Shown here: one piece after another, positions 1 to 10,779 of the stretch | Layout: every line of letters starts with the position of its first letter | How positions within the stretch are numbered: position 1 is the stretch's first letter | Origin: a virus | Taxonomy: Duplodnaviria > Heunggongvirae > Uroviricota > Caudoviricetes | Virus record (IMG/VR): IMGVR_UViG_2690316099_000007 | Length of the DNA stretch: 10,779 nucleotides | Reading direction: 5' to 3' (one strand) | Made by a program: the position numbers and the translations under genes | Notes under the pieces: model-generated | Told to the model about the DNA's origin: nothing | The model's database searches: none | The model's input: the letters and a program-made list of their open reading frames with translations, nothing else

Positions 1-10
1 TGATCTAACT

Positions 11-40
11 AAAAAGGCCGCTCTGCGGCCTTTTTTCTTT
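11..40. terminator. Bidirectional rho-independent terminator
   Basis: Seen in sequence: GC hairpin GGCCGC(16-21)/GCGGCC(25-30) with a 3-nt loop, preceded by A5 (11-15) and followed by T6 (31-36), so it can act on either strand. Confidence 0.5.
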
Positions 41-130
41 CAATAACTGATTGATTTATAATATGTTATGCCGCTTCGTTCCACTCTGTGAGATAGGGTG
101 CCTTATCCGGCCTTACCCTGGCAACCGATT

Positions 131-152
131 GACGGGGGATTGCTCCCCCGTC
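131..152 (-). promoter_or_regulatory. Stable stem-loop just 3' of the hok-like CDS (candidate hok mRNA 3' structure)
   Basis: Seen in sequence: perfect inverted repeat GACGGGGGA-TTGC-TCCCCCGTC. No adjacent U-tract on the minus-strand transcript, so this looks like a 3' stabilising or fold-back element as in hok-family mRNAs rather than a terminator. That role is inference. Confidence 0.35.
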
Positions 153-161
153 GCGGTTTCC

Positions 162-302
162 TTACTGCTTACACTGTAAGAACGCCGCAAACTCCGCTCC
201 CCAGAAGCTCATCCGTATTTCACACAGCGAACCGTGCAACATCCAGATGATGAGGATTGCCGTCACGCAGAACGTGATGGTCGTAAGCGATTTTTGCGAC
301 AT
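162..302 (-). CDS. hok: Hok/Gef-family type I toxin (46 aa small membrane protein)
   Basis: Manual reverse-complement translation: MSQKSLTTITFCVTAILIIWMLHGSLCEIRMSFWGAEFAAFLQCKQ*. ATG at 302-300, TAA at 164-162, AAGGAG Shine-Dalgarno 5-6 nt upstream. Hydrophobic N-terminal helix followed by the Hok-family signature SLCE(I/L)R...E(F/L)AAFL.CK, recalled from HokA/Hok of plasmid R1. Absent from the ORF track because it is under 60 aa. Confidence 0.85.
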   Translation of the reverse strand: MSQKSLTTITFCVTAILIIWMLHGSLCEIRMSFWGAEFAAFLQCKQ

Positions 303-432
303 AGCACTTGCTCCTTTTCCGGAGAGGCGCTAACCTTTCACTTGTCAAGGTAATGCGGTTAGGGCCTCGGTTAAACAGAGATGTTTTCCGGGGCCTTTCC
401 ACATCTGGCCTTCGGGTATTCCCTCCGACCAT
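220..432 (-). CDS. mok: mok-like overlapping reading frame (70 codons) that would couple translation to hok
   Basis: ORF track lists a 70-aa minus-strand ORF that begins 130 nt upstream of the hok start and ends inside hok in another frame. This is the mok/hok overlap geometry known from plasmid R1, where mok is also 70 codons. The peptide itself has no recognisable features, so this is inference. Confidence 0.45.
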   Translation of the reverse strand: MVGGNTRRPDVERPRKTSLFNRGPNRITLTSERLAPLRKRSKCYVAKIAYDHHVLRDGNPHHLDVARFAV

Positions 433-472
433 CAGCCGAAAGGCACCCGCGCGTAATCTATCGCTTTTTTGT
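395..472 (+). ncRNA. sok: Putative Sok-like antisense RNA (boundaries approximate)
   Basis: Inference from established hok/sok architecture: the antisense RNA is encoded opposite the mok translation-initiation region (mok ATG at 432-430). A T6 run at 465-470 on the + strand could be its 3' end. No strong terminator hairpin or clear sigma70 promoter was found, hence low confidence. Confidence 0.2.
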
Positions 473-1880
473 TACTCCGGCAATTCTGCCTGTTAATTCT
501 GAGGTAAAGGCAAGCTCATCTGATTGTTTCCCCTGTGTGAAGCTGGCAGATCATGCCACGGGATATCTTCTGAAGAGTGAACGCCGGAGGCGTGTTNNNN
601 NNNNNNNNNNNNNNNNNNNNNNNNNNNNNNNNNNNNNNNNNNNNNNNNNNNNNNNNNNNNNNNNNNNNNNNNNNNNNNNNNNNNNNNNNNNNNNNNNNNN
701 NNNNNNNNNNNNNNNNNNNNNNNNNNNNNNNNNNNNNNNNNNNNNNNNNNNNNNNNNNNNNNNNNNNNNNNNNNNNNNNNNNNNNNNNNNNNNNNNNNNN
801 NNNNNNNNNNNNNNNNNNNNNNNNNNNNNNNNNNNNNNNNNNNNNNNNNNNNNNNNNNNNNNNNNNNNNNNNNNNNNNNNNNNNNNNNNNNNNNNNNNNN
901 NNNNNNNNNNNNNNNNNNNNNNNNNNNNNNNNNNNNNNNNNNNNNNNNNNNNNNNNNNNNNNNNNNNNNNNNNNNNNNNNNNNNNNNNNNNNNNNNNNNN
1001 NNNNNNNNNNNNNNNNNNNNNNNNNNNNNNNNNNNNNNNACTTATAGATTTACTATAGCATTGTATTATTTGNNNNNNNNNNNNNNNNNNNNNNNNNNNN
1101 NNNNNNNNNNNNNNNNNNNNNNNNNNNNNNNNNNNNNNNNNNNNNNNNNNNNNNNNNNNNNNNNNNNNNNNNNNNNNNNNNNNNNNNNNNNNNNNNNNNN
1201 NNNNNNNNNNNNNNNNNNNNNNNNNNNNNNNNNNNNNNNNNNNNNNNNNNNNNNNNNNNNNNNNNNNNNNNNNNNNNNNNNNNNNNNNNNNNNNNNNNNN
1301 NNNNNNNNNNNNNNNNNNNNNNNNNNNNNNNNNNNNNNNNNNNNNNNNNNNNNNNNNNNNNNNNNNNNNNNNNNNNNNNNNNNNNNNNNNNNNNNNNNNN
1401 NNNNNNNNNNNNNNNNNNNNNNNNNNNNNNNNNNNNNNNNNNNNNNNNNNNNNNNNNNNNNNNNNNNNNNNNNNNNNNNNNNNNNNNNNNNNNNNNNNNN
1501 NNNNNNNNNNNNNNNNNNNNNNNNNNNNNNNNNNNNNNNNNNTTGAAATTATACTGGATAGCGGTGTTTCCAAAGCTCCCCCAGCGTAAGGCATTCTNNN
1601 NNNNNNNNNNNNNNNNNNNNNNNNNNNNNNNNNNNNNNNNNNNNNNNNNNNNNNNNNNNNNNNNNNNNNNNNNNNNNNNNNNNNNNNNNNNNNNNNNNNN
1701 NNNNNNNNNNNNNNNNNNNNNNNNNNNNNNNNNNNNNNNNNNNNNNNNNNNNNNNNNNNNNNNNNNNNNNNNNNNNNNNNNNNNNNNNNNNNNNNNNNNN
1801 NNNNNNNNNNNNNNNNNNNNNNNNNNNNNNNNNNNNNNNNNNNNNNNNNNNNNNNNNNNNNNNNNNNNNNNNNNNNNNNN

Positions 1881-2695
1881 ATTTCTTCACACTGCTTTTT
1901 CCAAAGTGGATAATGTTTTTCTTTATAAAGAGAAATATCATCTGCTGATACAGGGAAATACTCCTGTTGACTAAATGACTTGATGATTTTTTCTAGTGAT
2001 TGTGGGGTAGTTTGTTCATTGTCAAAGTTTGTAACCAATGGGAATGCATCCGTTAGTTGACAAAGCAAATTATCAACTTCATATTCAGATAAAGCTGTAT
2101 AATAAGGAAGTACAATATTTAATTGCTCGTCATCGGCTACTTTAATGCTGAAATCGGGCATAGACTGAGTGAATTGCTTCAGNNNNNNNNNNNNNNNNNN
2201 NNNNNNNNNNNNNNNNNNNNNNNNNNNNNNNATTTGTTTATCCTTTTCATCTGGCTCAGCAGGAAGCAACCATGAAGAAGGCACTTTATAGCAGATTATA
2301 TTATGTTTTATTGCTGAAAAACGTGGACCGCTATCATTGGTAATGATTGCCACCTCCGAATCTGGATCGTCAGCGCAATANNNNNNNNNNNNNNNNNNNN
2401 NNNNNNNNNNNNNNNNNNNNNNNNNNNNNNNNNNNNNNNNNNNNNNNNNNNNNNNNNNNNNNNNNNNNNNNNNNNNNNNNNNNNNNNNNNNNNNNNNNNN
2501 NNNNNNNNNNNNNNNNNNNNNNNNNNNNNNNNNNNNNNNNNNNNNNNNNNNNNNNNNNNNNNNNNNNNNNNNNNNNNNNNNNNNNNNNNNNNNNNNNNNN
2601 NNNNNNNNNNNNNNNNNNNNNNNNNNNNNNNNNNNNNNNNNNNNNNNNNNNNNNNGCCTTGTAATAATGATACATACTTCATCACAAGCAGTAAT
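1881..2695 (-). CDS. AT-rich cargo gene, unknown function (visible in three fragments: 2695-2656, 2380-2232, 2182-1881)
   Basis: Seen in sequence: one minus-strand frame is open across all 100 codons of 1881-2182 and all 49 codons of 2232-2380 despite AT-rich composition, while every + frame has stops there. Visible peptides: ...YCADDPDSEVAIITNDSGPRFSAIKHNIICYKVPSSWLLPAEPDEKDKQ... and ...LKQFTQSMPDFSIKVADDEQLNIVLPYYTALSEYEVDNLLCQLTDAFPLVTNFDNEQTTPQSLEKIIKSFSQQEYFPVSADDISLYKEKHYPLWKKQCEE.... No family recognised. True start and stop are masked, and whether the fragments are one gene or more is unknown. Confidence 0.45.
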
Positions 2696-3040
2696 NNNNN
2701 NNNNNNNNNNNNNNNNNNNNNNNNNNNNNNNNNNNNNNNNNNNNNNNNNNNNNNNNNNNNNNNNNNNNNNNNNNNNNNNNNNNNNNNNNNNNNNNNNNNN
2801 NNNNNNNNNNNNNNNNNNNNNNNNNNNNNNNNNNNNNNNNNNNNNNNNNNNNNNNNNNNNNNNNNNNNNNNNNNNNNNNNNNNNNNNNNNNNNNNNNNNN
2901 NNNNNNNNNNNNNNNNNNNNNNNNNNNNNNNNNNNNNNNNNNNNNNNNNNNNNNNNNNNNNNNNNNNNNNNNNNNNNNNNNNNNNNNNNNNNNNNNNNNN
3001 NNNNNNNNNNNNNNNNNNNNNNNNNNNNNNNNNNNNNNNN

Positions 3041-4144
3041 TGTTTCTGCTATCCATTCCGGGATTTTTGCCTCAAGCTCAAGCTGCGTGGTAAAGCCGCT
3101 GTTATCAATGGTGTGCTCGGCTTTTGCAATAATCCAGTCCTGATTATCAATCTCGCTTTTAAATCCTGTTACCGTGCCATGCATTTCGGGGTAGAGTTCT
3201 GCACGTCCATGCGCCAGTGTGATGGAGAATGATGCGGCTCCGCGTTGTAGCTGCTGCCACTTTGCCGCCGCTGCACGTCTTGCTGCCTGCTCGTTCTGAT
3301 AAGTTTTGCGTAACACAAACACGTTGCCTTCCGCACCTTCCATATAGTCGCCTTCCCGGCTGCTGCTTTTCTCCTTTTTTGGTTTTGACGGTTTGCGGCG
3401 TTTCACGCTGACTTTTTTCTTTTTCCCGTAATTAAGATCAAGCCAGTAAGCGCGTACCCCCGTATACGCTTCGCGGTCAGCAATGCGGAACTGATGGCGA
3501 TCGCCGCTGCTGCGTGTGATGGCGAACGAGGGCAACGGCTGGCCCTGTGCGTTCACGCCACCACCGGGCATGATGAATAACAGATTACCGCTTTTTACCG
3601 TGGTGATTGCGCCCAGCATTTCCGCCATGCGCGTAAGGAAGGACATGTCGCTTTCTTCGGTCTGGTCGGCGTGGTCGATTTCGATATCCATCAGCATTTC
3701 GCTGATTTGCGGTTTCAGACCATACCGATGAGCGATGGCGGATACCACACGCTCAACGGTCACATCATGCCAGGACACCTCACGTTTAACGTTAAATTCA
3801 GCCCGAAAATCTGCGCTTCTGGCTGAAACAGTCAGCCTGTCCGGCGGTCCTTCGTGAGCGATTTCATCAACAATGTAAGTGCCTTTTTCTGTCAGCGGTT
3901 CTCCCTTCCAGCCAATGAGAACCGTCAGGCGCGCGCCCCGTGGCGGTAGCTGCAACTGACCATCCGCATCATCCAGCGTGATGGTGAGCTGGTCCGCCTC
4001 AAATCCCCGGTTGTCGGTCAGTGACAGGCTCATCAGGCGCTCTGCCACGCCTGACAGCGTTTTACCCTCCGCGAGAATATCAAAATCCGGCATTTTCACG
4101 GGGTCTGTGCCCTGACTGAGCAATTGCATGGTGGTGTCGGTCAT
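3041..4144 (-). CDS. D: P2 gpD-like tail protein (phage late control D family), 3' end masked
   Basis: Translation MTDTTMQLLSQGTDPVKMPDFDILAEGKTLSGVAERLMSLSLTDNRGFEADQLTITLDDADGQLQLPPRGARL... matches the gpD-family N-terminal signature as recalled. ATG at 4144-4142 with GGAGG Shine-Dalgarno 6 nt upstream. 368 codons are visible before the mask at 3040; P2 gpD is about 387 aa as recalled, so the stop probably lies just inside 2696-3040. The 1241-aa track ORF 551-4276 is an artefact of translating N runs. Confidence 0.85.
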
Positions 4145-4204
4145 CTGCTCCCTCCCTGTGTGGCATGGTCGCATGTGCGTGCGGAGGGGGTTACTGCTTT
4201 TTGT

Positions 4205-4222
4205 TGTCGCCGTGGCGGGAGA
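4205..4222 (+). promoter_or_regulatory. Candidate P2-type late (Ogr/Delta-dependent) promoter element upstream of FI
   Basis: Seen in sequence: TGT-N12-AGA with an internal palindrome CGCC-GT-GGCG (4208-4217), about 90 bp upstream of the FI start. The established P2 late-promoter consensus is TGT-N12-ACA centred near -55, so this is a one-mismatch match. Inference only. Confidence 0.2.
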
Positions 4223-4301
4223 ATGGCGCAGGGGTGAGATTACGCGCGTGGTGGGTGATGATTGTTGCCGAATCATTTAACGGATACAAGGGGTTGAAGC
4301 T

Positions 4302-5486
4302 ATGAGTGAAACTCGTTTTCATGGTGCCCGTGTTACGGAAAATACCGACCTGGTAACAGCGATTAACGATGTTGATTCCAGCGTTATCGGTATCGTGGCA
4401 ACGGCGGATGATGCGGACGCGGAGCTGTTCCCGCTGAACAAGCCCACACTGCTGCCCCGCGTCAATGACGTGCTGGGAAAATGCGGAACAACGGGGACGC
4501 TTTATCGTGCGCTTAAGGCCATCGCAGACCAGGTGAGCACAAAGGTGATCGTCGTTCGCGTGGCTGAACACAAAGAAGAAGACGGAAAAACGCAGGATCA
4601 ACTGGTTATCGGTGGTTCTGAATCTGACGGCAGCTATACGGGGATGTATGCGCTGCTTGTTGCAGAGCAGGATGAAAGCATCGGATACCGTCCGCGTATT
4701 CTGGCCGCGCCGGAGCTGGACACGGAGGCGGTGACAAAATCCCTGTGCGTGATTGCGGGTAAACTGCGCGCGTTTGTGTATGCCTCATGTCATGACTGTA
4801 ACACGATGGCTGAGGCAATTACCTACCGCCAGAAATTCAACGAACGTGAGGTGATGCTCTTATGGCCGGACTTCATCGCCTACAACCCGAAAAGTGGCAA
4901 AAACGAAACGTTCCCCGCGCCTGCCTATGCGTGCGGCCTTCGTGCGTACATTGACCATGAGCAGGGCTGGCACAAATCGCTGTCCAACGTTCCGGTTAAA
5001 AATGTGCTGGGGATGTCCAGGCATGTGTTCTGGTCGTTGCAGGCCGAAGACAGTGATGCCAACAGCCTCAACAACAAAGAAATCACGACCATTATTCGTC
5101 GCAACGGGTTCCGCTTCTGGGGCAACCGCACACCGGAAACGAACGCCTACATCTTTGAGGTGTATACCCGAACCGCACAGGTGCTGGCTGATTCAATTGC
5201 GGAAGCGCAGTTTGAAACCATCGACAGTCCACTGACGCCTGCGAACGTGAAGGATGTTATCGGTGCCATCAGGGCAAAACTGGATTCACTGGTTACTGCC
5301 GGGAAACTGATTGGGGCGTCGTGCTGGTATGACGTGGTGGATAACGGCACCACGAATTTACGTCAGGGGCGCGTGCGTATTCGCTACAAATATACGCCTG
5401 TTCCCCCGCTGGAAGACATGGAGCTTTACCAGTCGTTTACTGATGAATTCTTTGGTCCCGCATTTGCGGTGCTGGGAGGTGCCTGA
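4302..5486 (+). CDS. FI: Contractile tail sheath protein (P2 gpFI family)
   Basis: 394-aa ORF with AAGGGG Shine-Dalgarno 8 nt upstream. Conserved FI motifs as recalled from P2: FPLNKP, LRAF.YAS, IRRNGFRFWGNRT, YTRTAQV, YTPVPPLE. Stop TGA overlaps the FII start (ATGA). Confidence 0.95.
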   Translation: MSETRFHGARVTENTDLVTAINDVDSSVIGIVATADDADAELFPLNKPTLLPRVNDVLGKCGTTGTLYRALKAIADQVSTKVIVVRVAEHKEEDGKTQDQLVIGGSESDGSYTGMYALLVAEQDESIGYRPRILAAPELDTEAVTKSLCVIAGKLRAFVYASCHDCNTMAEAITYRQKFNEREVMLLWPDFIAYNPKSGKNETFPAPAYACGLRAYIDHEQGWHKSLSNVPVKNVLGMSRHVFWSLQAEDSDANSLNNKEITTIIRRNGFRFWGNRTPETNAYIFEVYTRTAQVLADSIAEAQFETIDSPLTPANVKDVIGAIRAKLDSLVTAGKLIGASCWYDVVDNGTTNLRQGRVRIRYKYTPVPPLEDMELYQSFTDEFFGPAFAVLGGA

Positions 5487-5998
5487 TGGCTGTACCAAAA
5501 CATCTTCGCTTTTTTACGCTGTTTGTGGATGGTGAAAACGAAGTGGGTAAGGTGACGTCCGTCACTCTGCCTAAGCTGACGCGCAAAACCGACAGCTACC
5601 GGGGTGGTGGCATGATGGGAGCGGTAAGTATTGATCTCGGCCTGGATGACTCCGCGCTTGATGCGAGCTTTGTCATGGGGGGCGCAGTTCGTGAGCTGTT
5701 CCTTAAGTATGGCGGCACGATTGACGGTACGCTGCTGCGTTTTGCGGGTGAATACTACACCGACGCTGAAAGCGACCTGTATGAAGTCGAAATGCGCGGA
5801 CGTGTGACGGAAATTGATATGGGGGAAGCCAAACAGGGCGAAGCCACATCACACACTTACGCCATTAAAAACACCTACTACAAGCTGAGTGTTAACGATC
5901 GCCCGTTGTGGGAGATTGACCTGCTGAACTTCATTTACCGGAAGGACGGCAGGGACATTGTGCCCGATCGCATCCGTTCCGCGCTCGGGCTTGGCTGA
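5486..5998 (+). CDS. FII: Tail tube protein (P2 gpFII family)
   Basis: 170-aa ORF translationally coupled to FI, with GGGAGG Shine-Dalgarno. Motifs VTLPKLTRK, GLDD, MRGR..EIDMGE.KQGE match the P2 FII tube protein as recalled. Confidence 0.95.
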   Translation: MAVPKHLRFFTLFVDGENEVGKVTSVTLPKLTRKTDSYRGGGMMGAVSIDLGLDDSALDASFVMGGAVRELFLKYGGTIDGTLLRFAGEYYTDAESDLYEVEMRGRVTEIDMGEAKQGEATSHTYAIKNTYYKLSVNDRPLWEIDLLNFIYRKDGRDIVPDRIRSALGLG

Positions 5999-6052
5999 TA
6001 AGTAATATGCAGGCGGCGCAGTGCGTCGCCTCTGACTGAAAGGAGTTTCCTG

Positions 6053-6410
6053 ATGAAAGAGACGAAAAACATCGATACCGAAAACACGGTCGTTGCTGAC
6101 ACTGTGAAAGAAACCAGTGAGCGTGGCGTAAAACTTACCCAACCAATTGAGCGAGGCGGCGAAAAAATCACGTATGTGGAGATCACCGGGGCTATTGAGC
6201 AGGCTGGNNNNNNNNNNNNNNNNNNNNNNNNNNNNNNNNNNNNNNNNNNNNNNTGTCGCTGTCTGATGTGCTGAATTTGAAAGCGGAATCCATGTTTACG
6301 CTGCTGTCACGCGTGACATCACCGCGACTGGATGAAGTGACGATCAAAAAAATGGCATCCCGTGACTTTATTCAGTTATGTGTGGTTGCCGTAAATTTTT
6401 TGAGCGGTGC
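6053..6410 (+). CDS. E: Tail assembly chaperone gpE (P2 E family); 3' end masked and frame discontinuous across the 6208-6253 mask
   Basis: ATG at 6053 with AAGGAG Shine-Dalgarno; N-terminus MKETKNIDTENTVVADTVKETSERGVKLTQPIERGGEKITYVEITGAIEQAG. After the 46-nt mask the E-like peptide continues in a different frame (...LSLSDVLNLKAESMFTLLSRVTSPRLDEVTIKKMASRDFIQLCVVAVNFLSG) up to the slippery site. Position between FII and T fits P2 gene order. Confidence 0.7.
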
Positions 6411-6710
6411 NNNNNNNNNNNNNNNNNNNNNNNNNNNNNNNNNNNNNNNNNNNNNNNNNNNNNNNNNNNNNNNNNNNNNNNNNNNNNNNNNNNNNNNNNN
6501 NNNNNNNNNNNNNNNNNNNNNNNNNNNNNNNNNNNNNNNNNNNNNNNNNNNNNNNNNNNNNNNNNNNNNNNNNNNNNNNNNNNNNNNNNNNNNNNNNNNN
6601 NNNNNNNNNNNNNNNNNNNNNNNNNNNNNNNNNNNNNNNNNNNNNNNNNNNNNNNNNNNNNNNNNNNNNTCTTGATATCCGGGTCGCTTTCAGCGCCGTT
6701 GACAGGCTGA
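6053..6710 (+). CDS. E+E' frameshift-extended tail chaperone (-1 slip at 6396-6402, E' frame ends 6710)
   Basis: The -1 frame relative to E is open from the slippery site through the mask to a stop at 6710 (track ORF 6378-6710, C-terminus ...LISGSLSAPLTG), overlapping the start of T as in P2. Most of E' is masked. Confidence 0.45.
6396..6402 (+). promoter_or_regulatory. Programmed -1 ribosomal frameshift slippery heptamer T_TTT_TTG (E to E')
   Basis: Seen in sequence: TTTTTTG lies in X_XXY_YYZ register in the E reading frame (AAT TTT TTG). The -1 frame from here (FFERC...) stays open to a stop at 6708-6710. The P2 E/E' frameshift in the FETUD operon uses the same heptamer (established knowledge). 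Confidence 0.6.
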
Positions 6711-9490
6711 CCCGGCCTGCCGAAAACGCCCGCCGCCTGATGGGGCAGTTTGGTGACTCCATCCAGCGAACGCAGGGGGCGATCAAAAATCTCGAGCGTC
6801 AGGCGCGTTCATTTGAGCGCGCCCGTGACGCTGTCAGTAAAGCGGATGCGGGCATCGTGAAAGCACGACGCCAGCTTAACGCCCTTAATCAGTTACAACG
6901 CACGGGTACAGTGCTCAGCGAAAAACAACAAAAGCTGATGCAGCAGTTAAGCACCCGGCTTGAACGCCTGAATGAATCGCGCACACGGGAAATTCAGAAA
7001 ATGCGGGAACTTGGCGGAGAGCTGAAACGCCACGGCATTTCCCTGACAGGCAGCGATAACACCATCCAGCAGGCCATCAGACGCACCGGACAATACAACA
7101 ACCAGCTTGAACGCGAACGGCGGGCGCTTGCGCGTGTAACGCAGGCGCGTGAGCGGTATTCACGCGCGCAGGAAACAGCGGGAAAACTGAAAACAGGTGG
7201 TGCGCTGGCAACAGGTGCGGCGGCAGCGGGCGGCTATGCTGCCGGGCGTTTTTTGCAGCCCGCTATCGGGTTCGGGAAAGAGATGTCCCGTGTTCAGGCA
7301 CTGACGCGAATCGATAAAAACAGCCCGCAGTTTAAGGCGCTGCGTGAGCAGGCGTTAAAACTTGGCTCTGAAACGCAGTTCACCGCAGGCGATGCCGCCA
7401 GTGGACAGGCATTTCTTGCAATGGCTGGTTTCACACCGCAGGCCATTCAGGCTGCGCTTCCCGGCGTGCTGAGCATGGCAACGGCTGGCGGTATGGACCT
7501 CGGCGAGACGGCGGATATTGGTTCCAATATCCTGACGCAGTTCGGCCTCTCTGCTGACCAGATGGACCGGGTCGGTGACACACTTACCGCAGCGTTTACC
7601 CGTACCAACACTGACCTTCGCGCACTGGGCGAAACCATGAAATATGCAGGTCCGGTGGCGGGTAAGCTGGGAATATCGCTGGAGCAGGCCGCAGCGATGG
7701 CGGGCGTGCTGGCGAAGATGGGTATCAGGGGGAGTGATGCAGGTACAGCGTTGCGTAAAAGCCTGGCCAATCTGTCATCACCGCCAAAGGCAGCGGCAGA
7801 AGCACTGAAAGAGCTGGGGGTGTCAGTTGCTGACGCCAAAGGCAAAATGCGCCCGATGGAGAATGTGCTGGCCGATCTCTATAAAGCCACCCGCAAATAC
7901 GGGGAGGTTGACCGGGTATCGTTCTTTAAGGACATTGCCGGAGAAGAGGCTTTCACATCATTTATGGGCCTCGTTGATGCGGCAGGTGACGGCTTCTTAG
8001 CCAAACTGAGAAAAGAACTTGAAGGCGCGCGCGGTGAGGCAGAACGCACGGCAAAGGTTATGGCCAATAACCTTGATGGCAACCTGAAATCACTCGGCAG
8101 TGCATGGGAAGGTCTGCGTATTCGCATCAGTGATCTGGTTGACGGTCCGCTGCGTTCTGTCACGCAGTGGCTCACGCGGGTTGTCTCAAAGGTGACGGCG
8201 CTGGCGCAGGCCCACCCGGCACTGACGCGCCAGTTACTGATAGCGGGAGGCGCACTGCTGGCGACAACAGCAACGGTTGGTTCGTTGTCTCTGGTTATTG
8301 GGGTGCTTCACGGGAAGCTGGCTACGTTGCGTCTCGGTTTTTCTCTCCTGACCGAATCAATGAATGTTGTCAGGGTTCTGCCTGCATTATGGGGAATGGT
8401 GACGGGTTCCGTTTCTTTACTTGGTGGCGCTATCGGGGCGCTGTTCAGTCCGGTTAGTCTTATCGTGGCTGCGCTTGCCGGAGCTGCCGTTCTTATCTGG
8501 AAATACTGGGATCCCATCAGGGCATTTTTTGCCGGGGTGTTCAGCGGGATTATGGAAAGGCTGACCCCGTTGCGCGAAACCTTTGAACGGTTTGGCCCTG
8601 TTTTTGATGTCGTGCGCGATGGGATTATTCAGGTCTTTAACTGGTTTAAATCGCTGCTGTCACCGATGGAGTCCAGCAAGGAAACGCTGGATAAATGTGC
8701 CAGTGCTGGCGAGATATTCGGTAACGTTCTTGGCGGTGCGTTACAACTTGTTCTGACACCTGCAAAAATGCTACTGGATACGCTGGCGTGGATACTTGAA
8801 AAACTTGGCGTCCTTCCGGATGAAGCGGAAAGGGCGCGCAAGAAAATCGAAGACGCACAGCGTGCGGCCATTCTTCAGGACAAGGTTGCCTTGCTTCAGG
8901 GGAACCTGGCGAAAATCAATCCGCCGAAGCCTGTGGAAAATGGCAATGGCACCGGAGGTGATAAACCCAAAGACAACAAACCGCTCACAGACAGCAATAC
9001 CGGGACGCTACGCAGACTCAGCAAAATTGCTGATAACACAGGTAAGCTGGTTGATGAGACGAAAAAACGCATTGGCCCCGGCGATATTGTCTTTAAGAAC
9101 CTGCCCCGCGCACTTGCTGTTCGTGGGGAGTGGCAGGAGCGGAAGATTGCGCAGGTCAGTAAGCCTGCCCCCGCAATTAATATCACACCCGTGGTCCCGG
9201 CTCCGCTGCCTCCGGCGCTGGTCCCTGTTGTTGCGGCCAGCTCCCGCCCGGTGGCGNNNNNNNNNNNNNNNNNNGCGGAGGCCATACGCTCTCCAGTGGC
9301 ATCAGTTCCTGTAACTTCCCGTAACCGGGAGCCTGTTGCCTCCGGATTTGGTGGTGAAATTCATGTTCATCTGCATAACGTTGTTACGCAGAATCCCCGC
9401 GAACTGGCGAAACTGGTCGGTGAAATGGTCAGGGCAGAAATGGAACGGCGCGCCCGTGCCGGGCGTGGCAGTTTTTACGATAAAGATTGA
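6407..9490 (+). CDS. T: Tail tape measure protein (P2 gpT family); true start lies inside the mask 6411-6669
   Basis: Continuous frame from 6671 to TGA at 9488-9490, about 940 visible codons. Coiled-coil-like N-region (QLNALNQLQRTG..., ERERRALARV), a glycine/alanine-rich hydrophobic segment (LLIAGGALLATTATVGSLSLVIGVL...AALAGAAVLIWKYW) typical of tape measure proteins, and gene order E-T-U. Frame is maintained across the 18-nt mask at 9257-9274. Confidence 0.9.
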   Translation: MXXXXXXXXXXXXXXXXXXXXXXXXXXXXXXXXXXXXXXXXXXXXXXXXXXXXXXXXXXXXXXXXXXXXXXXXXXXXXXXXXXXXXXXLDIRVAFSAVDRLTRPAENARRLMGQFGDSIQRTQGAIKNLERQARSFERARDAVSKADAGIVKARRQLNALNQLQRTGTVLSEKQQKLMQQLSTRLERLNESRTREIQKMRELGGELKRHGISLTGSDNTIQQAIRRTGQYNNQLERERRALARVTQARERYSRAQETAGKLKTGGALATGAAAAGGYAAGRFLQPAIGFGKEMSRVQALTRIDKNSPQFKALREQALKLGSETQFTAGDAASGQAFLAMAGFTPQAIQAALPGVLSMATAGGMDLGETADIGSNILTQFGLSADQMDRVGDTLTAAFTRTNTDLRALGETMKYAGPVAGKLGISLEQAAAMAGVLAKMGIRGSDAGTALRKSLANLSSPPKAAAEALKELGVSVADAKGKMRPMENVLADLYKATRKYGEVDRVSFFKDIAGEEAFTSFMGLVDAAGDGFLAKLRKELEGARGEAERTAKVMANNLDGNLKSLGSAWEGLRIRISDLVDGPLRSVTQWLTRVVSKVTALAQAHPALTRQLLIAGGALLATTATVGSLSLVIGVLHGKLATLRLGFSLLTESMNVVRVLPALWGMVTGSVSLLGGAIGALFSPVSLIVAALAGAAVLIWKYWDPIRAFFAGVFSGIMERLTPLRETFERFGPVFDVVRDGIIQVFNWFKSLLSPMESSKETLDKCASAGEIFGNVLGGALQLVLTPAKMLLDTLAWILEKLGVLPDEAERARKKIEDAQRAAILQDKVALLQGNLAKINPPKPVENGNGTGGDKPKDNKPLTDSNTGTLRRLSKIADNTGKLVDETKKRIGPGDIVFKNLPRALAVRGEWQERKIAQVSKPAPAINITPVVPAPLPPALVPVVAASSRPVAXXXXXXAEAIRSPVASVPVTSRNREPVASGFGGEIHVHLHNVVTQNPRELAKLVGEMVRAEMERRARAGRGSFYDKD

Positions 9491-9502
9491 GGAGTCATGG
9501 CC

Positions 9503-9991
9503 ATGATGATGATCTACGGCATGTTTGTTTTTGAGCTGCGTACATTGCCGCATCAGCAGTTACAGCAAAACAAAAGCTGGCGGCATGTGAAAAATGAACG
9601 CGTTAACCGTTCGGCAAGCTGGCAGTATATCGGTGCAGGTGATGAGCGCATCGTTCTTTCTGGTGTGCTTTATCCTGAAATTACAGGTGGCGAAGTGTCG
9701 CTGTCGCTGCTGACCACGCAGGCGTATACAGGACGACCCTGGCCTCTGATTGATGGCGTCGGGCAGATTTACGGCATGTATGTCCTGACCGAAACGAATA
9801 CGACCCGCTCCGAGTTTGATCGCTACGGTAAGGCGAAAAAGATAGAATTTTCACTGACTCTTGAACGCTGTGATGAGGATTTGCGGGAGCGCCTGCAATC
9901 CTCATCGTTCAGCGATATGCTGTCCGGCTTCAAAGATAAGGTAACATCATCCCTTAACAGCGCGGCCAGTTCAGTTAAAGGGTTGTTCTGA
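9503..9991 (+). CDS. U: Tail protein gpU (P2 U family)
   Basis: GAGGAG Shine-Dalgarno at 9489-9494 is spaced 8 nt from the ATG at 9503, and only 2 nt from the alternative ATG at 9497. Product MMMIYGMFVFELRTLPHQQLQQNKSWRH... resembles the P2 gpU N-terminus (MMM...G.FVF...TLP) as recalled. Stop TGA at 9989-9991. Confidence 0.9.
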   Translation: MMMIYGMFVFELRTLPHQQLQQNKSWRHVKNERVNRSASWQYIGAGDERIVLSGVLYPEITGGEVSLSLLTTQAYTGRPWPLIDGVGQIYGMYVLTETNTTRSEFDRYGKAKKIEFSLTLERCDEDLRERLQSSSFSDMLSGFKDKVTSSLNSAASSVKGLF

Positions 9992-10002
9992 TTTAACACA
10001 AA

Positions 10003-10037
10003 AACCGCTAATGGTCAGATTAGCGGTTATTTTGTTT
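10003..10037. terminator. Bidirectional rho-independent terminator between the convergent U and invertase genes
   Basis: Seen in sequence: perfect stem ACCGCTAAT (10004-10012) / ATTAGCGGT (10019-10027), loop GGTCAG, flanked by an A-rich run upstream and TATTTTGTTT downstream. The invertase stop codon (10029-10027) lies in the stem. Confidence 0.6.
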
Positions 10038-10683
10038 CCTGACTCTTCTCTATTGTTCCGATTGATTCTCCTGCGGGGTGGTAACGATAAATCGTCGATA
10101 TACCAATGCCGTAAATTATTGCCAGTTGTTTTCTGTCGTGCCCGTTTTTGATCAGCCTTGCTATTTGCTCATGCTGTTCTTTTGTCAGCTTCGGTCGACG
10201 TCCNNNNNNNNNNNNNNNNNNNNNNNNNNNNNNNNNNNNNNNNNNNNNNNNNNNNNNNNNNNNNNNNNNNNNNNNNNNNNNNNNNNNNNNNNNNNNNNNN
10301 NNNNNNNNNNNNNNNNNNNNNNNNNNNNNNNNNNNNNNNNNNNNNNNNNNNNNNNNNNNNNNNNNNNNNNNNNNNNNNNNNNNNNNNNNNNNNNNNNNNN
10401 NNNNNNNNNNNNNNNNNNNNNNNNNNNNNNNNNNNNNNNNNNNNNNNNNNNNNNNNNNNNNNNNNNNNNNNNNNNNNNNNNNNNNNNNNNNNNNNNNNNN
10501 NNNNNNNNNNNNNNNNNNNNNNNNNNNNNNNNNNNNNNNNNNNNNNNNNNNNNNNNNNNNNNNNNNNNNNNNNNNNNNNNNNNNNNNNNNNNNNNNNNNN
10601 NNNNNNNNNNNNNNNNNNNNNNNNNNNNNNNNNNNNNNNGTATTCTGGTCATTTGTTGATACCCTTACATAGCCAATCAGCAC
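10027..10683 (-). CDS. Serine DNA invertase, Gin/Pin/Cin/Hin family (catalytic core masked)
   Basis: N-terminus from a GTG start at 10683 reads (M)LIGYVRVSTNDQN, the Gin/Pin N-terminal signature with the catalytic Ser in VRVS. C-terminal HTH region GRRPKLTKEQHEQIARLIKNGHDRKQLAIIYGIGISTIYRYHPA closely matches the Hin/Pin DNA-binding domain as recalled. GGGAGA Shine-Dalgarno 6 nt upstream. Middle 436 nt masked but frame is conserved across it. Confidence 0.9.
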   Translation of the reverse strand: MLIGYVRVSTNDQNXXXXXXXXXXXXXXXXXXXXXXXXXXXXXXXXXXXXXXXXXXXXXXXXXXXXXXXXXXXXXXXXXXXXXXXXXXXXXXXXXXXXXXXXXXXXXXXXXXXXXXXXXXXXXXXXXXXXXXXXXXXXXXXXXXXXXXXXXXXXXXXXXXGRRPKLTKEQHEQIARLIKNGHDRKQLAIIYGIGISTIYRYHPAGESIGTIEKSQETK

Positions 10684-10737
10684 GCTGAATCTCCCGTCCA
10701 AAAGCGCAAATCATGCCATGCAGGCCGGAAACGGCCA

Positions 10738-10764
10738 TTATCTAAAACTGAGGTAGCCTGAGTT
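10738..10764. promoter_or_regulatory. Candidate invertase crossover site or promoter-operator (gix/hix-like half-site plus imperfect palindrome), truncated by window end
   Basis: Seen in sequence: TTATCTAAAAC (10738-10748) matches 10 of 11 positions of the recalled gix/hix half-site TTATC(C/A)AAAAC and lies about 55 bp upstream of the invertase start, where gixR sits relative to gin in Mu. It overlaps an imperfect dyad AAACTGAGG-TAG-CCTGAGTTT (10744-10764). The second half of a canonical 26-bp site is not clearly present. Confidence 0.25.
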
Positions 10765-10779
10765 TAACGGACACTCCTT

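What the first reader, a model, noticed from the sequence alone, without database searches (positions are those of the whole stretch)
100..600. hok/mok/sok-type type I toxin-antitoxin locus missed by the ORF track
A 46-aa minus-strand ORF (162-302) with a perfect AAGGAG Shine-Dalgarno encodes a Hok/Gef-family peptide (hydrophobic helix plus SLCEIR...EFAAFLQCK). It is overlapped in another frame by a 70-codon ORF whose size and geometry match mok of plasmid R1, and followed by a perfect 9-bp stem-loop (131-152). It sits directly beside the foreign cargo block, a context in which such loci may stabilise the adjacent DNA or act in abortive infection. The antisense Sok RNA and promoters could not be pinned down.
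Basis: partly seen in the sequence, partly recalled or inferred. Interest (0 to 1): 0.5.

Follow-up and report, generated by a model that had tools for sequence, protein, structure and literature searches.

The report
Known prophage Hok/Sok toxin-antitoxin locus
This is a genuine but ordinary Hok/Sok-type small-toxin/antisense-RNA module at the end of a P2-like prophage, already annotated in public E. coli genomes; the supposed "mok" reading frame beside it is a chance ORF.

Summary
Window 162-302(-) encodes a 46-aa Hok/Gef peptide: Pfam HOK_GEF 29 bits against a cut-off of 22, PHROG_251 at E 1e-22. It carries the seven residues conserved across the family. Around it sit most of the canonical hok mRNA elements:
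- a promoter and a 5' tac element (440-448);
- a leader matching Rfam's sok/hok-leader model (48 bits, E 8.5e-10, below the gathering score);
- an SD hairpin;
- a 3' stem-loop (131-152) with compensatory changes;
- a 3' fbi element (96-104) pairing 9/9 with tac.

Sok can now be placed by homology with the annotated K-12 SokB and SokC. Its promoter is at 308-336(+) and the RNA runs from about 344 to 404.

The "mok" claim fails. The 70-codon ORF starts 17 nt into the mRNA, and five of ten close relatives have no such ORF.

The locus is 100% identical to a RefSeq-annotated "Hok/Gef family protein" gene in E. coli and 94% identical to phage P88 DNA. It belongs to "cluster 72" of a 2025-26 Hok survey, which reports a peptide one residue different as toxic.

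An ogr gene separates it from the cargo block, and it is not part of that cargo. Verdict: already known, low interest.

The parts
455..483 (-). hok promoter: -35 TTGCCG (478-483), 17-nt spacer, -10 TAGATT (455-460). The predicted +1 is G448.
   Evidence: Read from the sequence. The -10 box and its distance to GGGUGCC are conserved in 9 of 10 relatives. At 8/12 consensus matches it falls below the threshold of the generic promoter scan.
440..448 (-). tac element, GGGUGCCUU, at the 5' end of the hok mRNA.
   Evidence: Start of the Rfam RF01794 match. Pairs 9/9 with 96-104. Invariant within the clade.
289..448 (-). hok mRNA leader. It contains the tac stem, the ucb box GGCCCC (390-395), the GAGG box (365-368), the Sok target and the hok SD hairpin.
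   Evidence: Rfam sok model RF01794, which models the sense strand from +1 to the hok AUG: 48.4 bits, E 8.5e-10, gathering score 59. K-12 hokC and hokB and an R1-type locus score 118, 110 and 87 bits. Relatives of the window score 42-50 bits.
308..336 (+). Predicted Sok promoter: -35 TTGCTC (308-313), 17-nt spacer, -10 TAACCT (331-336).
   Evidence: Same layout as upstream of the annotated K-12 sokB (TTGCCG, 17 nt, TAAGAT, 7 nt, then G). The -10 complement AGGUUA is invariant in 10 relatives. It is a weak consensus match (6/12).
344..404 (+). Predicted Sok antisense RNA, about 57-61 nt: a 5' single-stranded tail (344-360), a long hairpin (361-397) and a short U-rich end.
   Evidence: Ends mapped from the annotated SokC and SokB through the Rfam alignments. 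The fold resembles those of SokB and SokC. Expression has not been shown.
311..316 (-). hok Shine-Dalgarno AAGGAG, held in a local hairpin with the upstream CUCC.
162..302 (-). hok coding sequence: 46 aa plus the stop codon.
   Evidence: The DNA is 100% identical to the gene for RefSeq WP_000078923.1, annotated 'Hok/Gef family protein'.
131..152 (-). 3' stem-loop (9 bp, GCAA loop). It is the likely 3' protective hairpin of the processed, active mRNA, not the transcript terminator.
   Evidence: Four pairs show compensatory double changes in relatives. The role is inferred from R1 (PMC9841398).
96..104 (-). fbi element, AAGGCACCC, the fold-back partner of tac.
   Evidence: 9/9 Watson-Crick pairs with 440-448. 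The partner lies roughly 55-65 nt after the hok stop in the 10 clade members where it was located, and in Erwinia and an R1-type locus, and it covaries with tac in the last two. The minimum-free-energy fold of 448..94 closes the two ends, z = -5.9.
220..432 (-). 70-codon ORF proposed as mok. It is listed here only to exclude it from the system.
   Evidence: It starts at mRNA +17 and is absent or in a different place and frame in close relatives.

Best explanation
Window 96-483 is a complete hok/sok-family type I toxin-antitoxin module. It lies at the extreme end of a P88-like (Xuanwuvirus, P2-like) prophage integrated next to ihfA, just downstream of the phage ogr gene.

Proposed mechanism, mostly by analogy with plasmid R1:
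1. A stable mRNA of about 355 nt runs from G448 and is made in a closed, untranslatable form. Its 5' tac element (GGGUGCCUU) pairs with the 3' fbi element (AAGGCACCC).
2. Slow 3' trimming back to the hairpin at 131-152 removes fbi.
3. tac then pairs with the GGCCCC box (390-395). This opens the leader and exposes the Sok target.
4. While the DNA is present, the short unstable antisense Sok RNA (about 344-404, + strand) pairs with the opened leader. The duplex is destroyed, by RNase III in R1.
5. If Sok synthesis stops, through loss of the element or shut-off of host transcription, the 46-aa Hok peptide is made, inserts into the inner membrane and kills the cell.

Shown here: family membership of the peptide, the RNA elements and their conservation or covariation, and the genomic setting.

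Inferred: transcript ends, Sok expression, processing, and the biological role. The most likely role is stabilisation of the prophage. Phage exclusion or help with lysis are alternatives.

One departure from R1: this clade has no conserved mok frame, so how Sok blocks hok translation here is not settled.
For: Peptide:
- Pfam HOK_GEF scores above its cut-off; PHROG_251 gives E 1e-22; the best NCBIfam match is HokA.
- It is 43% identical to HokA and 33% to R1 Hok. The residues the survey reports as conserved in more than 80% of Hok peptides (M1, C16, T18, L30, C31, E32, E41) all have counterparts here: M1, C12, T14, L26, C27, E28, E37.
- There is a hydrophobic N-terminal segment.

RNA:
- The Rfam hok-leader model matches at E 8.5e-10.
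- tac and fbi pair 9/9 and covary in Erwinia and R1-type loci.
- The full-length fold closes its two ends, z = -5.9. The truncated form switches to tac/GGCCCC pairing.
- The 3' hairpin shows four compensatory pairs.
- The Sok promoter and hairpin are laid out like those of annotated K-12 SokB and SokC.

Context and distribution:
- Window 85-596 is 100% identical to a RefSeq locus annotated 'Hok/Gef family protein' beside ogr and ihfA.
- The same module occurs in phage P88, beside lom in Stx phages, and on IncI and IncC plasmids.
- Homology with the Stx-phage copies spans exactly 96-469.

Toxicity: survey peptide 72_1621, one residue different, was cloned and is not among the 3 of 45 constructs reported as non-toxic.
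Against: - The Rfam match is below the family's gathering score (48.4 against 59).
- The Sok promoter matches the sigma-70 consensus in only 6 of 12 positions, and the Sok terminator has only three U. The generic scan found no promoter.
- The window lacks the 143 bp that carry the native terminator just after fbi in E2863 and P88. With the longer read-through 3' end, the minimum-free-energy fold prefers the open form, although the centroid keeps tac/fbi.
- No transcript or toxicity data exist for this exact sequence.
- The survey found hok enriched in prophages but not near defence systems. That does not favour a defence role.
Confidence: 0.88

Rival explanations
1. The module works chiefly as a phage-exclusion (abortive infection) device for the lysogen. 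An infecting lytic phage shuts off host transcription, Sok decays, and Hok kills the cell before the invader completes its cycle.
For: R1 hok/sok on a high-copy plasmid reduced T4 plating by 42% and plaque size by about 85%, as cited in PMC8621323. The locus sits in a prophage that also carries a variable cargo gene (PIN-domain protein) two genes away.
Against: hok loci are not enriched near defence systems (12% against 9.4% expected by chance). The peptide has no PADLOC match. hok is present in P88 without the cargo. The reported T4 effect was modest and was measured at high copy number.
Confidence: 0.2
2. The module serves the prophage's own lytic cycle, as reported for hokW-sokW of Stx phage Sp5. 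On lytic development Sok falls and Hok helps lysis and phage release. Here, ogr (late-activator) transcription could read straight into hok and across the Sok promoter, because the ogr stop codon is 10 nt from the hok -35 with no terminator between them.
For: In Sp5, sokW disappears and HokW appears after mitomycin C, and phage yield halves without the locus (PMC8621323). The ogr-hok arrangement is conserved in E2863, in an IncC-borne element and in a Salmonella prophage.
Against: hokW belongs to a different Hok cluster: MKQQKAM..., 51 aa, identified from the primers. The same cluster-72 module also sits in unrelated contexts, beside lom in Stx phages and on IncI plasmids, without ogr. Read-through and interference are pure inference.
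Confidence: 0.15
3. The locus is an inactive relic. The hok-like ORF and RNA elements are decaying remains with no current activity.
For: Several K-12 chromosomal hok loci are inactivated by insertion sequences (IS186 next to hokC, IS150 in mokA). The window has lost 143 bp just downstream of fbi, including the native terminator and the prophage end. An E. albertii plasmid copy is clearly degenerate.
Against: The ORF, promoters, tac, fbi and hairpins are all intact and 100% identical to the allele in E2863 and the other top-scoring genomes; about 1,180 of 5,426 complete E. coli genomes hold at least 80% of window 1-596. A peptide one residue different is reported as toxic.
Confidence: 0.07

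Closest known systems
Hok 'cluster 72' of Escalera-Maurer et al. (bioRxiv 10.1101/2025.08.07.668861); RefSeq WP_000078923.1 'Hok/Gef family protein'; phage P88 gp52 'MokW-like host killing'
   Same: The DNA is identical to the RefSeq gene. The peptide is 45/46 identical to the tested peptide 72_1621 and 44/46 to P88 gp52. The position is the same, between ogr and the prophage end.
   Different: One residue differs (T8 against A8 in 72_1621). The window lacks the 143 bp downstream that hold the native terminator and att end. The survey analysed only the coding sequence, not Sok, mok or the mRNA structure.
hok/mok/sok (parB) of plasmid R1
   Same: Peptide family; tac/fbi fold-back; tac/ucb switch; SD hairpin; 3' protective hairpin; and a cis-antisense Sok with its promoter overlapping the hok SD region.
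   Different: Only 33% peptide identity. The leader is 22 nt shorter (hok AUG at +147 against +169). There is no conserved mok frame, and the Rfam score is below the gathering threshold. The setting is a prophage, not a plasmid.
Chromosomal hokA (and hokB/sokB, hokC/sokC) of E. coli K-12
   Same: HokA is the nearest named relative: 43% identity, MxQK start, SLCE and AAFLxCK motifs, best NCBIfam hit. The layouts of SokB and SokC allow Sok to be mapped here.
   Different: The score is far below the HokA equivalog cut-off (34 against 89 bits). K-12 mokB and mokC start at +89 and +94 with ATG, and there is no counterpart here.
hokW-sokW of Stx2 prophage Sp5 (PMC8621323)
   Same: A prophage-borne hok/sok with experimentally shown toxin, antitoxin RNA and a phage-related phenotype. 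PHROG_251 lumps both under 'MokW-like'.
   Different: hokW encodes a different, HokC-like 51-aa peptide (MKQQKAM...DYESEK). The window's relative in Sp5 and 933W is a second hok next to lom, with no feature annotated under it in the 933W and VT2-Sakai records.

Membership tests
Hok/Gef toxin family (Pfam PF01848) | The peptide scores above the curated family threshold. | tested here: met
   29.0 bits against a cut-off of 22, E 8.1e-7, residues 9-44. PHROG_251 E 1e-22.
Hok/Gef toxin family | Conserved residues (M1, C16, T18, L30, C31, E32, E41 in logo numbering) and an N-terminal hydrophobic helix. | tested here: met
   M1, C12, T14, L26, C27, E28 and E37 align with R1 Hok and HokA-C. The residue list comes from the survey. 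Kyte-Doolittle 15-residue mean is above 1.9 for windows starting at residues 5-13, except 10 and 11 (1.89).
Hok/Gef toxin family | The peptide is toxic on expression. | not testable with these tools
   By the survey's text, peptide 72_1621 (45/46 identical) and 72_1589 were tested. Only three other constructs of 45 were non-toxic.
hok/sok type I TA locus (R1 paradigm) | The hok mRNA leader matches the Rfam covariance model RF01794. | tested here: inconclusive
   48.4 bits, E 8.5e-10, full-length match to the model but below the gathering score of 59. The whole clade scores 42-50 bits.
hok/sok type I TA locus | Long-range tac/fbi pairing between the mRNA 5' and 3' ends. | tested here: met
   9/9 Watson-Crick pairs between 440-448 and 96-104. 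The minimum-free-energy fold closes the ends, z = -5.9. The elements covary in Erwinia and R1-type loci at a similar distance from the stop codon.
hok/sok type I TA locus | A stable 3' stem-loop upstream of fbi that ends the processed mRNA. | tested here: met
   131-152, 9 bp, with four compensatory pairs. Processing itself is not testable here.
hok/sok type I TA locus | A cis-encoded antisense Sok RNA with its own promoter, complementary to the leader. | tested here: inconclusive
   The promoter layout and hairpin are homologous to those of annotated SokB and SokC. The promoter consensus is weak, and no transcript data are available.
hok/mok/sok (three-gene form) | A mok reading frame that starts within the Sok target, downstream of the GAGG SD, and is translated into the hok SD region. 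| tested here: not met
   The 70-codon ORF starts at +17. An in-frame TTG at +101 exists in the window, but P88, Stx-phage, IncI, O157-plasmid and Salmonella relatives have no ATG/GTG/TTG ORF reaching the hok SD. For the four of these examined, no near-cognate start was found either, apart from an ATA at +131 in the IncI copy. Frame 0 is closed by the invariant UAG of GGUUAGCGCC.
hok/sok type I TA locus | Post-segregational killing or stabilisation of the carrying element. | not testable with these tools
   This needs loss or curing assays.

The most novel reading that the evidence does not exclude
Cluster-72 hok loci, including this one, may be a mok-less branch of the family. The tac/ucb/GAGG switch and Sok are retained, but no leader ORF reaches the hok SD in half of the close relatives. 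Sok would then have to control Hok without translational coupling, for example purely through RNase III-mediated decay or through leader refolding. In the P2-like setting, ogr read-through could additionally tie Hok release to lytic development.
Probability: 0.35. Interest if true: 0.3.

Novelty: already known. Interest (0 to 1): 0.15.

Why it matters
It matters little for discovery. It confirms that a small toxin gene which a length-filtered ORF list may skip is a standard Hok/Sok module, and it supplies working coordinates for its RNA parts. Two points have modest value. First, the widespread prophage and plasmid Hok cluster 72 appears to lack the mok leader frame that R1 needs for Hok translation. 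That is a cheap, testable question about how type I antitoxins act. Second, Stx phages such as Sp5 and 933W carry a second hok, with no feature annotated under it in the 933W and VT2-Sakai records, besides the studied hokW. This could confound single-deletion experiments.

Tried and rejected
- Rfam at gathering thresholds found only STnc540 at 1-97, nothing for hok or sok. The match appeared only with E-value thresholds.
- The generic promoter and terminator scan found no promoter and only the 130-153 hairpin. The promoters were therefore placed by homology instead.
- I first took the 'MokW-like' label to mean the studied hokW. The primers in PMC8621323 show that hokW is a different peptide.
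- I looked for mok in all three frames, and in frames +1 and +2 also with near-cognate starts. It is not conserved.
- I asked whether the Sok-tail target is hypervariable, as a specificity region would be. The conservation profile showed no clear signal.
- Codon-position bias in hok is weak (24:16:28) and not decisive.
- PADLOC gave nothing for Hok or for the PIN cargo protein.
- The P2 defence hotspot paper (PMC9122126) does not mention hok, and its hotspot is next to cos, not here.
- A literature search for mok-less hok loci found nothing relevant.
- I did not run the large protein-database searches or structure prediction. The family assignment was already clear.
Full report
**What is in the sequence**

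On the minus strand, window 162-302 is a 46-codon ORF: MSQKSLTTITFCVTAILIIWMLHGSLCEIRMSFWGAEFAAFLQCKQ. AAGGAG sits at 311-316, 8 nt upstream of the ATG. A 9-bp stem with a GCAA loop lies at 131-152. A 70-codon ORF overlaps hok at 220-432 in another frame. The raw observations are therefore correct. Much of the window beyond 596 is masked with N.

**Is the peptide a Hok?**

Yes.
- Pfam HOK_GEF scores 29.0 bits against a cut-off of 22, E 8e-7.
- PHROG_251, labelled 'MokW-like host killing', gives E 1e-22 over the full length.
- The best NCBIfam model is HokA, well below its equivalog cut-off.
- Aligned with sequences taken from annotated records, the peptide is 43% identical to HokA, 33% to R1 Hok, and 24-26% to HokB and HokC.
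- It has counterparts of all seven positions that a recent survey found conserved in more than 80% of 1,264 Hok peptides (M1, C16, T18, L30, C31, E32, E41). It also has the C-terminal Cys found in a third of them.
- Its N-terminal half is strongly hydrophobic.

**Is the RNA machinery there?**

At gathering thresholds Rfam reports nothing for this locus. With E-value thresholds, the 'sok' model RF01794 matches 448..289 on the minus strand end to end: 48.4 bits, E 8.5e-10, gathering score 59. Running the same model on annotated loci shows that it represents the sense strand, from the hok mRNA +1 to the hok AUG. K-12 hokC and hokB score 118 and 110 bits, an R1-type locus 87, and relatives of the window 42-50. 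The clade is thus a divergent branch that Rfam's threshold excludes.

- The match fixes the mRNA 5' end at G448.
- Upstream lie TTGCCG (478-483) and TAGATT (455-460), 17 nt apart. They are conserved in relatives but too weak for the generic scan.
- The first nine bases, GGGUGCCUU, are perfectly complementary to AAGGCACCC at 96-104, 58 nt after the hok stop.
- The minimum-free-energy fold of 448..94 closes the two ends in a 15-bp interrupted helix, z = -5.9.
- The pairing recurs at roughly the same distance (55-65 nt after the hok stop) in the 10 clade members where it was located. It covaries in more distant loci: Erwinia GGGUGCUCA/UGAGCACCC, and R1-type GGCGCUUGA/UGAAGCGCC.
- When the RNA is cut back to the 131-152 hairpin, the 5' end instead pairs with GGCCCC (390-395). 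That releases the CCGAGGCC segment it occupied in the closed form. This is the tac/fbi to tac/ucb switch described for R1 (PMC9841398).
- The 131-152 hairpin shows four compensatory double changes across the clade. By analogy with R1 it is the protective end of the processed mRNA, not the terminator.

**Where is Sok?**

K-12 annotation gives SokC and SokB coordinates. Through the Rfam alignments, their 5' ends map to about window 344 and their 3' ends to about 404.

Upstream on the + strand the window reads TTGCTC (308-313), 17 nt, TAACCT (331-336), 7 nt, then G344. This is the same layout as sokB: TTGCCG, 17 nt, TAAGAT, 7 nt, G. The complement of the -10 box is invariant in ten relatives.

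The predicted RNA has a 17-nt single-stranded 5' tail, a long hairpin (361-397) and a short U-rich end, like SokB and SokC. The consensus match of the promoter is weak (6/12), and no expression data exist. This is therefore a homology-based placement.

**The mok claim**

In R1, mok starts at a GAGG-preceded AUG about 58 nt upstream of hok, and its translation up to the hok SD is required for Hok synthesis (PMC9841398). An R1-type locus, hokC and hokB have such ATG-initiated frames at +112, +94 and +89.

The window's 70-codon ORF starts at +17, inside the tac stem, and ends 80 nt into hok. Only its length resembles mok.

The same frame does hold a TTG at +101, in the right region. However, P88 (94% identical DNA), the Stx-phage copy, the IncI and O157-plasmid copies and a Salmonella copy have no ATG/GTG/TTG ORF reaching the hok SD in any frame. 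For the first four, frames +1 and +2 were also checked for near-cognate starts; none was found apart from an ATA at +131 in the IncI copy. Frame 0 is closed by the UAG inside the invariant GGUUAGCGCC, which is also the complement of the Sok -10 box. Other relatives have ORFs at differing positions and frames.

I conclude that mok is not a conserved part of this clade and that the 70-codon ORF is a chance ORF. How Sok prevents Hok translation without mok is open. The survey's authors deliberately did not analyse mok.

**Genomic setting**

- Window 85-596 is 100% identical to E. coli E2863. There RefSeq annotates a 'Hok/Gef family protein' (WP_000078923.1), followed by an ogr/Delta zinc-finger gene, a 500-aa PIN-domain gene, a gpD-like tail gene and the tail operon, all next to ihfA.
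- About 1,180 of 5,426 complete E. coli genomes hold at least 80% of window 1-596.
- Phage P88 and other Xuanwuvirus (P2-like) phages carry the same hok, 94-97% identical. P88 has nothing between gpD and the ogr region.
- The cargo is therefore an insertion on the far side of ogr, and hok is a backbone-end accessory. In the window, ogr occupies 493-753. Its stop codon is 10 nt from the hok -35 and there is no terminator between them.
- The module also occurs beside lom in Stx phages, including 933W and VT2-Sakai (82% DNA identity, 76% peptide identity), and on IncI and IncC plasmids.
- Homology with the Stx copies spans exactly 96-469, which is the transcription unit. This fits a self-contained mobile cassette.

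**Literature**

- The survey by Escalera-Maurer et al. (bioRxiv 10.1101/2025.08.07.668861) places these peptides in its cluster 72, one of its 16 abundant clusters. It cloned 72_1621 (A8 instead of T8) and 72_1589 (the Stx-phage form). Only three other constructs of 45 were reported as non-toxic.
- The same survey finds hok enriched in prophages (23% against 5% expected by chance) but not near defence systems (12% against 9.4%).
- The experimentally studied prophage locus hokW-sokW of Sp5 encodes a different, HokC-like 51-aa peptide. There it aids lysis and phage release after induction.

**Function**

- The molecular mechanism is inferred from R1: a closed full-length mRNA, 3' processing, Sok pairing and decay. 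It is supported by the conserved RNA elements, with the mok step missing.
- For the biological role I favour stabilisation of the prophage by killing cells that lose it. Phage exclusion and help with lysis are alternatives. None can be decided from sequence.

**Peculiarity of this window**

Between positions 85 and 86 the window lacks 143 bp that E2863 has in full and P88 in part. These hold a strong terminator about 15 nt after fbi and the prophage att end. No complete E. coli genome in the collection has this junction in one piece. If the deletion is real, hok transcripts would run on to the bidirectional ihfA terminator at 11-39. For that longer RNA the predicted minimum-free-energy fold is the open form, while the centroid keeps tac/fbi. 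I do not over-read this.

**Verdict**

The finding is real and its main interpretation is right. It is an already annotated, catalogued member of a well-known family, its mok component is spurious, and its link to the cargo block is incidental.

Noticed in passing
window 85|86: 143 bp that E. coli E2863 has in full, and phage P88 in part, are missing here. They hold the native rho-independent terminator just after fbi and the prophage att end. None of 5,426 complete E. coli genomes shows this junction in one piece. It may be a real deletion that traps the prophage, or an artefact of how the window was prepared.
   Followed up: partly
window 1-97 (+): Rfam STnc540 match (39.7 bits, gathering score 38), truncated at its 5' end. 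It corresponds to the ihfA 3' flank with its bidirectional terminator at 11-39, so the prophage sits immediately downstream of ihfA.
   Followed up: partly
window 493-753 (-), mostly masked: ogr/Delta-like zinc-finger late activator gene (Pfam Ogr_Delta on the identical E2863 copy). Its stop codon lies 10 nt from the hok -35 with no terminator between, so ogr transcription could read into hok and across the Sok promoter.
   Followed up: partly
window ~754-3040 (-), mostly masked: The cargo between ogr and gpD matches the E2863 gene for a 500-aa PIN_4-domain protein in its unmasked pieces. It has no PADLOC match and is absent from phage P88. This site is not the cos-proximal P2 hotspot described by Rousset et al.
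   Followed up: partly
window N runs (597-1039, 1073-1542, 1598-1880, 2183-2231, 2381-2655, 2696-3040): Offsets to E2863 shift by 30-93 nt across each N run, so the masked stretches are longer than the corresponding E2863 sequence. Either the source differs there or the mask lengths are not faithful.
   Followed up: no
L013 (phage 933W) 2501-2638; VT2-Sakai 44701-44838: Stx phages 933W and Sp5 carry a second hok (cluster 72, 76% identical to the window peptide) just downstream of lom, with no feature annotated under it in these records. It is separate from the experimentally studied hokW-sokW.
   Followed up: partly
L015, L017, L019: Near-identical copies of this E. coli-type hok locus appear in assemblies labelled Planococcaceae, Vagococcus and Xanthomonas pisi. 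These are probably contaminating enterobacterial contigs.
   Followed up: no
L012 (IncFII plasmid, R1-type hok): In this R1-type variant the mok ATG (+112) is in frame with hok (71 codons), whereas in R1 itself mok is out of frame. The mok frame is therefore labile even within the R1 group.
   Followed up: no

Follow-up and report, generated by a model that had tools for sequence, protein, structure and literature searches.

The AT-rich block next to gpD in the P2-like prophage analyzed here contains a mobile cassette with a single gene, which, judging from its genomic context and that of its relatives, is probably a single-gene, single-protein anti-phage system. More specifically, we assign a probability of roughly 60% to the reading that the PIN_4 protein encoded by this cassette is a single-protein abortive-infection RNase housed in a cargo slot of P2-like prophages. 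The analysis concerns a window of 10,779 nucleotides (IMG/VR record IMGVR_UViG_2690316099_000007) and the corresponding region of Escherichia coli O111:H- 11128 (referred to as O111), and the coordinates of all features are collected in Table 1.

Table 1. Features of the window around the gpD–ogr junction, with their counterparts in O111 where available
Feature	Position in window	Strand	Basis
hok/Gef-family toxin ORF, 46 aa	162..302	-	ORF call; annotated "Hok/Gef family protein" in O111 and every sampled relative
ogr, 86 aa, Ogr/Delta zinc-finger late-gene activator	493..753	-	O111 4827-5087; Pfam Ogr_Delta, E = 5e-14
AT-rich cassette at the gpD–ogr junction	798..3026 (nominal)	.	O111 ~5132-7050, ~1.92-1.97 kb, 38% G+C; empty versus occupied sites
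Cargo gene, true length 1,503 nt / 500 aa	1082..2809 (nominal)	-	O111 5331-6833; WP_001035742.1
Region coding for predicted PIN_4 nuclease domain, aa 1-160	2264..2809	-	D10, E45, D112, D137
Region coding for C-terminal part, aa ~165-500	1082..2251	-	Motifs RDPNxFYYK, ECEQWRH, HAxNL
Sigma-70-like promoter match	2845..2872 (nominal, masked)	-	O111 6896-6869; consensus match only
gpD, late control D / tail protein, 369 aa	3035..4144	-	Conserved right-hand border of the slot

Reading the masked block from a close relative

In the window, 76% of the block between hok and gpD (positions 597–3040) consists of N. The visible fragments have G+C contents of 0.21 (1040–1072), 0.34 (1881–2182), 0.40 (2232–2380), and 0.33 (2656–2695), and a fifth fragment, which was missing from the list in an earlier note on this DNA, spans 1543–1597 (0.455). 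The sharp shift toward AT-rich DNA described in that note is borne out by these values (21–40% in the fragments listed there versus approximately 51–57% in the flanks, with 0.51 for 1–596 and 0.54 for 3041–6207). It is also sharp in the unmasked O111 sequence, where G+C amounts to 0.48 for ogr, 0.38 for the cassette (over 1,971 bp), 0.54 for gpD, and 0.52 for the whole prophage.

O111 is 100% identical to all six visible fragments, an identity that covers 579 visible block bases and 512 bases of the hok–ogr region, so that the block can be read unmasked from this genome, which serves as a proxy for the cargo; the tail genes of the window match any complete E. coli genome by at most 98.4%. That the cargo ORF is intact in this window is assumed, being taken over from O111. 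Comparison with O111 showed that the N runs exceed the real gaps by 85, 93, 36, 30, 33, and 33 nt and that the true length of the block is 2,134 bp, compared with a nominal 2,444. Window coordinates inside the block are therefore only nominal, as is the end coordinate of ogr, because the 5′ part of this gene falls within an N run (visible, 493–596). The O111 prophage is itself defective, its gpA gene being broken by IS1203.

The block is made up of ogr sequence and a single foreign cassette of 1.97 kb. The earlier note had regarded all of 597–3040 as cargo, which is correct for the cassette and incorrect for 597–753, approximately 157 nominal bases (about 7% of the block) that belong to the 5′ part of ogr. 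Of the findings that the note had listed as speaking against cargo, an ordinary phage gene is thus present in part of the block; a known IS element is absent, and the O111 counterpart has an intact ORF. An IS or transposon was rejected since the PIN gene is the sole sizeable ORF, accompanied by neither a transposase gene nor terminal inverted repeats. Screening of the window with Rfam yielded the STnc540 sRNA at 1–97 only and no known RNA elements inside the block.

The gpD–ogr junction is a variable slot

In related prophages, ogr and gpD are separated by only 42 bp. This empty junction, together with the difference in G+C content (38% versus 52%), supports the notion, already put forward in the earlier note, that a P2-like prophage gained the cassette as cargo by horizontal acquisition. 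Roughly one in four complete E. coli genomes has the prophage module. It is carried by 1,326 genomes, in only 768 of which its two halves adjoin or lie within 1 kb of each other; a contiguous gpD–ogr junction is missing in about 40% of genomes. The same architecture as in the window was found in 59 of 5,426 complete E. coli genomes, mostly Shiga-toxin-producing strains of serotypes O111, O26, and O157. In all 59, which represent several serotypes, the ORF of the cargo is intact, with an identity of at least 99%.

Occupancy of the junction across related prophages confirmed the proposed variable hotspot: the sampled prophages hold at least nine unrelated cargos, including PIN_12, DUF3800, HEPN-like, and ParA-like proteins, a radical-SAM Hxs system, a YecA-like protein, and hypothetical proteins. 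The gpD–ogr slot is thus a true variable hotspot, that is, a fixed site that is either empty or filled with alternative, unrelated cargos. Strain M6 has a PIN_12 protein in this slot, and that protein is unrelated to the cargo protein studied here. A scan of eight other slot occupants for recognized defense systems gave none, the matches being weak and partial. Direct repeats of 7 to 8 bp (YTAAGTTG) are found at the cassette junctions, and the conserved end frames that may bound the slot cassettes are YTAAGTTG, CAGAYTCCAACTGACAG, and TGAGYTAATACATYTAAGTTG.

The slot resembles the P2 defense hotspots tin/old (gpA–Q) and Z/fun (Rousset 2022, PMC9122126; Vassallo 2022, PMC9519451) in being a fixed spot among core genes with mutually exclusive, AT-rich, unrelated cargos, and differs from them in its position between gpD and ogr. 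The terms “ogr” and “gpD” are missing from the text of PMC9122126, PMC9519451, and NAR 2026 gkag898, in which the slot is unnamed.

The cargo protein combines a PIN_4 domain with a conserved C-terminal region

The cassette encodes a single gene, whereas the earlier note had allowed for one to three, and RefSeq labels its product “PIN domain-containing protein.” Visible pieces of the gene are 1543–1597, 1881–2182, 2232–2380, and 2656–2695; the fragment 1040–1072 is located shortly downstream of the stop codon, and the 5′ end of the gene is at nominal 2776–2809. The minus-strand frame noted earlier as open over 1881–2380 does lie within the 500-aa ORF of O111 and runs in the direction of gpD; this stretch of the window encodes residues 122–170 and 178–277. 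The gene is flanked by intergenic regions of 225 and 243 bp, and a promoter-like site (TTGATA-16 nt-TATTAT, 10/12 consensus positions) ends 35 nt upstream of the ATG.

Residues 10–151 match Pfam PF13638 (PIN_4) with E = 4.5e-8 and 33.9 bits, compared with a gathering score of 21.9, and family variants with longer N termini likewise match this profile. The cargo protein displays the alpha/beta/alpha fold of PIN domains. Among 38 family sequences that are 28–73% identical, D10 is at least 90% conserved and E45, D112, and D137 are invariant; the acidic active-site tetrad is intact in the sequence. The counterparts of these residues in SMG6 are D1251, E1282, D1353, and D1392 (PMC5499597), a correspondence set by motif order rather than by residue-level structural superposition. 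The N terminus is recognizable as a predicted PIN_4 nuclease of the SMG6/Nmd4-like kind, and we infer that the protein has RNase activity. Two motifs had been taken as weak hints of function. Of these, the Walker-B-like ITACDE (residues 28–33) does not indicate an ATPase, as it lies in a non-conserved stretch of a protein without a P-loop domain. TNDSG (residues 135–139) includes D137, which is invariant and the fourth of the acidic residues in the active site of the PIN domain.

The remaining approximately 335 residues form a helical linker, a small alpha/beta domain, an Ig-like beta-sandwich, and a C-terminal helix. Beyond residue 151 there is no match in Pfam or NCBIfam, and the C-terminal region belongs to no known family; the combination of alpha/beta domain and beta-sandwich is unique to this family of PIN_4 proteins. 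A search for sequence relatives in the PDB found none. The mean pairwise identity is 0.47 for the PIN domain and 0.22–0.40 for the C-terminal parts, a lower conservation that is to be expected where a sensor is coupled to an effector. Both the catalytic and the C-terminal motifs are invariant across phyla.

Family spread and genomic neighborhoods

Homologues fall into at least 505 clusters (50% identity; E ≤ 1e-10) from many phyla, including uncultured Dehalococcoidia, all of them full length and with the PIN plus C-terminal architecture. The two-part architecture of the family is fixed. Effector swapping on the C-terminal region was considered and not seen, in contrast to many modular sensors, the short matches being N-terminally truncated fragments. 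One family member of 745 residues has a membrane N terminus and may be a gene-call artifact.

Four different slots of P2-like prophages, as well as one ICE, carry homologues as cargo. The Rahnella homologue lies between gpS and gpV, an Enterobacter homologue (53% identity) lies inside the classical gpA–Q (tin/old) defense hotspot, another follows int in a 186-like prophage, and a Pectobacterium homologue is carried by the ICE. One homologue adjoins a Gabija-like pair of AAA_15 and UvrD genes. Among 48 homologue loci, 10 are located between hsdS and hsdR of type I restriction–modification (R-M) operons, in at least five phyla, and three directly downstream of AbiEi/AbiEii. The R-M-embedded loci share hsdM genes that are 62–80% identical and may therefore represent few independent events. 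At about two thirds of the loci the neighbors are heterogeneous, some being housekeeping genes, and outside the R-M and AbiE subsets none of the 48 loci revealed a conserved partner gene. Based on this comparison, the genomic surroundings of the homologues point to a role in defense.

The cargo gene moves together with its own flanks: the Rahnella and E. coli genes are 78% identical at the nucleotide level, including 142 nt of upstream sequence, where the promoter-like site is located. Given the shared architecture and the lack of a constant partner gene, the cargo behaves as a single-gene module.

PADLOC-DB v2.0.0 (5,027 defense-protein HMMs) gave no matches for the cargo protein or for any of the 38 family members. 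The earlier description of the block as a system of unrecognized type thus stands as far as PADLOC v2.0 models are concerned, and it fails in that PIN_4 is recognizable and the RefSeq label already names the PIN domain. Literature searches found no paper naming the protein, and those on PIN_4 in defense and on a gpD–ogr moron returned nothing specific.

Known PIN-nuclease defense systems

Among the closest known systems are two PIN-nuclease anti-phage systems, DS-3 and DS-5, which were validated in the DefensePredictor study and lose defense upon mutation of catalytic Asp/Glu residues (PMC13092281). Like the cargo gene, they are accessory genes of E. coli with a PIN nuclease. DS-3 is a lone protein without an antitoxin that is thought to be auto-inhibited (PMC13092281), which is the mode of action that we propose for the cargo protein. 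In DS-3, the N and C termini each contribute a part of the PIN domain, whereas that of the cargo protein is contiguous at the N terminus, and kinship between the two was rejected (WP_022645725.1; hhalign probability, 0.2%). DS-5 consists of a PIN_12 domain and a required second protein (PMC13092281), whereas the cargo protein combines PIN_4 with its C-terminal region and has no partner. The cargo protein is absent from the supplementary tables of the DefensePredictor study that were examined.

Alternative roles of the cargo protein

An RNase that serves the phage itself, be it in counter-defense (by destroying host immune RNAs or signaling nucleotides), host shut-off, or the processing of lytic transcripts, would be in keeping with the orientation of the gene, which is that of gpD and ogr, and with its location between two late-region genes; anti-defense genes are also possible in prophage hotspots, and PIN_4 is known from the PhoH2 proteins of phages (PMC5499597). 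We consider this unlikely, because only 59 of about 1,200 to 1,300 module-bearing E. coli genomes have the gene, because the gene has a promoter-like site of its own and foreign G+C content, and because homologues are found inside type I R-M operons, beside AbiE, on an ICE, and at plain chromosomal sites of phyla without P2-like phages, whereas 50,697 sequenced phage records contain none. Compared with PIN_4 proteins of the SMG6, Nmd4, and PhoH2 types, the cargo protein lacks the PhoH ATPase and the 14-3-3-like or helical NMD domains. PhoH2, in which PIN_4 is joined to a PhoH ATPase, was rejected as an identity since the C-terminal fold is a beta-sandwich and no P-loop ATPase was found.

Equally unlikely is an addiction or stress toxin, self-inhibited or controlled by an unrecognized small antitoxin, that stabilizes the prophage or responds to stress and has no role in defense. 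VapC toxins make up the majority of bacterial PIN proteins, and members of Pfam PIN_4 have been catalogued as toxin–antitoxin toxins (PMC5499597); couplings between type I R-M systems and antitoxin-less PIN-like genes have been noted previously. The nearby hok toxin, however, adjoins the block outside the cargo and is found in all sampled relatives regardless of the cargo. VapC proteins have approximately 130 residues and the cargo protein has 500, including the conserved extra region, and no antitoxin gene accompanies it. A VapBC-type module was rejected because the two flanks hold no conserved small ORF, and neighbors vary between loci; a system with an RNA or protein antitoxin was rejected because there is neither a partner gene nor tandem repeats of the ToxI kind.

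PrrC is a protein with ABC-ATPase and anticodon-nuclease parts, and prrC sits between hsdS and hsdR in EcoprrI. The 10 homologues with the same placement, on the same strand as the hsd genes, with short gaps to hsdS and, at some loci, with the hsdR start abutting the gene, are likewise predicted latent RNase genes. This would suit an accessory of type I R-M systems that acts as a PrrC-like guard, firing when phage anti-restriction proteins block Hsd, the prophage copy using the system of its host or being an orphan. As a general account this is rather improbable. At 35 of the 48 loci, and for every enterobacterial copy examined, no hsd genes are linked, and the linked cases may derive from one lineage of mobile cassettes, as indicated by the hsdM identities. 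The nuclease fold is unrelated to that of PrrC, and PrrC-type ABC-ATPase or anticodon-nuclease domains are absent. The copies in the window and in all enterobacteria stand alone in mobile elements; there are no hsd genes near the window copy, so the positional analogy concerns the homologues only. By this analogy, a guard logic similar to that of PrrC is plausible.

Finally, a decaying or silent passenger ORF, such as H-NS-silenced AT-rich DNA, might be suspected from the base composition, the defective state of the O111 prophage, and the partial masking of the ORF in the window, but is very improbable given the near-identical intact ORF in 59 genomes, the motifs invariant across phyla, and the full-length homologues in at least 505 clusters.

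Proposed mechanism and implications

If the cargo protein is an abortive-infection RNase, the cassette would make one 500-residue protein from its own promoter, with the PIN_4 domain acting as its effector, an endoribonuclease of the SMG6/Nmd4 type that depends on metal. The C-terminal alpha/beta domain and Ig-like beta-sandwich would keep the nuclease inactive, and the C-terminal region would detect infection, either through a phage product that it binds or through a host complex whose disturbance it senses. The activated protein would then cut cellular and/or phage RNA, translation would stop, and infection by competing phages would be aborted, thereby protecting the lysogen population. Weighing against this reading are the lack of a matching PADLOC v2.0 model, the failure to find a recognized defense system among the eight other slot occupants, the heterogeneous neighbors at about two thirds of the homologue loci, the possibly small number of independent R-M events, the missing effector swaps, and the absence of homologues from the 50,697 phage records.

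A broader picture is tentative. The PIN_4 plus C-terminal family could be a widespread, unnamed single-protein immune family with the beta-sandwich as its sensor, in which some lineages are wired to R-M systems in a PrrC-like manner and fire when restriction is blocked. The gpD–ogr junction could, as part of the same picture, be a third, uncharted defense hotspot of E. coli P2-like prophages, nearly all of whose cargos would be systems yet to be discovered; the short conserved repeats at the cassette ends would allow cassettes to be exchanged or precisely lost.

If the cassette is a defense system, it would extend the few single-protein PIN-nuclease immune proteins by one with a new kind of sensor region and provide a handle on a family that spans many phyla, the uncultured Dehalococcoidia among them. 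PrrC is the classic “guard” of a restriction enzyme, and the recurrent position of homologues between hsdS and hsdR makes for a parallel with it that can be put to the test. With PIN, HEPN-like, DUF3800, ParA-like, and radical-SAM cargos, and with eight scanned occupants that, apart from weak partial hits, match no known defense model, the slot represents a compact hunting ground for new systems. As the carriers are mostly Shiga-toxin-producing O111, O26, and O157 strains, phage resistance conferred by the prophage could affect phage typing or phage-based control.

Reading of the masked block

In the window, N makes up 76% of bases 597–3040 (the block), and the readable pieces are five short fragments with G+C contents of 0.21, 0.455, 0.34, 0.40, and 0.33. 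Because these values lie below those of the flanks (0.51 for bases 1–596 and 0.54 for bases 3041–6207), the AT-rich shift described in the earlier note is real, and the minus-strand frame that it reported is indeed open through 1881–2380. These 500 bases match 59 of 5,426 complete Escherichia coli genomes at at least 99% identity, and the six visible pieces, together with the hok–ogr stretch (85–596), are 100% identical to E. coli O111:H- 11128 (locus L001). The masked bases were read from this locus, identity there being an assumption. The N runs of the block exceed the O111 gaps by 85, 93, 36, 30, 33, and 33 nt, which means that the true block is 2,134 bp and that in-block coordinates are nominal. 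The N runs of the gpE region (window 6208–6253 and 6411–6669) also exceed the O111 sequence, by 32 and 61 nt. Given this inflation, lengths and coordinates in masked stretches are not to scale.

Features of the block as read from L001, of the cargo protein, and of related sequences
Feature	Location	Strand	Size	Remarks
hok	window 162–302	minus	141 nt	outside block
ogr		minus	86 aa	Ogr_Delta E = 5e-14; G+C 0.48
ogr–cargo intergenic			243 bp	
ogr-side frame	L001 5121–5153 (nominal window ~787–819)			GCTATTCTAAGTTG, 8–14 nt, then CAGAYTCCAACTGACAG
Cargo ORF	L001 5331–6833	minus	1,503 nt / 500 aa	G+C 0.38
Cargo–gpD intergenic			225 bp	sigma-70-like match TTGATA-16 nt-TATTAT, ending 35 nt upstream of cargo ATG
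gpD-side frame	L001 7042–7057 (nominal window ~3018–3033)			TGAGYTAATACATYTAAGTTG, directly against gpD stop codon
gpD		minus		G+C 0.54
PIN domain	residues 1–160			AlphaFold2; followed by long helix
Small alpha/beta domain	residues about 186–289			AlphaFold2
Beta-sandwich	residues 290–470			AlphaFold2; disordered loop 358–388
Terminal helix	after beta-sandwich			AlphaFold2
Serine recombinase / DNA invertase	window 10027–10701	minus		mainly masked; between tail-fibre genes and gpU
STnc540 sRNA family, 3′ part	window 1–97	plus		family lies downstream of ihfA
Extra O111 sequence	L001 4282–4418		137 bp	between ihfA terminator and prophage end
hxsD-B-C-A	L080 5255–9543			E. coli 13KWH46; gpD–ogr slot
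hsdM–hsdS–PIN gene–hsdR	L021, L023, L025, L027, L035, L037, L043, L048, L054, L058, L059			around 6000–15000 in each

The cargo protein and its family

Residues 10–151 of the cargo protein (RefSeq WP_001035742.1) match Pfam PIN_4 above threshold. No match was found to NCBIfam or PADLOC v2.0 models or to PDB sequences, and the sole PHROG match is weak and of unknown function. Full-length relatives form 52 clusters (28–73% identity, 470–520 aa), and in an alignment of 38 of these, E45, D47, D112, and D137 of the PIN domain never vary and D10 reaches at least 90% conservation. These acidic residues correspond to the D/E/D/D active-site pattern of PIN nucleases such as SMG6 (PMC5499597). Of the two motifs proposed as weak hints of an ATPase or nuclease, TNDSG includes the catalytic D137, and ITACDE lacks conservation.

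The AlphaFold2 model is confident (pLDDT 85.4). In the C-terminal region, Y263, Y268, W271, N301, G303, P345, P348, C414, R418, H419, A449, and N451 are invariant. C275, H283, C414, and H419 are invariant or nearly so. They map to the middle-domain helix and to a beta-sandwich strand, where a putative zinc site made up of them could bridge both C-terminal domains.

With the C-terminal region as query, 810 clusters were found at E ≤ 1e-3 and 505 at E ≤ 1e-10 (1.84 billion representatives searched). Nearly all are 480–510 aa long and align at about residues 168–490; the longer variants tested carry PIN_4 at the N terminus, and the short matches are N-terminal truncations. The nearly uniform length and the presence of PIN_4 in longer variants indicate that the two parts stay coupled, and the clusters found gave no sign of effector swapping. 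Mean pairwise identity is 0.47 in the PIN domain versus 0.22–0.40 in the C-terminal parts. No homologues were found among 50,697 phage records; plasmids carry a few distant ones.

The gpD–ogr slot

In related prophages, only 42 bp separate the ogr start from the gpD stop. A probe consisting of ogr and the gpD 3′ end, run against E. coli genomes, matched 1,326 genomes, in only 768 of which the halves were contiguous or <1 kb apart. Judged from these comparisons, the cargo is an insertion in a variable slot. Among genomes sampled from those with neither arrangement, unrelated genes sit at the same point, and the suggestion of a variable hotspot is correct for this position. The occupants include a PIN_12 protein (356 aa), a DUF3800 protein, a protein of 340 aa that weakly matches HEPN, hypothetical proteins of 221 and 465 aa, a ParA-family protein, a His-Xaa-Ser radical-SAM system (HxsDBCA), and a YecA-family protein; IS elements and a group II intron also occur there. 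Kinship of the cargo family with the PIN_12 protein, found in strain M6, was rejected. The HxsDBCA system of E. coli 13KWH46 is complete, with hxsC split by an IS3 element, and its HxsB shows a weak likeness to prokaryotic viperins in PADLOC (E = 3e-7). The eight other occupants scanned gave weak partial matches at most to known defence models. Neither ogr nor gpD is mentioned in three P2-hotspot papers (PMC9122126, PMC9519451, NAR 2026 gkag898).

Nine unrelated slot cargos (L001, L005, L006, L007, L009, and L079–L082) share short conserved frames on both sides, and the empty slot retains one YTAAGTTG. Such direct repeats could permit precise loss or cassette exchange.

The window prophage compared with O111

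In O111, a full-length P2-like prophage lies between btuC and ihfA, and an IS interrupts its gpA. Its genes run as follows (square brackets mark the variable slots): int, A, [ParM etc.], Q P O N M L, V W J I H G, [acetyltransferase], an inverted U-T-E-FII-FI block, D, [cargo], ogr, hok. The window differs from it, with gpD-FI-FII 98.0% and the tape-measure gene 93.3% identical, and its tail genes never exceeded 98.4% identity to complete E. coli genomes. Identity to O111 is thus mosaic, complete over hok–ogr and the cargo fragments versus a diverged backbone (3041–9256). An identical cargo in a diverged backbone implies, at the sequence level, that recombination took place around the slot.

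The invertase of the window lies at the Z/fun-equivalent position, occupied in O111 by a serine O-acetyltransferase. Compared with phage P2, the FI-FII-E-T-U operon is inverted, an arrangement that a preprint describes for invertase-carrying loci. The hok gene, present in all sampled relatives of this prophage end, gave no Rfam hok/Sok match at gathering score. In RefSeq, gpD (L001 7059–8300 and its equivalent in many genomes) often appears as an 801-nt CDS ("contractile injection system protein, VgrG/Pvc8 family") plus a 93-nt opposite-strand pseudogene fragment, and in other records as an intact 1,110-nt "late control D" gene; the sequence is the same and the annotation inconsistent.

Genomic settings of homologues

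One setting is a Rahnella P2-like prophage, where a homologue of 73% identity lies between gpS and gpV. The shared DNA (78% identity) spans the gene with 142 nt upstream and 180 nt downstream, indicating that the gene is transferred along with a control region of its own. An Enterobacter homologue (53%) occupies the classical gpA–Q hotspot beside an AAA_15/AAA_21 ATPase, a 34% relative directly follows int of a 186-like prophage, a Pectobacterium homologue (55%) lies in an ICE with a type IV secretion system, and a 44% relative adjoins a Gabija-like AAA_15 and UvrD pair.

Scanning a single genome for each species yielded 60 loci from many phyla, many in Dehalococcoidia; neighborhoods were counted in the 48 full-length loci. 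Type I R-M genes occur within 10 kb in 13 of these, and in 10 the homologue is flanked by hsdM-hsdS and hsdR in the same orientation, with a short gap to hsdS and, in some loci, hsdR close behind. Three homologues lie directly downstream of AbiEi/AbiEii. Elsewhere, neighbors are mixed (integrases, IS elements, Fic, STAND ATPases, ImmA-like peptidases, and also housekeeping genes), and no partner gene was conserved across all full-length loci. The hsdM genes of the R-M-linked loci are 62–80% identical, and these loci may, by sequence, represent few independent events.

The hsdM–hsdS–PIN gene–hsdR order occurs in Dehalococcoidia, Gemmatimonadota, Latescibacterota, Opitutales, and a Versatilivoraceae MAG. 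Some hsdS ORFs have a small nucleotidyltransferase (Polbeta/NTP_transf_2) segment within or upstream of them; this segment is perhaps an MNT-type gene in its own right that ORF calling fused to hsdS. Antitoxin-free coupling of PIN-like genes to type I R-M was pointed out, in a general way, in 2017 (PMC5499597).

Interpretation

The cargo gene and the hotspot are both real. The evidence fits a single-gene module that is self-contained and horizontally mobile, has a predicted intact active site of the RNase type and a C-terminal region unique to the family, and recurs at sites where defence genes collect. Mechanistically, an auto-inhibited PIN endoribonuclease is most likely: the C-terminal region would act as a sensor, infection would release the nuclease, and RNA cleavage would lead to translation arrest and abortive infection. 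Nuclease activity, target, trigger, and phenotype are what we infer here. The nuclease PrrC is encoded between hsdS and hsdR in a type I R-M operon. The R-M-embedded relatives share this position, which by analogy suggests that in some lineages the protein may serve as a PrrC-like guard. No hsd genes are linked to the window copy. The auto-inhibited mode proposed here for the cargo protein has also been suggested for DS-3, a validated single-protein PIN defence system (PMC13092281). Kinship with DS-3 was rejected (hhalign probability 0.2%).

Specialists would expect a cargo of this kind, an AT-rich nuclease gene carried by a P2-like prophage. The cargo family and the gpD–ogr slot are both good leads, and the cargo gene is a credible candidate for a new variant of single-protein nuclease defence.

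Follow-up and report, generated by a model that had tools for sequence, protein, structure and literature searches.

Phage P2 carries its late tail genes in a single F operon (pF-FI-FII-E-E'-T-U-D, then ogr), in which all genes are co-directional, D comes last, and the D start overlaps the U stop. The P2 late-promoter consensus is TGT-N12-ACA (PMC3931495). The divergent P2 late promoters pP and pO share a spacer of ~150 bp with one annotated activator site, and their transcription starts are annotated 56 and 55 nt from its centre. In Felsduovirus (SEN8, Fels-2 type) and Wadgaonvirus, an invertible fibre segment and a serine invertase occupy the boundary between the fibre genes and the tail operon, FI comes after the invertase and shares its strand, and U adjoins D. 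Serine invertases of the Gin/Cin/Pin/Hin type have a 26-bp gix/cix-like crossover site next to their gene and invert fibre or flagellin segments that lie between paired sites. The phages closest to the locus described here are P88, PhiR44_2, 500465-2, and Citrobacter phage phiSM (Xuanwuvirus, Peduoviridae, and relatives), with 93–98% nucleotide identity over D-FI-FII. P88 has fibre genes, an invertible segment, an invertase, U-T-E'-E-FII-FI on the opposite strand, and then D, ogr, and hok.

Tail genes and flanking features of the window

The window (the whole stretch of 10,779 nt that was analyzed) encodes the same gene set as the P2 F operon, also with ogr downstream of D (Table 1). All five of FI, FII, T, U, and D scored above curated Pfam cut-offs, identifying a P2-like (Peduoviridae) contractile tail module. 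The minus-strand ORF from the ATG at 4144, unmasked to 3041, matches Phage_GPD (Pfam, E 3.7e-17) and the phrog_52 tail protein (PHROG, E 3e-165), and is 99% identical to P88 gpD and ~48–50% identical to P2 D. Unlike in P2, FI-U is inverted and the canonical co-directional FI-FII-E-T-U-D order is absent: D lies upstream of FI on the opposite strand, divergent from plus-strand FI-FII-E-T-U (4302–9991). The Pfam gene identities and ORF strands thus bear out the divergence of D and FI described in the original prediction. Two further details of that description also hold. D has its own Shine-Dalgarno sequence (GGAGGGAG, 4148–4155, minus strand), and U is followed by a terminator and a convergent serine invertase. 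Scored on either strand, the hairpin qualifies as an intrinsic terminator, and it is common to the FI-U operon and the invertase.

The window is heavily N-masked, and the end of E, E', the start of T, and the greater part of both ogr and the invertase can be seen only in relatives, which annotate a "tail protein" plus a "GpE family" gene at the E and E' positions. The PhageMin_Tail match in T spans 6671–9256 (Pfam, E 1.2e-57). Lengths of N runs differ from those in near-identical genomes (for example, 46 N versus 14 nt in relatives), so the left limit of 2983 given originally is unreliable; relatives place the D stop at ~3035.

Table 1. Features of the window, with positions counted from its first nucleotide.
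Feature	Position	Strand	Remarks
Host DNA downstream of ihfA	1–84	.	Prophage end ~85–90
hok/gef-family toxin gene	162–302	-	At prophage end; 46-aa ORF; Pfam HOK_GEF, E 8e-7
ogr (late activator)	493–753, upper limit approximate	-	Only 493–596 unmasked
AT-rich cargo gene between D and ogr	1082–2776, approximate, mostly masked	-	500-aa PIN_4-domain protein
gpD (baseplate hub / late control D)	3035–4144	-	Unmasked 3041–4144; stop ~3035 placed from relatives
D-FI spacer	4145–4301	.	157-bp conserved regulatory module; putative bidirectional late promoter, pD leftward and pF rightward
Predicted pD -10-like hexamer GACCAT	4165–4170	-	~43.5–48.5 nt from dyad centre; predicted start near 4157–4158
Ogr-type activator dyad (TGT-N12-AGA)	4205–4222	.	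TGTCGCCGTGGCGGGAGA; invariant flank TTTTTGTTGTC
Predicted pF -10 GATGAT	4257–4262	+	GATTAT in most relatives; predicted start near 4268–4269
FI tail sheath	4302–5486	+	Pfam Phage_sheath_1, Gp18_domIII_N, Phage_sheath_1C
FII tail tube	5486–5998	+	Pfam Phage_tube, E 1.9e-46
E tail chaperone	6053–6450	+	End masked; "tail protein" CDS region of relative L001 by mapping
E'	About 6520–6675		Fully masked; "GpE family" CDS at corresponding position in L001
T tape measure	6662–9490	+	Start masked, placed by homology to L001; PhageMin_Tail
U tail protein	9497–9991	+	Pfam Phage_P2_GpU, E 7.7e-39
Bidirectional intrinsic terminator	10003–10028	.	10-pair stem, T-run on both strands; inverted repeat I8
Serine DNA invertase	10027–10683	-	GTG start 10683; catalytic part masked; Pfam HTH_7, E 2.4e-14
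Left half of gix/cix-type crossover site of fibre-inversion switch	10738–10748	.	TTATCTAAAAC; 10/11 half-site match; cut off by IS
IS3-family element terminus	10749–10779	.	Inserted in crossover site

The prophage, a P2-like one of the P88 type (Xuanwuvirus), is integrated next to ihfA, and the window corresponds to its right arm. Positions 1–90 are 97.8% identical to E. coli E2863 just past ihfA, and the unmasked part of ogr is 100% identical to the E2863 ogr, whose protein matches Pfam Ogr_Delta (E 5e-14). The phage therefore encodes a cognate Ogr/Delta zinc-finger activator (from 493, minus strand). Compared with the inducible phage P88, the window has 97.5% nucleotide identity over 3041–6207 and an identical layout; unmasked pieces that map to P88 are 93.8–98.7% identical, values that describe the 10.8-kb window and not a whole genome. 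The order and strands of the invertase, U-T-E'-E-FII-FI on the opposite strand, and D-ogr-hok match accession KP063541.

Two features distinguish the window from P88. One is the cargo gene between D and ogr, whose unmasked pieces are 100% identical to a PIN-domain CDS in E2863; its protein has a PIN_4 domain (Pfam, E 4.5e-8) and no match in PADLOC, NCBIfam, or PHROG. The other is an IS inserted at the invertase's crossover site. A resolvase HTH_7 domain is found in the minus-strand ORF that ends at 10027, which is 95–97% identical to the P88 DNA invertase, and the intact P88 crossover site is TTCCTGTAAACCGAGGTTTTAGATAA. Bases 10749–10779 recur as multicopy IS ends in ~3,000 E. coli genomes, where they are never contiguous with the invertase side; in K-12 the copy of this IS end is next to a fragment of an IS3-family transposase near fecE. 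The crossover site of the fibre switch is disrupted by an IS in this genome.

The FI-U inversion is single, ancestral, and fixed

An intact D|FI junction like that of the window is present in 1,112 of 5,426 complete E. coli genomes. D is opposite to FI in 19 of 22 retrieved genome loci (the remaining three are too short to include FI), spanning at least 13 Enterobacterales genera with D 64–98% identical, and also in SEN5, Kp4871-3, and Kp4848-1. Phages of Reginaelenavirus, Reipivirus, and Senquatrovirus share the inverted layout. Canonical order occurs in Felsduovirus, Wadgaonvirus, Kapieceevirus, Elveevirus, and P2, and only where D is ≤53% identical, whereas D is ≥63% identical at inverted-layout loci. 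All 25 inverted loci are monophyletic in a tree constructed from D and FI. What the original prediction read as broken P2 synteny is instead the arrangement conserved in a known family of phages (P88 and relatives), fixed and ancestral in P88-type P2-like phages, and the flipped tail block is therefore essentially ordinary.

The un-inverted state is found in Felsduovirus SEN8 and Wadgaonvirus 500465-1, where the invertase is directly upstream of FI and U is directly before D, in agreement with the earlier proposal that flipping FI-U gives canonical order. Of the origins proposed with it, an ancient inversion is the one supported; an invertase-mediated or switchable one and a mosaic remnant or tailocin are not.

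Identical gene order in phages that are isolated or inducible (P88, phiSM, and SEN5) makes a degraded mosaic remnant or a tailocin, with a gpD drawn from a different adjacent element, a very unlikely reading of the cluster. No head genes lie within the window, and at its edge the crossover site of the invertase is broken by an IS, so this particular prophage may be damaged, but full prophages with the same order have capsid, terminase, lysis, and baseplate genes. A tailocin has no capsid, packaging, or replication genes; the relatives that share the layout have genes for portal, terminase, capsid, and lysis and produce phage particles. The complete P88 genome contains a single annotated D-like gene, and D identity co-varies with FI and U identity across the clade.

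Nor is it credible, beyond the faintest chance, that FI-U is an active invertible segment, a phase-variable tail operon flipped by the adjacent serine invertase. The un-flipped U-D junction was found in 0 of 1,412 E. coli genomes, a count that bears on the majority orientation given by complete assemblies. As a positive control, the true invertible fibre segment was in P88's configuration in 133 of 1,020 genomes, with alignments breaking at the crossover site; since this segment is variable in the same assemblies, the absence of flipped FI-U counts against switching. The invertase directly adjoins U, and flipping FI-U would restore canonical order as in SEN8, but the sites that belong to the invertase lie on either side of the fibre segment, and an invertase is lacking altogether from most clade members that share the inversion. 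Both junctions hold 26-mers scoring 12/22 against a gix-type site, though these lack a good half-site and fall within background, whereas the real site matches at 10/11 on its intact half. A search of the FI-U junctions for inverted repeats, including junction-to-junction repeats, and for gix or crossover-like sites found none. Neither the recombinase sites nor the alternative orientations proposed earlier as checks were found in these data, and the 7-mers noted at both junctions are present but at chance level (P about 0.2). Like Gin, Cin, Pin, and Hin, the invertase has a crossover site beside its gene; unlike the segments they invert, FI-U has no paired sites and does not switch.

The FI-U inversion is thus a single event, ancestral to the clade and fixed. 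FI-FII-E-E'-T-U was inverted once in the clade ancestor, from somewhere upstream of pF to the U/D boundary, and then fixed. FI-U is now a self-contained operon that starts from pF and ends at the bidirectional terminator, bordering there on the fibre/invertase region, and D and ogr remain on the other strand as a small unit of their own. The neighbouring invertase is unrelated to this inversion and part of a tail-fibre host-range switch.

The D-FI spacer and its Ogr-type dyad

The D-FI spacer is 145–157 bp long in 20 of 21 clade loci measured, and 232 bp with an insertion in the other (L023), and it contains conserved blocks. A single dyad occurs at the same position in 20 of 21 spacers scanned, the exception (L015) being a variant that ends in AGG. 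Across 22 non-redundant clade spacers the 3' end is AGA in 15 (including the window), ACA in six, and AGG in one, and throughout the clade each spacer has just one TGT-N12-ACA-type dyad, with divergent late genes on its two sides. The dyad centre is separated from the D ATG by 66.5–76.5 nt (L023, with the insertion, has 150.5 nt) and from the FI ATG by 78.5–88.5 nt. The latter distance is 88.5 nt in the window, close to the 83 nt annotated between the P2 activator dyad and the FI ATG.

A weight matrix built from non-P88 sites ranked the D-FI and P-O spacer sites as the top two of ~71,600 P88 positions. The clade-wide position and this rank support the earlier suggestion that the dyad is a late-promoter element. 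The bare TGT-N12-A[C/G]A pattern is not enriched in the window (four found versus 6.2 expected), so the significance of the dyad derives from position and conservation.

The predicted pF -10 sits in a conserved GGGATTAT block. On the other side, A..AT-type hexamers occur at the pD offset throughout the clade, mirroring the FI-side element, and there is also a conserved CGCGCGCG box; the D-side half has no counterpart in canonical phages. Distances from the dyad to the start codons and -10-like hexamers are compatible with a centre at ~-55 from both predicted starts. The arrangement resembles P2 pP/pO in its length of ~150 bp, its divergent late genes, its single central TGT-N12-ACA-type dyad, and its mirror-image promoter elements, with the difference that starts are annotated in the P2 record and predicted in the D-FI spacer. 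The prophage's own P-O spacer has a nearly identical dyad, TTGTTGTAAGAAAACGGCCAGA.

From this geometry and conservation, we infer that the D-FI spacer is a bidirectional late promoter, with pF reading into FI-U and a predicted, Ogr-dependent, mirror-image pD reading into D, any cargo, and ogr. In most clade loci ogr shares the strand of D and lies 43–55 nt downstream of it. The dyad would serve both directions, as the single P2 activator site does for divergent pP and pO. We propose that the inversion was tolerated because it placed the palindromic Ogr-binding dyad of pF between FI and D.

With the inversion ancestral and fixed all the same, a spacer promoter that does not need Ogr might instead drive D-ogr, the dyad serving only pF. 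Expression of ogr must precede Ogr, so some Ogr-independent promoter must act upstream of ogr. The D-side -10-like hexamer is also weak and variable (in the window it is GACCAT, beside a dyad ending in AGA rather than ACA), and the conserved CGCGCGCG box has no known role. We nevertheless regard this as unlikely: a search of the spacer for a sigma-70 consensus promoter found none, the D-side elements lie at mirror-image offsets from the dyad as in P2 pP/pO, and the same CGCGCGCG-plus-hexamer arrangement recurs within the P-O spacer of this prophage, on the side facing P.

The account as a whole, in which a P88-type prophage carries one fixed ancestral FI-U inversion, a dyad that would act in both directions, and an unrelated invertase, is likely to be correct. 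We lean, by a small degree, toward a further step in which this single ancient inversion turned the one-way Ogr-dependent pF into a second bidirectional late promoter, creating a new short Ogr-activated D-ogr operon with positive feedback and opening the D-ogr interval as a cargo site. Different AT-rich genes would occupy this site, including the one for the uncharacterized 500-aa PIN-domain protein.

Implications for P2-like phages

What looks like a break in P2 synteny is how these genes are normally arranged in a large and common clade that includes four ICTV genera and occurs in about one-fifth of complete E. coli genomes. We found no paper in the literature commenting on the inversion. 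Annotation should treat the inverted layout as neither a rearrangement nor a remnant nor a phase switch. The conserved D-FI spacer provides a clean synapomorphy for classifying these P2-like phages, and it is a simple testable case in which a palindromic activator site would permit inversion of an operon without loss of late regulation. If the proposed conversion of pF into a bidirectional promoter is true, the symmetry of an activator site would here have buffered an operon inversion in nature.

Gene layout in the window and in P88-type prophages

About a quarter of the window is masked as N in ten runs, each exceeding the sequence of relatives by about 20–90 nt. Mapping to near-identical genomes gave 14 nt for the 46 N at 6208–6253 and 0 nt for the 18 N at 9257–9274. 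Coordinates inside masks are therefore approximate and the lengths of ORFs that cross them unreliable. Gene calls in the original prediction agree with Pfam domain hits and translations of the unmasked sequence (Table). The divergence of D from the FI-U block was confirmed, as were the Shine-Dalgarno of D (GGAGGGAG, directly upstream of its ATG) and the terminator after U, a hairpin at 10003–10028 with intrinsic-terminator scores in both orientations. Minus-strand transcription in this prophage arm runs in the order D, an AT-rich cargo gene, ogr, and hok.

Table. Coordinates of features in the window and of cargo genes in two related loci
Feature	Locus	Position	Strand	Basis or size
Host DNA downstream of ihfA	window	1–84		
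hok	window	162–302	minus	
ogr	window	from 493	minus	
D, Phage_GPD protein	window	ATG 4144	minus	unmasked sequence, domain match
FI sheath	window	4302–5486	plus	unmasked sequence
FII tube	window	5486–5998	plus	unmasked sequence
E	window	start 6053	plus	unmasked sequence
Tape measure	window	end 9490	plus	unmasked sequence
GpU	window	9497–9991	plus	unmasked sequence
Serine recombinase, C-terminal HTH_7 domain	window	ends 10027	minus	unmasked sequence
D-ogr cargo	L004	11229–12389	opposite	386 aa
D-ogr cargo	L021	568–1590	opposite	340 aa

The segment at 3041–6207, which spans the divergent D/FI junction, is present as one contiguous match (95–99% identity) in 1,112 of the 5,426 complete E. coli genomes searched. 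The best match is a complete P2-like prophage with portal, terminase, capsid, lysis, baseplate, and fibre genes. Its portal-to-fibre genes, invertase, D, and ogr share one strand, and only FI-FII-E-E'-T-U is opposite. A search of a phage collection matched the same segment to Escherichia phage P88 (Xuanwuvirus, 97.5% identity) and to PhiR44_2, 500465-2, P884B11, and Citrobacter phage phiSM. The annotated order in P88 is that of the window: fibre genes, an invertible fibre segment, a DNA invertase, U-T-E'-E-FII-FI on the opposite strand, D, and hok. The GenBank annotation of P88 (KP063541) is without ogr; a homologue is present in the region 34433–34928, 49 nt downstream of D, and is 99% identical to that of E. 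coli E2863.

Chemical treatment induces P88, and phiSM shows spontaneous activity (PMC6456863), so the layout is not that of a remnant, and the suggested mosaic remnant or tailocin-like cluster can be set aside. What had been read as broken P2 synteny turns out to be a layout conserved throughout a known family of phages: the D/FI-U arrangement is the standard, fixed architecture of a very common P2-like clade. No description of an FI-U inversion was found in the literature on P88, phiSM, SEN4/5, Xuanwuvirus, and P2-like inversions.

Origin and stability of the inversion

A D protein scan using one genome per species yielded 22 loci. In 19 of these, with D proteins 64–98% identical, D and FI lie on opposite strands; the remaining three are too short to include FI. 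The 19 loci come from Salmonella, Edwardsiella, Kluyvera, Erwinia, Enterobacter, Mixta, Pantoea, Kosakonia, Citrobacter, Brenneria, Izhakiella, Klebsiella, Rouxiella, and Trabulsiella, and only about six scan loci have an invertase beside U. The inversion also occurs in Senquatrovirus SEN5 (D 63%), Reginaelenavirus Kp4871-3 (70%), and Reipivirus Kp4848-1 (72%), all three of which lack the invertase. Every phage examined with D at or below 53% identity has the canonical order (Wadgaonvirus, Kapieceevirus, Elveevirus, Felsduovirus SEN8, Kp4884-2, and P2). SEN8 and 500465-1 represent the exact un-flipped state, in which FI comes directly after the invertase on a shared strand and U abuts D. In a neighbour-joining tree of D and FI, 25 inverted loci form one clade against six canonical loci. 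These comparisons make a single ancestral inversion the parsimonious reading and bear out the original prediction where it proposed an ancient event.

The U side varies among members of the clade at a position corresponding to Z/fun in P2. Members have an invertase here, or an acetyltransferase gene, or no gene at all, in which case U converges with G at a distance of about 160 nt. Two retrieved loci carry Firmicutes labels, L004 (Vagococcus sp. WN89Y) and L021 (a Planococcaceae MAG), and have D genes 98% identical to that of the window; L004 holds the entire FI-U block at 95–99%. Both look like contamination or mis-binning of assemblies.

The other mechanism proposed was inversion of FI-U by the neighboring invertase. 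We searched the 5,426 E. coli genomes for the junction that a flipped block would give, built by joining the first 400 nt of D to the last 400 nt of U in reverse complement. The two halves were joined in none of the 1,412 genomes carrying them. The positive control comprised 300 nt on each side of the true fibre crossover site of P88 (TTCCTGTAAACCGAGGTTTTAGATAA), which is intact, the window's own site being occupied by an IS. The P88 configuration was kept in only 133 of 1,020 genomes, and most control alignments break at query nt ~292, the crossover site, which shows that real invertase switching is visible in assemblies. All 26-mers were scored for a gix-type site. The best at the FI-U junctions reached 12/22 with no good half-site, not above background, and the real half-site at 10738 scores 10/11. 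No inverted repeat joining the two junctions was found above background. The 7-mers ATTTAAC and TTTTTGT, considered here as possible recombination scars, occur at chance level (P about 0.2), and the shared 7-mers fall inside functional elements (the dyad flank, the FI leader, and the terminator T-tract). Invertase-driven flipping of FI-U was rejected given the absence of the flipped junction, a credible crossover site, and a linking inverted repeat. The invertase is part of the fibre host-range switch.

In this prophage the fibre-inversion switch is probably disabled, because at 10738–10779 the gix/cix-type site upstream of the invertase retains only its left half (TTATCTAAAAC), beyond which lies the terminus of an IS3-family element (TGAGGTAGCCTGAGTTTAACGG...). 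This crossover-site/IS junction occurs in none of the 5,426 E. coli genomes.

Cargo between D and ogr

In most clade loci D and ogr share a strand, with 43–55 nt separating ogr from the D gene upstream of it. In the window, the mostly masked region at ~1082–2776 holds the AT-rich cargo gene, for which a copy in another retrieved locus (L030, 11331–12833) served as proxy. The gene encodes 500 aa with an N-terminal PIN_4 domain and is 100% identical across 59 E. coli genomes. Beyond Pfam PIN_4, the protein had no PADLOC, NCBIfam, or PHROG match; the gene is a candidate uncharacterised prophage moron or defence gene. Two other loci have different AT-rich genes in the same interval (Table), a sign that this position in particular may be a recurrent hotspot for cargo.

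The D-FI spacer as a putative divergent late promoter

Inversion of the block puts D out of reach of pF, the late promoter of FI-U. Transcripts reading through from the fibre operon would meet the bidirectional terminator and then 5.8 kb of antisense sequence. With pF out of reach and read-through obstructed, D would need a promoter within the 157-bp D-FI spacer. No sigma-70 consensus promoter was found there in a promoter scan. We infer that the spacer is a bidirectional promoter dependent on Ogr, with one activator dyad serving pF and a leftward late promoter of D (pD).

The spacer is 145–157 bp in 20 of 21 clade loci measured; the other, L023, has 232 bp due to an insertion. Reading from D, the conserved blocks comprise the D start with its Shine-Dalgarno, an element resembling a -10, a CGCGCGCG box, TTTTTGTTGTC...CAGAC/ACAAC, CGTGA, GGGATTAT, GCGAACTCA, and the Shine-Dalgarno and start of FI. 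The central motif agrees with the P2 late-promoter consensus, TGT-N12-ACA (PMC3931495). The TGT-N12-AGA element of the original prediction lies where it was placed, at 4205–4222, and is a clade-conserved dyad. Among 22 non-redundant spacers, the dyad ends in ACA (exact) in 6, AGA in 15, and AGG in 1. The window has its CGCGCGCG-type box at 4172–4182, where it separates the dyad from the D-side -10-like hexamer; the FI side has no such box.

The dyad centre is 78.5–88.5 nt from the FI ATG across the clade, compared to 83 nt for the annotated pF site of P2, and 66.5–76.5 nt from the D ATG (150.5 nt in L023). Hexamers of the A..AT type flank the dyad at mirror-image offsets of ~43–49 nt. The pF start is predicted near 4268–4269, and a mirror-image pD start near 4157–4158. 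This geometry resembles the P2 record, in which one activator site serves the divergent pP and pO, whose annotated starts lie 56 and 55 nt away from the middle of the site. Within the prophage itself, the 154-bp P-O spacer likewise has a single dyad nearly identical to the D-FI dyad, and its P side repeats the CGCGCGCG-plus-hexamer arrangement. In locus L001 this box lies in the 40020–40040 region, on the P side and not the O side.

The bare TGT-N12-A[C/G]A pattern occurs in the window no more often than expected (4 times against 6.2), so support for the dyad is positional and comparative, from conservation and a weight-matrix scan. A matrix made solely from non-P88 D-FI dyads was scanned over about 71,600 P88 positions; the top score fell in the D-FI spacer (24.0 bits) and the next in the P-O spacer (19.4 bits). 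The third-best match in P88 (18638–18667, 13.5 bits) falls within an ORF of the lysis region, upstream of the genes for tail completion, and may be a pV-equivalent late promoter displaced upstream, or chance. A D-leader hairpin pairing CCCCCTCC with the D Shine-Dalgarno was also considered and rejected; it would sit upstream of the predicted start and is not conserved beyond the P88 group.

The P2 record annotates late read-through of the F operon into ogr. With ogr closely downstream of D on the same strand, pD would keep this read-through in the inverted phages. The finding overall is ordinary, and what the shared-activator model adds to it is modest but testable.

Follow-up and report, generated by a model that had tools for sequence, protein, structure and literature searches.

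The window considered here is a stretch of 10,779 nt from a tailed-phage record of IMG/VR (IMGVR_UViG_2690316099_000007, Caudoviricetes), one strand of which was analysed. Ten N runs interrupt it. One of these lies within the gene of the tail chaperone E, and the parts of E on its two sides are in different reading frames. The locus thus raises the question of whether the chaperone gene is broken or whether the N run has the wrong length. The sequence-only reading had named both alternatives: a genuine frameshift within the hidden bases, leaving a split or pseudogenised chaperone, or a mask that does not preserve length. On comparison with related genomes, the discontinuity is very probably (probability about 0.93) an artefact of the length of the N run and not a property of the gene, and the underlying locus would be an ordinary, intact E/E+E' pair. 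The features of the window are listed in Table 1.

Table 1. Features of the window. Lengths of N runs are given as they stand in the window and as found in genomes identical to the window at its unmasked bases.
Feature	Position	Strand	Length in window (nt)	Length in identical genomes (nt)	Excess (nt)	Remarks
N run	597-1039		443	358	85	
N run	1073-1542		470	377	93	
N run	1598-1880		283	247	36	
N run	2183-2231		49	19	30	
N run	2381-2655		275	242	33	
N run	2696-3040		345	312	33	
N run	6208-6253		46	14	32	interrupts E
N run	6411-6669		259	198 (L127, L133, L134)	61	hides the final 12 codons of E and its stop, the bulk of E', and the first 8 nt of T with its ATG
N run	9257-9274		18	-3	21	in T
N run	10204-10639		436	367	69	in the invertase gene
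PIN_4-domain gene (500 aa)	about 1040-2780	-				L127 7006-8508; mostly under N runs
D	3035-4144	-				upstream of the sheath gene
Tail sheath (FI-like, 394 aa)	4302..5486	+				ORF; exact protein in public assemblies; Pfam Phage_sheath_1; annotated in relatives
Tail tube (FII-like, 170 aa)	5486..5998	+				ORF; PF04985 Phage_tube; annotated in relatives; directly upstream of E
E, 5' part	6053..6207	+				codons 1-51 and GG of codon 52; identical to L127 up to 11906
E, 3' part	6254..6410	+				TG at 6254-6255 ends codon 57; residues 58-109 from 6256; 100% identity to L127 11921-12077
Slippery site, -1 programmed frameshift (predicted)	6393..6402	+				T.TTT.TTG 6396-6402; overlapping A.AAT.TTT 6393-6399; both in the register of E
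End of the -1 frame, E'	6670..6675	+				last sense codon and stop (6673-6675); overlaps the start of T; ORF 6268..6675
Tape-measure gene T	6670..9490	+				PF10145, PhageMin_Tail; 935 aa in identical genomes; first 8 nt with the start under an N run
Insertion sequence end	10747-10779					last 33 nt of the window

The apparent break in the reading frame of E

Translation from the ATG at 6053 gives a peptide that runs MKETKNID...AIEQA(G) up to 6207 (in full MKETKNIDTENTVVADTVKETSERGVKLTQPIERGGEKITYVEITGAIEQA) and then meets a codon of GG and N. Carried on across the 46 N, this frame hits stops immediately (CRCLMC, then stop). The C-terminal half of E is read from 6256 in another frame, as SLSDVLNLKAESMF...VAVNFLSG(A) (in full SLSDVLNLKAESMFTLLSRVTSPRLDEVTIKKMASRDFIQLCVVAVNFLSG). 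The N run is bordered by GCTATTGAGCAGGCTGG on the left and by TGTCGCTGTCTGATGTG on the right. When the 121-aa E protein of the related genome L127 was searched against the window with tblastn, frame 2 contained residues 1-52 (6053-6208) and frame 1 residues 58-109 (6256-6411), both with 100% identity. Exactly five residues are unaccounted for between the two halves. Translation and tblastn therefore bear out that the halves of E are out of frame across the 46-nt run. The five missing residues are the coding content of 14 hidden bases together with the partial codons at both sides.

The hidden bases in related genomes

Genomes identical to the window were found by a look-up of its exact sheath protein, which returned 10 public contigs. 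Three of these, L127 (CP026836.1), L133 (CP044151.1) and L134 (CP044191.1), agree with the window at all of its unmasked bases from position 91 on (8,065 of 8,155 nt). In each of them the 46 N of the window correspond to exactly 14 nt, ATCTCTGCGAGATT. The 14-nt stretch begins with the third base of the glycine codon G52, and the junction reads GG/A TCT CTG CGA GAT T/TG TCG, i.e., G-S-L-R-D-L-S (slashes mark the ends of the stretch). With these 14 nt inserted, E is one uninterrupted ORF of 121 aa (L127 11752-12117). This restores a single E frame that extends from 6053 as far as the slippery site, the outcome that the sequence-only reading had named as refuting a real frameshift; the bases that restore it come from genomes identical at the unmasked positions and are not the window's own hidden bases. 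Since 46 N stand for 14 nt, 32 positions are spurious (32 mod 3 = 2), and the downstream half of E therefore appears shifted.

The same spacing of 14 nt is present in L001, L002, L005, L113, L126-L131 and L133-L135. In pairwise BLAST alignments with relatives the flanks align right to the edges of the N run, with 14 nt between them there against 46 N in the window. The stretch from the tube gene to E is 98.1-98.6% identical at the nucleotide level to that of the P88-like phages PhiR44_2, P88 and 500465-2. It also matches 1,378 records of complete E. coli genomes (1,376 of 5,426 genomes), with identities up to 99.0%; in all best matches the 925-nt tube-E query covers 893 nt of the record. From the 1,355 matching records an evenly spread sample of 60 was drawn for the spacer. 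Both flanks were found in 36 of these, and all 36 matches span 174 nt for a query of 206 nt, which corresponds to a spacer of 14 nt. When IMG/VR was scanned for the two 17-nt flanks placed 1-29 nt apart, at least 120 contigs were returned, and every match listed has a spacer of 14 nt. Together with five other loci this amounts to 125 of 125 loci with 14 nt, in four sequence variants. A relative from Salmonella enterica, found with a 23-nt left flank, likewise has 14 nt.

A census was then made of 135 fetched loci, a set that includes the 10 contigs found with the sheath protein. All 135 fit the strict 14-nt pattern. One locus runs off its 3' end, which leaves 134 complete loci, and an intact E ORF of 121-124 aa crosses the spacer in 130 of them. 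L094 has no in-frame ATG for E under the ORF rule of the census. In three of the 135 relatives (L074, L121 and L132) the E frame does break, at positions other than the site of the N run. L132 (11752-12120) has a number of indels close by, and T and the fibre genes are fragmented, as tail genes are in that assembly generally, which suggests that the disruption reflects sequencing indel errors.

The reconstructed E of L127 matches the family profile phrog_103 ('tail protein') in one stretch, with residues 6-120 on profile positions 6-118 of 119 (E = 1.8e-35). Set against the family in this way, the halves join with no residue absent or added. It is scarcely credible that the two halves are meant for different frames, be it by a second recoding event (a programmed frameshift or a bypass) or as two small genes within E. 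Such an arrangement would account for the frame offset in the window as given, its sole support, whereas the same codons make up one ORF in nearly every complete relative, the phrog_103 profile is collinear across the junction, and the left flank of the N run shows no slippery motif.

A genuine frameshift, in which the N conceal some 32 additional bases, or an indel of another length that is not a multiple of three, and the chaperone is left split or pseudogenised in a decaying prophage, is very unlikely. The bases at 6208-6253 are hidden, and there are signs of decay elsewhere: an IS3-family transposase stands in the prophage of the identical genomes, the window has a private deletion of 143 nt, and E is truly disrupted in the three relatives named above, at other sites. 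Against this, every relative examined has a spacer of 14 nt; among them are the three genomes that agree with the window at all of the other 8,065 bases compared, in which the ORF is continuous. The same flanks at a distance of 30-60 nt were found neither in IMG/VR nor in 241 million JGI metagenome records. In addition, a comparable excess, about 30 nt, is seen at the nine other N runs, of which four lie wholly in the PIN-domain gene and one replaces nothing, so that a real insertion is not needed. The proposal of a pseudogenised chaperone finds no support, and the E gene is almost certainly intact and ordinary. A point against the artefact is that the window is not strictly identical to any public record, as it lacks 143 nt near 85-90 that all relatives carry; its hidden bases might therefore be different too.

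The specific case of a real, frame-breaking insertion of 32 nt in E, with the chaperone split in a prophage eroded by an insertion sequence and by the deletion at its flank, is likewise very unlikely. If it were true, tail production, where retained, would have to do without the normal E/E+E'.

Lengths of the ten N runs

The excess over the replaced sequence is not peculiar to E. Compared with the identical genomes, all ten N runs of the window are longer than the sequence that they replace, by 21-93 nt (Table 1). The N do not constitute a length-faithful overwrite anywhere in the window. The suggestion of a mask that fails to preserve length is thus strongly supported for the run in E, and it applies to all ten runs and not to one. 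It had also been held that the masks elsewhere, in the invertase gene and in T, preserve the frame. This is correct insofar as the excesses there (69 and 21) are multiples of three, but the length is altered in both, and the runs at 6411-6669 (61) and 597-1039 (85) break the frame. Overall, 7 of the 10 excesses are divisible by three, a larger share than the one-third expected by chance, which is a further point against the artefact.

The run of 18 N in T is the extreme case. In the identical genomes its flanks overlap by 3 nt (GCG), so that the run replaces no sequence, and no bases lie between the flanks in any of the 67 relatives that have them. It looks like either a negative scaffold gap or a private in-frame insertion of 21 nt.

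The excesses cluster near 31, 62 and 93, and the smallest unmasked island in the window measures 33 nt. It may be speculated that the overlong runs arose from deliberate masking with altered lengths, as padded masks that merge, or from estimates of scaffold gap sizes. A speculative form of the latter is that the N are scaffold gaps of a de Bruijn assembly, over-estimated by about k-1, which fits the clustering near these three values, the 33-nt island and the overlapping flanks. A further candidate, that the runs are hypervariable stretches left as ambiguous consensus blocks, was rejected; mismatch rates among relatives do not differ systematically between masked and unmasked parts.

The N runs of this window are unusable for arithmetic of frame or length. 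Where a 'frameshift', 'split gene' or 'oversized ORF' spans an N run, the call should carry no weight until unmasked relatives bear it out.

The probable E/E+E' pair and its prophage

The window represents one end of a P88-like prophage (Xuanwuvirus, P2-related), which begins just downstream of ihfA. The genes on the minus strand are, in order, hok, ogr, the 500-aa PIN_4 gene and D. Sheath, tube, E, E', T and U follow on the plus strand, and then a resolvase-type invertase. E lies between the tube gene and T, and the order of Pfam families in the identical genomes is Phage_tube, E, Phage_P2_GpE and PhageMin_Tail. D is on the strand opposite to the sheath gene, an order common to the group of the viable phage P88. 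In the identical genomes D has 1,110 nt, as against an annotated length of only 801 nt in several genomes of E. coli O111, O157 and others.

The reading of the gene as a gpE chaperone with an in-register slippery heptamer is supported. The heptamer TTTTTTG is read AAT TTT TTG in the frame of the C-terminal half of E, which is the X.XXY.YYZ register of a -1 slip site. In L127 the zero frame of E reaches its stop 52 nt beyond the slip site, and the -1 frame from T.TTT.TTG is open through E' (...VAVNFL-ERCGLWREERTGDGSLITVVCFEHIEDFVADIAAIFNWSPAEIFMMTPGEVVSWRERAALRSGNADNEDS), giving a fusion of 176 aa. E' of L127 ends at 12281 (window 6675) and T starts at 12268, with the stop of the fusion 14 nt past the start of T. 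The E+E' fusion of L127 matches PF06528 Phage_P2_GpE with 44.6 bits (cut-off 23, E = 9.7e-12). The match falls in the C-terminal part of the fusion, which in the window is under the N run at 6411-6669 with only 6670-6675 visible. To PF10109 Phage_TAC_7, the E/gp41/gp14 chaperones, the reconstructed E aligns across the junction with 17.2 bits, below the cut-off of 25 (E = 0.005).

TTTTTTG is kept in register in 82 of 134 relatives. About 50 of 135 relatives (e.g., L087 and L003, mostly with the 124-aa allele of E) have GTA AAT TTT ATG instead of GTA AAT TTT TTG at the site homologous to 6391-6405. Among the relatives without T.TTT.TTG, the -1 frame is also open from an upstream run of seven A in 43-44; in the allele of the window a stop closes the frame from this run. 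A slip at the A7 run in these relatives was considered and set aside because 47 of them retain an in-register A.AAT.TTT at the homologous site.

In phage P2, a -1 shift at TTTTTTG yields a 91-aa E and a 142-aa E+E' from one start (Christie et al. 2002, cited in PMC3091744). Both products are described there as needed for tail assembly, again with reference to Christie 2002, and the E/E+E' type of frameshift arrangement as conserved among tailed phages (Xu, Hendrix and Duda 2004, cited in PMC3091744). The present locus resembles the FETUD operon of P2 in the position of E between the tube gene FII and the tape-measure gene T, in TTTTTTG in register with two predicted products of common N-terminus, and in an E' extension that matches Phage_P2_GpE and overlaps the start of T. 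It differs from P2 in the sizes of E and E+E' (121 and 176 aa here, against the P2 values from PMC3091744 given above), in the body of E, which here stays under the cut-off of PF10109, and in D, which in P2 FETUD is downstream of U and here lies ahead of the sheath gene and on the other strand. The Escherichia phages P88 and PhiR44_2 (Xuanwuvirus), whose protein is named GpE or 'P2 GpE family protein', share with the window the gene order, an E ORF of 366 nt and the sequence of the 14-nt spacer, with nucleotide identities of 98.2-98.6% over tube-E. Unlike these phages, the window continues with an invertase and an insertion sequence end, and it contains N runs. By arrangement the locus can also be likened to G/GT of phage lambda, with two overlapping ORFs between the major tail or tube gene and the tape-measure gene, a -1 frameshift and a common N-terminus. 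The slip site of lambda differs, and lambda is a siphovirus and not a phage with a contractile tail.

The PIN_4-domain gene, located between ogr and D, is missing from PhiR44_2 and from the prophage of the L001 type, which suggests cargo carried at a variable locus. Its protein had no match in a PADLOC scan. Close to the left end of the window, at 85-90, are missing the 143 nt that all fetched relatives carry just downstream of ihfA (L127 about 5952-6094), a piece with two terminator-like hairpins. The junction of this deletion, ...CGTTCCACT/CTGTGAGATAGG..., was found in none of 5,426 E. coli genomes and neither in IMG/VR nor in the JGI metagenomes. The 33 nt at the right end of the window adjoin other copies of a 385-aa transposase (HTH_Tnp_1 and rve) in L128, L133 and L134. 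In the identical genomes the IS3-family transposase follows directly after the invertase and interrupts the invertible tail-fibre region, and for this reason the prophage is probably defective at that region and not in E.

By analogy with P2 and lambda, E (121 aa) would be translated from the ATG at 6053, and at T.TTT.TTG (6396-6402) a fraction of the ribosomes would slip by -1 into E'. The product of this slip would be the 176-aa E+E', which ends at 6675 and overlaps the start of T. E and E+E' would then chaperone the tape measure in tail assembly, as do E/E+E' of P2 and G/GT of lambda; both the frameshifting and the chaperone role are thus inferred from the known systems. Judged by its sequence, the locus is an ordinary E/E+E' chaperone pair of the P2 type, in a very common family of Escherichia prophages carried by roughly one in four complete E. 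coli genomes.

Follow-up and report, generated by a model that had tools for sequence, protein, structure and literature searches.

The stretch of DNA analyzed here, referred to as the window, comprises 10,779 nt of a virus record and is identified by its open reading frames (ORFs) and by searches of databases as the tail module of a P2-like (P88/Xuanwuvirus-type) prophage that is located beside ihfA-pheT in a Shigella sonnei-type chromosome. The left part of the window contains hok, ogr, a PIN_4 cargo gene and then gpD on the minus strand, and the right part contains the genes for sheath, tube, E, E', tape measure and gpU on the plus strand, with a convergent invertase gene at the far end. 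Between positions 9400 and 10748 the DNA has an identity of 97.8% with phage P88 (Xuanwuvirus, Peduoviridae), whereas the identity with E. coli prophages reaches up to 100%; up to 10 places that resemble the window region are encountered per E. coli genome. The convergent gpU and invertase genes are separated by a hairpin at 10003-10028 with a perfect 10-bp stem and T-runs on either strand, which looks like a bidirectional terminator.

Via the gpU protein, two complete chromosomes were found that share the gene order of the window as well as the insertion junction at its right edge, i.e., L005 (CP032523.1) and L007 (CP029794.1), the latter being Shigella sonnei 4303 (PMC6201595). Positions 1-90 of the window show 1-2 base differences with L005 and L007, and the window is devoid of 137 nt that are present between ihfA and hok (L005 876-1012, corresponding to window positions 85-90). 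The source of the window is thus a third, slightly different genome, implying that the insertion is present in at least three assemblies. Parts of the window are masked with N, and relatives that match 100% on both sides of a mask contain less sequence than the mask suggests: 367 nt rather than 436 at 10204-10639, 14 nt rather than 46 at 6208-6253, and 198 nt rather than 259 at 6411-6669. Because of these oversized masks, ORFs that span them appear too long, and coordinates across them do not represent the genome.

Besides the tail genes, the left part of the window encodes a hok/gef-like toxin of 46 aa (approximately 162-302, minus strand; L005 1090-1230) at the prophage end that adjoins ihfA, a gene that is also annotated in P88. 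A 500-aa PIN_4-domain protein is encoded between ogr and gpD (approximately 1080-2780, minus strand, mostly masked; L005 1925-3427). At the same position L012 encodes a 381-aa ORF without Pfam match, and nothing is found in L006 and L009; this interval looks like a variable cargo hotspot that possibly serves in defence. Analysis with PADLOC gave no match for either the PIN_4 cargo protein or the 381-aa cargo of L012.

The invertase gene, a member of the Gin family of serine DNA invertases, is located at 10027-10683 on the minus strand (stop codon included) and initiates at the GTG codon at 10683-10681, which is preceded by GGGAG and is the start codon assigned in RefSeq/GenBank relatives. The ORF as listed spans 10027-10701 on the minus strand, begins at the TTG at 10701, and has a length of 224 aa, which is inflated by the 69 nt by which the 436-N mask exceeds the 367 nt of the relatives. 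Corrected on basis of these relatives, the gene comprises 588 nt and encodes 195 aa. The mask (10204-10639) covers the middle 62% of the gene. Outside it, the N-terminus VLIGYVRVSTNDQN, which includes Ser9, and the C-terminus of 58 aa agree at every residue with the corresponding parts of the 195-aa invertase of L001, L005, L007, and L011, and the visible C-terminus matches Pfam HTH_7 (E=2.4e-14). The full 195-aa protein of the 100%-matching relatives contains a Resolvase domain (E=1e-50) in addition to HTH_7, matches the Gin structures 4m6f and 3uj3 in the PDB with E-values of about 1e-100, and is 86% identical to Gin of phage D108. A preliminary description of this DNA had proposed a Gin/Pin-family invertase with an N-terminus and C-terminal helix-turn-helix that are intact outside the mask, and both proposals are borne out by these comparisons; the Resolvase domain with Ser9, the HTH_7 domain, and a length of about 190 aa (full length read in the relatives) are the features shared by the Gin, Hin, Cin, and Pin invertases.

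Gin uses S9 as its catalytic residue, and the substitution M114V renders Gin independent of Fis (PMC3575834); position 114 in the invertase of the relatives is the wild-type methionine. The P88 invertase differs at 3 of the 195 residues. The invertase of the source genome appears intact, and its masked middle part is probably intact as well, given the unmasked catalytic serine and the full-length protein of the 100%-matching relatives. At the nucleotide level, the gene matches D108 gin at 95-100% identity over nt 1-350, and identity drops to about 50% after nt 360, while the C-terminal domain scores better with the Hin DNA-binding domain (1HCR, E=8e-14) than with Gin (E=3e-10). The gene is therefore a mosaic that combines a Gin-type catalytic part with a Hin-like helix-turn-helix. 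In phage Mu, the Fis-dependent recombinational enhancer is located in cis, within the 5' part of gin.

The start codon of the invertase gene is preceded by a 54-nt leader (10684-10737, minus strand) that contains the GGGAG ribosome-binding site and is identical to the leader of intact relatives and about 90% identical to that of D108. Directly beyond it, 54 nt upstream of the start codon, lies the sequence TTATCTAAAAC (10738-10748), which constitutes the first 11 bp of a 26-bp gix-type crossover site and is the remnant of the invertase-proximal site. As a bare motif this sequence is not significant: at a maximum of 1 mismatch it has 2 matches versus 0.39 expected, and 14 out of 200 shuffled sequences reach 2 matches. 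It is homology that identifies it as a genuine half-site, as each of its bases aligns with the left half of the gixR site of D108 and with that of the intact sites in P88-like prophages. The aligned position in L001, L011, and phage P88 reads TTATCTAAAACCTCGGTTTACAGGAA, a full 26-bp site that is identical at 26 of 26 positions to D108 gixR, annotated as the right inverted repeat of D108. The gix/hix-like half-site that had been noticed about 55 bp upstream of the gene is thereby confirmed, and so is its relationship to gix. The imperfect palindrome that it overlaps, which had been noticed along with it, fared differently. By direct reading, 8 of the 9 positions in its arms, AAACTGAGG (10745-10753) and CCTGAGTTT (10757-10765), are complementary, yet only 4 of its bases derive from the gix half-site and the remainder belongs to an IS600 terminal repeat, and an inverted-repeat search of 10640-10779 detected none. 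The two arms adjoin by chance and do not form the dyad of a crossover site.

None of the database matches extends past position 10748 of the window. Beyond this position the window continues with TGAGGTAGCCTGAGTTTAACGGACACTCCTT, where the intact relatives have CTCGGTTTACAGGAA. This 31-nt tail was found in up to 43 copies per E. coli genome, at unrelated chromosomal and plasmid loci and directly upstream of coding sequences that are annotated as 'IS3-like element IS600 family transposase', which identifies it as the left terminal repeat of IS600 (IS3 family; 10749-10779, plus strand). The transposase reads rightwards, and the window ends inside the element. The alternative possibility that the tail represents the flipped orientation of the invertible segment was rejected, because the tail is absent from L001 and L002. 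It could also be proposed that the invertase is intact and active, that the crossover site is intact from 10738 onwards, and that the invertible segment lies immediately right of the window; the half-site and the invertase are genuine, and intact relatives have exactly such an arrangement. This is extremely improbable, as position 10748 is followed by TGAGGTAGCCTGAG, the IS600 end of many unrelated loci, rather than by CTCGGTTTACAGGAA, and no 26-bp gix-like site was found in the window at a maximum of 7 mismatches.

The identical left junction in L005 and L007 provides access to the other side of the insertion. In L005 the junction is followed by a full IS600 of 1264 bp that is 99.9% identical to an annotated copy, and in L007 by an internally deleted IS600 of 511 bp (L007 11184-11694) that has lost approximately 750 bp. 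At the right end of the element in both genomes, ...GTACACCTCA is followed by AAC and subsequently by CTCGGTTTACAGGAAACGG, which begins with CTCGGTTTACAGGAA and represents the missing part of the site. From these junctions, the AAC at 10746-10748 of the window can be recognized as the left copy of the 3-bp target-site duplication. The element has the TG...CA terminal inverted repeats, the 3-bp duplication, and the orfAB transposase of IS600 (full element read in L005 and L007), with HTH_Tnp_1 and rve as transposase domains, and RefSeq annotates identical copies as IS600 family transposase with programmed frameshift. In the source genome, the remainder of the element and the DNA beyond it would presumably be organized as in these relatives. 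The junction might also be regarded as an assembly artefact or a minority variant in a population in which most cells retain the uninterrupted site TTATCTAAAACCTCGG, considering that IS-rich Shigella genomes are prone to misassembly and that the window ends inside a repeat. The identical left junction in two independently assembled complete chromosomes, and the matching right junctions with a clean 3-bp duplication, which is the signature of true transposition, make this very improbable.

Neither the 5,426 complete E. coli genomes that were searched nor any IMG/VR contig contained the split junction, versus 67 IMG/VR contigs with the intact site; a contig collection with one genome per species contained neither split junctions nor intact sites and is uninformative in this respect. 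No substitute for the proximal site was found at a maximum of 7 mismatches within 20 kb of L005 and L007. In these genomes the distal site is whole and the proximal site is split, and in the window 11 bp of the proximal site are left beside the gene, with IS600 next to it. The intact relatives L001, L002, and L011 have two complete inverted 26-bp sites, the inverted partner TTCCTGTAAACCGAGGTATTCGATAA being located about 3.05 kb away from the proximal site and approximately 1 kb into the tail-fibre gene.

The segment that these sites delimit in the intact loci carries an alternative fibre C-terminus without promoter and, in addition, two genes for tail-fibre assembly. The same cassettes are encountered right of the IS in L005 and L007, followed by the intact distal site: a promoterless alternative C-terminus of 328 aa, two Caudo_TAP genes, and a tail fibre of 656 aa with Phage_tail_fib and Phage_fiber_2 domains, of which the gene contains the distal site about 1 kb from its start. 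The hallmarks of a tail-fibre host-range switch, i.e., alternative C-termini, chaperones, and a constant N-terminal part outside the segment, are thus present in L005 and L007, in the region outside the window. An invertible segment to the right of 10779 had been predicted from the window, and in genomes with the same junction it does lie on that side, complete with alternative cassettes and an inverted partner site, in the arrangement that switches tail-fibre C-termini. It does not lie just beyond the window, as had been assumed, because IS600 intervenes and splits the site. Nothing suggests that phase-variable cargo other than tail fibres is involved, a possibility that had also been raised.

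Inversion of the segment has occurred naturally in the intact relatives. The 3.1-kb segments of L001 (E. coli FDAARGOS_943) and L011 are 99.7% identical and point in opposite directions between collinear flanks, and the segment of P88 is flipped relative to that of L011. Using synthetic queries for the two junction forms, full matches were obtained in 227 and 129 complete E. coli genomes, respectively. The IS600-split allele was found in one orientation, that of L011, in the 2 genomes L005 and L007; both belong to a clonal species, and their common orientation is weak evidence for locking. Experiments by others have demonstrated phase-variable inversions in P2-like prophages of E. coli (PMC4272514), and the paper describing P88 does not mention inversion.

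Sister prophages with the same gpU (L006, L009, L010, L012, L013, and L014, about 10520-15900) encode a different invertase of 199 aa. Beside it, 3-6 short cassettes with a Collar domain (PF07484) are found, of which the order and orientation vary between genomes. These arrays are a multi-site, shufflon-like tail-fibre switch, as in a P2-like prophage of EPEC (PMC4272514).

Taken together, the data lead us to propose, with a probability of roughly 0.85, that the locus contains the Gin-type switch of a P2-like prophage with an invertase that appears intact, in which the proximal crossover site was split by IS600 and the segment became frozen. In intact phages, dimers of the invertase would bind the two inverted 26-bp gix-type sites, one located 54 nt upstream of the gene and the other in the tail-fibre gene, in agreement with the binding of one Gin dimer to each gix site (PMC3575834). 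With the help of Fis and the enhancer, these dimers would synapse and flip the 3.1-kb segment, thereby exchanging the tail-fibre C-terminus together with its chaperone and changing the host range. In the lineage of the window, IS600 has jumped into the site nearest to the invertase gene, with bp 11 and bp 12 of the left half-site on either side of the insertion point and with duplication of AAC. The IS now holds the two half-sites apart, at a distance of 1264 bp in L005 and 511 bp in L007, so that a recombinase dimer would be unable to occupy a complete site beside the gene and the segment would remain in one orientation. Such a disruption of the 26-bp site most likely leaves the switch locked. 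The prophage most likely expresses the 656-aa form of the fibre and is in a state of decay, to judge from the organization of its relatives.

Signs of decay are not confined to the junction. In L005, a second, inverted IS600 (14165-15428) shortens a tail-fibre assembly gene, such that its product is reduced from 177 to 137 aa. Both this second element and the internal loss in the IS600 copy of L007 are further signs of prophage decay.

Gin, Cin, Hin, and Pin complement one another, and the orphaned invertase might still be expressed and act in trans on gix/pix-type sites elsewhere in the genome, for instance in the tail-fibre switches of other prophages, or on site B in combination with a distant site, which would explain the retention of an intact gene. 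The protein encoded in the genomes that share the junction is identical to that of intact prophages, and the similar places in E. coli genomes, up to 10 per genome, could offer such sites. The identity of the protein may equally reflect a recent insertion, and no second site is present in the 20 kb. Moreover, IS sequence has taken the place of everything beyond about -66 upstream of the invertase gene, which may have removed promoter elements. The gin promoter of Mu had been described as overlapping gixR; here, scans for a sigma-70-like or consensus promoter upstream of the gene detected none in either the split or the intact form. Activity in trans is therefore considered unlikely, and the locked switch remains the preferred explanation.

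The invertase, its site, and the switch are already known: they correspond to the textbook G segment of Mu, and are annotated in P88, in RefSeq, and in thousands of E. coli prophages. Like the Gin/gix system of Mu and D108, the locus encodes an almost identical catalytic domain and has, in intact relatives, the D108 gixR sequence as its site. The layout also resembles that of the G segment, with the invertase, a site, the Sv'-U' and U-Sv cassettes, and a second site inside the tail-fibre gene. In contrast to Mu and D108, the phage is P2-like rather than Mu-like, its C-terminal DNA-binding domain is another allele that is closer to Hin (1HCR), and the equivalent of gixR in the window is split by IS600. 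P88 and the P2-like prophages of E. coli and Citrobacter with an annotated invertase share the order D, FI, FII, E, E', T, U, invertase, and tail-fibre cassettes, but the crossover site is intact in P88 and the E. coli prophages, unlike in the window. As to IS600, an element that is abundant in Shigella, the 31-nt end is identical, L005 contains the full 1264-bp copy, and the duplication is the usual 3 bp. Nothing about the element is unusual, and its target alone is noteworthy, being the core of a site-specific recombination site.

Left flanks that end in AAAAC were encountered in 3 of 5 IS600 copies, i.e., in the gix site, in an IS1203 terminal repeat, and inside another IS600; the loci examined included L003 2006, L004 2007, and L005 11184 and 15428, with the target duplications AAC, AAC, and CAC, and the sample of 5 is too small for any conclusion on target preference. 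A preference of IS600 for the ...AAAAC of gix-type cores, or, as another speculative option, the maintenance of the orphan but intact invertase for inversions at other Shigella sites, is quite improbable. If the AAAAC preference were true, insertion of IS3-family elements would be a recurrent way of freezing the host-range switches of phages.

The locus most likely represents a known system that was inactivated locally, through IS-driven prophage decay that is ordinary for Shigella, and the only local peculiarity is the presence of IS600 in the crossover core. Its importance reaches little beyond annotation. What the window shows at its edge is a genuine gix half-site with an IS end behind it, and it would be wrong to call the locus actively phase-variable; the position of IS600 at this edge also explains why assemblies are inclined to break at such a point. 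For the biology of these prophages, the locus provides a clean example of how IS-driven decay in Shigella freezes a host-range switch.
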